A stretch of 59,725 nt of DNA, filler included, from 5 parts of 5 records of this genome joined end to end with filler, not necessarily neighbours in it; one strand, 5' to 3'. Shown: positions 1 to 59,725, counted from the first letter of the whole stretch. Program-made: numbers and translations. The notes: generated by a model not told the origin, from the sequence alone.

Positions 1-1404
1 TGTACATTAAGCATCATTTCAGACACCCATCGGTGAGCCAGTCTGTAGCGACCTCATAGAAAGCCGACGGTCTGAGTTTAAAAACCTTTGACCGTTTTCA
101 CCAATATTGCCAAACACTCGCCCCTTGCTATCCTACGGAGAGGGGCAACGACAATTCCATCTATGTGTTTTCTTATCTTTGTTGTGTTTGACTAGAATTA
201 GGTTTCCTTTTCCTAGGTCTTATTTTGTTTTACATCTGCCTAGCAAAAGTTCGTCCCCTTAAGAATGGGACCTCCGCAAAGAGATACTTCCCGCTAGGGC
301 TAAACCCTATCGGTACATAACACCTAACCCTGTGTTCCAATTGTCCGCCGATAAACCCACAAAGATGGGGCGTTCTTCAATTTGCCTACAAGTTTTTGGG
401 GCCTTCGGATTCCGTCGCAGAAGGATCGCCGAGAGCTTGTGGCCTCTGGCCCTCTTTGCCGGATCCGTTTTCGTTGATTAACTTACACAATACCCGCACG
501 CTAGCTTGTTTTTCTGGTGTCATTTTTGTATGAAAAATTTGATTTTGTAAATAAAATCACAGGGCGTAACTGTTCCGTTTCGTGGTTAACAAGGGATTTA
601 TCCGAAAGTACTCAATAACAATATCTATGTTGAGCGGACGTTTTTTTGAAGAGCTTCAGTCTCCAATGACGAAACTGTAACAGTTGTATCTTTTGTTATA
701 TTCGACTGCGCCAATCCCCGCAAACACTTGCTTCAAAAAAGTCAAATCATCCTGCTGCGACACGAGATATCTAATATTGAATTTTTTTTTGGTGGTTACG
801 TAAGAAATGCTAAAGCAGCCTTCAGCATCCGTAAACCCTGCTATTCATGCGTTTTCCAATGACGGTTCTGCCCGCCCCCAACGAGAAGGGCTCACAGTTA
901 ACAGGTCCGTTTTGTTTGAGTCTGCACCTGTAGGGCGACTGGAACAATAATGATCATTAAATGCATGGATAAATTTTTCTAACTTTCTTTTTGTTTTTGG
1001 TAATACGAACCAACCATTAACAAAGTTTATGATCTTTTTGAGTCCTTCTTCGTCTTGTACAACGAATCTAAAGGTTCTAACACCTTGTTTAACAACACGC
1101 CCAAGGTTAAGTTTCATTTTAATGTAGTAAAGAACGTGAATATTTTGATAACCCTGTGTTATAACAAACTGCAAATCCCCTCTTTTTGAGACTGTAAATG
1201 ATCCGTCGCCTTCAATAAATCCAATGAGTCATTCGTGAAATCACTTTTCAGAGGGAACTGCCTGTGGGTTTCCATACAAAATGCTTTGCGTTTCCGGGAG
1301 TGTTGCGCTTGGCGCAAATTCTATGAGTGCGCCTAGTGGGGGCTGCATACATTTGTGCGTGCAATTGAAGATTTTGTTTGTGGTTTTCATTGGGTTTTGC
1401 TTAT
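1..1404 (-). mobile_element. Group I intron in cox1 (third in window, after ...YQHLF-T), truncated by window start
   Basis: cox1 similarity stops after CAT CTG TTC T. Minus-strand core motifs CTACAGACTGG and TTAATGTACA (P7/S, cut by window edge) lie near positions 1-50. Contains a LAGLIDADG ORF. Confidence 0.85.
386..1404 (-). CDS. Intron-encoded double-motif LAGLIDADG homing endonuclease/maturase, in frame with upstream cox1 exon (code 4)
   Basis: Reading TGA as Trp joins the 1241..1507 and 845..1174 fragments into one frame ending at TAG 386-388. Motifs [12 protein letters not shown] and [12 protein letters not shown]. Confidence 0.9.
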
Positions 1405-1498
1405 AGAACAGATGTTGGTATAATACGGGATCTCCACCTCCTGCTGGGTCGTAGAAGGTTGTATTAAAGTTTCTGTCTGTTAATAACATGGTTATCGC
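1405..1498 (-). CDS. cox1: cytochrome c oxidase subunit 1, exon ([31 protein letters not shown])
   Basis: Universally conserved COX1 peptide. Confidence 0.97.
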
Positions 1499-1879
1499 TA
1501 TGATCAAGGTTTGCGCCCCGGAAACAAAAAGGAGGGCGTAAACACGTCTGCCACTGGAACTAATTTCTTAACAGATTGGACTATATCTTAATAATGCAGC
1601 CTTTTCGACACTTGCTGATGGAGTCTTTGGACTTTTCCATCGCACACGTTCTGGAGGGCTCGCTCTGAACGCTTGCTGTTAGGCCGGCTTGCGGTTATTT
1701 CTGGCGCATAGTCTCTGGGCATGCTCCGCGAAAAGGCGGTCGCTGGCGGAGCTTGCTGCTGATTGACCGCTCGATACATAGCCCATCACTTTTGGGCATG
1801 TCGTAAGAAGGCCGGCATTTTCAGCATATAGACAGATTTGAAGCCGGCGCGAAAGTTCAGAAACTTTGTGTGGGCGAAC
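1499..1879 (-). mobile_element. ORF-less group I intron in cox1 (381 nt), apparent terminal A
   Basis: P7 elements CAGAGACTA and AAGATATAGTCC. P1: exon GCCGGU pairs with IGS GCCGGC (U.G). P10: UUCGC pairs with exon GCGA. Confidence 0.85.
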
Positions 1880-3481
<1,602 letters not shown>

Positions 3482-3557
3482 ACCGTTCACCCAGTACCAA
3501 CACCCATTTCAATAAGAGATGATGATACTAATAAAAGTAGAGATGGAGGTAATAACC
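3482..3557 (-). CDS. cox1: cytochrome c oxidase subunit 1, first exon present in window ((W)LLPPSLLLLVSSSLIEMGVGTGWTV)
   Basis: Conserved COX1 peptide. GTGWT uses TGA. The N-terminal ~100 codons are not found in this contig. Confidence 0.95.
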
Positions 3558-3632
3558 GTTGCAGGTGAGAGCGCTACACACGCGGGAACTCCCTACACGA
3601 ACCTTGCGTATGTCTTTCGACACAAAAGGCTC
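3558..3632 (-). ncRNA. Group II intron 3' end: domain V (3599-3632) and domain VI (3558-3598)
   Basis: 34-nt GAGCCUUUU GUGUC GAAA GACAU AC GCAAGGUUC with AGC triad, GAAA loop and AC bulge. It is followed by a stem with a bulged A and terminal AC directly abutting the cox1 exon. Confidence 0.88.
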
Positions 3633-4179
3633 AACAAATCACATCTTTGTTTGATTGACGAATGCTTCTTCGGCGAAACAAGAAGCTTCTTAAAAAGGGG
3701 ATTCGCTTTTTGCCCGTGCAAAACGTTCATCAAAAAAGGACACAACATTTGTTGGTGTTCGTCGGCTCCAGTGCTTAGTTCTTCTGCGCAAGGCAGAACT
3801 ACGCAGAACGCCGATCCGCGACGCATAACAAAGCAGGGGCGCAGCAAACAAATTTTTTTCGGTTCAAGGTGTGTTCTACACAAGGTTCGACACTAAGTAC
3901 ACCCAGGACCAAAGAACCTGCAATTACATCTGCCACGTTACCTTTGGCACGGATCTTTTGTCTCTCATTACGGCTAATGGGGGTCTTTGACAAAAGAATC
4001 CGCGAAAACGCAAAAAGGCAGGCTTACGTAAGCAAATAACTACGTACCGCGTCGTGCCCCAAAGACCGCAAAGGTCGGTGAGTGTCCTGTTTCAAAGACA
4101 GCAAAACACAAACGTTCGCTGGAGACGCGGGGCAGACGACGGCAAAAACGAACCATGCGGGCAACGCGTGTGTCGAGGG

Positions 4180-4716
4180 TTACATCAAGTTTTTGCCTTT
4201 TGTTTTTAAAATTTCAGTTTCCCATCTGTTACCGTTACTCAACAAACGTTTTTTATTGTAGAGTAACTCCTCGTGTGTCTCGGTAGAAAACTCATAATTT
4301 GCGCCCTCAACAATGGCGTCAACGGGACACGCTTCTTGACAAAACCCGCAGTAAATACATTTTGTCATGTCAATATCATAACGTGTAGTTCTTCGGCTAC
4401 CATCTGCACGAGGTTCGGCTTCAATGGTTATTGCCTGAGCGGGACAAATTGCTTCACACAATTTACATGCAATACAACGTTCTTCCCCTGTATTATATCT
4501 ACGCAAAAGATGTTCGCCTCTAAAGCGGGGACTAAGGGGACCTTTTTCAAAGGGATAGTTTAATGTAACCTTTCTTCTAAAGAAATATTCTAATGTTATT
4601 CATAAACCTCGTAAAAGTTCGGTGAGTAGCAAGGCTCTAATGAGAGCATCTGCGGTTCCGGAAAGTGAGGTTTTGCTTGGAGTCCTAACGGGAAGGTTGT
4701 GGTTAAACTTGGTCAT
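4180..4716 (-). CDS. nad8: NADH dehydrogenase subunit 8 (NuoI/TYKY, 2x[4Fe-4S])
   Basis: [31 protein letters not shown] and [12 protein letters not shown]. One in-frame TGA read as Trp. ATG at 4716. Confidence 0.95.
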
Positions 4717-4968
4717 AGTTTGTTGGTTCTTCGTCCTGCGGACTTGAGTGTATGGAATTGGGGCAAGAAGGCTCCTCTCCGAAGGCAAAACAAAACAAAA
4801 TGCTTTTTTGCTCGCATTCCCCGAGCGGCGTGCGTGCCGCCAGCGGGCACCTTCAAACCGAATGCGCCCATTTTAGAACAGCAGGTTCATTGTGTAGAAC
4901 TTGTGTAAGCCCGGGCGCATTCTGGAGGGCGGGCGGTCGTGATGATGACCCTTTGTGCCATGCAGGGT

Positions 4969-5937
4969 CTACGGCGAGACCCGCACACTCTGCCCGTCCT
5001 GTTCGGACAAAAGGGCAGCTTGCGCGCCACTTCCCGGAGCACATTGGTAAAAAGTATAAGATAAAATTATAGAATTTACATCCTCCATTTTTGGATCTTT
5101 CTCAAAATCAGAATCAATATAAAAAAGAATAGGCATTTCAACGGATTCATTCGGTTTTAATCTTTGTTCCTCAAAGCAAAAGCATTGTATTTTATTAAAA
5201 TAAATACCTGCTTTTTGTGGAATAATATTGTAAACAGAAATGCCCGAAATCGGCATATTTGTTTTATTGTGTATAGTATAAAAACTTAAAGCACTATCTC
5301 CGGGATACACATGAATTTTATCAATATTCGGTCTAAAAAACAAATCCGTACCGGCCTCGGAGCTTGTGCTTGTTTTGTTTAATAAAGCTAGCGTGCCCGC
5401 CTCTGTCGACGTGTCCCGAATAGGCACGTGAGGCTCTCCAGAAACCAAAGGGTCGCGAGCATTTAAACTGACAGAGTCTGCATTAAAGTGAATTGTAATT
5501 GGGGGCGGTGACTTTGTTTGCACTTCGACTCGATTTGCGCGAACCTCAGCGTCGCCAGAATCCTTTCCAACAGCCTCTGAAGCGGGATAAGGGGGCGGAG
5601 ACGAAGTTGGTGGAACAAGCTTTCATGGCGGCGTTCAAACGGTGCCGCCAGAACCATACGCTTGACAATACAATTGATATAAAGGAACTAAAGCATAGGA
5701 TAAACCTAGAATCAAGATTACAATACTTATCAAATTGAGGGCGGTTGGCGTTGCCATCACAGAAGTCGCAGAAGTAGGCCGGCCGGAGTAAGGGGTGGGT
5801 GTTGCGGCCGAAGGCGAAGAACGCTCCGCTTCTGCTACGTTTTGCGAGGTGTAACGTGTAACTCGGGCCGGAGGCGAAGCCGAAGGCGCGTCGGAGACGA
5901 AGAACCTTCGGCTCTTGACATGGATTCACGAAAACAT
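4969..5937 (-). CDS. cox11: cytochrome c oxidase assembly protein Cox11/CtaG, with in-frame insertions (start 5937 or 5757)
   Basis: TM anchor plus SYALVPLYQLYCQAYGSGGT, in frame (via two TGA) with YFNKIQCFCFEEQ and ILSYTF. Confidence 0.9.
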
Positions 5938-6722
5938 TTTCTGCGCTCCCTTTTTGTGTGTCGAGCCTTGCGCGTTAAACAGGTTCAACAAAGAGGCGGC
6001 AAAAAAAACTTGAGCCGAAAAAGCTCGACCAACGCGTAAAAGGATGCATGCCCGCTGAGGTCTAAGAACCTTACAGAAATGGCCGATCTTAGTTCAACAC
6101 AGGGGAACAAAGCAGGGTTTTCGGCCTTTTCGGGCATACAGACAAAATGGCGCAAATTGACGTCGCGACAGCGGACAGTGGGAAAGTCCCGGGTTCTCAG
6201 GATGACGTGATTTGAACACGTGATCTTCTGTACCCAAAACAGACGCATTACCAGACTATGCTACATCCTGTGAAAAACGCCCGCCACAAAGTGGCGTGGC
6301 GAGGGAGCGCGGGGGTTGGGGACACAGCCCGCCAAAACCAAGAGCGAAGGCATGCCACGCTTGTTCTTCGAGGTTGCCGGTCTCCGAAAGGGTTCCCGCG
6401 TTGGATTGCGTCTGACAAAGTTCGTTTTGAAAAAAGGATGCATGCTTTCGCAGCGAACGCACAAGATTCTCCCGCAGCAGCGCATGACAGCCGGCTTTCA
6501 GCGCGCAAGCACCGAGTTGAGGGTCAAAAATCTGGGCAAAAATGGGACAAAGGGGACAAGCGTTTTTGCACTCGAGACCTAAGATATCGGTTGGCACAAG
6601 TGCGCAAGGCGCATGTTGAGCAAAGGTCAGGACAGCCCAAGGTTAAGCCAAAACAGAGTGTGCCAAGAGCGGGTCTCAAATCTAAAAAAGCCCAGCAAAA
6701 ACCAGCCAGCCTTACAAAAATG

Positions 6723-6796
6723 TAGCGATAGTCGGATTTGAACCAACGACCCGCGAATTATGATTCCGCTATTCTAACCAACTAAACTATATCGCC
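6723..6796 (-). tRNA. trnM: tRNA with CAU anticodon (probably elongator Met)
   Basis: Cloverleaf GGCGATA...GCGGA ATCATAA TTCGC...GGTTCAAATCC...TATCGCTA. Confidence 0.88.
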
Positions 6797-7022
6797 GCGT
6801 TTGTATCGAGATGGCGAAACCGCAAAAAGGGCCACGGTTTAAGCTCAAGGAAAAGCCTTATGATCCGCCACGGAGCACCACGCCTTCTCCGAGCCAGGCG
6901 GGCAGTCGAAGAGGAATGCCCCCGAAGTATAGGGGGCGGAACATAGGGGGCGATGCGCAAAACACAACGCCCCAGCTGGTTCAACACAGGGCCAGCCTTA
7001 CAAAAACGCCCGCACAAAAAAA

Positions 7023-7138
7023 GATTAGATTACCATCCTTGCCCTCTCTTTGAGGATATTAATGGCGCAAGAATATTTCACGTATCGAGTTCGGTATGAG
7101 ATCGGGTGGTTCTATTCTTGCTATTCAAGAATCTAATC
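7023..7138 (-). rRNA. rrn5: mitochondrial 5S rRNA
   Basis: 116 nt with terminal helix GATTAGATT/AATCTAATC and internal GAACCACCCGATCTCATACCGAACTCG...GTGAAA matching the bacterial-type 5S loop C. Confidence 0.85.
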
Positions 7139-7709
7139 ATTCGTTTGCCCACAGCGATGTTTCGGTCGCTAACGCGGGCCCGCGCAGCATTTCTGCTCGC
7201 GTGCTTGTACACATGCCCACAGGTCCACAGGTTGATTTTGGTCCAAAGGTGAAGGAAAAGAGTTGGGCGACACGTGCTTTTATGCCGCCTGCAATTTGTG
7301 TCCTTTTGGCGAAACTTACGGGCTTTTGTTCGTGCTCGCCCATTTGGTTGGTGCAGAACAAAGTGCCCGCCAAGAAAGGGCGGGCGCGCAATTAATGCCT
7401 TCGGAGACGACTTGTTCTCCTTTTACAACGAACCCTTTCAAGACAAGCAAAACAAACGAAGCAAGGGAGCCAAGACCCGTGGGTCTGGGTGTGTGTGTGT
7501 GTCCCAAGACCAAAGACCAAATTGCAGGCACCACACACAAGCACAAACACAAGCAAAGTCGCGAGGCAAAACTGCCACATCAAAGGGGAAGAAGTTGATA
7601 AGCACTGGGTGAAGCCAAACAAAGGGCGAAGCAAAGCAAAGCCGAAGCACAAGCCCAAAGAATTTGTGTGTAAGCGCCTGCGCTTCCACAGCAGGGCCGG
7701 AGGGAAACC

Positions 7710-8495
7710 TTATCGCCGCGAGGTTCACGAACTCGGAGAAGAAGACAAGAAAATCGCCTCTTTAATTTTTGCAATCGCTAAGCCTGGATTAAGGTTTTTT
7801 GGACAGGTTTTTGAACAATTCATAATTGTATGGCATCGATATAGTTTAAAGGGATCCTGTAAGCCAGCAAGGCGAGATTCTGTAGTTAAATCTCTGCTGT
7901 CAATGATTCAACGGTATGCTTGTAACAAAATAGCGGGTCCCAAGTATTTTTCATTGTTTCATCAATAACTTGGACAGCTCGTGGAACAACAAGCACAAAG
8001 AATACATTCATACAAACCATCTAATTTTTGTCGATCTCCCTTAGATTGGTAATATTCTTTTTGTTTCGCTGTCGGAGAATCATCACGAGCACCTTGTGTC
8101 GTGGGTGTGGTTTCTGAGCGAGAGAGTCATGGTTGTATCGATTTGTATTGTGCATAAAAATTAGTCAAGTCGGGCACCAAATCTTTTACAACAAATAAAT
8201 GGGGTAACGGGTAAACTTTAGTGGACCGCCTCGAATGGTCAATCGGTTTTAAACATGCTAAAGTGTTGGTTCCATTTATATTCATTGCACAACTACCACA
8301 AATACCTTCACGACAAGATCTGCGAAAGGTTAAAGAACTGTCCAGATTGTTTTTAACCAGGATGAGAGCATCCAAAACCATTGGACCGCACTCGTTTTTG
8401 GAAATCGGATAAATACTTAAATAAGGCTTATCGTTTTTTTCCGGATTTCAACGATAAATTTTGAAATAGGTTAGGTTTGCCGATTTTTCTGTCAT
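7710..8495 (-). CDS. sdh2: succinate dehydrogenase Fe-S subunit
   Basis: [37 protein letters not shown] (both W are TGA) and [13 protein letters not shown]. Ends at TAA 7710-7712. Confidence 0.96.
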
Positions 8496-8855
8496 GGGGT
8501 GAATTGAAGGGTGTCTCTTGCGAAAGTATCCAAGTTGCTTACTTACGTGCGCCCGTTGGTGAAGGTATTGCTTCCTGCGGAACAGACACACACAGACAAA
8601 AAGCCCGCCAAAAGACGACACAAGGCGGGCACAAAAACGCCCGCGAGAGGCGAAAATTGCGCGCAAGCACGCAATCAGCAATTGGCAAGTTGTGCCAGCG
8701 GTTCTTGCTGTGGCGAAAGGATAGCGCGCGTTCAGGCTAACGTAGGTTTTGCCTGCTTTTAAAGAAAATTCGAAGAGTGCAGGCAATGTAGCAACCTCTC
8801 TTATTGCGACGTGGTTGCGGAAGCGCCTCCCCTTAATGAATGACTGCCTTCCGCG

Positions 8856-8937
8856 TATCGCCTGCCGGACTTGAACCGGCAGCACCGTATGGTACAGATT
8901 TTGAGTCTGCTGTGTTTACCAATTTCACCAAGGCGAC
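8856..8937 (-). tRNA. trnL: tRNA-Leu(CAA)
   Basis: GTCGCCT...GCAGA CTCAAAA TCTGT, long variable arm, GGTTCAAGTCC...AGGCGATA. Confidence 0.9.
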
Positions 8938-9377
8938 CTTGAATATCCCTGAGGCGCCGTGTAACGCGATGTGCTGCCGTCGAGGATCCCCGCCTTAACA
9001 TGTCAGCAGGGGATTCAAAAAGACGGACGAAAAGCTTGCGAAAGAGCCGCAATTCAGCTTGTTCGTAGGCTCCCAGCGGATGTAGGTTGCTGCTTTTTTG
9101 ATGCCCCTCTCAGTGAGGTTGAACTGTTTGGCCGCTGCGCGGCTTGCTCACGTGTCGTTTTGTGGAACACAAAACAAGCCAGCCAGCCATCCGTATGAGG
9201 GTGGCCGACGGTCAAGAGGCAAGCTCCTGAACGTGTTCTCCGGACCTTTGGACTTTGTGTGTCGAGCCCGCTTAGATCGAAGGGCAGCTGTCTTGGGTTC
9301 TCACCTACCTTCGGAGCTTTCGGAGGGTTTTGGGTTTTCGCGCCTTCGAGGCCGCCCTTCGACATGAAACAAAAGTT

Positions 9378-9884
9378 TTAAACAGAACCAAAAAAAATAA
9401 AGATATACATATACTTGAGTAATTGCATTTGGATGCCGGTCACAAAGAAAAAACAAAGCATCTTTATTTTTTCGTAATAAACATAATCTTCAATAATAGT
9501 TTTTATACCTTCTGCGGCATGTATTCAAGTTATCAAAGACAAAGCGAAGAAGCATAACTTGGCCAAGGTGGCGCTCGAGGAGGCAAAAAGTGCTTGTACC
9601 AACAACACCAAAGAAACGCCATTCAACGCATCAAAAACAACTGCGGGCGACGTTATTGGCCCGGTTGTTGCAGCCGCAGGCGAAGACGAACTGACGCTAG
9701 CAAAAAAACCCGCAGGCACGTTCTTGAAAAAAAAAGGCGAAGACGGGGAGCAGAGAAAATATAAAGACAAAACAAGGCACAAAATGATAAGTGGTATTAA
9801 GGCTATAGCAGTTGCCCGTTGCACTATTCAATGCTTAAGAGCAAAAAACTCGAGTTTCCGTTGTGGGGCGGTGGTTTGTGACAT
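9378..9884 (-). CDS. sdh4: succinate dehydrogenase membrane anchor subunit 4, with loop insertion
   Basis: HWIVQRATAIALIPL and WIHAAEGIKTIIEDYV motifs joined in one frame using TGA=Trp. Confidence 0.88.
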
Positions 9885-11205
9885 GGTTCTTTGTTGACTT
9901 GGTTTGCAAACAGCCACTTTTGCAAAGTTTGTCGTTTTTTTCGTTTGCTCTTACGCTTATGAGAGAGCACAAAACAAACATGAGAAGACAAGCAAACATC
10001 ATGCTGCGCTCTTGCAGCATTGCCTCTTTCAAGAGGCAACAACCGAGGGACATGGCCCTTATACGAAGGGATGCCCTTTTTCGCGGGGGACACCGTTGTT
10101 GGTCCTTGGAATTTTTAACATGTCCTTTTTTCGCTCGCGGGATAGATAACGCGCAGAGAGTACGGCATTGCCTGTCTTGAAATGCAGAACCAAAGCAACG
10201 CAAAGTTCCGTCGCAGAAAAGCAAAGCAAAGCAAAACAGCCAGCAAGGCTCGACACACAAAATGGCTGTTTGACCGAGTTTTGCCAAAAGGTCGAGCAGT
10301 TGGTTGTCCCCACAAAAAGGGCCACCGAAACAACACAACAAACTGCCCAAAAAAAAAAACCCGCAGGCTCACAATCAAAAAAAATGACAAAAAAGCGCAA
10401 TTGTTTCCAGCCCCAGGTTCCCCTAGGACTACCTTGTTACGACTTAATCCCAGTTATTAGCGGTACTATGAGAAATACTTACAAAGAGACCTTAGGCGTT
10501 ATAAGCAAGGCGCTCCACGTGTCGAAGACCACCCCCCAAGATATCAAAATAAGCTATTTCTTTCGAGTTCGACTGATTTCCGGGACTTGACGGGCGGTGT
10601 GTACAAGATTAGTTTACATATTCACCGTAGCATGCTGATCTACGATTACTAGCGATTCCAGCTTCATGCTTTCGAGTTGCAGAAAACAATCCGAACTTGG
10701 ACAATTTTTAAAGATTTGCTCCAACTTGCGTTATTGCATCAAATTGTAATTGCCATTGTAATACGTGTGTAGCCCAGTTCATAAGGGTCATGAGGACTTA
10801 ACGTGATCCTTACTTTAATCCAGCTTTCACCGGCTATTTTCGAGAGTGTATCCATATAGTTGCAGAGCAACAAAGTCTGTATACAAGCTCTTTGGCAGGC
10901 TTATTGTTCAACACAGATACCAAAAGCCTACAAAAGGGCGCGCAAAAGATTTGTGCCTGTTGGATAAACAACATGAATAAGGGTTGCGTTCGTTAAAAGG
11001 ACTTAACCAAACATTTCACGACACGAACTTCAGATAGCCATGCAACACCTGTTACAAATGATTCAAGTTGCAATTCACGATTGCGTACGATGCTCTCCAA
11101 AATTTAACATGGAAAAGTGTCTTGAATCAACTGTCAAGAACTGGTAAGGTTCTGCGCGTTTTATCGAATTAAACCACATATTCCACCGCTTGTTCTAATC
11201 CCCGC

Positions 11206-11237
<32 letters not shown>

Positions 11238-11334
11238 GTTCCCAGGCGGAGTGTTTAAGGCGTTAGCTTTCAACACTGAACTCTTTGGAGCCCAATATTT
11301 AACACTCATCGTTCACAGTGTGGACTACTTGGGT

Positions 11335-12594
11335 CACCCACCGGCATATTTGTTCCTTCGCAGGAACGCAGCCAACAGCCGTTTCCGGCTTAAATTTTGG
11401 GTTGGACTATATCATTCTCTGTTTTGGTTTGTGACCGAAAGTTCTTTAAAGTAGCTTTTCTCTCGGCAACTACGTTTTCGATTTCTTGTTTAGAAAATTG
11501 AGATAACGATGAAGCCATTTCAGAGATTCAGCGTTGTTGGAGTTCAGGATCGTTGAATAACAAGGTTGTTTTATAAACCATAGATAGTACAGGGATATGT
11601 GGTAAGATTAATCTAAGAAATTTTTCAAGATCTTGTCTAGAATCTATCCACAAACGGTACTGGGTGACGGACGACGATTTTGGGTCCTTTTCAGGCGCAG
11701 CCGAAGGCGCGTTGCTTATTCGATGCGGCCGGACTTTTGTAGATATACCTCAAACTTTTTTCATGTAGCGATCTAAAACTTCAAGGTCTTTCAGAGAAAA
11801 CGAATCTGTACAAAATACGCCTTGCTGTGTATTCTTGACAAGAGAACCGTCATCGCACCATCATATCGCAAGAGATTGCGCAGTAAGCATGTTAAGCCAT
11901 TTTCTTCGAATTTTCAAGAGCCCATTCTTGTGCGTATATGCGTGGAGCATGGTCAGTTCTGGACATGCCCGGCTTTGATATCGAAATTTTGGATGTTTGC
12001 CAAATTCGCCCTTGGAAGGTGTTTGCTCTCATCAATCTTTGCAGTCCAAGCCGGACTTTGCCGAATATTTTGCCTTGAGTTGATCTCTTTTTCAAAAAAA
12101 ATATTCTTTTTGTTTAGATGCGTGACGAAAAGAGAATCGTGCGTTCTTATAATTCTTATTTATTCTAAGAGAACCATCACCTAATAAACTTCCCAAAATA
12201 ATATGTTCTGGACTTGAAAGCGCGAGTCCACTTGGAGTCTCGGCGCTTAACGATGATATACAACGATACAACAAAAATGTATTTTGTTTTAAAGGTTTCA
12301 TGATGCAATTCTGAGGCATTTTGGCCTTGATTAAACAAAAACACAAACTATTTCCTTGTGTGTCTCCATAGTCTCTACGGGGACGTCACACTCAATGTAG
12401 CATCAAAACATGACCGAAACATGAATGGCGTCTTCCCTCGGGATTGGCTTGAAGCACAAACGGTCGTAGACTCCGCAGTTTGCGCACGGTCGGGACGACC
12501 GCACGCGTGCATCAAACGTTCCCCGATACAGCTGAATGCATTTTGGTCCCTTGAGGGACCAATGGACACCTTTTGGCGTTAAACGCCTTGGACT
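11335..12594 (-). mobile_element. Group I intron in rns at the position equivalent to E. coli S788
   Basis: Interrupts GGATTAGAT|ACCC and ends in G. Core motifs GTAGAGACTA and ATGATATAGTCC. Confidence 0.9.
11390..12319 (-). CDS. Intron-encoded LAGLIDADG_2-type double-motif endonuclease (code 4)
   Basis: IILGSLLGDGSL and SLAIWWCDDGS in one frame ending at TAA 11390-11392. Confidence 0.88.
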
Positions 12595-14249
12595 ATCTAA
12601 TCCAATTTGCTCCCCACACTTTCGCACATTAGCGTCAGTTTACAACTAGATAATTGCCTCGGCTCTTGGTCTTCCCTCTAGTATCTATGAATTTAACCTC
12701 TCCACCAGAAATTCCATTATCCTTTTTGAAACTCAAAGTTTATCGGTTTTTAAACAATGTCCAAAGTTGAGCCTTGGGATTTTCATTTAAACCTAATGAA
12801 CAGCCTACGTGCGCTTTACGCCCAATAATTAGGAATAACGCTCGCCCCTTCCGTATTACCGCTGCTGCTGGCACGGAAATGAGCCAGGACTTCTTTTCCG
12901 AGTAAAGTCATAATCTTCCTCGACGAAAGAGTTTTACAACGATTAAACTTGTGTCTTCATCACTCATGCAAGATTGCTGGATCAAGCTTTCGCTCATTGT
13001 CCAAGATTCCTCACTGCTGCACCTTAGTAGGCGCTGGACCTTTTCTCAGTTCCAGTGTGGCCGTTCGCGCTTTCACGTCGGCGAGAGATCATTGATTTGG
13101 TGGGCTTTTTTCTCACCAACTATCTAATCTCGAATAGGAAAATTTCATAGTTTTTTGATTCGAAACCCAACAAAAAAGGGTTCGACACAACAAAATTTGC
13201 CTTTGTTCCTTAAAAACAAAGATCGGACTTTTTAAATGTCGGTCGCAGACACCTTTATTTTCCCGACTATGAAGCATCTACCTATCCAATACTCACCCGG
13301 ACGCCATGTTCTTTAAGATAAAAAAACATTCGACTTGCATGTGTAAAGCATCTTGCTAGCGTTCATTCGGAGCCAGGATCAAACTCTTGCGTTCATTTTG
13401 GCTGGGAAGCTTCCTCCACGACGTAGAGCGTTTGTCTTTGAAGGCAGCGTTCCGCATGTGGCCTTTCGGCCACGATGACAGCCAAATAACAAAATCCTCC
13501 TTTTTATGAATTTATAATCTGTGCTCCGTGTTCGAACTTGGAACTCGTCGCGCGAGCCTTTTCGGAGAACTGGCCGTCGGAACAAGATGAACCCGAAGGC
13601 ATGTGTGGAACGCGAAATAAGCACGGAGTGTGGCGTTTGCTTTGTTGCGGGCAAAACACCAAACTCGCCTCAGTGTGAATTCCAGATGCCGCGCCCGGCC
13701 GAAGGCCGGGGAGGCGGAATCCCAAAACGAGGGATTCCCGCGTGCAATACCGAACGGGATTGCCTTTGGGGAATAAGAGGCGTCCAAAAACAAAATGCTA
13801 TTGTTTTCGGGACATAAGGTGGTCATGCCGCCATTGTGCGGCGGAGGTGACGGACGATTATGCTTATTGTTAGTTGGTCTCGGCTCAATGCTCCTTAAAC
13901 GATTCGAAGGTCCCGGAACGCCCGCCAGTCAAAAACAGACATTTTGGAGTTTTGGCTGCGTTATCGCCGCAGCCGCCTTAGTTCTAATAAGAGCTAAACC
14001 TTTACGGGCAACACTCATTTAGGCTATCGCGTGTTAATCTGACACAACTCTCATTGAAGGATCCGTTTTGGATATAACTTCCTACTTATATGCTTTCAGT
14101 AGTTATTTATAAATACGTAGCTACTCGACATTGCAATTGGCATCACAACCGATACACCATTGGTATTTTTACCGCGGTCCTCTCGTACTAACGATAATAT
14201 TCCTCAATCCTTCTTTACCCACGGTAGATAGGGACCAAACTGTCTCACG

Positions 14250-15045
14250 TATGTAACCCCCTATTTTCATAAGGGCATGGACTATATCTTCAGCCCCTGC
14301 GCGTAAACGCGCAGGGGCGTTAACGTATGATACCTAAGAGGATTTTTCAGGTATCTCAAGCGAAATGCTTTCAGTCTCTACAGGCGGAAAAAGTATAGAT
14401 TGTACGACCAGAGAAGTATTCTTTCGTTTTTTTGAATCTGTAAATTGAGCAACTTTGTCTACTAATTTGCATACCTCTATAAAGTCCTCTTTTGTATCCA
14501 CAGTCTTAACTTGGTCAATGATTTTTAATATTAATTTAGCCAAAGGCCGTTTTATCCGCAAATATGGGTACAGCGCGAGAAGCAACGGCTCAACGAACAC
14601 AGGTCCGGTAACAGTGTATTCGGACATATTATCGTTTCGAATTCTAATAACACCACATTTCAAGAGTTTATGTAATCATAAGATAAATCAATGTCTACTT
14701 TTCTTTTGATAAAAGGTTATAGATACTCGGATTTGAAATTTTAATTTATAGTTTTTTCGGGGAATTATTTGTGATAAAAGACAACCGTCTCCATCGATAA
14801 AACCCGCAAGATAGCTCAAGTCCTGCTCGGACAAGTGTCGAAGCGAGGGCGGAGTCTTTGGTGACGGTTCATTGTTGAATTTTTGCTTTGGCTGTGTCAT
14901 ATTTTGTTCTTAAATTTTCTATACTTAAACCTTCCCTCGGTATTGCCATCCAACCATTTTTGCGTGCGATTGGAGAAGGTTTCACCGATATAAGTTAATG
15001 CTGCTAAGTGCGCCTTGCAGCGCACCAACGCCGTCAGCAAATTTG
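14250..15045 (-). mobile_element. Group I intron in rnl at L2593, apparent terminal A
   Basis: Inserted in AGAACGT|CGTGAG. P1 AACGU/GCGUU. Core motifs TAGAGACTG and AAGATATAGTCC. Confidence 0.87.
14334..14900 (-). CDS. Single-motif LAGLIDADG homing endonuclease (I-CreI-like)
   Basis: YLAGFIDGDGCL. The two ORF-track fragments join via TGA=Trp (RHWFILWL). L2593 is the I-CreI intron site. Confidence 0.9.
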
Positions 15046-15052
15046 ACGTTCT

Positions 15053-15331
15053 CACGTCTTGTTTGGCCTCGCCTTGAGGCGAGGGTTGGACTATATCATC
15101 ATCCTTAAGCAAGCAGGCTGGCGATCGGTGCAAGCTCAATTTAAGGAGTCTCACGGTTGAGTCTCTGAAGATCCTTTGGCAAAAGACAGCAATTTTGCAA
15201 AGTTTCCTGCGGATTTGCCCTCACCCCATGTGTTCAATAATAGGAGGGGTTACGATTGTGAGGGGGGAGCGTTTCCCGCAAATAGTGAGATTTTTTTTGA
15301 TTGCCTTACGGCAAAAAGGGTTCAGAACTCT
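15053..15331 (-). mobile_element. ORF-less group I intron in rnl at L2586 (279 nt)
   Basis: P1 GGGUUU/GAACCC and P10 GUUCU/AGAAC. Core motifs CAGAGACTC and GATGATATAGTCC. Ends in G. Confidence 0.87.
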
Positions 15332-15403
15332 AAACCCAACTCATGTACCACTTTAATGCAGGCGAACAGCCTGACCCTTGGGACCTTCTTCAGCCCCAGG
15401 ATG

Positions 15404-15503
15404 NNNNNNNNNNNNNNNNNNNNNNNNNNNNNNNNNNNNNNNNNNNNTTAATTAATTAANNNNNNNNNNNNNNNNNNNNNNNNNNNNNNNNNNNNNNNNN
15501 NNN
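15404..15503. other. Artificial contig linker (N run with TTAATTAATTAA)
   Basis: 100 nt with stops in six frames. Composition changes across it. Confidence 0.99.
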
Positions 15504-15529
15504 TTTAACCAAAGCCCATGTTGTACATA
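15504..15529 (+). repeat. 26-nt terminal direct repeat, copy 1 (TTTAACCAAAGCCCATGTTGTACATA)
   Basis: Identical to the last 26 nt of the same contig (24825-24850). Confidence 0.95.
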
Positions 15530-15835
15530 ACGCAAGTACATTATAGTACAAATATAGTAATTTCTGTATAGCCGTTTTTTAGGCTATTTACACATAATTG
15601 TAGATATAGTGCCTTTAGGTCTATATCGTCAACAATTATGTTAAAAGAAATTACGGCTAATTAACTTGTAGGTTTATTTGATAGCTATAATTCTCTATTA
15701 TGTAAAATATCCCATAAGGTTTTAGTATTCCAAAAGAAAATTTAGAACTTGGGTCATTAAATATTCGTGTCTTTGGTTTAGTACTAAATAATAAACATTC
15801 TGCTGTTTGTACTATAATTTGCCGTTATGTAAAAT
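15520..15835. other. Cluster of Xer/dif-like sites (15520-15551 inverted, 15680-15708, 15807-15835)
   Basis: ..CTATAA-N7-TTATGTAAAAT occurs twice. The right arm is one mismatch from the E. coli XerD arm TTATGTTAAAT. The third, inverted copy has a 10-nt spacer. Confidence 0.55.
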
Positions 15836-16526
15836 TGCCGCTGCCTATGCGCTCCATTGTTTTTTATAAATTAAACGCTTATGGCGTTTATTTCTAAACA
15901 CAATTTCCAACCGCATAGCCACCGCCATAAAAAAGCTAACCTTTTAGATTCATTTAAAAATCGCGTATTCGATAATAATCCTGCCAGATTTTTTTCTACG
16001 GCATTCTCGTAAAGGTTTCCGCAAGAGTATAAAATTTAAGAAAAATAAATTTCTATACACTTGCTCTAATTGTGCTATTATTTAACTTTTTTTGACTTTG
16101 GTTGTTTAACAACGTTTAGAACTGAAATTTGAAAATCGTGACTATTAACCGTTTATTATTATCTTTTTTTCTTGATAAAAAAAGAAACAAAAAAATCAAG
16201 GCTGCACAAAACTTTGGAAACAATCACGGCTCAATCGCTATATTTTAGAAACTTTTGAACTGATTAAGATTGTTCGGAAATTCAATTTAAAGTTATACTT
16301 CTTAAGTATCTGTATTACTATCTCCCCAAAATATCTACGCTTCATTCACCTATTATTTTACCAAAATAATATGAGGTCATTTTGCCAACACATCATCTGG
16401 GTAAAAACTCGCAGTGCGCTAGTTAAACTAAGTTTTTAGGTTATCTCCTATATTATCTAAAGAAGGTATTACCTATCATTAGTTCCAATTAAAAACCTAT
16501 CCTTCCCTTCCACTCTATTATTAGAG

Positions 16527-17546
16527 TTATCGAGTAGATTGTCTAATAACTAGCTCTGTCTCTAGTTCAATAATTTTAGGAGTAACCTCTTTATTCTTCT
16601 TTAGTTTTCTAATTTCTTTATAAAGTTGCTTAAAGGCAGTTTTTCCCATTTCATAACCAGGTTGATTAATTGTTGTTAAAGATGGAGATATAACAGAAGC
16701 CATAAACCAATTACTAAATCCAACAATAGATATATCTTCAGGAACTTTGACACCGCATTTATTAAACTCTGCAATTGCACCAATAGCTACTAAATCTGTA
16801 TTTATAAAAATACCATCAACATCGCTATGGTCTTTAAGTAGTTCTTTTGCATAGAACTTACCTTCATCAAAACTCATATCTTTTAATATATATATTAAAG
16901 AAGAATCATAAGTTATACCATTTTCAGTTAATGCGGTTTTATATCCTAAAAAACGATCAATAGAATTTTGTGGTAATAATGGACCTCTAAAATGGGCAAT
17001 ACGTTTACAACCAGAATCAATTAAGTATTTTGTTGCTGTATAAGCAGCTTTTCTATCATTAATAATAACCTTAGAACAATTTATTAGTTTTGCGATTTTA
17101 TCGAACATAACTAACGGTACTTCTTGAGTTATTAAATCATCAAGGTGCTTAAAATCACCTGTACCATTGGCTAGAGATATTAAGATACCATCTACTCTTT
17201 TACTTAATAAAAGGTCTAATTGTTTTTTTTCGAGCTCGTAAGATTCATTGGACTGTAATATAATAACTAAATATCCCTTTTTTTCAGCCTGAGCAATAAT
17301 ACCCTTAATAACACTAGAAAAAAAGTGATGCACTACCTCAGGAATAATAAGACCTATTGTTTTAGATTCTTTCGTTCTTAGATTAACTGCAAAAGCATTG
17401 GGCTTATAGTTTAGAAGTGCTGCTGTTTCTTTAACCAAACGTTTAGTTTTCTTGCTTACGTCTGGATAATCTTTAAGTGCTTTTGAAACAGTTGAAACTG
17501 AAATTTTCAAGGTTTCGGCTATTTCTTTTAATGTAGTTGGTTTCAT
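16527..17546 (-). CDS. LacI-family transcriptional regulator
   Basis: N-terminal HTH TLKEIAETLKISVSTVSKAL and periplasmic-binding-like domain ending in PSLTTINQP. Confidence 0.95.
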   Translation of the reverse strand: MKPTTLKEIAETLKISVSTVSKALKDYPDVSKKTKRLVKETAALLNYKPNAFAVNLRTKESKTIGLIIPEVVHHFFSSVIKGIIAQAEKKGYLVIILQSNESYELEKKQLDLLLSKRVDGILISLANGTGDFKHLDDLITQEVPLVMFDKIAKLINCSKVIINDRKAAYTATKYLIDSGCKRIAHFRGPLLPQNSIDRFLGYKTALTENGITYDSSLIYILKDMSFDEGKFYAKELLKDHSDVDGIFINTDLVAIGAIAEFNKCGVKVPEDISIVGFSNWFMASVISPSLTTINQPGYEMGKTAFKQLYKEIRKLKKNKEVTPKIIELETELVIRQSTR

Positions 17547-17593
17547 ATATCAATGATATTAACTTAAGATTTTAAATTACAAAAATATAAAAA

Positions 17594-17627
17594 CGAAAAC
17601 GTTTTCGGTAAATCGAAAACGTTTTCG
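17594..17627. promoter_or_regulatory. Tandem LacI-type operators, CGAAAACGTTTTCG x2
   Basis: Perfect 14-bp palindromes at 17594-17607 and 17614-17627, between the divergent lacI and TonB receptor genes. Confidence 0.85.
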
Positions 17628-17710
17628 TTACGAATTTCTAATGTTTTTTAGAGTTAGAATGTAAATTCAACAAATATTCTATAAAAAATTACTAATTAAA
17701 CAACAAAAAA

Positions 17711-20341
17711 ATGAAACTCATTACAAACAAAATGTATTTACTGTTGCTGTTTACGATGTTCACAGCTATAGTTTCTGCACAAAGTAGTATCTCTGGTATT
17801 GTTAAAGATACGGAAGGAATGACGCTACCTGGTGTTAACGTTTTATTAGAGGGTACCTCTAAAGGTGCCGTTTCTGATATAGACGGAAATTATGTTATTA
17901 CTAATGTCGAAAACGGAACTTATACTTTAATAGGTTCTTATTTAGGTTTTTCAACTTTTAAAAAATCAGTTACGATAGATGGTAGTGATATAAATGAAGA
18001 TATAACAATGACTGAAGATTCTGAGTCTTTAGACCAAGTTGTAATTACTGGTGTTGTAAATCCAAAGTCTAAGTTAGAGTCAAGTGTTTCAGTATCTACA
18101 TTAGATGCTAAAGTCATTGAGCTAGCTGCTCCAAGAAGTGCTGGTGAACTTTTTAGAAACGTTCCTGGTATTAGAGCAGAGTCTTCAGGTGGAGAAGGTA
18201 ATGCCAACTTTAACGTTCGTGGTGTTCCTATTTCATCAGGAGGATCTCGATATTTTCAAATTCAAGAAGATGGTTTACCATTAAACTTATTTGGTGATAC
18301 TTCTTTTGGAAATGCCGATAACTTTTTAAGAATTGATACTAATATTGGAAGAGTTGAAGCCATTAGAGGTGGTTCTGCATCTACGCAGACATCTAATGGT
18401 CCTGCAGGTATAATAAACATGATTAGCAAAACAGGCGCAATAGAAGGCGGTTCAATTGCTACTACTTTTGGTATGGATTACCAAACGAGTAGATTAGATT
18501 TTGAATACGGTACTCCACTAGGAAATGGTTTGTCTTATCATATTGGTGGTTTTATGAGAACGGGTGAAGGACCTAGAGAAATTGGTTATCAAGGAAACAA
18601 AGGTGGTCAATTTAAAGCTAACCTTACTAAAAGATTTGAAAGTGGTTATGTACGCGTTTATGGTAAGTTTTTAAATGACAAATCTGTAATGTATTTACCT
18701 ATGCCTATGCAATTGGAAGGTGATAATGATGATCCAACCTTTTCTAATTTACCAGGATTTGATATTACTTCAGATGCAACGCAGTCAGCTTATTTACAAC
18801 AAAGTGCTGGTACCTCTCCTTTTACTGGAGAAAATCACACAAATGATGTAAGAAATGGTAATAATCCTATTTCAAAATCTATTGGTGCTGAGTTTTCATT
18901 TAGCTTACCTAACGATTGGAAAATATCAGGTAAAGCAAGATACTCTAACAACAGCGGACAATGGGTTGCTCCATTTACAGCAGCTGTTGGCAGTGTAGCT
19001 GATATTGAAGCTACTGCTAGAGATGCAGCAGGAGCTGGTGCAGAACCATTAGTGTATTCAGATGGTGATAGAGAGGCTTTTAATCCTTCAAATGGATTAG
19101 CACAAATTATACACATGTTTGATGTATCTGTAGAGGATTTGAGTAACTTTTTTAGTGATGTGAAAGTGTCTAAGAAACTTGGTGATAATGTAGGTGTAAC
19201 TGCTGGTTTGTTTACAGCAACTCAAAACACTAAAATCGGATGGCAATGGAGTTCTTTCCTTTCTGAAGTAAAAGGAGGTGGAGATGCTAGATTAGTTGAT
19301 TTTGATGGCTTTTCGAGAAACGGACAATATTCTTATGGAACACCAGTTTGGGGTAACTGTTGTCAACGAAAATACAATACGGTACATAATGTAAATTCCC
19401 CTTATGTTGGTATTGATGCAGATATTAATGATAAGTTAAACTTTGATGGTAGTGTGCGTTTTGAGAACGTTAGAGTAAACGGTAATATAGCAGCTGGTCC
19501 AACAAGTCAAGATTCTTATGACTATAATGGTGATGGTACAATACAAGGTATTGAGCAGGTTGTACCAATTATTTCTGGTGCTGATGGTCAAATTGTTAAT
19601 GATGATTACAACTTTGTGTCTTATTCAGCAGGTTTAAACTATAAAATAAACGATGGTTCTGCTGTATTTGGACGTTATAGTTCTGGTGCATCAGGTAGAG
19701 CTCCAGACAGAAATACTTATGGTACGGATGGAAAAGCAGATGTTCAGTATGACGAAGTTTCTCAACTTGAAGTTGGTTACAAGAGAAGACTTAATAATGG
19801 TGTACTTAACCTAACTGGTTTTATGAGTAACACTGAAGAAGGATTAAGTAATGAATTAAATAGAGAAGTAGGTAATCCATTTAAGGCTCTAGGTATAGAA
19901 GCAGAAACTGTATTAAGGTATGGTGCAAACTTTACATTTAATGGTTCATTAACTTGGACTAAAGCTGAGATTGATGGAGGAGATAATAAAGGTAATACAC
20001 CTAGAAGACAAGCAGATTTTGTTTATAATTTTTCACCTTCATATAATTTCGGGAATAATAGCAAACATACAATAGCACTAAGTGTTTTAGGAACATCTAA
20101 GTCTTACGCACAAGATGATAATGATTTAGTTATGCCAGGTTATGCATACTTTAATTTGATTGGTAGAGCTGGTTTAACAGAAGGTTTATCTTTAGTACTT
20201 AGTGTAAACAACTTGTTTGATACTGTTGGTATTACTGAAGTTGAAGGAAATGGAGATGGTGCTTTTGGTAACAACAGATTAGTAAGAGCAAGATCAATTA
20301 GTGGTCGTTCTTCTACTCTATCCCTTCAATACAAGTTCTAA
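17711..20341 (+). CDS. TonB-dependent receptor (probable sucrose uptake)
   Basis: Signal peptide, carboxypeptidase-like N-domain, LDQVVITG TonB box, plug (RVEAIRGGSAS) and C-terminal F. Confidence 0.92.
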   Translation: MKLITNKMYLLLLFTMFTAIVSAQSSISGIVKDTEGMTLPGVNVLLEGTSKGAVSDIDGNYVITNVENGTYTLIGSYLGFSTFKKSVTIDGSDINEDITMTEDSESLDQVVITGVVNPKSKLESSVSVSTLDAKVIELAAPRSAGELFRNVPGIRAESSGGEGNANFNVRGVPISSGGSRYFQIQEDGLPLNLFGDTSFGNADNFLRIDTNIGRVEAIRGGSASTQTSNGPAGIINMISKTGAIEGGSIATTFGMDYQTSRLDFEYGTPLGNGLSYHIGGFMRTGEGPREIGYQGNKGGQFKANLTKRFESGYVRVYGKFLNDKSVMYLPMPMQLEGDNDDPTFSNLPGFDITSDATQSAYLQQSAGTSPFTGENHTNDVRNGNNPISKSIGAEFSFSLPNDWKISGKARYSNNSGQWVAPFTAAVGSVADIEATARDAAGAGAEPLVYSDGDREAFNPSNGLAQIIHMFDVSVEDLSNFFSDVKVSKKLGDNVGVTAGLFTATQNTKIGWQWSSFLSEVKGGGDARLVDFDGFSRNGQYSYGTPVWGNCCQRKYNTVHNVNSPYVGIDADINDKLNFDGSVRFENVRVNGNIAAGPTSQDSYDYNGDGTIQGIEQVVPIISGADGQIVNDDYNFVSYSAGLNYKINDGSAVFGRYSSGASGRAPDRNTYGTDGKADVQYDEVSQLEVGYKRRLNNGVLNLTGFMSNTEEGLSNELNREVGNPFKALGIEAETVLRYGANFTFNGSLTWTKAEIDGGDNKGNTPRRQADFVYNFSPSYNFGNNSKHTIALSVLGTSKSYAQDDNDLVMPGYAYFNLIGRAGLTEGLSLVLSVNNLFDTVGITEVEGNGDGAFGNNRLVRARSISGRSSTLSLQYKF

Positions 20342-20394
20342 ATTTATTTAAAATATTTGAGTAAGTTAATTTTGATTAAGTTTGATTGATTGGT

Positions 20395-20437
20395 AAAAAG
20401 AGTCAGTGTTAATAGATTATCATTGGCTCTTTTTTTT
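20395..20437 (+). terminator. Intrinsic terminator after TonB receptor
   Basis: AAAAAGAGTCAGTG...CATTGGCTCTTTTTTTT hairpin with U tract. Confidence 0.7.
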
Positions 20438-20458
20438 CTAATCCTTATATATTTAAAA

Positions 20459-20824
20459 ATGAGAATTTTTATTTTTTCAGTAACCTTTATTTTTGCCTTA
20501 GCTAAAGTTAGTTTTGGTAATGTATCAGAATCAACTTCACATGCTTTAGATACAACACAAGAGGTAAAAGAGATTATTATATATGGTAGCGGCACTTGCC
20601 ACTATTGTACAGACACTAAAACATATTTAACCAAAAAAAATATTCCTTTTGTTTTTCATGATTTAGACTTAGATTCTAAAAAGATAGAAGAGATGTATGT
20701 TAAATTAAGAAAAGCAAATATAAGTACATCAAATTTTCAAATTCCTGTAGTAGATAAATATGGTGAAATAATCACTAATGATTACGCAACCTTTGAAGCA
20801 TTTTTAAGTAAATTAAGCGACTGA
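20459..20824 (+). CDS. Glutaredoxin-family protein with putative signal peptide
   Basis: IIIYGSGTCHYC (CxxC) and QIPVV cis-Pro motif. Stop overlaps the MFS start (TGATG). Confidence 0.8.
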   Translation: MRIFIFSVTFIFALAKVSFGNVSESTSHALDTTQEVKEIIIYGSGTCHYCTDTKTYLTKKNIPFVFHDLDLDSKKIEEMYVKLRKANISTSNFQIPVVDKYGEIITNDYATFEAFLSKLSD

Positions 20825-22149
20825 TGTTAAAAAAACCTAAGTTAAGTTTTTGGCAAATACTGAATATGAATGTTGGATTCTTTGGGATTCAGTATAGCTT
20901 TGGTTTACAACAAAGCGCAGTAACACCAATTTATGATTTTTTAGGAGCTAGTCCAGATCAAATTCCTATTTTGCATCTAGCTGGCCCAGTAACAGGATTA
21001 TTAGTACAACCAATAATTGGCGCATTAAGTGATAAAACTTGGAGCCCAAGATTTGGAAGACGTAAACCTTTTTTCTTAATTGGAGCTATTTTATGTAGTT
21101 TAACCTTGTTAGCATTTCCGTTTAGCAGTTCTTTATGGATGGCAGCTGGCTTGCTATGGGTTTTAGATGCCGGTAATAACACAGCAATGGAGCCTTATAG
21201 AGCGCTTATTGCAGACAAGTTAGATGATGAACAACAACCATTAGGTTTTCAGATGCAAAGCTTTTTTACAGGCTTAGGACAAGTATTAGCTAATATATCG
21301 TTATTTATTTTTCCTTTGATTTTTATTGGTATGACAGGGTCGTTACCAACTTGGGTTTATGCTTCATTTTTCTTAGGTGCTTTTTGTTCTATCGCCTCAA
21401 TACTGTGGAGTATTAGTAAAACAAAAGAAATACCACCTACAGAGGAAGAGTTGGCTAAACTTAAAGCAGAAAAACGAAGTGTTTTAGGTCCTATATTAGA
21501 AATATTTGCCGCTATAAAAGATATGCCAAAAGTGATGTGGCAATTGGCATTGGTGTACTTATTTCAATGGTATGCCCTATTCTGTTATTGGCAAAATTCT
21601 TCAAAAAGTGTTGCACTTTCCGTTTGGAATGCTACACCAGAAAATACAGAAGCTTATAGCGAAGCCGTAGGTTGGACAGGTCTAGTAAATGGTTGGTATA
21701 ATGTAGTGACATTTTTAGTAGCATTCGCCTTAGTTGGCTTTGCAAAAAAGTATAGTGCAAAAAATGTTCATGCCTTTTGCTTAATTATAGCAGCTCTCGG
21801 TTTTCTTGCGTTTCCGCATATAGAAAATAAAAATTTATTGTTTTTTGCCATAACAGGCTTTGGTATTGGTTGGGCAAGTATGATGGGAATTCCTTATTTA
21901 ATGGTAGTCTCAGAAATACCAAAAGAAAGATATGGTGTGTATATGGGTATTATCAATATGATGATTGTTATTCCTATGATCTTGCAAACGTTATCATTTG
22001 GATATATTTTAAAACACTTTTTAAATAACGATCCAAGGCAAGCTATAACATTTGCAGGAGTGCTTTTAATTATTAGTGCTATTTTAACTTTACTTATTAA
22101 AAGTAGAAAAGTACCAGACAATATTATATCGATTCCAACAGGACATTAA
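20824..22149 (+). CDS. MFS sugar transporter (sucrose/maltose SLC45/MalT-like)
   Basis: 12-TM pattern. [12 protein letters not shown] and [22 protein letters not shown]. Confidence 0.92.
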
Positions 22150-22172
22150 AACGTTTTAATTCAAAAAATTAT

Positions 22173-23099
22173 ATGAAAAATATAGACATTCTTTGTGTAG
22201 GAGAGGTCTTAATTGATTTTATTGGTCACCAGACTGAAGTGCTTATAAATAATACGAGAGATTATCATAGGTATTTAGGTGGTTCACCAACAAATGTTGC
22301 AATGAATTCTGCACGATTAGGGCTAAATTCCAAAATGGTTGCTACGGTTGGGAATGATGGGTTTGGTGCGTATATTTTTGAACGGTTAAATCAAGTTGGT
22401 GTTAATACCAAATCAATTGCAAAAGTCAATAATAAACCAACCAGTGTAATATTTGTGTCGAGATCACAAGACACACCAGATTTTATTCCCTTTCGTGAGG
22501 CTGATTATTGTATTTCTGAAGATCAAATCCCAACAGAATTACTAAAGGAAACCAGTATTTTTCATACAACGTGTTTTGCCCTAAGCAAAAACCCTGCGCA
22601 ATCTACCATCTTAAAAAAGGCAAAAGAAGCCTATAACTTAGGTTGTCAGTTAAGCATAGATTTTAATTATGCTGATGAAATTTGGGATAATAAAGATGAG
22701 GCACTAAACGTAATCAAAGCTTACTGTAAATTCAATCCACTTATAAAAATAAGTGAAGATGATATGTTTAGACTCTTTGAGCGTAATTTGCCTCACCATG
22801 AGATTTTTGAATTTTTTCATAATGAAGGAGTGGACACCATCTGTTTAACATTGGGAAGTGAAGGCGTAAAACTATCTCAAAAAAGTAAAGGGATTATAGA
22901 ACTACCAGCCATAAAAGTTGAAAACGTTATGGACGCCACAGGTGCTGGAGATGCATTTTGGTCTGGTTTTTTGTTTGCTTATATAAAAGAAAAACCAATT
23001 AAGGAATGTATGGATATTGCATTACAATTGGCGGCACTAAAGCTTCAAAATGTGGGTAGGTTGCCAGACAATATTGATATTCTTTCCAAATTACTCTAA
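22173..23099 (+). CDS. PfkB-family carbohydrate kinase (probable fructokinase)
   Basis: GGSPTNVA and DATGAGDAF motifs. Confidence 0.92.
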   Translation: MKNIDILCVGEVLIDFIGHQTEVLINNTRDYHRYLGGSPTNVAMNSARLGLNSKMVATVGNDGFGAYIFERLNQVGVNTKSIAKVNNKPTSVIFVSRSQDTPDFIPFREADYCISEDQIPTELLKETSIFHTTCFALSKNPAQSTILKKAKEAYNLGCQLSIDFNYADEIWDNKDEALNVIKAYCKFNPLIKISEDDMFRLFERNLPHHEIFEFFHNEGVDTICLTLGSEGVKLSQKSKGIIELPAIKVENVMDATGAGDAFWSGFLFAYIKEKPIKECMDIALQLAALKLQNVGRLPDNIDILSKLL

Positions 23100-23105
23100 A
23101 AAATT

Positions 23106-24671
23106 ATGAGTACTAAATCCATAATGAAAAATAATGGCGTTATGCTCAATGCGTATCCAGATAGTATTGGCAATAACCTAAGCGACACTATTAAAATGTT
23201 GCAAAGACCAGAATTTAAGGATACGTTTTCATTATTCTACATACTACCAACGTTTTTTAATAGTGATTTAGATAGAGGCTTTTCCATTATTGATTATAAC
23301 ATCAACAAGGAATTAGTTTCAGAAGCCGATTTAGAAGCATTGGATAAATTGAATATTCAATTGAAATTTGATATTGTATTGAATCATTTATCGGTAGCTT
23401 CACCTCAGTTTACAGATTTACTCAAAAACGGAAAAGATTCCAAGTATAAAGACTTCTTTATCAATTGGAATAGCTTTTGGGAAGGTCATGGCACAATGAA
23501 CGATGAGGGCATCATCATTCCTAAAGAAGAAATTCTCAATAAGTTATTTATGAGAAAATCGGGTTTACCGATCTTAAAAGTACCATTTCCTGATGGTTCT
23601 AAACAACCGTATTGGAATACGTTTTATCAAAAAATAGATGAGGACAATAACATCTTGGGTCAAATGGATGTCAATGCCAACTCAGAATTGGTTTGGGATT
23701 TTTATACAGAAACGTTAGCGAAAGTAAAAAGCTATGGTTGTGAAGTTCTACGTTTAGATGCCTTTGCGTATTTACACAAGGAAGTTGGCCAAACTAACTT
23801 TTTCAATCTTCCTGGCACTTGGGATTATCTCCAGAAAATAAAAGAGATAGCTGATAAAAATAATTTAAAGCTTTTGCCAGAAATTCACGCAGAATACGGC
23901 TCGTATTTACATAAAGAAGTAGCAGAGCATGGCTATCAAATTTACGACTTCTTTTTGCCAGGACTTATAATTCATACGTTAGAAAAAGCAAATAATCAAG
24001 CCCTGATAAATTGGGCAAACGAGATTATTGAAAACGGTTACCACACCGTAAATATGTTAGGTTGCCACGATGGCATTCCTGTGTTGGATTTAAAAGGAAA
24101 AGAAATCCAAGGTTCCTACAACGAAGGATTACTTACAGATGAAGAGATCGAAGATTTAATGAACCTTATCCTCAATCGAGGTGGCCGTGTAAAAAACCTG
24201 TATGATTCCGAAGGAAATAAAATTTCATATTATCAAGTCAATGCCACCTACTTTAGTGCATTGGGCGAAGATGAACAAAAATTATTATTAGCAAGAGCTA
24301 TTCAATTGTTTATGCCAGGAATACCACAAATATGGTACCTCGATATTTTTGCAGGAAAGAATAATTATAAAGCTGCAGATGAAGCTGGAGATGGAGGACA
24401 TAAAGAAATTAATAGAACAACATTATCTCTTAAAGATATTGAAAATGGTCTTAAAACTGATGTAGTGAATAATCAGCTTATGCTAATTAAATTAAGAAAT
24501 ACATCTAAAGCTTTTGGTGGAGCAATAAAAATTAATGACGTAGCTGAAAATTTAATAGATATACTATGGAGCAACGGAAATGATTTCGCACATTTGAAAG
24601 CAAACCTTATAACCTTTAAATTTTCTATTTCTTATTCTGAATCTGGTATAAATTACGTGAAGCATTTTTAG
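23106..24671 (+). CDS. Sucrose phosphorylase-like glycoside hydrolase (GH13_18)
   Basis: MLNAYPDS, RLDAFAY, LPEIH, CHDGIPVLD, YQVNATYFSAL and PGIPQIWY. Confidence 0.88.
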   Translation: MSTKSIMKNNGVMLNAYPDSIGNNLSDTIKMLQRPEFKDTFSLFYILPTFFNSDLDRGFSIIDYNINKELVSEADLEALDKLNIQLKFDIVLNHLSVASPQFTDLLKNGKDSKYKDFFINWNSFWEGHGTMNDEGIIIPKEEILNKLFMRKSGLPILKVPFPDGSKQPYWNTFYQKIDEDNNILGQMDVNANSELVWDFYTETLAKVKSYGCEVLRLDAFAYLHKEVGQTNFFNLPGTWDYLQKIKEIADKNNLKLLPEIHAEYGSYLHKEVAEHGYQIYDFFLPGLIIHTLEKANNQALINWANEIIENGYHTVNMLGCHDGIPVLDLKGKEIQGSYNEGLLTDEEIEDLMNLILNRGGRVKNLYDSEGNKISYYQVNATYFSALGEDEQKLLLARAIQLFMPGIPQIWYLDIFAGKNNYKAADEAGDGGHKEINRTTLSLKDIENGLKTDVVNNQLMLIKLRNTSKAFGGAIKINDVAENLIDILWSNGNDFAHLKANLITFKFSISYSESGINYVKHF

Positions 24672-24824
24672 TAATTGGATGAAACTTAATTATTTAATTT
24701 TACATGCCATTCCACACACATTTTCCTCCACTCCTCCATCCTTTCAGAAAAGAGTGTTTCATTAACTGAGTAAATAAACATTAGATTAGAAAAAAATAAA
24801 GAAAAATATTATTTAACATGCGCT

Positions 24825-24850
24825 TTTAACCAAAGCCCATGTTGTACATA
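24825..24850 (+). repeat. 26-nt terminal direct repeat, copy 2
   Basis: Identical to 15504-15529. Confidence 0.95.
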
Positions 24851-24950
24851 NNNNNNNNNNNNNNNNNNNNNNNNNNNNNNNNNNNNNNNNNNNNTTAATT
24901 AATTAANNNNNNNNNNNNNNNNNNNNNNNNNNNNNNNNNNNNNNNNNNNN
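24851..24950. other. Artificial contig linker
   Basis: N run with TTAATTAATTAA. Confidence 0.99.
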
Positions 24951-26069
24951 CAGCGCCAGCGCGACCGAGATGCCGCCCTTGAGGCCTCCCCATGTCATGA
25001 TCGGGATAACGCCGGGGGAAAAGGCGCGGAAGGGCGATAGCGCAAAGATCGGGATCGCCACGGCCGCCAGCCGCGCCACAAGCGCCAGCGCGATGGCGGC
25101 AGCACCGGTCATCAACACGTTGCCAGAGAACGCCACCGCAAAGACCTCGAAGCCGATCAGCAGGAAGAGGACGGCATTCAGAATCTCGTCGATCAGGGTC
25201 CAGAAACTGTCCACATGGGCGCGGGTTTCCTCGCTCATCCCGCCCTTGGGGCCCGTGTGGCCAATCAGCAGCCCGGCCACGACGGCCATGATCGGGGCAG
25301 AGACATGCAGCCAGATGGCCAGCTCATAGCCGCCAAAGGCAAGGCCAAGGGTCAAGAGAACCTCCAGCGAGGGATCGTCGATCCGGCGCATGACCCGGAA
25401 GGTCAGCCAGCCGAGAGCGGCACCTAGCACGGCCCCGCCAAATGCCTCTTGCGCGAACAGCACCGCCGCGTCCGACAGGCCGCTGCCGCCGTGATGGTCG
25501 CCGCCATGAGAAAAGGCGATGCCCACAAGGACGAGAAAGACCACATAGCCCACCCCGTCATTGAACAGGCTTTCGCCCGCGATCTTGGTTTCCAGCGTTT
25601 TTTGCAGATTTGCGGCGCGCAGCACCCCCAGAACGGCAACCGGATCAGTGGGGGTGACGATGACGCCGAAGACGAGCGCAACCAGCAGCGGCATTCCGGT
25701 GATCCACGAAAACCCCACCCCGATGATGACGGTCGACAGACCCACGCCGATGGTCGCCATCAAGGCAACCACCTTCCATTCCGCGCGCAGGTCTTCCAGT
25801 TTCACATGCAGCGCGCCTGCAAAAAGCAGAAGCCCCAGCATCCCTTCCAGCAGCGCTTCGGAAAAGTCGATCTCGGAAATCAGCAGCCGCAACTGATCAT
25901 CAATGCCAAAGCGGGGCAGCACGGCGTCCAGCCCCATCACCACCAGCGAGGCCACAAGCGCCACCACCATGATGCCAATCGCAGCGGGAAGGCGCAGATA
26001 GAGGTAATTCACAGCTCCGAAGGCACCGGCCAGCACGATGAGAAGCGAGGTGATCTGAAGAAGCGACAT
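24951..26069 (-). CDS. Na+/H+ antiporter, CPA1/NhaP family (3' truncated)
   Basis: PTDPVAV, GESLFNDG and WGGLKGGISVALAL. Confidence 0.92.
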
Positions 26070-26182
26070 TTTGGCGGTCCTGAAGAATGGCTTTGCACGT
26101 TGGGTAGCACGCGTCGGCAACGCTTGACACTGCCCATGGGTCGGGTCTTGTGGGCAGATGGTTCACTTGTGAAGGACAAGGG

Positions 26183-27079
26183 ATGGAGCGCAAGACCTCA
26201 CTCGACATGTTCGGGATGCTGTCCCTGACCGGGTTCGCAATGCTGCTGGGCATCAATCAGGTTGCGATCAAGCTGGGCAATACCGGGTTGCAGCCGGTGT
26301 TCATGGCGGGCATCCGGTCGCTGGGCGCGTTGCTGGTATTGCTGTTGTGGATGCGCCTGCGGGGGGTGGAGTTTCGCATTCGTCCCGGCACCGTGCCCTC
26401 TGGCGTGCTGATGGGGCTGCTATTCTCCATCGAGTTCAGCTGTCTCTTTTTCGCGTTGGACTGGACCACGGTCGCGCGCACCTCGATCCTGTTTTACACC
26501 ATGCCCGTCTGGCTGGGGTTCGCCGGGCATTTCCTGTTGGACGGCGACCGGCTGACACCGCTGAAACTGGCCGGGCAGGGGCTGGCGGTTCTGGGTGTGG
26601 CCATAGCTGTCCTGGATCGCGGCGGATCGGGGGAGGCCACGCTTCTGGGCGACGCATTGGCACTTTGTGCCGCGATGTGTTGGGCGGGAATAGCCCTGTT
26701 GGCGCGTGTCGCCCCGGTCAGCAAGACCCGGCCCGAGATGCAGCTGTTCTGGCAATTGGTGATCTCGGCCCCGGCTTTGCTGATCCTGTCGCTGTGGTTC
26801 GGCCCCTTCGTTCGGGATTTTCAGGTCTATCACATGGGGCTGTTGATCTTTCAGATCGTCTGCATCGCCTCGATGGGGTTCTTGTTCTGGTTCTGGCTCT
26901 TGTCCATCTACCCGGCGTCCAGCGTCGCGTCGTTCAGCTTTCTGACGCCGATCCTGGGCGTTGTGCTGGGATGGGCCCTGTTGGGCGAGACGCTGGGCCC
27001 CAGCATCCTGATATCCCTCCTGCTGGTCTGTGCCGGGCTGGTGCTGATCAACCGGCCACGCGCAAATCGGCCCAGATAG
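26183..27079 (+). CDS. DMT/EamA-family transporter
   Basis: Two EamA repeats with ~10 TM segments. Confidence 0.88.
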   Translation: MERKTSLDMFGMLSLTGFAMLLGINQVAIKLGNTGLQPVFMAGIRSLGALLVLLLWMRLRGVEFRIRPGTVPSGVLMGLLFSIEFSCLFFALDWTTVARTSILFYTMPVWLGFAGHFLLDGDRLTPLKLAGQGLAVLGVAIAVLDRGGSGEATLLGDALALCAAMCWAGIALLARVAPVSKTRPEMQLFWQLVISAPALLILSLWFGPFVRDFQVYHMGLLIFQIVCIASMGFLFWFWLLSIYPASSVASFSFLTPILGVVLGWALLGETLGPSILISLLLVCAGLVLINRPRANRPR

Positions 27080-27770
27080 GCAGGTGGTCCGAAGCGCGGC
27101 CCGCCTCGCCCGATCGGCAGGTTCCCATATCTGACACGGCAATTCCCGGCCCGGTCGCCACCCGGTCCAGCGCGGCGACAAGGCGGCGGGCGTGAAAAGA
27201 GCGGCCGGGGCTGTGGACGGTAAAGAACGGGTCCAAGGGCGCGAATCCTTCGTGAGGGGCCCATTCGTTCAGATCACCAAGCAACACCGTCGGCATGTCT
27301 GCCCGCAGGTTCAGCGCCGCCATGATCTGGGTCATCTGACGCTGGCGATCACGGCGGCGCAGGCCCAGATGCGTGGCCACCACCCTCAGCGGGCCATTCG
27401 GGCCAGACAGATCGGCAATCAGCGCGCCGCGCGGTTCCAGCCCCGGCAGAGGCAGCCGGTGCAGATCATCCATCCGCCAGCCAGCGGCCAGCAACAAGCC
27501 GTTCCCGTGCCAGCCGAGGCTGACCGCCGTAAGCGCAACCGGGGCAGGGGTCAGCCCGGTTTCCGCGTCAATCACCTCTCGGGGCAGGGCCGTGGGGCGC
27601 GGTGGCAGGCGCTTGTCGATCTCTTGCACTGCGACCACTTCCGCGCCAAGCCCTGCCAGCACCCGCGCCACCCGATGTGGGTCGCGACGGCGGTCGAGGC
27701 CGACGCATTTATGCAGGTTGTAGCTGGCGACACGGATCAGGCCGGAGGCTTTCGCGGGGGGATAAGGCAT
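27048..27770 (-). CDS. Endonuclease/exonuclease/phosphatase family protein
   Basis: ASYNLH, QE, THLGL, GDLNEW and ASDHLP motifs. Confidence 0.9.
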   Translation of the reverse strand: MPYPPAKASGLIRVASYNLHKCVGLDRRRDPHRVARVLAGLGAEVVAVQEIDKRLPPRPTALPREVIDAETGLTPAPVALTAVSLGWHGNGLLLAAGWRMDDLHRLPLPGLEPRGALIADLSGPNGPLRVVATHLGLRRRDRQRQMTQIMAALNLRADMPTVLLGDLNEWAPHEGFAPLDPFFTVHSPGRSFHARRLVAALDRVATGPGIAVSDMGTCRSGEAGRASDHLPIWADLRVAG

Positions 27771-27867
27771 GGGAACAGTTTGCCCGGCCCGGCCCGCTGC
27801 GCAAGCCCTGCCATTGCGTCCGGGCGCCGGACGCCTATCTTTGAATGATATCCAAGGAGTGCAGCTG

Positions 27868-28515
27868 ATGCAGGCGCTCAGAAACCAAAGCCGACTGACC
27901 TACCTTATCTGGGGCGGTCTGGCGCTGGAAATAGTGGCGGCGCTGATCACCGGGCGCTGGACGGCGGCCTTCGTGGCCTTCGGAACTCTGTCCCTGTCGA
28001 TGACACCGCTGTTCCTGGCGTCGCGTCTGCATATCCGCCTGCCGCGCAGCATCGTTGCGGTGGCCGTTCTTTTCGTTTTCGCAACGCTGTTTCTGGGCGA
28101 GGTCTTTGACTTCTACGAAAGGCTCTGGTGGTGGGACGTTGCGCTGCACGGGCTGTCTGCCGTGGGTTTCGGCATCGCCGGGTTCCTGTTTGTCTTCATC
28201 CTGTTCGAAGGCGACCGCTATGCCGCGCCGCCATGGGCCATGGGGCTGTTGGGGGCCTCTATCGGGATCATGATCGGGGTCTTATGGGAAATCTTCGAGT
28301 TCGCCATGGACCAGGCTTTCGGCCTCAACATGCAGAAATCGGGCCTGCCCGACACGATGGGCGATCTGATCGTCGATGTGATCGGCGCGAGCTTTGGCGG
28401 CACCATGGGCGGGCTTTACCTGCGCGGTCTGGCGCATGGCACGATTTCAGCACTGGTTGACGAGTTCGTATCCCTGAACAGCCGGTTTTTCAGCCGCTTT
28501 CGCCGCAAGCGCTAA
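27868..28515 (+). CDS. Conserved membrane protein
   Basis: Multi-TM with [15 protein letters not shown] and DTMGDL motifs. Confidence 0.75.
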
Positions 28516-29939
28516 GTGCCGCAGAAGGTGGCCTGGACGATTTCCTCTGGCGCTGGCGCGGTTATCAGGTCGGCGTGATCGGGTTGATCGTCGAACGGGT
28601 GTGCAAGCACGGCAGTCAGGCGTTCAAACGGGGCAAAGTCGCCGCCGACGGCTGCTGCAATCGCCTCCTCCACCCGATGATTGCGCGGAATGAAGGCGGG
28701 GTTTGCGGCCTGCATCCGCGCCACGCGATCCGTGGTCAGGATGCGCGACTGCCAGCGGGGCAACCAGGCGTCAAACTGGGCGGGATCGCTGAATTCCGCC
28801 CGCGCGTTTTCGGGAGCGTCGCCTGACAAGGCTCTGAAAACTCGCGTAAAATCAGCCTCACCCTTGGCCATGCGCATCAGCAGGTCATAGGTGAGCGCGA
28901 CGTCTTCTTCCTCTGTCTGGGCCAGTCCCAGCTTGGCGGTGAACTCTGCCTCCCATGCTGCGCCAAAGAGGTCGGCAAAACCTTCGATCACTCGCGTCGC
29001 GACGTCCACAGCGTCCTTGTGGGCCATGCCCATGATCGGCAACAGCGCCGTGGCGAATTGCGCCAGGTTCCAGACCGCAATCTCGGGCTGCTTGCGATAG
29101 GCATAGCGCCCCATCCGGTCGATGGAGGAAAACACCGTGTCGGGGTGATAGGCATCCATGAACGCGCAGGGACCATAGTCGATGGTCTCGCCCGCGATGG
29201 ACATGTTGTCGGTGTTCATCACCCCATGAATGAAGCCCACCCCCATCCATTTCGCAATCAGCCGCGCCTGCGCCGCTACCACCGCAGACAGCAGGTCAAG
29301 CGGCGTTTCCGCGTCCGGGTAGTGGCGGGCGATAACGTGATCCGTCAGCGCTTTCAGCGCCTCCTCATCGCCACGTGCGGCGAAAAACTGGAAGGTGCCG
29401 ACGCGGATATGGGAACTGGCGACACGGGTCAGAACGGCACCGGGCAACACCCGTTCGCGATAGACCTGCTCACCTGTTGCGACCGCTGCCAGGGCGCGTG
29501 TGGTGGGAATGCCGAGCGCGTGCATCGCCTCGCTGACCACGTATTCGCGCAGGACCGGACCCAGCCACGCGCGCCCGTCGCCCCGGCGGGAAAACGGCGT
29601 AGGGCCCGAACCTTTGAGCTGGATATCGCGACGGATGCCGGCTTGGTCGATCACCTCGCCGAGCAGCACTGCCCGCCCGTCGCCAAGCTGCGGCACCCAG
29701 CCGCCGAACTGGTGACCCGCATAGGCCTGCGCCAGCGGTGCGGCGCCATCGGGCACCTGATTGCCAGCCAGCATGGCAATACCGTCAGGCGTGGTTAACG
29801 CCGCCGGGTCAAGGCCGAGATCCCGCGCAAGGCCGTCGTTGACCTTGATCAGCGAAGGCGCGCGCACCGGCGTCGGCGCGAGGGGGGCGAAAAAGCGGTC
29901 GGGCAGGCGGGCATAGGAATTGTCGAAGGCGATGTGCAT
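28512..29939 (-). CDS. ydiU: Protein adenylyltransferase SelO/YdiU
   Basis: [34 protein letters not shown] and C-terminal TFCGT. Confidence 0.95.
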
Positions 29940-29965
29940 GGGGGTGTCCTCTTACCTTGCCATAG

Positions 29966-30439
29966 TTAATGTCCCTCGGGCGCAATGCCAGAGGGCAGAA
30001 GGCAGGACATCAGGTCATATCCCATGAAACTTTCGAACCCGAGCCGCGCATAGAGCCGGCGCGCGCCGTCATTGTCTGGGGCCACGTCCAGATGGATGGC
30101 CACAAGATGTTCGTCCTTTGCCCAGTCCAGAAACGCGGTTAACGCCTCTGCCCCAAGGCCTTTGCCCCTATGGTCGGGGGCAACGAAGATTTCGCCGATC
30201 GCCGCTTCGCGCCCGCCAAGTTCGATGGAGTAGCCGAAGGCGATGGCGAGGTATCCGGCGGGCTGACCATCCTGTTCAATCAGCCATATCCGGCCCCGGT
30301 CTGGATGTTCCAACAGCCCGAGAAGCGTGTTGGACAGGGCCTTGCCAGATCGCGGGGTAATCCCTTCATGGGCGTGATAGGACGCGACGAGGGGCAGCAG
30401 GATGTGCAGATCGGCAGAGGTCGCAAGCCGCAGAGTCAT
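29966..30439 (-). CDS. GNAT-family N-acetyltransferase
   Basis: VAPDHRGKGLG acetyl-CoA motif and LYARLGF. ATGA overlap with the upstream gene. Confidence 0.88.
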   Translation of the reverse strand: MTLRLATSADLHILLPLVASYHAHEGITPRSGKALSNTLLGLLEHPDRGRIWLIEQDGQPAGYLAIAFGYSIELGGREAAIGEIFVAPDHRGKGLGAEALTAFLDWAKDEHLVAIHLDVAPDNDGARRLYARLGFESFMGYDLMSCLLPSGIAPEGH

Positions 30440-31374
30440 AGCCTTGCAATGCGTTCGGTCAGCAGCGCGAAAAACCCGTCGGCGTCGATGCCCCCCATGA
30501 ACATCGCATTGGGCGCGCGGTCGGTCACGCGCCACCAGTCGGCGACGGTCATGCCACGGGTCAGGTCGGATTGGGTTTCAATCTCTACATTGATGTGCCG
30601 CCCGGTGAACAGATCGGGGCGGATCAGGTAGGCGATCACCGTTGGGTCATGCAGCGGCGCCCCGGCAGAGCCGTATTTTTCCTTGTCGAAGCGTTCGAAG
30701 AAATCGGTCCATTCCGCAACGACGCGGCCGGGGGTCGTGCCGAGATTGCGAAAGGCTTCGTTTCGGGGGGCGGTGACCAAAGCCTTGTGGGTGACGTCCA
30801 GCGGCATGACCACGATGGGAATGCCGGATTTGAACACGATATCAGCCGCTTCCGGATCGACGTAAATGTTGAACTCTGCGGCTGGCGTGATGTTGCCGAC
30901 CTGAAAATACGCGCCGCCCATCAGCACGATCTCCTGAACCTTGGCGGCGATATCGGGGGCTTTTTGCAGGGCCGTTGCAATATTCGTCAGTGGCCCAAGC
31001 GGGCAAAGCGTGACCGTGCGGGAGGGCTCCGCGCGCAGGGTTTCGATGATGAAATCAACGGCGTGTTGGTCTTGCAGCGTCATCTTTGGTTCCGGCAGGT
31101 CCGGGCCGTCCAGACCGGTCTTGCCATGCACATGTTCCGCCGTCACCAGCGTGTGTGCCAGCGGCCTGTCGCACCCCGCGAATACCTTGATCTCGGACCG
31201 GCCTGCCACCTCGCAGACCTTGCGGGCGTTCTTGGCCGTCAGTTCCAAAGGTACGTTGCCAGCGACGGCGGTGATGCCCAGAACCTCGATATCCTCGGGG
31301 CTGGCCAGCGCCAGAAGGATGGCAACTGCGTCGTCCTGACCGGGATCTGTGTCGATGATGATCTTGCGGGGCAT
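30436..31374 (-). CDS. Nucleoside hydrolase (IU-NH family)
   Basis: DTDPGQDDA, GNITPAAEFN and LHDP. Confidence 0.95.
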   Translation of the reverse strand: MPRKIIIDTDPGQDDAVAILLALASPEDIEVLGITAVAGNVPLELTAKNARKVCEVAGRSEIKVFAGCDRPLAHTLVTAEHVHGKTGLDGPDLPEPKMTLQDQHAVDFIIETLRAEPSRTVTLCPLGPLTNIATALQKAPDIAAKVQEIVLMGGAYFQVGNITPAAEFNIYVDPEAADIVFKSGIPIVVMPLDVTHKALVTAPRNEAFRNLGTTPGRVVAEWTDFFERFDKEKYGSAGAPLHDPTVIAYLIRPDLFTGRHINVEIETQSDLTRGMTVADWWRVTDRAPNAMFMGGIDADGFFALLTERIARL

Positions 31375-31458
31375 GGAACCTCCTGATGCGCGCGAGGTGC
31401 CAGATTATCCATGGGCGCGCGGTTTGCAACGCCTCCGGCGGGAGTATTTGGACCAAGA

Positions 31459-31558
31459 NNNNNNNNNNNNNNNNNNNNNNNNNNNNNNNNNNNNNNNNNN
31501 NNTTAATTAATTAANNNNNNNNNNNNNNNNNNNNNNNNNNNNNNNNNNNNNNNNNNNN
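31459..31558. other. Artificial contig linker
   Basis: N run with TTAATTAATTAA. Confidence 0.99.
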
Positions 31559-32489
31559 CCAGCGCCTGCCGGTGCTCAGAGCCCGGCAGGCAGGCCAGCA
31601 GGTCTCTCGCGATCTGCGCCTGCTCTTTTGCCTTTGTCATGGTGTATTCGATGGCACCGGACGCCTTCACGATATCCAGTACTTTCGGCAGGTCATCCAG
31701 CCCTCCCTTCCGGATGGCCTGGCGGATCAGCTGCCTTTCGGCTTCGCTACCATTGGCCATGGCGTAGATCAGCGGCAGGGTGGTTTTGCCTTCCGCCAGG
31801 TCGTCTCCCACGTTCTTGCCCATGGTTTCGGCATCGCCCTGATAATCGAGAACGTCATCAACCAGCTGGAATGCCAGCCCGAGGTGTTTGCCATAGTCTT
31901 TCAGGGCATTTTCCTGTTCCGCGCTGGCTCCGGCCAGCAGGGCGCCCGTGTGGGACGCGGCTTCAAACAGCATGGCGGTCTTGTTGTGGATAACGACCAT
32001 ATACTGGTCTTCGCTCAAGTCCGGGTTCTTCACATTCATCAGCTGCATGACCTCGCCCTCGGCAATAACGGCCGTGGCGTGCGACAGCACGTTCATGATC
32101 GGCAGGCTCTGCAGCTCGACCATCATTTCGAAGGCCCGGGCATAGAGGAAATCGCCGACCAGAACGCTGGGCGCGTTGCCCCATTTTGCGTTGGCTGTGC
32201 TGCGGCCGCGGCGCAAATCGGAGGTGTCTACCACATCGTCGTGCAGCAGGGTGGCGGTATGAAGGAATTCAATCACAGCAGCCAGCTTCAGATGATCGTC
32301 TTTCTGGTAGCCGGCGGCCTGGCTGGCCAGGAGAACCAGCAAAGGTCGCAGGCGTTTGCCGCCGCTTTCGATAATGTACTGGGCGATTTTCTCAACCAGC
32401 GGGACATCGGAAGCGAGCCGCTTGATGATAAGGTCGTTAACGCGGCTGAAATCATCCGCTACGGTGTCGTAGATGCGCTGGGCTGTCAT
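31559..32489 (-). CDS. ispB: Octaprenyl diphosphate synthase (3' truncated)
   Basis: GGKRLRP, LHDDVVD and FQLVDDVLD. Divergent from rplU. Confidence 0.95.
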
Positions 32490-32730
32490 CGGGCCGGTAA
32501 GTCCCTTGCTGGTGTTTTCGTTGAGTTTTCGGGGAGGTCGCGGCAATGCTAGGTATTGCTGCTTACAGTGTCAACTTGAGCCGGAATCCGGCTTGTATTG
32601 GTCGACGGGTTTTCGTACAATCACGCGCCCAACTCATCCCAACCTGCGCTCCCTGCAATAGGGTCGCCAGAGCGCTTCCCTTAGAACCAGGTGGATAAGA
32701 GCAGGGATGGGTCAATCGCGGAGACTATGA

Positions 32731-33042
32731 ATGTACGCAGTTATTGTTAGCGGTGGTAAGCAGCACCGTGTAAAAGAAGGCGAAACTCTGAAGCTGGAAA
32801 AGCTGGAAGTTGAAACCGGCGGTTCCGTTGAGTTTGATCGTGTTCTTCTGGTTGCCAATGGCGACGACGTAAAAGTTGGCGCTCCGGTTGTTGAAGGTGC
32901 CAAGGTGACCGCAGAAGTGGTTAGCCACGGTCGTCACGACAAAGTGAACATCATCAAGTTCCGTCGTCGTAAGCATCACATGAAGCGTCAGGGCCACCGT
33001 CAGTGGTTTACTGAAGTCAAGATCACGGGTATCCAGGGCTAA
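32731..33042 (+). CDS. rplU: 50S ribosomal protein L21
   Basis: [11 protein letters not shown]...GHRQWFT. Confidence 0.98.
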
Positions 33043-33077
33043 GCCCTCGAATAACCCCTTAATGAAGGAGGCTGGTA

Positions 33078-33338
33078 ATGGCTCATAAAAAGGCAGCAGG
33101 TAGTACCCGTAACGGTCGCGATTCCGAGTCGAAACGACTTGGTGTCAAGCGCTACGGTGGCGAGTCTGTATCTGCAGGCAGCATCATCGTTCGTCAGCGT
33201 GGCACCCGTTTCCACGCTGGCAGCAACGTAGGCATTGGCAAGGACCACACCCTGTTCGCGAAAGCGGAAGGTCAGGTGAAGTTCGAAACCAAAGGCCCGC
33301 AGAACCGCAAGTTCGTAAGCATCGTTCCGGCTGCGTAA
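33078..33338 (+). CDS. rpmA: 50S ribosomal protein L27
   Basis: [16 protein letters not shown]. Confidence 0.98.
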
Positions 33339-33387
33339 GCAGCGGCGATCCGGTTCTGTTGAACCTTGGGTTTGCCTGATATGCTGA

Positions 33388-34668
<1,281 letters not shown>

Positions 34669-34698
34669 CTCACTAACGGAAGAGACTGTAGCGCTATC

Positions 34699-35823
34699 AT
34701 GAGTGAACGCCTTCAGCTTCGACAGGCCCGCCGTCTGGTGGTCAAGATCGGTAGTGCCTTGCTGACCAATGATGGCAAAGGTCTGGATGTGGCCGCGTTG
34801 GGGTTGTGGGTAGATCAGATCGCCGAGCTGATTGCCGAAGGGGTGGAGGTGGTGGTGGTGTCCTCCGGCTCGGTCGCCGAAGGCATGAGTCGCCTTGGTT
34901 GGACAGTTCGCCCCCAGCACTTGCACGAGTTGCAGGCTGCGGCTGCTGTGGGGCAGATGGGGCTTGTGCAGACCTGGGAGGCCCAGTTCAAGCGCCATGA
35001 TATCCATACGGCGCAGATTCTGCTGACCCACGACGACCTCTCCGACCGCAAGCGTTACCTGAACGGCCGCAGTACCCTGCGTACGTTGCTGGATTACGGT
35101 GTGGTGCCGATCGTGAACGAGAACGATACGGTGGTGACCGACGAGATCCGCTTTGGTGATAACGACACCCTGGGTGCGCTGGTGGCTAATCTGATTGAGG
35201 CGGATGGTCTGATTATTCTGACCGATCAGGTGGGGTTGTTTAATAAAGACCCCCGCAAGCACGGCGATGCCGTGCTTGTGACCGAGCGCAGGGCGGAAGA
35301 TCGCGAGCTGGATGCCATGGCCGGCGGTGGTGCCGGAGCGCTCGGGCGCGGTGGTATGCAGACCAAGCTGAGGGCGGCCCGGTTAGCGGCCCGCTCAGGC
35401 GCGTTTACGGTGATTGTTGGTGGCCGGATTGAGCATGTGATTGCCCGATTACGCCAGGGTGATGTGATTGGTACCTTGCTGTTGCCGGAGCAGGGGCGGC
35501 TGGCGGCCAGAAAGCAGTGGATTGCCAGTCACTTGCAAACCCGGGGCAAGCTCACGCTGGATGATGGTGCGGTGAAGGTGTTGCGCCAGGGTGGACGGAG
35601 TCTGTTGCCGGTGGGTGTGAAGGCTGTGTCCGGGCAGTTCCGGAGGGGGGAGATGGTCTCCTGTGTCGATCTGACTGGCAAAGAAATCGCGCGGGGGCTG
35701 GTTAACTATGATGCTGATGAAGCCAGGGCCATCTCGGGCCGGTCCAGTGATCGCATTAATGATGTTCTGGGTTATGTGTCCGATGAGGAGATGATCCATC
35801 GGGATAATCTGGTGGTGGTTTGA
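34699..35823 (+). CDS. proB: Glutamate 5-kinase
   Basis: VVKIGS, NENDTV, FGDND and PUA domain. Confidence 0.97.
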
Positions 35824-35845
35824 TCTTTTTCGCTTGATTCAGACA

Positions 35846-35877
35846 CAAAAAAACCGGCTGATTAGCCGGTTTTTTTA
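35846..35877. terminator. Bidirectional intrinsic terminator between proB and rpsT
   Basis: AAAAAAACCGGCT GATT AGCCGGTTTTTTT. Confidence 0.85.
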
Positions 35878-35889
35878 TTTCGCACAGAA

Positions 35890-36159
35890 TCAGGCGCTTT
35901 TCAGAGCCTTGATTTTGGCGTTCAGACGGCTCTTGTGGCGAGCAATCTTGTTCTTGGCGAAGATGCCTTTGTTGACCATGCTGTCCATGATCGGCTGAGC
36001 TTCTTTCAGAGCAGCCTGGGCTTCATCGTGGTTGCCGGCCTTGATCTTGGCGTCGACCTTTTTCATGTAGGTGCGTGCCATGGAACGCAGGCTGGCGTTA
36101 TGCTTGCGATTTTTCTCGTTCTGACGAGCGCGCTTCTTGGCTTGCGGGGAATTTGCCAC
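35890..36159 (-). CDS. rpsT: 30S ribosomal protein S20
   Basis: MANSPQAKKRARQ, GTG start. Confidence 0.97.
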   Translation of the reverse strand: MANSPQAKKRARQNEKNRKHNASLRSMARTYMKKVDAKIKAGNHDEAQAALKEAQPIMDSMVNKGIFAKNKIARHKSRLNAKIKALKSA

Positions 36160-36425
36160 CGTAAAACTCCTGAAAATTCGTTGCTATAAAAAAGAAATTT
36201 TTACATCGCGGGCGCGCCAAAACCAGCGCGTCGAAATAAATGACGCGGAACTATGCCGCTGAATGCCCGAAATGTCAAGGCCGCCGCACGGTTCGTGCCT
36301 CGCCTGCAAAGCCCTGTGATACACTCCGGCATCGCAGCGCTGGGGCTGGCCGGGGGGCGTTACTCCGCCTCGTGGATTACCGAGATGGCCCGTAGCTTCC
36401 ACTCAGGATTCTGGACGCCGAAATC

Positions 36426-38012
36426 ATGTCTTCCGAACAACGAAAGCCACCCTCAACAGGGAAGTCAGAACCGCCCAGGGCGCCGGGATTGTTGAGATCG
36501 TCTGGCGTGGTCGGGATGATGACCATGCTGTCCCGGGTGTTGGGGCTGGTTCGGGATATGGTGATTGCCCGCTATTTTGGCGCGGGAGCGGGGGCTGACG
36601 CGTTTTTCGTGGCATTCAAGATTCCCAACTTCCTCCGGCGTCTGTTTGCCGAAGGTGCGTTTTCTCAGGCTTTTGTGCCGGTGTTGTCATCCTATCGGGA
36701 AACGCAGGATATTTCGCAAGTGAAACGCCTGGTAGACGCCGTGGCCGGTTCTCTGGGTTTGGTGCTTCTGGCGGTAACTCTTGTTGCGATGCTCGGCTCG
36801 CCGGTGCTGACCGCGGTGTTTGCGCCAGGATTTCTGGGTGACGACGTCAAGTTTGCGCTCACCAGCGAGATGCTGCGCATTACCTTTCCGTATCTGCTGT
36901 TGATATCCCTGACCGCCTTTGCGGGTGGCATTCTCAACAGTTATGACCGGTTTGCGGTGCCGGCCTTCACTCCGGTCTTACTGAACCTGGCGATGATTTC
37001 GGCGGCCATTTTCCTCACACCGGTGATGGATGAGCCGGTGATGGCCCTGGCCTGGGGTGTGTTCATTGCCGGTGCCTTGCAGCTGTTTTTCCAGTTGCCG
37101 TTTCTGATGCGCCTGGGGCTTCTGCCCAGGCCTCGGATCGATTATCGGCACGAAGGGGTAAGCCGTATCCTGAAGCTGATGGCGCCGGCGCTGTTCGGGG
37201 TTTCGGTCAGCCAGATCAATCTGTTACTGGATACCGTGCTGGCCTCCTTCCTGCAAACCGGGAGCGTGTCCTGGCTGTACTATTCCGACCGTTTGTCGGA
37301 GTTGCCATTGGGGGTGTTCGGTATTGCGATCGCCACGGTGATTCTGCCCAGTCTGTCGCGCAAGCATGCGGCAGCATCTGCGGACCAGTTTGCAGCGACC
37401 CTGGACTGGGCTGTGCGGGCCGTTCTGCTGATCGGCGTGCCGGCCGCCCTGGCGTTGGCTTTGCTGGCAGAGCCCTTGATCGCAACTCTGTTCCACTACG
37501 GCGAAGTGACCGATCGCGATGTCGCGATGTCAGCACAAAGTCTGCGGGCCTATTCTGCGGGTTTGTTGGCGTTCATGTTGATCAAGGTGCTGGCACCGGG
37601 TTTTTTCGCCCGGGAAGATACCAAAACCCCGGTAAAGATTGGTGTGATCGCCATGGTCGCCAATATGGTGTTTAACCTGGCGCTGATCGTGCCGCTGGCG
37701 CATGCCGGGCTTGCGCTGGCGACATCGCTTTCTGCCTGGCTCAACGGTTATCTGCTCTGGCGCGGACTTCGCAAGGAAGGCGCCTGGAAAAGCCAGTCGG
37801 GCTGGCCGAAGTTCCTGATGCAGCTGGCGGTTGCGAACAGCGCGCTGGCAGCGGTGATCCTCTGGCTGAACGTGCCGGTTGGCCAATGGCTGGCCTTTAC
37901 TGGTCTGCAGAGGGCTTCGGAAATGACGATTCTGGTTGTGGCTGGGGTTCTCGCCTATTTTGTTGCGCTGGCCCTTGCAGGTGTTCGCGTGCGGCAATTC
38001 CGCCAGAAGTAA
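36426..38012 (+). CDS. murJ: Lipid II flippase MurJ
   Basis: SRVLGLVRD and PNFLRRLFAEGAF. Confidence 0.97.
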   Translation: MSSEQRKPPSTGKSEPPRAPGLLRSSGVVGMMTMLSRVLGLVRDMVIARYFGAGAGADAFFVAFKIPNFLRRLFAEGAFSQAFVPVLSSYRETQDISQVKRLVDAVAGSLGLVLLAVTLVAMLGSPVLTAVFAPGFLGDDVKFALTSEMLRITFPYLLLISLTAFAGGILNSYDRFAVPAFTPVLLNLAMISAAIFLTPVMDEPVMALAWGVFIAGALQLFFQLPFLMRLGLLPRPRIDYRHEGVSRILKLMAPALFGVSVSQINLLLDTVLASFLQTGSVSWLYYSDRLSELPLGVFGIAIATVILPSLSRKHAAASADQFAATLDWAVRAVLLIGVPAALALALLAEPLIATLFHYGEVTDRDVAMSAQSLRAYSAGLLAFMLIKVLAPGFFAREDTKTPVKIGVIAMVANMVFNLALIVPLAHAGLALATSLSAWLNGYLLWRGLRKEGAWKSQSGWPKFLMQLAVANSALAAVILWLNVPVGQWLAFTGLQRASEMTILVVAGVLAYFVALALAGVRVRQFRQK

Positions 38013-38130
38013 GGCATCGTCATTTCTACCACGCCCGCTCCTGGGGTATAATCGCGCGTTTTCTCACCAGTGCGTCGCGCGTTCGCGCCGGCGCGCCGAA
38101 AGCCATTGGCAGCATTAGGGTTCGCAGTAC

Positions 38131-39099
38131 ATGCGTCTGATTCGAGGCCTGACCAATCTCAAGCGTATCGCGGGAAGTGCGGATTCTCCGCTGGCCGATG
38201 GGTGCGTGGCCACTATCGGCAACTTTGACGGCGTTCATCGGGGCCACAAAACCATCATCGATCAGGTCAGAGGCAAGGCTCAGGCACTTAACCTGCCGTC
38301 TGTGGTAATGATTTTCGAGCCTCAGCCCCAGGAATTTTTCAAGGGGGCGGAAGCGCCTCCCCGGTTGATGCCGTTTCGCCAGAAATTTGAAGCTCTGCTT
38401 GGCGAAGGCGTTGATGTGGTGCTGTGTATCCGCTTTGACGAAACCTTCCGCAGCTATTCCGGCATGGGCTTTATCGAGGATGTGCTGATCCATGGCCTTG
38501 GGGTTCGTCACCTGGTGGTGGGCGACGACTTCCGCTTCGGCTGCGACCGGGCCGGCGACTTCAGGCTGTTGCAAAGCGTGGGGCAGGAACGGGGCTTTAC
38601 AGTTGAGAATACCCGCACCGTTGTCGTGGACGGAGAGCGGGTGAGTAGCACCCGGGTGCGCAACGCCCTGAATGTGAACGGACTTGAGGAAGCCGAGCGA
38701 CTCTTGGGGCACCCTTACCGGATCCATGGGCGGGTGGTATATGGCCGGCAGCTGGGCCGGCAGATCGGCGCGCCCACCGCCAATATCCTGCTGCATCAGA
38801 TGCCGGCGCTGAGAGGGGTTTACGTGGTGAGGGCCCGGCTCGATACCGGGGAATGGCGTGATGGCGTGGCGAACATCGGCCTGCGCCCCACGGTAGATGG
38901 CAAGCGACCATCGCTGGAAGTGCACCTGTTTGACTTTGCTGGCACACTTTATGGCCAGCACCTGGAAGTCGTGTTCCGCCATGGCCTGCGGGACGAAGTG
39001 AAATTCGACTCTGTTGACGAACTTCGGCAACAGATCGCCCGGGATTTTGAGCATGCCCGGGCCTGGTTGGCGGAGAACCCCGCCACCCCGGAAACCTGA
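38131..39099 (+). CDS. ribF: Bifunctional riboflavin kinase/FAD synthetase
   Basis: IGNFDGVHRGH, SSTRVR and PTAN. Confidence 0.97.
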   Translation: MRLIRGLTNLKRIAGSADSPLADGCVATIGNFDGVHRGHKTIIDQVRGKAQALNLPSVVMIFEPQPQEFFKGAEAPPRLMPFRQKFEALLGEGVDVVLCIRFDETFRSYSGMGFIEDVLIHGLGVRHLVVGDDFRFGCDRAGDFRLLQSVGQERGFTVENTRTVVVDGERVSSTRVRNALNVNGLEEAERLLGHPYRIHGRVVYGRQLGRQIGAPTANILLHQMPALRGVYVVRARLDTGEWRDGVANIGLRPTVDGKRPSLEVHLFDFAGTLYGQHLEVVFRHGLRDEVKFDSVDELRQQIARDFEHARAWLAENPATPET

Positions 39100-39132
39100 T
39101 TCAACTGACCAACCAAGAGTACGCACACAGAC

Positions 39133-41952
39133 ATGAGCGACTACAAGCATACCCTGAATCTGCCGGAAACCGCGTTCCCCATGCGCGGTAACCTGGCCAA
39201 GCGCGAGCCGGACATGCTCAAGTACTGGCAGGACCTGAACGTTTACGGCAATCTGCGCAAGCAGCGCCAAGGTCGTGAGAAGTTCATCCTGCACGATGGC
39301 CCTCCCTACGCTAACGGCAGCATTCACATCGGGCATGCGGTCAACAAGATCCTGAAAGACATGATCGTGAAATCCCGCAGTTTCATGGGCTACGACGCAC
39401 CCTACGTGCCGGGCTGGGATTGCCACGGTCTGCCCATCGAGCACAAGGTTGAGCAGGAAATCGGCAAGGCCGGCGTGAAGGTGGACTACAAAACCTTCCG
39501 CCAGGCCTGCCGAGACTACGCCACCAAACAGATCGAAGGCCAGAAGGCCGACTTTATCCGCCTGGGCGTGATGGGTGAGTGGGACAAGCCCTATCTGACC
39601 ATGGATCCGAAAGTGGAGGCGGGCATTGTCCGGGCGTTGGGCAAGATCGTCGCCAAGGGCCACCTGGTGCGGGGCTTCAAGCCGGTTTACTGGAGTGTGG
39701 TTGGTCAGTCCGCACTGGCAGAAGCCGAAGTTGAATACCAGGACAAAACTTCAACCCAGATTGACGTGCGCTTCACTGTCGTGGATCAGGACGCCGTACT
39801 GAAAACCTTCGGAACCAGCGAAGGTGAGGGCGATGTATCCCTGGTGATCTGGACCACGACTCCCTGGACGATTCCCGCCAACCAGGCGGTGTCCATCGGT
39901 GCCGATATTGAATACGCACTGGTACAGTTAGATGTCGGCCACGGCGCTGAGCGAATGATTCTGGCCACGGACATGGTGCAGGGCATCATGGCTCGCTGGG
40001 GTGTGGAAGACTACAAAGTGCTGGCCAACGTCTCCGGTTCCGCACTGGAAAACCAGTTGCTGCAACATCCGGTGTACGACAAGCAAGTGCCTGTGCTGCT
40101 GGGTGACCACGTTTCCCTGGACGCCGGTACCGGTGCAGTACACACAGCGCCTGACCATGGTATGGAAGACTTCGTGGTGGGTAAGGAATACGGCATTGGC
40201 ACCCTCAACCTGGTGAAAGCCGACGGCACCTATACCGACGCGGCCGGCGAATTCGCTGGTGTGCACGTATACAAGGCCGATGAGCCGGTATGCGCCGCGC
40301 TGGAACGCGAAGGCAAGCTGGTACGCTCGGAAAAATTCCGCCACAGCTACCCGCACTGCTGGCGCACCAAGACCCCGCTGATCTACAGGGCTACGCCCCA
40401 GTGGTTCATCAGCATGGACAAGCTTAACCTGCGCGCCGATGCCCTGGAAGCCATCAAAGGCGTGCGCTGGGTGCCGGCCTGGGGCCAGAATCGCATCGAG
40501 GCCATGTTCGAGCAGAGCCCGGACTGGTGTATTTCTCGTCAGCGCACGTGGGGCGTGCCGATCACCCTGTTTATCCATAAGGAAACCCAGGAGCTGCACC
40601 CGAACACCCAGGAGCTGATCGAGAAAGTCGCCCAGGCGGTGGAAACCGGCGGCATCGATGCCTGGTACGACATTGACCAGAACGAACTGCTGGGCGCCGA
40701 TGCTGACCAGTACGAAAAAGTGCTGGATACCCTGGACGTCTGGTTTGACTCGGGTGTCACCCATGACTCTGTATTGCGGGTACGTGAAGAATTGGGCCAG
40801 TTCCCGGCCGATATGTACCTGGAAGGCTCTGACCAGCATCGTGGCTGGTTCCAGTCATCCCTGAAAACCTCCATTGCCATGAATGGCGTGGCGCCGTACA
40901 AGCAAGTGCTCACTCACGGCTTCACTGTGGATGCCAAGGGCTACAAGATGTCCAAGTCCCTGGGTAACGTTATCGCCCCACAGGAAGTCATGAACGAGCT
41001 GGGTGCAGACATCCTGCGTTTGTGGGTCTCTGCCACCGACTACAGCGGTGAGATGAGCGTTTCCAAGGATATCCTGCGCCAGACTGCAGACGGCTATCGC
41101 CGTATCCGCAACACTGCACGCTTCCTGTTGAGCAACCTGACCGGGTTTGATCCGGACCAGCATATGGTCGCGCCGGAAGACATGATTGCCCTGGATCGCT
41201 GGATGGTCGACCGCGCCCTGCAGCTCCAGAACGAACTGCATGAAGACTACGGCAACTATGCCTTCCTTCGGATCTACCAGAAGGTGTACAACTTCTGTGA
41301 AGCCACCCTGGGTGGCTTCTACCTGGACATCATCAAGGACCGCCAGTACACCACCCAGGCCGACAGCCTGGCGCGACGTTCCTGCCAGACCGCGCTCTAT
41401 CATGTAGCCGAAGCCCTGGTGCGCTGGATTGCGCCAATCCTGAGCTTCACCGCTGATGAAATCTGGCAGCACCTGCCGGGTAGGCGCGGCGACACCGTGT
41501 TCTACGAAACCTGGTACGAGGGCTTGACTGCGCTGCCTGAGGGCTTCGAGTTAGGCCGTGACTACTGGCGTGAAATCTACGCTGTGAAAGAGGCGGTCAA
41601 CAAGTGCCTGGAAGAAGTCCGTGCCCGAGGTGAAATCAAAGGCTCATTGAGCGCGGAAGTGACTCTTTACTGCGAAGGTAGCCTGGCCGAGCGACTGAAC
41701 TATCTTGGTGAAGAGCTGCGCTTTGTGCTGATTACCTCTGAAGCCACCGTTAAGCCGGTGAGCGAAGCGGCCGGCGTAGAGCAAACCAACCTGGAAGGTC
41801 TGCTGGTGAAAGTGACCCCGGCGACTCACGCCAAGTGCGAACGCTGCTGGCACCACCGTGAAGACGTGGGGCAGAACGAGCAGTACAGCGATCTGTGTGG
41901 CCGTTGCGTGACCAATGTGGAAGGCCCGGGTGAAACCCGTGCATACGCCTGA
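39133..41952 (+). CDS. ileS: Isoleucine--tRNA ligase
   Basis: HIGH, KMSKS and C-terminal CERCW...CGRC zinc finger. Confidence 0.98.
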
Positions 41953-42473
41953 TGGATGCGGTCATGACTGAAAGCACTGGCAGTAAACTGAAATGGCTGT
42001 GGCTGGCGGTGCTGGTCATCGCCATTGACCTGGGCACCAAAGCCATAGCCACGGCTATGCTGACCTACGGTGACCCGGTACCGGTACTGCCCAGTTTCAA
42101 CCTGACGCTACTGCACAACACTGGCGCGGCATTCAGCTTCCTGGCCGATGCCGCCGGCTGGCAGCGCTGGTTCTTTGTCGCCCTGGCGGTCGTGGTCAGT
42201 GTGGTGCTGGTGGGCTGGCTGAGAAAACTCAAAGCCGATGAAACCTGGACCGCGATTGCCATCGTATTGATCCTCGGTGGCGCCATCGGCAACGTATACG
42301 ACCGGGTGGTGCATGGTTACGTGGTGGACTTCCTGCATTTCTACTGGCAGGACTGGCATTTCCCTGCCTTTAACCTGGCCGACACCGCTATCACCATTGG
42401 TGCTGCCATGATGATCATCGATGCATTCCGCAAACCCGCTGGTGCCAGCGGCGATGCTGACAGGAGCAACTGA
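41952..42473 (+). CDS. lspA: Lipoprotein signal peptidase II
   Basis: [17 protein letters not shown] and FNLAD. Confidence 0.97.
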
Positions 42474-42478
42474 ACCCC

Positions 42479-42931
42479 ATGAAAGAACTGCCCATCGATA
42501 AGGGAACCCGAGTAAAACTGCACTTCGCCCTGAAGTTTGAAGACGGCGAAACTGTGGATTCCACCTTCGACAAAGAGCCGGCTACCCTGGAAATCGGTGA
42601 TGAAAACCTGCCGGAAAATTTCGAAGCCTACCTGATGGGCCTGAAAGCCGGCGACCACAAAACCTTTGAAGTGCCGCCGGAAAAAGCCTTCGGCCAGCAC
42701 AACCCCAGCAATATCCAGACCTTCAAGCGCCACGAATTCAGTGCTGACATGGTTCTGGAGCCGGGTGTGGTGATTTCCTTCGCCGACGCGCGCCAGCAGG
42801 AACTGCCCGGGGTGATCAAGCGGGTAGAAGGTGACCAGGTGGATGTGGACTTTAATCACCCGCTGGCAGGGCATACACTGAGCTTTGAAGTTCAGATTAT
42901 CGACGTTGAACCAGCAGGGCCGACACACTGA
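42479..42931 (+). CDS. fkpB: FKBP-type peptidyl-prolyl isomerase (SlpA)
   Basis: DFNHPLAG and position between lspA and ispH. Confidence 0.93.
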
Positions 42932-42933
42932 TT

Positions 42934-43884
42934 ATGCACATTCGACTCGCTAACCCCCGTGGCTTCTGTGCCGGCGTAGACCGTGCCATAGAAATTGTAA
43001 ACCGCGCGCTGGACGTGTTCGGAGCGCCTATCTACGTGCGCCACGAAGTGGTCCACAACAAATTCGTGGTAGACAACCTGCGCAACCGGGGCGCGATCTT
43101 TGTCGACGAGTTGGACGAAGTGCCCGACGACAAACTGGTGATCTTCAGTGCCCACGGCGTATCCCAGGCGGTACAGAACGAAGCCGCCCGGCGCGGCCTG
43201 AAAGTGTTCGACGCTACCTGCCCGCTGGTCACCAAAGTGCATATGGAAGTGATGCGTTACAGCCGTGATGGCCGCGAGTGCATCCTGATTGGCCACCATG
43301 GACACCCGGAAGTGGAAGGTACCATGGGCCAGTACGATCACAGCAACGGCGGCGACATCTATCTGGTGGAAGACGAAGCCGACGTGCAAAAGCTGGAAGT
43401 GAAAGACGCCAGCCGTTTGTCCTTCGTTACCCAAACCACGCTGTCCATGGACGATACCGCACGGGTAATCGACGCCCTGCGCGCGAAATTCCCGAAAATC
43501 GAAGGCCCCCGCAAAGACGACATCTGCTACGCCACCCAGAATCGGCAGGACGCGGTCAAGCAGTTGGCCGGTGACTGTGATCTGATGCTGGTGGTGGGCT
43601 CCCCCAATAGCTCCAACTCCAATCGCCTGCGGGAACTGGCTGAGCGCATGGGCACGCCTGCTTACCTGATTGATGAGGCTGCCCAGATAGAGCCGCAATG
43701 GCTTGAGGGCAAGAAGGCCGTAGGAGTCACTGCTGGAGCGTCGGCTCCTGAGGTGCTGGTTGCGGATGTGATCAACCGGCTCAAGGAGCTTGGTGGTGAA
43801 GAGCCTCAGGAAGTGGCAGGCAGGGAGGAGAGTATTGTGTTTTCCATGCCTAGGGAATTGCGGATTGATGTGGTTAATGTGTAG
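42934..43884 (+). CDS. ispH: 4-hydroxy-3-methylbut-2-enyl diphosphate reductase
   Basis: [24 protein letters not shown] and SSNS. Confidence 0.98.
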
Positions 43885-44081
43885 CAACCGGTAAGCCGCT
43901 TTCCAGCTTTCCCCTCTTGATGCCGAGCAACTCCTTTGCAGCGCAATTTGTGATTCTGGTCATCTTTTTTTTCCATAAACTGCCGCTTATTCTCTCCATA
44001 AAACCGTTTGTCGGCTTGCGCTGCAGTTGCGCCTCTTCGGCAAGTAAGCTGTCTAATGAATCAAACCAGAGGGCTCATTGT

Positions 44082-44570
44082 ATGAGACCAAAGCATTCCG
44101 GCTTCACATTGATTGAACTGATGATTGTGGTTGTACTGATTGCAATCATTGCGACAGTGGCTGTGCCTGGGTTTACTTCAATGATTGAGTCGAACCGCTT
44201 TAAAGGGGCCACCAATAATGTGATAGGTCTTCTGAATTTTGCGCGATCAGAAGCTGTTCGGAAAGGGCAATACGTTGTGGTGGGTCCGAATGGTAGCGGT
44301 TGGCAGGAAGGCATGCTTGTCTACCTGGAAGGCGAAAATCCTGCCGCCCCCGGATTCGTTCCGTTGCGTCTACTTGAGGAAATGCCCGGGTCGGTGACTT
44401 TGGAGCTGGCCAGTGGAAGTCCCCCGAGATTTACGGGAAGCGGAAAGCAGCACAGTTTCGGTGTATCCGAGTTCAGGCTCTGCCCCGGCAACGGTGAGCC
44501 GGGAGTGCTTATTGTTGTTAACGGCGGCGGGCAAACCTTCCGTCAAGAAACCCCGGCCAGCTGTCCATAG
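44082..44570 (+). CDS. fimT: Type IV minor pilin, FimT/FimU family
   Basis: G|FTLIELM prepilin motif and ARSEAV. Confidence 0.88.
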   Translation: MRPKHSGFTLIELMIVVVLIAIIATVAVPGFTSMIESNRFKGATNNVIGLLNFARSEAVRKGQYVVVGPNGSGWQEGMLVYLEGENPAAPGFVPLRLLEEMPGSVTLELASGSPPRFTGSGKQHSFGVSEFRLCPGNGEPGVLIVVNGGGQTFRQETPASCP

Positions 44571-44610
44571 GTTTAGGCTCAATCAGAACTCAATAGGGTG
44601 AGTCATTATT

Positions 44611-45021
44611 ATGAAGTCAAAACAACAGGGTTTGACAATGATAGAGGTGCTGGTGGCCTTGCTGGTGCTTGCCGTAGGGCTGCTCGGAATGGCAGGCATG
44701 CAAACATTGTCTATGCAGCAGACGCAGGGCGCAGATCGGCGCTCTCAGGCGGTGATGCACCTTCAGACCGTTGCCGATGAGCTTCGGTCTGAGAAAACAT
44801 TGTCAGCTACAGACTTGTCGCGTCTGAAAGAAGAGTTACAGAAAGACCTAGGATCTGATGCGACGCTCAAGGTAGACAGTGCCGATGTTGGTGGTTACCG
44901 AGAGGCAACAATTACCGCGACATGGAAAGACCGAACTTCCCGCTGGGATCAGGTGGGCGCTGGTGACAGCACTGACCTTTCCTCCCATGAGTTCAAGTTG
45001 ATTGTGAGGTATGCACCATGA
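44611..45021 (+). CDS. pilV: Type IV minor pilin PilV
   Basis: G|LTMIEVLVAL...GLLGMAGMQ. Confidence 0.9.
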   Translation: MKSKQQGLTMIEVLVALLVLAVGLLGMAGMQTLSMQQTQGADRRSQAVMHLQTVADELRSEKTLSATDLSRLKEELQKDLGSDATLKVDSADVGGYREATITATWKDRTSRWDQVGAGDSTDLSSHEFKLIVRYAP

Positions 45022-46124
45022 ATAGGGTGTCATTGGTACTCCGTCGACAGCAAGGGTTGTCGATCATTGAATTGATGATCGCACTGCTGTTGGGTTCGCT
45101 CCTCGTTGGAGGGCTCGTTCAGATACTGACGTCTAACAGTCAGGCGTTTCGGATCACAGAATCCATGGCGCGGACTCAGGAGTTTGGGCGGATTGCATCG
45201 GAAATTCTCAGCAGGGAAGCCAGGAACGCTGGTTATTTCGGCTGTAACAGCGAAGCTTTCGTAAGCAATCTAGATATCGATCCGACAGACTCGAATTTTG
45301 ATGATTTCGACTGGGAGCCTGATGCTGGGGTTAGTTCCGATACTGGTCTCCGGCCGAGCGAGGCGATTGCGGGGACAGACTTTATCTACTTTAGCGGACT
45401 GGAAGGTGGCGGTCTTGAAATTGCCGCCAGTGCTCCGCCGACCGCGGCTTCCACCAAAGTTGAGAGTAAGGGAGGCGGTGGTCCGAATTCATTCCTGAAC
45501 GATGGAGATATTATCGCCATCTCTGATTGTCAAGGGACAGATATTGTTCAGATTTCAAATATTCAGGGCCAGGATGGCGATCTGGAAGTGACCCTTGTGA
45601 CGAACAGCGGCGCGGGCAGCACTCCCGGTAATGATTTCAGCAACAATACTTGTTCGAACACCGGCAATCAAAGTGCGGGGAACAATTGTCTGTCACAGGA
45701 CTATGGTATCGGCGCACAGATTCTGAAGCCCTATGACAGGATCTACTTCATCGGCAAGAGTAAAGTGACCGGTGAGCTGGCCTTGATGATGCGGAGTATT
45801 GACAACGGCGTCGCGCAGACAGTTGAGATGGTAGAGGGCGTCCTTGATTTGCAGGTGCAGTATGGATTGTCTGCAGATAAGCGAGCAGGCGTCAACCGAT
45901 GGGAAGACTCGGAGAGTCTTTCAGGCAACGACTGGGAGCAAATCCGGGCCATCCGGGCGTCCGTGCTGGTCCGAGGCGGCGCAGATAATACGTTCGATGA
46001 CAAGGCGACGCTGTGCTTTCCGACGTGGAAAGACTGTACTAATGGGCACAACTTTACAGCCCCGGACAAGCGAATGTATCGGGCCTATACCTTCACTTCT
46101 AACGTTCGAAACAAGTCGAGCTGA
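45018..46124 (+). CDS. pilW: Type IV minor pilin PilW
   Basis: G|LSIIELMIAL, RNAGYFGC and LQVQYG. Confidence 0.9.
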   Translation: MNRVSLVLRRQQGLSIIELMIALLLGSLLVGGLVQILTSNSQAFRITESMARTQEFGRIASEILSREARNAGYFGCNSEAFVSNLDIDPTDSNFDDFDWEPDAGVSSDTGLRPSEAIAGTDFIYFSGLEGGGLEIAASAPPTAASTKVESKGGGGPNSFLNDGDIIAISDCQGTDIVQISNIQGQDGDLEVTLVTNSGAGSTPGNDFSNNTCSNTGNQSAGNNCLSQDYGIGAQILKPYDRIYFIGKSKVTGELALMMRSIDNGVAQTVEMVEGVLDLQVQYGLSADKRAGVNRWEDSESLSGNDWEQIRAIRASVLVRGGADNTFDDKATLCFPTWKDCTNGHNFTAPDKRMYRAYTFTSNVRNKSS

Positions 46125-46135
46125 TGGGGGCTATC

Positions 46136-46765
46136 ATGAATTTCAAACAAAATGGCATTGCCCTGTTGATGTCGCTGGTAGTTCTGCTGGTGCTCTCATT
46201 ACTGGCAACATCGTCCATGCAGAACTCTGTGATGCAGGAGCGGATGTCCAATGCCAGCCGCGAGGGTTTGATCGCGCTTGAGGCGGCGGAAGCGGCCATG
46301 AGAGAAATTGAGGATACTCTTGAAGGGCTAACGAGCCTGGATAATTTCGGTGAACTCTCTGAAGATGAAAAAAGCAACATAAACAACAAGAAGGGATGGT
46401 ATCAGGCCGGATTTGCTCCCCCGGTTCTGGATGATGCGACCTGGGCCGAGGGCACGTCCTCTCCATCACTCAAGGCAACAGGGATAGATGGTATAGAGCC
46501 CCGGTATTTTATCGAATATCGGGGTGGCGTTGCAGTACAGCCGGGCGCGGCCAGTGACAGGACAGTGCGTAATCTTAACTTCGAGGGTACCGGAGATTCG
46601 GCGGGTGGCGGTGGCGCAGCCGGCCCCGGGGACTCTGAAATATCGATTCAGGCAGAATCGATGCGAATTGTGGTAATGGCGAAAGGCCCATCTGGTGAGA
46701 GCCGGACCATTGTAGAGAGTTACTACTTTATCAGCGCCAACAATATTGAGTCTTCGGAAGGGTGA
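46136..46765 (+). CDS. pilX: Type IV minor pilin PilX
   Basis: G|IALLMSL (no E5), QERMS and AAEAA. Confidence 0.88.
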   Translation: MNFKQNGIALLMSLVVLLVLSLLATSSMQNSVMQERMSNASREGLIALEAAEAAMREIEDTLEGLTSLDNFGELSEDEKSNINNKKGWYQAGFAPPVLDDATWAEGTSSPSLKATGIDGIEPRYFIEYRGGVAVQPGAASDRTVRNLNFEGTGDSAGGGGAAGPGDSEISIQAESMRIVVMAKGPSGESRTIVESYYFISANNIESSEG

Positions 46766-46776
46766 GGGTGGCAGCT

Positions 46777-47140
46777 ATGATCAGACAATTAAACGCGCGG
46801 GCATTTGCTCTGGGCATTGCCATGATCCTCCCGGTGTCAGGGTGGGCCAGCAATGTAAACTTCTCTCAGAAGCCTTTGATGGCCGGGGGTGGGGTAAATC
46901 CTAATCTGATGTTTATTCTCGATGATTCAGGTTCGATGCGATGGGGGTTTATGCCTGATGGTTTGATGGGTGGCCGGAACTTGGGTTCTTGTAACGATCG
47001 GGTTTTTTATGGTGGTGAGGATTACTGTGCATTGAATGTCGGAAGTCGACCATTCCTTTTGAGCTCGACCTACAACAAGCTCTACTACAATCCGAATGTG
47101 ACCTATGAGCCTCCGTTGAAGTCAAATGGAAGCCCGATGC
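46777..47140 (+). CDS. pilY1: Type IV pilus adhesin PilY1 (5' part only)
   Basis: Signal peptide, PNLMFILDDSGSM vWA/MIDAS motif and YYNP..TY.PP. Confidence 0.85.
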
Positions 47141-47240
47141 NNNNNNNNNNNNNNNNNNNNNNNNNNNNNNNNNNNNNNNNNNNNTTAATTAATTAANNNN
47201 NNNNNNNNNNNNNNNNNNNNNNNNNNNNNNNNNNNNNNNN
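47141..47240. other. Artificial contig linker
   Basis: N run with TTAATTAATTAA. Confidence 0.99.
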
Positions 47241-47740
47241 TCAGTGGGCCATGAGCCCTTGGCGCCAAGGTGCCATTTCCCGGCGAAGAATGTTGTATAA
47301 CCTGACGCCTTCAGTAATTCAGCAAGAGTTGTTTCGCTGGCACGCAAGTTCCGCTCATACTCGGGCGGCATGTGACTGTCGTGTCGCCCCGCTTTGCTCC
47401 ATTGCGTGCCCGTGCGATCACCAATCCAGGTAGTGATACCGTGTCTGGTTGGATAAGTCCCGGTTAGTATGCTCGCCCGCGATGGCGAGCATACCTGGCA
47501 GGTCGCGTAGCCGCGCGTAAATTTCACGCCTTCATTGGCGATACGATCGATGTGCGGCGTCTCGTAGAAGGCTGACCCTTCATTACTCAAATCTTTGCAC
47601 CCAAGATCATCGGCCAAGATGAAGACGATATTTGGCTTCTTCACTTGTGCGGAAACGGTACCACAATGGCCAATCCCAATTGCAAGTGCCAGGGAAGCGA
47701 GGAGAGCATGTTGGATGACGTGATTCATGGTGAAAATCAT
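47241..47740 (-). CDS. Formylglycine-dependent sulfatase (3' truncated)
   Basis: KPNIVFILADDLG, CSPSRASILTG and GKWHLG. Confidence 0.93.
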
Positions 47741-48430
47741 TGAACAGGTTTTTTTCCAGTTTTGTAGTTAGCGTCAGTTGCACAAGAGGGTGAACGGAAA
47801 TCGCATGGCTTAAAGTGTCGTGGTCGTCCATCGGTTGAGCGAGTCCACGAGTGGCGATCACCGCGACGTATTGTAACAGCGCCCAGAAAAGATAGGTTCG
47901 GTAAATACACTTTCGTTGCATGCAGAAGCTGCGCTAATACATGCACCCGAGTTGGCTTTGATTGGCGAGGCAACTTTTTGCAGGCATTGCGGGGGACGAG
48001 CAACGTTTTGAACTGGGATCGGCCCTATTTGGAGCAAGGCCCCTCAAGCATGGGGGGCGTGAAATCGCTTTCATGTCTGAAAAAGAGGTTTGTTGCGCAT
48101 TCGCGCTTTCTAAAACGAGTTCATGGCGCACAATACACCCCCGCGGATGGGGCTGCTGGTTCGGAAATGGACGCCCGAACTCGTTTCATGACGGTCTTGA
48201 ATCGGTAGCCCTTCCGCTCGCCCAATTTCTTCGCAGTTTTCTCGCAGATCGATGAGTTCATTCGTTGGACTTCGATCGCTAGAGTGAAGCTGCAAGTCCG
48301 CTGCATGAATGGAACCCCCGCTAGGGAACTTTCCGAGCATAGTAGCGTCGAAAGCCGTACGAACCTAGCTGCGTCCTAGGTTCACTCTCAGCGGTGAGAG
48401 AGACGACTGACGCAGGAGATTGCCCCGAAG

Positions 48431-49279
48431 ATGTCATCAACCTTCCCATCGCCTAGGGCTAATAGCCCTGTTGGGCTTGGGTTGGTCGGCTGCGACAAGG
48501 ATCGAAACCAGGATTTAACCTACGCAGAAGATCAATCGTTTCGCGATTTGACCAATCCGGCCCCTGGATTGAACGAATCGCAAGACTTCACGCCCCAGTC
48601 TAAGAAAATTGATCGAGAACAGCCCCACCCCAAGAGTACCAACGGTGCCGCGTCAGCGTCCCCTGAAGTAACAATTGGTCCAAGTCGTCTCGAAACTACT
48701 TCGGTAAATACCAACGCCCCCGATCTCGACGCCAACCATGTCGACGCAGCCAGCTCGCAGAAACCTGCGTGTGAGGAGCCTTTCGTTGCCCCCTTGGTTG
48801 AGGCGAATGGAGCAGACGAGTCGCCGTCGAAGGGACCTCAGGTCTTGCACCGAATCGCTGAAGTTCGCAAGTCGCAGGGGCTGACTGAGCGGACAATTGC
48901 CAAGCGAATGGGCCTGGATATTCGTAGTTACCGCCGAATTGAATGCGCCACCACGGACATCACGATGAGTGAGCTGCTGGCAGCGCAGAAAGCGTTGGAA
49001 GTTCCCCTGGTTGATCTGCTGCATGATACGGAGTCACTTTCGCGGCCCGTCGAGGAACGCGCTCAGATGGTTCGTGTCATGAAGACAGCCGCCGCAATTC
49101 GGGAAGCGCAGCCCACGGGACGAGTCAGCCGGTTGGCAAAGATGCTTTGCGACCAGCTCGTCCGCCTCATGCCTGAGCTGGAAGAGGTGAGTGGCTGGCC
49201 ACAGTTCGGCGCTCGACGTGGACAGTCCGCTGTCGCCAAGGCACTTGCCCAGCCGATCGACACCTCCGAACTTCGCTAA
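48431..49279 (+). CDS. XRE-type HTH protein with low-complexity N-terminus
   Basis: LHRIAEVRKSQGLTERTIAKRMG...RRIE. Start uncertain. Confidence 0.75.
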   Translation: MSSTFPSPRANSPVGLGLVGCDKDRNQDLTYAEDQSFRDLTNPAPGLNESQDFTPQSKKIDREQPHPKSTNGAASASPEVTIGPSRLETTSVNTNAPDLDANHVDAASSQKPACEEPFVAPLVEANGADESPSKGPQVLHRIAEVRKSQGLTERTIAKRMGLDIRSYRRIECATTDITMSELLAAQKALEVPLVDLLHDTESLSRPVEERAQMVRVMKTAAAIREAQPTGRVSRLAKMLCDQLVRLMPELEEVSGWPQFGARRGQSAVAKALAQPIDTSELR

Positions 49280-49492
49280 CGCCAAATTCTTAACAGGGCT
49301 CCTGCCCGTAGTGGACGCGGACGCAAATCCTGCTCTGAATTGGAACGTTGTCATCCAACCTCGAACCGCGCGCCAAATTTCCAACTGCCCGTGAATGGAG
49401 TACCGGGTCACGATGGTGTGGGCAGGCTCGTTTTCTAATATAATGACGAGCCCCGCCATCCTTTGCCACTCGCGTCTCGCGCAGGCTCCCAC

Positions 49493-52183
49493 ATGCCACA
49501 TTCGTTCCCTTCTTCGCCCTGCGGTAGTTCCAGCTCCGCTGGCCAATCAATCGGACTTCGTCGACTAGGTGCGGTCCTCTGGCTCTTAATCGCGAGCACA
49601 GCCACTACGGCCTCCGCCGAAGACGATGCCGTTCTGCTAGCTCTCGAGAGCTGCGCTGATTGCCACAGCAGCCCCGGTGCAGAAGAAAGTTTTGCCATAG
49701 GCCCGCTCATTGAACAATGGTCCAAATCGGAGCTCAATGAGGATAGCATCGACTCCTGGGTAGCAGTGTTTGATCGGGTTAACGCGGGCGAAATGCCACC
49801 CGACGGTGGACTACCTGAAGCGGCTCGGTCCCAATTCACGAGAACGCTCAGTCCGGTGGTCGTGGATTTAGACCGCCGAATTGTGAGTGAGCATGGACGG
49901 TCACGCTGGAGGCGGATGAATCGCGACGAGTATCAAAATGCGGTTCGCAAATTACTCTCTGCGCCCTGGCTGCCGCTCGCCAACATGCTTCCCGTCGACG
50001 GAACGCGGCACGGCTTCAACAAAGTTGGCGAAGCACTCGACGTTTCGCACGTCAACTTATCTCGATACATGAAAGCGGCCGACTTCGCGCTGCGAGAAGT
50101 TATCGCCGATTCGGCAAAACCTCCAAAGACGGTCCAGGAGCGCTATTACGCACGAGAACAAGGTGGGTTCAACCGCCGCGTTCATTACAATCCGTTTAAC
50201 CGAAGTCCAGAAAGAGCCACTTTTCCGTTGATCGACTACACCGCGGACGCGGCCGTCTTGGACGATCCTGATCGCCCCTTTACCGTCGGTGACGATGATC
50301 CAGAATTGCGTGAGCGTGAGTCGTTTGGCGTGGTCGCGAGCAGCTACGAACCGATCGAAATTCGCTTCACCAGCTTTCTAACGCCCAAGAGCGGCCGTTA
50401 CAAACTCCGATTTAGAGGGTACACGTTCTGGGCGGAGGGAGAAGAAAAACGCTGGTGGAGGCCCGACCGTTACAAGACATCAATTGGGCGGAGACCGGAG
50501 CCAGTTGCCATCTACTCGCGACTCCCACCAAGACAATTGCGACGACTGGGGGAATTTGAATTCCAAATCGAACCAAGCGTAAACGAAGTTGACGTCCATT
50601 TACTAAAGGGAGAATCGATCCAGCCGGACGCAGTGCGTCTGTTCAGGTCACGGCCACCCGGCGGATGGCACAATCCATTGGCTGAGCAGGATGGCATGCC
50701 GGGAGTGGCATTTCAATGGATGGAAGTCGAAGGACCAATCCACCAGCAGTGGCCCATGGCTGGGCACAAGCTTTTGTTCGACGACCTTCCCATCGACAAG
50801 CAGCTCGGCGTCACGAGCAACTCGCCCGATGCAGATTCATTGCGACTCCTGCGCCGGTTCCTGAACGTTGCCTTTCGCGGTTCAGATTCAGAGAACATTC
50901 AGCAAGCCGTGGATCGTTGTACTGCAGTTTTTCGCGACGCCGTGTCGAGAGACATGTCTTTCCAAGATGCGATGATTGCTGCCTATACTGCGGCACTGTG
51001 CTCTCCGGAGTTTCTGTGTGTCAAAGAGGCCCCAGGAAAGTTAAGCGTTGCCCAAGCATCCAACCGAGTTGCATTGTTCCTGTCCAACGAGCCGAACTCA
51101 GACGCCGAAGCAGATGAGTCGTCAGTAGACAACTCAGGCCGATCGCCCGCCCAGGCAGCGCGAGAGCTAGCGAGAGAACTCCTCGATTCGCCGAAGCGAG
51201 AACGGTTCGTCATTCAGTTCCTAGACTATTGGCTCAACCTGCGATCGATCACCAACACTTCCCCAGACGAAGTGCTTTACCCTGATTACTATCTAGATGA
51301 TTGGCTCGTCGACTCAGCACTACAGGAAACACGCCTGTTCTTTAATTGCTTAATTGACGAAAACCTACCCATCAGCACCCTTGTCGATGCAGATTTCGTT
51401 CACGTTAACGAGCGGCTCGCGCGACACTATGCGCTTGACGATTATCGTGGGCCTGGTTTTCAAAGGATAAGCGTTCCCGACGACTCGGTGCGTGGCGGCC
51501 TCCTGACTCAAGCGAGCGTATTGAAGGTCACTGCAAACGGATCGACCACTTCTCCGGTGGTTCGAGGTGCATGGGTGAATGAACAGATCCTCGGAGTTCA
51601 CATACCTCCACCGCCTCCTTCTGTTCCCGCTATCGAACCGGACACTCGAGGTGCGACAACGATTCGCGAGCAACTCGACCGACACCGCGCGGATGCTAGT
51701 TGCAATGTCTGCCACCGAATCATTGATCCAGCGGGCTTTGCATTGGAATCATTTGACGTTGCTGGTGGATTCCGTGACCGATATCGAGTCCTCGTGGATC
51801 AGCCTGTTACGAACACGACGGAAACTACCGCTAACGATTCGGCGTCCCAGTCCATGCAAGAATTGATACCAGTTGAAGGATTTGGCAAGAATGGACAGCC
51901 ATTCGCGTTTCACCTGGGGCCCAAAGTCGACTCGGGCGGACGTCTTCCCACTGGAGAAGCATTCGAGGACATCCGACAACTCAAGAAAATACTGGCAGGG
52001 CAAGATCGGCAGTTAGCCCGCAACTTGCTTAGCCAACTCATTACTTATTCAACCGGTGCACTACCACGTTTTAGTGACCGTGAGGAAATGGAACAAATCC
52101 TCGACAGGATTGAGCCAGAGGGATTCCCTGTCCGCACACTTATCCTAGAACTTGTCCAAAGCGAAATTTTTTTGCAGAAGTAG
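49493..52183 (+). CDS. DUF1592-family protein (cytochrome c-like N-domain plus DUF1587/1595/1592/1588/1585)
   Basis: CADCH...GEMPP, RRMNRDEYQN, RGGLLTQAS, TSPVVRG and CNVCH..IDP.GF. Start uncertain. Confidence 0.88.
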   Translation: MPHSFPSSPCGSSSSAGQSIGLRRLGAVLWLLIASTATTASAEDDAVLLALESCADCHSSPGAEESFAIGPLIEQWSKSELNEDSIDSWVAVFDRVNAGEMPPDGGLPEAARSQFTRTLSPVVVDLDRRIVSEHGRSRWRRMNRDEYQNAVRKLLSAPWLPLANMLPVDGTRHGFNKVGEALDVSHVNLSRYMKAADFALREVIADSAKPPKTVQERYYAREQGGFNRRVHYNPFNRSPERATFPLIDYTADAAVLDDPDRPFTVGDDDPELRERESFGVVASSYEPIEIRFTSFLTPKSGRYKLRFRGYTFWAEGEEKRWWRPDRYKTSIGRRPEPVAIYSRLPPRQLRRLGEFEFQIEPSVNEVDVHLLKGESIQPDAVRLFRSRPPGGWHNPLAEQDGMPGVAFQWMEVEGPIHQQWPMAGHKLLFDDLPIDKQLGVTSNSPDADSLRLLRRFLNVAFRGSDSENIQQAVDRCTAVFRDAVSRDMSFQDAMIAAYTAALCSPEFLCVKEAPGKLSVAQASNRVALFLSNEPNSDAEADESSVDNSGRSPAQAARELARELLDSPKRERFVIQFLDYWLNLRSITNTSPDEVLYPDYYLDDWLVDSALQETRLFFNCLIDENLPISTLVDADFVHVNERLARHYALDDYRGPGFQRISVPDDSVRGGLLTQASVLKVTANGSTTSPVVRGAWVNEQILGVHIPPPPPSVPAIEPDTRGATTIREQLDRHRADASCNVCHRIIDPAGFALESFDVAGGFRDRYRVLVDQPVTNTTETTANDSASQSMQELIPVEGFGKNGQPFAFHLGPKVDSGGRLPTGEAFEDIRQLKKILAGQDRQLARNLLSQLITYSTGALPRFSDREEMEQILDRIEPEGFPVRTLILELVQSEIFLQK

Positions 52184-52239
52184 AAAACGGTTGCGTCACG
52201 GCAGTAAATCAGCTCTCAGAAAACAGCGGCAGAAACACT

Positions 52240-53310
52240 TTGCTCACAGATAATCCAGTGATCGGTGCTTGGATCAACGAGGTCAGCCGGCAACCACGAG
52301 ACGCTCCAGAGCCCTCAAGCGACGAAGCTTCCGAACTGCCGCAACACGCTCCACTTCTGTCGGTTTCTCGCGATGCTATGGCTTGCGAGTTCGAAGTGCT
52401 GCTTAACCGAGGTGAGTACAAAGGAGCGGCCGACGTGGCCGTTGAGGCGTTAGATCTGGTACAGCAGTTGGAACGGAAACTAAGTATCTATCGCACCGAC
52501 AGCGAATTGAGCACGATCAATCGCTTCGCCGCTCGTCGCCCGATCCCGATGTCCAGCGAAACGTTTCGACTTCTCGAACTTGGGCAGGCCATATCGAAAC
52601 TGACCGCCGGTGCATTCGACATGACGGCGGGACAACTCTCGGAAGCTTGGGGCTTCAGCCGCCGTCAGGGCACGATGCCAACTGAGTCTGAGATCGCTGA
52701 GTCTCTTGCGAGTGTTGGCTGCGAACATTTGCAGTTGCTTGCTTCAGAGAGGCAGGCTACCTTTGAAAAGAAGAACACGTCGCTCAATCCTGGCGGCATC
52801 GGCAAGGGGTTTGCGCTCGATCGCGCGGCCGAACTGTTGACCGATGCTGGCGTAGAGGCATTCATGATGCACGGCGGCTCTAGCTCCGTGATAGCCGCTG
52901 GCGACCGCGCACACCCTAAGACAGGAGGCGGATGGCTGGTTGCGCTCAAACACCCTTTCCAGCCGCAGCAAGTGCTTGGCACGGTGCGTTTGAAGAACGA
53001 AGCACTTGGAACAAGCGGATCGGGCAAGCAGTTCTTTCACTTCAAGGGGCGGCGATACAGCCACATCATTGACCCTCGAACAGGCTACCCCGCTGAAGGG
53101 CTTTGCAGTGCGACCGTAATCACCAAGAGTGCGGCTGTCTCAGATGCACTTGCTACCGCGCTTTTCGTGCTAGGTAGAGACGAAGCAAGGAACTTTCTCA
53201 CTGAGCACAGCGATGTTACTGCGATCCTCACCTTTCGCCAAAACGATGCCGCACCGATAGAAATCGAAACGCACAACGCCTCGGACGACGTTTGGCAACT
53301 GGCTGAGTAG
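52240..53310 (+). CDS. apbE: FAD:protein FMN transferase (ApbE family)
   Basis: GAFDMT, GGIGKGFALD, TSG, YSHIIDPRTGYP and DALATA. Confidence 0.92.
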   Translation: MLTDNPVIGAWINEVSRQPRDAPEPSSDEASELPQHAPLLSVSRDAMACEFEVLLNRGEYKGAADVAVEALDLVQQLERKLSIYRTDSELSTINRFAARRPIPMSSETFRLLELGQAISKLTAGAFDMTAGQLSEAWGFSRRQGTMPTESEIAESLASVGCEHLQLLASERQATFEKKNTSLNPGGIGKGFALDRAAELLTDAGVEAFMMHGGSSSVIAAGDRAHPKTGGGWLVALKHPFQPQQVLGTVRLKNEALGTSGSGKQFFHFKGRRYSHIIDPRTGYPAEGLCSATVITKSAAVSDALATALFVLGRDEARNFLTEHSDVTAILTFRQNDAAPIEIETHNASDDVWQLAE

Positions 53311-53322
53311 CAACGTCGATCT

Positions 53323-56300
53323 CTAACCGCTTTTTCGAGCGGAGAGAATACGCTGTTGATCAATCGACTGGTGCAATACAGGCGTATCGTAGCCGTCTCC
53401 GTCAAAGTCACCAACAATGACTGTGCCGTCGACAGAGTCTAGCTCGAACACTTGATCCGTGGCATCGAAGGTCCCGTTGTTGTCGCTGTCAACGAGCACT
53501 TTATTGCCGCGAAGTACAGCGAGTTCGTCGAATCCGTCGTTGTCGAAGTCGCCTACCAATGGAAGATCGCCAGCTTCACCAAGTTCGATTTCCATGTCAG
53601 CATCGGTTACCTTGCCATCACCATTGACGTCCAGGATCCATTTCCCGCCACGGTAGACACCGATCGTTGAAATAGAATCACCGTTGAAGTCACCGCTGAT
53701 CGCAATATCTTGGTCGCCACCAAATTTGAAGACGTGGTCAATCACGTCAGCGCGACCTTCAGCCATCTTGCTACGTTTGATCATACGCGGCATATCGGGT
53801 GCTTCATCAGGATGCGGAGGCACATTCTTGTACTTGCCACGGACGCTATTTTCCGGATCTGGCAATCCAGGCTCAGCGGCAATTGCGCGACCGTCACCTC
53901 GCCATCGTCGGCCAAAGATACCGACGTCATCTTTTCCGTCTTCGTCCCAGTCACCAACTACAGGCTGATCACCGGCAGACCCCAGACGCAACCAAATGTC
54001 TTCTTCATCCCAGTTGCCGTTTGCGTTCGCGTCGATAAACCATTCGCCGTCAGCAAACAGGGCAATTTCGTCTTGCCCATCGCCGTTGAAGTCACCGGCC
54101 AGTGGAATCGCACCTGGAATGTCAAACACATGCTCGTAAGGCACTCGGCCTTCGATGTCACTGACGGCTCTGAACATACCGTCGCGCGTCAGCCCGGAGA
54201 CTTCCCAAGTGTCGATGTTCAATCGATCCGCGTTTTGGGCGAGAACGACATTCTCGACTACTTCACCCGCGCGGTTTCCGCGTGGCTTTCCACCATTAAT
54301 GACACTCAAGTGCCATGTTGGAGTCGACGTTCCGCCAACGCCAAGAGCGATTGGTGGCGGCGTGTAGCCGAGGACTGGATTGGTCAGTTGTGGCAAGCCC
54401 TCAAAGAGCGGCGGAGCGACCTCAGGTGTTTCTGGTGGAGGTGGCGGCGGCGGTGGAGGTGGTGGGGGCGGAGTACTCTCAGCCAGCACTTCGCTGAAGT
54501 TATTCTCCATCGACACCTGGCCTGGCTGGAGCGTCAGGGCAAGCACGGCATCCATCAACTGTGTTCGACCAAGCTGAACAATTCCTGACGTAGGATTGAA
54601 CTGCACAAATTGGTCCACTTCATCCTGACTGTTCAGCGACAAACCACCGGTGGTTCCAGGTGTATCGATACTGTCAACATAAGCTTCAGGCTGTATCTGA
54701 GTCAGATGGTAAACCGCGGGACGAATTCCGGTGAAGTGATAAAATCCGTTTTCGTCCGTCACGACTTCGATGGTATTGTCCATATAGATGCCGGGCAACG
54801 CAGACTGCGCGGGATTGGCAATTGCCCCCGTGATCAATCGCAACTGAACCGTTACACCTGCAATTGGCGTATCGTCGCTGGTTCGCAAACCATCTCGCAC
54901 AGAACGACGATCCTCTGGCACTTCACCAGTCGCGGTGCGAATGACATCGCCATCTTGGAATACGTAACCACTAATTTCCGCGGGCGGCAGTTCGCAGAAA
55001 TTGGCTTCGGTAACCACTCCACCTGGAGTAAGCTCAATACTGGAGATCACATCGCGTTGGCTGTCGTCGCCATTTCCGGTTGGTGCCATCTGCCCGCCGT
55101 GGAAGTAGCCATCGGGCTGATGCTCGACGACGGAGTAGTCCCCCGGTGCGAGATCTGCGAATGTGTAGCTACCCGAAGCATCGGTGAGCGTGGTGTCCAC
55201 GATGTTGCCGGAGCCATCGAGCAAGTCAACTCGAACTCCAGCCAGAGTTTCTTCCCCGCCGTCGAAGAAGCAATTCCCGTTGGGGTCAACAAACACCATC
55301 CCCGAAATCGATCCTGGCAAGATCTCGCAGAAGTTGTAGTCAACCAGGTCAACTCCAGGATTCAGGCTGATAGCTGAAATTTGGTCTTGAACCGACGTGT
55401 TACCTCCACCAGAACCAGCCGTTTGGCCACCTTGCAAAAATCCGGTGGGTTGCGTCTCGCGAACAGTGTAGTTTCCTGGGCGGAGGCCCACAAACTCATA
55501 ACGCCCCGACGCGTCTGTTTGAGTCGTCCCAATTGCTTGACCGTTCTCGTCATACAAAGTGACAGTAACTCCAGCGATTGGATCCTCTCCGTCATCGAAG
55601 AAGCAGTCACCGTCTCCATCGCTGAAGACAAAGCCGCTGATCGATCCTGGTGGGACTTCGCAAAAATCGTAGTCGACTAGGTCCACTCCTGGAGCAAGGT
55701 TGATCGTCGAGATCAAGTCGATGATGGAATCGTCACCACCGCCGCTTCCGGCGGACTGCCCGCCTTGGAAGTAGCCAGCCGGTTGAGTCTCTCGAACTGA
55801 GTAGACGTCTGGCAACAAGTCGTCAAAGGTGTAGTTGCCCTGCGCGTCGGTAAACGTCGTTTGGAGAATCTGCCCGGTTGCATCTAGGAGTTCAATGCGT
55901 ACTCCCGCGAGTGGCATTTCACCGGCGACATCAAGAATGCAGTTCCCGTTGACGTCGGTGATGACCCGGCCAGAAATGCTGCCAGTGAGAACTTCACCAA
56001 AGTCATAATCGACGCCTCGTGAGCCGGCGGGGAGCATGATGTCTGCCAGCAAGTCTCCCGTCGAGTCACGGCGACCGCTTCGCTGACCGTTGACGGTTCC
56101 GACGGATGCTTGTCCAGGTAAGTATTCCTGGGGCGTGACCTCTGTAACGCTGTACTTGCCCGGTGCGAGACCGTTGAACGAATACCTGCCCAGCGAGTCC
56201 GTGTTTCGAGTAGCGATCTGGTTCCCAGCCTCATCCAGAAGCGTAATCAGCACACCCTCTAGCGGCAGCTCACCAGGGTCGAAGTTTCCGTTGTCGTTGC

Positions 56301-57909
56301 GGTCATAGAAAGCGTGGCCACTCACCTCTGCGGGCAACAGCTCGCAGAAGTCATAGTTGATCGCTTGCGTGTCGCCGGAAAGGTCAATCGTTGTAATTCG
56401 ACTCGTGCCGTCGACGACTCCGCCTAGTGATCCAGCTCGAGCACTTCCGTCGATCAATCCGGTTGGTGTGACCTGCGTGATCGAGTACTCGCCAGCGCGG
56501 AGCCCGGTGAACTCGTAGTATCCAGCGTCATTTGTTTGAGTTGTTTCAATGAGCGTTCCGTTCTCATCCCGAAGCTCAACGGTAACATTTGCCAGCGGAG
56601 CTTTGGTACTCTCCTGCGAGAAACAGTCGTAGCCGTCGGTCACCACGCAAACGTGCCCGCTGATGCTCGAAGGCAGGTTTTCGGCGAAGTTGAGATCCGT
56701 GGCGTGCGTGTCCCCCAGTGGTATCTCAATGTTTGTGATTACGTCAGGATTGCCAGCGACCAGATCGCCAACTCGGCCACCTTCGCTGTAATTACCTTCG
56801 GTTGCACCGACGCTATAGAAACCCGCCGGCTGAACTTCGCGGACCTGGTAGTTGCCCGGTTGTAATCCGAGCGCGACGCCGAACTCATAGAACCCGTTGG
56901 AGTCGGTCGTGGTCGTGTGTCCGGTTGTCACGTACGATGAGCCGTTGAAGCGGAACAGCTCCAGTTCCACTTCCGCTAGCCTACGGTCGGTTGCGTCCAA
57001 GACCAAGTCTTCGTCGCGGTCCTGGTAGACTGTACCAGAGATGGAGATCGGCTTAGGTGTTTGCTGTAGTTCTACCAAGCCGCCCGCGGTTCGGTCACGC
57101 TTGCCATCGTCATTGTCGCGTGGAAGCGGCAGTTGTGCGGGATCTAGATTGTCGTCGTATCGGTTCCTAAATCGATCCGTACCGCGAACATCCTCGTAGT
57201 GGGGAGCGATAAACTCGGCGTCTAGCAGAGAATTCTGAAACTCAACGCCCGACGTGATAGGATCAAATCCCTCGTTCAGGATGCTCTGGTCGGTTTCGTT
57301 CGGATCAAACGATTGAACTTCATCCACGTCGATGGAGAATACTAGCAAGTCTCCAGCGTAGAAGTTCGTAAAGTCCAGTTTCAGGCGAGTTGATCCATCA
57401 ACCACGGTCGCTGTGACGGAAGCGTTGCCTCGCGTGCTGGTGAGCTGCTCTACTTTGAACGGATAAGCTTCATCGGCTCCAACTCCGGTGTTGACCGTGT
57501 CAAAGAACAAATCGCCGAGCCCGAAACCAGGATCGTTCAGATCGCCGTCGATGATCAGTGTCTTGAGCTGCGTTCCTTCAGCACCACCACTGAACGAGAC
57601 GTAGAAATTGTCTCCGTGCAAGTCACTTCCGAGGTCCTCCTCGATATAGACAGCTCCGATCTGAATCATATCGGCAGCCATGAGCATTCGCGGTTCCATT
57701 TGCTCCAAGACCGCTTTGCGGACAGCCGCACGCCTCAGGTGACGTGATTCTCGGCGCGCAGCACCGCCTGCTTTGAGGCTTACGTTCCCAGCCGATCGTG
57801 ACCGCGCAGCAGCCTCCGCTGTCGCGCAACTTGTGACAGGCGCACCGCACAACGAGGGATTGCCGGACAACCACTGTGTAAGCTTTTGAACTGGGCTGCT
57901 AAGAAACAA
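53323..57909 (-). CDS. Large secreted/surface protein with SdrD B-like repeats, poly-Pro linker and FG-GAP-like C-terminus
   Basis: Planctomycete-type LEQMEPRMLMA motif, seven xISGxVxxD repeats, 13 consecutive Pro and GDFNGDG repeats. Confidence 0.88.
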   Translation of the reverse strand: MFLSSPVQKLTQWLSGNPSLCGAPVTSCATAEAAARSRSAGNVSLKAGGAARRESRHLRRAAVRKAVLEQMEPRMLMAADMIQIGAVYIEEDLGSDLHGDNFYVSFSGGAEGTQLKTLIIDGDLNDPGFGLGDLFFDTVNTGVGADEAYPFKVEQLTSTRGNASVTATVVDGSTRLKLDFTNFYAGDLLVFSIDVDEVQSFDPNETDQSILNEGFDPITSGVEFQNSLLDAEFIAPHYEDVRGTDRFRNRYDDNLDPAQLPLPRDNDDGKRDRTAGGLVELQQTPKPISISGTVYQDRDEDLVLDATDRRLAEVELELFRFNGSSYVTTGHTTTTDSNGFYEFGVALGLQPGNYQVREVQPAGFYSVGATEGNYSEGGRVGDLVAGNPDVITNIEIPLGDTHATDLNFAENLPSSISGHVCVVTDGYDCFSQESTKAPLANVTVELRDENGTLIETTQTNDAGYYEFTGLRAGEYSITQVTPTGLIDGSARAGSLGGVVDGTSRITTIDLSGDTQAINYDFCELLPAEVSGHAFYDRNDNGNFDPGELPLEGVLITLLDEAGNQIATRNTDSLGRYSFNGLAPGKYSVTEVTPQEYLPGQASVGTVNGQRSGRRDSTGDLLADIMLPAGSRGVDYDFGEVLTGSISGRVITDVNGNCILDVAGEMPLAGVRIELLDATGQILQTTFTDAQGNYTFDDLLPDVYSVRETQPAGYFQGGQSAGSGGGDDSIIDLISTINLAPGVDLVDYDFCEVPPGSISGFVFSDGDGDCFFDDGEDPIAGVTVTLYDENGQAIGTTQTDASGRYEFVGLRPGNYTVRETQPTGFLQGGQTAGSGGGNTSVQDQISAISLNPGVDLVDYNFCEILPGSISGMVFVDPNGNCFFDGGEETLAGVRVDLLDGSGNIVDTTLTDASGSYTFADLAPGDYSVVEHQPDGYFHGGQMAPTGNGDDSQRDVISSIELTPGGVVTEANFCELPPAEISGYVFQDGDVIRTATGEVPEDRRSVRDGLRTSDDTPIAGVTVQLRLITGAIANPAQSALPGIYMDNTIEVVTDENGFYHFTGIRPAVYHLTQIQPEAYVDSIDTPGTTGGLSLNSQDEVDQFVQFNPTSGIVQLGRTQLMDAVLALTLQPGQVSMENNFSEVLAESTPPPPPPPPPPPPPETPEVAPPLFEGLPQLTNPVLGYTPPPIALGVGGTSTPTWHLSVINGGKPRGNRAGEVVENVVLAQNADRLNIDTWEVSGLTRDGMFRAVSDIEGRVPYEHVFDIPGAIPLAGDFNGDGQDEIALFADGEWFIDANANGNWDEEDIWLRLGSAGDQPVVGDWDEDGKDDVGIFGRRWRGDGRAIAAEPGLPDPENSVRGKYKNVPPHPDEAPDMPRMIKRSKMAEGRADVIDHVFKFGGDQDIAISGDFNGDSISTIGVYRGGKWILDVNGDGKVTDADMEIELGEAGDLPLVGDFDNDGFDELAVLRGNKVLVDSDNNGTFDATDQVFELDSVDGTVIVGDFDGDGYDTPVLHQSIDQQRILSARKSG

Positions 57910-57979
57910 CTGTCACCTCCATGTGCTGGAACCAATAAGTTCCATGCTCGACCATGCCTTACCTTGGCAACGTCTGTCT

Positions 57980-59425
57980 TTACTTGACTCTAAGCTTCTC
58001 ATCGAACCTAAGCGGAGAGAAACTTACCGGCTGCTGCTTACTCTGGCGAAGCTTACTCAATGCCTCTAGATCCCAAATTCGAACCGTCGTGTCAAAGGAT
58101 CCACTTGCTAGCAAACTCCCAAAGGGGCACAACACAGCGACCGTGCCTTCGTGGGATTGGAGATCCGCAACAACACGATTGGCCTGATAGTCAAACAACT
58201 GAATCGAATTGTCGGCTCCAGCGATGGCGACGATGCTGTCGTTGATCAACGCCATCGACTTCAGTTTGGCGGGCAAGCTCAACGTCTGCGGAAGGGCATC
58301 ACCCGCAGCCAAGTTGTACTGAACCAATCGGCGATCATCGCCAACGCTCGTGATCCGTGTACCATCAGTAGAGAATGCGGCCGTTCGCACCCGCCGACGA
58401 TGGTGCGTGTAGTGTGCGATTTCAGTACCCGTTTCCGGATCCCAGACATGAATCTGTCCATCGCGTCCGGCACACAACAACCGAGAACCATCGGGGCTAA
58501 AGCGCACCGTACGCAAGTCACCGCAGTCGCAGTCGATGACCATTTGATACTGGCCCTTCTCGATGTTCCAAAGCACGATCCGTTCATCGAAGCCGCAAAT
58601 TGCAAGCAATTGCTTTTCGGTACTCAACGACAGCGATCGTATCGCGAAATCGAATTGAGCAACTGCAACGGGTGGTTCGCCTTGATTCCACTGGTAGACG
58701 ATGCCGTCGTCGCCAGCAGAGTACAGTTCCGGAACCCTATCGCCCGGCAAGCCTTCGGTTGCAGCGAACGCCAAAGAGTGGATCCAGTCAACATGAGCTG
58801 CACCGGTGTAAATCACACGTCCCAGCTTGAGGCTATAGATCCGAATCGCATGGTCGTCACCCGCGATTGCGAGATAACTCTCCGAGGGATCGGCTGCCAG
58901 GGCAGTAACAACCGGCGGAGACTCCGCGTCGTCTAGCGGCTCCAGCTCAATGACCTTTGGCTCAAGCCCGCGGACAATGCTGCTATCTTTTCGCAGTTGA
59001 TCGCGGGTTACTAAGCGAACGCGTTGTCCTTCCGCTTCCGCCTTCTGAGTTGTCTGCAAAGGCGTCGTATCGGGAAGCTGCGCAACCTCAGCCACTCCGG
59101 CAATTGGTAACTCAGTCGCCGGCAAGTCTACTGCAGGGGTTGGACTGACAATTGCGGGGCTGATTGGAGACCGTGTCGGCGCAGGATTGACCGGCAACTC
59201 ACTCTGACCACCTAGTATGCGACCAGACGGCGAGTTCGTCGGAAGCGGCGGCAACTCAAGCGGTACTTGAGCCACTGCGTTTGCGCTACCCAGGGCTGCC
59301 ATTGCAACTGCACCGGCAGCCAGCTTGGGCAGTGACCGCCGAAAATTGTTTCGCAGATTTCTTACCGATTCGATTGGCTGCATCGTTCCGTCCGCAGAGT
59401 CGCAATCCGTTATGCACAAGCGCAC
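57980..59425 (-). CDS. WD40-repeat protein with Pro-rich N-terminus
   Basis: Repeats such as FSPDGSRLL..GRDGQIHVWD and LASGSFDTTVRIWD. Start uncertain. Confidence 0.88.
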   Translation of the reverse strand: MRLCITDCDSADGTMQPIESVRNLRNNFRRSLPKLAAGAVAMAALGSANAVAQVPLELPPLPTNSPSGRILGGQSELPVNPAPTRSPISPAIVSPTPAVDLPATELPIAGVAEVAQLPDTTPLQTTQKAEAEGQRVRLVTRDQLRKDSSIVRGLEPKVIELEPLDDAESPPVVTALAADPSESYLAIAGDDHAIRIYSLKLGRVIYTGAAHVDWIHSLAFAATEGLPGDRVPELYSAGDDGIVYQWNQGEPPVAVAQFDFAIRSLSLSTEKQLLAICGFDERIVLWNIEKGQYQMVIDCDCGDLRTVRFSPDGSRLLCAGRDGQIHVWDPETGTEIAHYTHHRRRVRTAAFSTDGTRITSVGDDRRLVQYNLAAGDALPQTLSLPAKLKSMALINDSIVAIAGADNSIQLFDYQANRVVADLQSHEGTVAVLCPFGSLLASGSFDTTVRIWDLEALSKLRQSKQQPVSFSPLRFDEKLRVK

Positions 59426-59695
59426 ACTGCAGCTTGTCGTTTCGAACTATCGACTTCTCAGTACGGCAATCTGCAAGTGTTTTGGCAAACTTTGCCGATT
59501 CCGCGGATTCTGAGCCCTGCGAGCCGCTGCTTGTAACGATAGCATTGCCTGGCCCGGATCGGTCAGCATGAATTGCTTGCAGCGAGCTGAATCTCTACCT
59601 GGACGTTATCTCCTAGACTCGAGCCGACTCAAGCTCAGCGGCTTTTCTGCAGAGCCAACCTGCTGAAGTGCCGCTGGATTCGAGTTCTTCCCGGC

Positions 59696-59725
59696 TCACA
59701 ATCCAAGATCACAATCCAAGATCAC
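59696..59725 (+). repeat. 13-nt tandem repeat (TCACAATCCAAGA)x2 plus partial, truncated by window end
   Basis: Read directly from the sequence. Confidence 0.7.

Follow-up and report, generated by a model that had tools for sequence, protein, structure and literature searches.

Trans-splicing of the mitochondrial cox1 mRNA of the centrohelid Marophrys probably runs through a split group II intron

Trans-splicing of cox1 in the mitochondrion of the centrohelid Marophrys sp. SRT127 is already published: an RT-PCR product was obtained across the two gene pieces, cox1_a and cox1_b, and none from genomic DNA (PMC6425028, Nishimura et al. 2019). We find that this reaction very probably proceeds through a split group II intron, the 3' half of which lies directly ahead of the first cox1_b exon in the DNA analyzed here. 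According to the available text of the 2019 report, a search beside both cox1 loci yielded no group I or group II motif, RNAweasel detected none of group II, the models given to Infernal were those of group I, and the question of mechanism stayed open (PMC6425028). Beyond that report, a sub-threshold domain V/VI, a branch-point adenosine, the exact RNA junction and a GUGYG motif in relatives point to an intron of group II. No later assignment of a mechanism was found in the accessible portions of the literature on Marophrys trans-splicing and on centrohelid mitochondrial introns, reviews included.

Results

A mitochondrial contig of Marophrys in a metagenome bin

The window, that is, the whole stretch of DNA analyzed (59,725 bases), consists of five contigs with spacers between them, each spacer being N44, 12 AT-only bases and a second N44. 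The initial annotation had missed this composition. The mitochondrial part is restricted to contig 1 (1–15403, GC 0.449). Contigs 2–5 (15404–59725, about 44 kb, with GC of 0.33, 0.63, 0.57 and 0.55) look bacterial, from long ORFs judged by eye in the ORF list, and the mitochondrial contig apparently entered a bin of unrelated bacteria. On sequence comparison, contig 1 belongs to the mitochondrial genome of Marophrys sp. SRT127, or to that of a very close strain, and represents part of it. The top named match of a cox1 exon is Cox1 of this centrohelid, with 99% identity over a 78-residue query that includes one non-exon residue at each end, and the gene, its exons (100% protein identity), the group I intron lengths and the split itself are those of SRT127 (PMC6425028). 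The available text on the published record (AP019310) gives a GC content of 44.7%, against 44.9% in contig 1, together with the same gene content, including cox11, nad8, sdh genes and rrn5, and the same use of UGA for Trp; the cox1 introns of 1373 and 381 nt, defined here by RNA, have the published lengths of cox1_i1 and cox1_i2 (PMC6425028).

Every recognized gene of contig 1 is on the minus strand, in the order: 3' end of rnl with group I introns, rns (10394–13394, with a LAGLIDADG_2 intron ORF), a membrane subunit of sdh, trnL, sdh2, rrn5, trnM, trnP, cox11, nad8, a 622-nt spacer, and the cox1 exons, extending to base 1. Both rRNAs had been placed upstream of cox1; of the two, only rns is complete, and rnl is represented by its 3' part and introns. 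The 5S rRNA gene (7022–7138, minus strand) scores 38.2 bits, right at the Rfam gathering score of 38. The mitochondrion-encoded cox11 (4972–6255, minus strand) has a Pfam CtaG_Cox11 match limited to residues 297–404 of a 428-residue frame, and it may carry a long N-terminal extension or have a later start. A 23-nt inverted repeat, 96% complementary (5949–5971 and 10243–10265), contains the motif AAGGCTCGACACAC, which also occurs in a variant DNA contig of sequencing run X1 that leaves the window sequence at 3847, which hints at a small dispersed element and at spacer differences between strains.

Exons and group I introns of cox1_b

The coding sequence of cox1 begins in the middle of a codon at 3557 on the minus strand, with GG TTA TTA CCT, in the context ...CACCTGCAAC|GGTTATTACCTCC. 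That it does so directly behind a group II domain V/VI was the first claim of the initial annotation, and sequence, tblastn, Rfam and folding all bear it out. Three exons are delimited on the minus strand by tblastn with Marophrys Cox1 (P0003) and by RNA contigs, each with 100% identity over its exon part. Exon 1 (3479..3557) runs from the GG of Trp107 to Tyr133, with residues 108–133 matched at 3555–3478, an RNA joint at 2105|3479 and a loose RNA end at 3557; exon 2 (1879..2105), with RNA joints, is matched by residues 133–208 at 2107–1880, and exon 3 (1405..1497), also present in RNA contigs, by residues 209–239 at about 1498–1403.

The exons are separated by group I introns on the same strand. 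The first, cox1_i1 (2106..3478), corresponds to an RNA joint that skips 1373 nt in the metatranscriptome runs X3 and X4; it scores 25.4 bits against RF00028 and carries a LAGLIDADG_1 ORF (Pfam PF00961) in frame with the exon. The second, cox1_i2 (1498..1878), corresponds to a joint that skips 381 nt and scores 48.1 bits against RF00028 (E 3.6e-10). Downstream of exon 3, cox1_i3 holds a double LAGLIDADG ORF and is cut by the contig end at base 1. The three further group I splicing events initially proposed are thus those visible on the contig, but the published list for Marophrys cox1 has seven group I introns (PMC6425028). Two catalogue Cox1 proteins, P0001 (595 aa) and P0002 (663 aa), have the region of the split site duplicated internally (..LLPPS..GTGWTVYPPLS.. 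twice), which is probably an artefact of assembly or gene calling.

No match better than E 0.27 was found by tblastn for Cox1 residues 1–107 anywhere in the window. The N-terminus had been noted as missing from the 11.8 kb upstream, and tblastn agrees with this; the absence is partly a contig-end effect, because these 11.8 kb stop at the end of the contig at 15403.

RNA contigs define the trans junction

Contigs of three metatranscriptome runs and of one DNA run (X1) were placed on positions 1300–5000, and the joined form expected across the junction is present in two of the metatranscriptome runs, the contigs of which have ...AAATAATATTAGCTTTT joined to the GG at 3557. One of them, record 14 of X3 (582 nt, depth 60), covers 1405–1497, 1879–2105 and 3479–3557, with 0, 2 and 1 other letters, respectively (3 in 399), and continues for 20 nt more. 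The X4 contig has a 17-nt loose end past 3557, the reverse complement of which, AAATAATATTAGCTTTT, encodes Asn-Asn-Ile-Ser-Phe followed by a T, exactly the Cox1 sequence that precedes Trp107. In the mature RNA, ...UUUU is therefore followed directly by GGUUA, with the joint at 3557. Formally, the cut could be one base later, because the cox1_a intron, as seen in relatives, also begins with G; the U|GG cut agrees with the consensus boundaries of group II introns, which start with GUGYG and end in AY. Since the RNA contigs were assembled from environmental samples, they indicate the presence of the joined form, not its amount. They give no cover over 3656–4151, which, for contigs, makes no statement on transcription of the spacer.

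These data also bear on whether the locus is an artefact or a dead copy, with nad8 and cox1 misassembled or an intact cox1 elsewhere, a suspicion that the origin of the window from a bin with unrelated bacterial contigs could raise. It is scarcely credible: DNA contigs of X1, which may be the source sample of the window, cover 3588–3814 and 3940–4352 without differences, the same break site is present in two relatives described below (L044 and L166), and the same split has been published for a cultured strain with PCR controls (PMC6425028). That cox1 mRNA is built in trans through a split group II intron, as had been proposed from the DNA, is supported by the published RT-PCR (PMC6425028), by the RNA contigs and by GUGYG in the relatives.

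Domains V and VI adjoin the 3' splice site

Domain V is a 34-nt element (3599..3632, minus strand) delimited by alignment to RF00029 and by folding. It shows the AGC triad, a GAAA tetraloop and an AC bulge, with a single U.C mismatch in the lower helix. The covariance model scores 34.6 bits against 3634–3531 (E 4.2e-4, in a 6-kb search) and 32.4 bits against 3634–3559 (E 1.7e-4, in a 661-nt search), both on the minus strand; neither reaches the gathering score of 40, which counts against the group II assignment, and domain V is for this reason absent from a default Rfam scan.

Domain VI follows at 3560..3597 (minus strand) in the minimum-free-energy and centroid folds and in the Rfam alignment, with a lower helix UGUAGG/CCUGCA and an upper helix GAG/CUC. 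Together, the two domains fold at -30.2 kcal/mol (z -3.36), and none of 200 shuffles was as good. The bulged A of domain VI, placed at 3566 (minus strand) by the fold and the Rfam alignment, is the predicted branch point and stands 8 nt before the last intron base, C3558, where 7–8 nt are expected for group II introns. The last intron bases, AAC (3558..3560, minus strand), fit the rule that the intron ends in AY, and the RNA contigs put the 3' splice site between 3558 and 3557, at most 1 nt from the end of domains V/VI.

The spacer upstream of domain V

The intron's 3' half extends at most over 3558..4179 (minus strand), between the RNA-supported exon start and the stop codon of nad8, and the assignment of domains covers only the last ~90 nt of this interval. 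The nad8 gene (4180..4716, minus strand), a homologue of NuoI, has its stop at 4180–4182 and a candidate ATG start at 4716–4714; it matches the NCBIfam equivalog NF004539 with 284.9 bits against a cut-off of 225, as well as Pfam Fer4 families. The distance between the nad8 stop and domain V, initially estimated at about 550 nt, is 547 nt.

No match to the Rfam group-II-D1D4 models was obtained at E<=10 in window positions 3540–4200, a result that weighs against the assignment. These models are built on bacterial classes. The Rfam search of 6000–15403 found no further group II pieces. Two spacer ORFs, 3596–3892 and 3927–4205, have no Pfam or NCBIfam family and therefore give no sign of a maturase remnant, and no unusual repeats were seen in the spacer. 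The motif GTGGCAGATG at about 3937–3928 had been taken to mark the junction of domains II and III. We rejected it as such a marker, since nothing supports it: neither a covariance model nor conservation extends over the region. The associated suggestion of a break upstream of domain IV likewise gains no support from covariance models or from conservation around 3930.

The cox1_a locus in two relatives

The evidence for the 5' splice site comes from cox1_a loci of relatives, not from that of the window organism itself. Metagenome contigs were scanned for a 17-mer lacking the continuing exon, which yielded 120 stretches, four of them with cox1 by tblastn. Two of the four are uninterrupted at the split site, with about 75% identity, and a third (L081, 49% identity) also continues past it (residues 67–161). 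The remaining one, L044, is a marine contig of 1876 nt in which residues 3–109 match at 88.8% and the match then stops; its cox1_a exon ends in ...AGCTTTT at 317 and is followed by GTGTG (318–322). A tRNA gene lies 313 nt past the exon, followed by sdh2, and the 313-nt flank consists partly of tandem repeats. By eye, tandem TTCCTTTGGGTTT-like units at 360–430 of L044 have inverted AAATCCCAAAGGAAG-like counterparts at 925–985, across the tRNA gene, and these TTCCTTTGGGTTT/AAATCCCAAAGGAAG repeats could pair into a long stem around the tRNA.

When genome contigs were scanned with 19 bases of L044, nine stretches were obtained, one with cox1 (L151, in full L166). L166 has 14,680 nt and was assigned to a bacterial MAG; on its minus strand lie nad11, part of nad2, nad9, cob, two tRNAs and cox1_a. 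The latter is 96% identical to Marophrys over residues 1–106, and the exon ends at the same T (8380), followed by GTGCG (8379–8375), with the next tRNA 712 nt downstream. An exon ending in SF plus one T and followed by GUGYG had been predicted, and both cox1_a DNA loci found in relatives have it; at a fixed position the motif is expected by chance about once in 512 per sequence, by simple arithmetic. Of two short ORFs that run past NNISF, P0122 (..NNISFCAI) is compatible with GUGC, whereas P0123 (..NNISFCST) cannot encode GUGYG, a point against the assignment. After cox1_a, positions 1–4915 of L166 (minus strand) hold plasmid-type genes, a DNA polymerase of type B (PF03175, 291 bits) and an ORF for a D5-like primase/helicase; genes of this sort are reported to be integrated in Marophrys mtDNA.

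The two loci also inform on whether cox1_a might lie upstream of cox1_b on the same strand, so that one long transcript over many genes would be spliced in cis as a giant intron. All genes of contig 1 are on one strand, as such a transcript would have it, and the position and strand of cox1_a relative to cox1_b lie outside the window. However, the transcript would have to cross at least 11.8 kb that hold rns, rrn5, three tRNAs and four protein genes and no cox1_a, and these RNAs must be cut from any such molecule. In L166, the 8.3 kb past cox1_a hold tRNAs and plasmid-type genes and contain no cox1_b, and elsewhere in the MAG that holds it we found no cox1_b, only two bacterial oxidases. Separate loci are moreover described for Marophrys (PMC6425028), and we regard a giant cis intron as very unlikely; the preferred reading is a group II intron split between two loci.

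Features of the 5' flanks

Over 317 nt of exon, L044 and L166 have 78.5% identity, with the last 19 nt as the longest identical run. Judged from these two sequences, the conserved exon end fits a constraint from pairing of intron-binding sites (IBS) with exon-binding sites (EBS). In L166, intron nucleotides 283–290, AAAAGCUG, can pair with the last 8 nt of the exon and stand in the apical loop of a hairpin of -22.6 kcal/mol (z -2.47; 7 of 200 shuffles were as good), so that the predicted AAAAGCUG loop would be EBS1-like and in the usual setting of EBS1. L044 has AAAAGC at nucleotides 218–223, without a clear hairpin, and neither flank offered a convincing candidate for EBS2.

Several results on these flanks count against a group II assignment. 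The Rfam D1–D4 models gave no match in L044 280–640 (E<=10) or in L166 (E<=1), the 712-nt 5' flank of L166 showed no clear gain in stability over shuffles (z -1.56), and the flank of L044 is limited to 313 nt, in part tandem repeats, ahead of a tRNA gene. In full-duplex predictions of the 5' halves of L044 and L166 with the 3' half in the window, the energy was matched by 11 of 30 shuffles; the best ungapped cross-species helix, of 11 bp as compared with 10–14 bp in 30 shuffles, is a further point against. No convincing partner was found in the relatives' 5' halves for the conserved 22 nt before domain V. All these pairing searches were cross-species, the two intron halves never coming from one organism, and no significant similarity was detected between the 5' flanks of L044 and L166 or between L166 and the window contig; cross-species pairing at chance level is no surprise, given that L044 and L166 have flanks without detectable similarity even to each other. 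Further pattern scans were negative: for the 3' half, viral contigs gave 30 stretches, none with cox1, and genome contigs gave no stretch; for the 5' junction, viral contigs gave three stretches, none with cox1.

Domains V/VI in read-through ORFs of relatives

The conservation of the 3' half could be followed in public catalogue proteins, by back-translation of protein sequence, not from DNA. P0005, P0009, P0014 and P0121 derive from ORFs that run from the intron into the exon (...SYLQR-LLPPS...), crossing domains V/VI because the LAGLIDADG frame of cox1_i1 is open from the upstream exon and the intron end. The corresponding ORF in the window (2140–3573, minus strand) is likewise open from the exon and already across the terminal bases of the group II intron (..RSHLQR-LLPPS..).

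In all four ORFs, codons compatible with CUGCAAC|GG are kept, and so is the branch A, which occupies the second position of a Tyr codon. P0009 and P0121 reach far enough upstream to include domain V, located 76 nt ahead of the exon as compared with 75 nt in the window, and the nine bases AAGAUGUGA directly before domain V are compatible too (K-M-W). Within domain V, pair 14-19 is a forced U-A in P0121 and C-G in the window, a two-sided change; pair 10-23 is G-C in P0009 and P0121 and G-U in the window, and pair 11-22 is U-G in P0009 and U-A in the window. No mismatch is forced in the upper helix of P0009 or P0121, and the loop stays NAAR. Conservation of domains V/VI in the relatives is implied by these back-translated codons.

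These observations bear on a further explanation, in which domains V/VI would be the relic of a decayed intron and the exons would be joined by other machinery, as for dinoflagellate cox3 or diplonemid genes. Such a relic would account for the lack of domain I–IV model matches in both halves, for the Rfam score below threshold and the U.C mismatch in domain V, and for the finding of no motif in the 2019 report (PMC6425028). It would leave unexplained why the RNA junction coincides exactly with the boundaries of a group II intron (GUGYG in relatives, AAC here, and a branch A 8 nt upstream), why the structure of domains V/VI is apparently kept in relatives, including a two-sided pair change, and why the exon end is so unusually conserved between L044 and L166. 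We consider a relic improbable, and a functional split group II intron remains our preferred interpretation.

Discussion

Proposed course of trans-splicing

In the mechanism that we propose, cox1_a, located at another locus, contributes the N-terminal 106 codons plus one T, and contig 1 the cox1_b piece. The cox1_a precursor would end in the 5' part of the intron, with GUGYG and a domain I that bears the exon-binding sites, and the cox1_b precursor would present up to 547 unassigned nt, then domain V and, next to the exon, domain VI. Association of the two precursor RNAs, the way in which the halves assemble and any protein helpers being conjectural, would rebuild the ribozyme; A3566, the presumed branching nucleotide, would attack the 5' splice site after ...AGCUUUU, and the released exon would in turn attack the 3' splice site, after C3558, to yield UUU-UGG-UUA (Phe-Trp-Leu). 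The group I introns of cox1_b would subsequently be removed in cis.

The place of the break can be narrowed down conditionally. If the EBS1-like loop of L166 is genuine, at least that part of domain I resides in the 5' half, a placement that fits the common break in domain IV. The 313-nt flank of L044 is too short for domains I–III, so that, if it is the whole 5' half, part of them would have to be supplied by the 3' half or by a third RNA, as in psaA of Chlamydomonas. As a broader proposal, a break at an unusual place or an intron in three pieces, combined with an old split shared with haptophytes such as Isochrysis and thus Haptista-wide, appears doubtful, if somewhat less so than the alternatives weighed above.

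Comparison with other split introns

Split group II introns occur in plant mitochondrial nad1, nad2 and nad5 and in psaA of Chlamydomonas, where the exons are transcribed separately, each next to an intron half, and the halves come together again, usually through domain IV; intron 1 of psaA is tripartite. These differ from Marophrys cox1 in that they concern other genes and other lineages. Haptophytes are usually placed near centrohelids. In the haptophyte Isochrysis galbana, as in Marophrys, cox1 is trans-spliced; it lies in two distant exons, and a 44-nt group II segment adjoins exon b; the available text leaves the mechanism open (PMC9551565, Fang et al. 2022). The cox1 of Diphylleia rotans is presented as the first case of group II trans-splicing outside green plants and resembles the present one in being a protist mitochondrial cox1 in pieces, with a domain V beside the downstream exon, proof by RT-PCR and cis-spliced group I introns; it differs in belonging to another lineage and in having two split introns with predicted intermolecular stems in domain IV (PMC4779616, Kamikawa et al. 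2016). A group II intron is also inserted at about the same cox1 nucleotide in some plants (cox1i323g2; 323 in plant and 322 in Marophrys numbering), but it is cis-spliced and has maturase remnants, and the correspondence, which is by nominal numbering, is to be taken as a lead only (PMC10012718).

Significance

What is new here is the class of the intron, its splice sites, the candidate branch point A3566 and the occurrence of the same break site in several uncultured relatives. A split group II intron would give a mechanism to a trans-splicing event that has been published since 2019 without one. The case also shows how a diverged domain V can escape detection at the default thresholds of covariance models. 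The break site recurs in relatives from marine, sea-ice and other metagenomes, and the split is therefore conserved and not the quirk of one strain. If the assignment is true, group II trans-splicing in mitochondria outside green plants would extend to centrohelids as a further lineage, after Diphylleia and probably Isochrysis.
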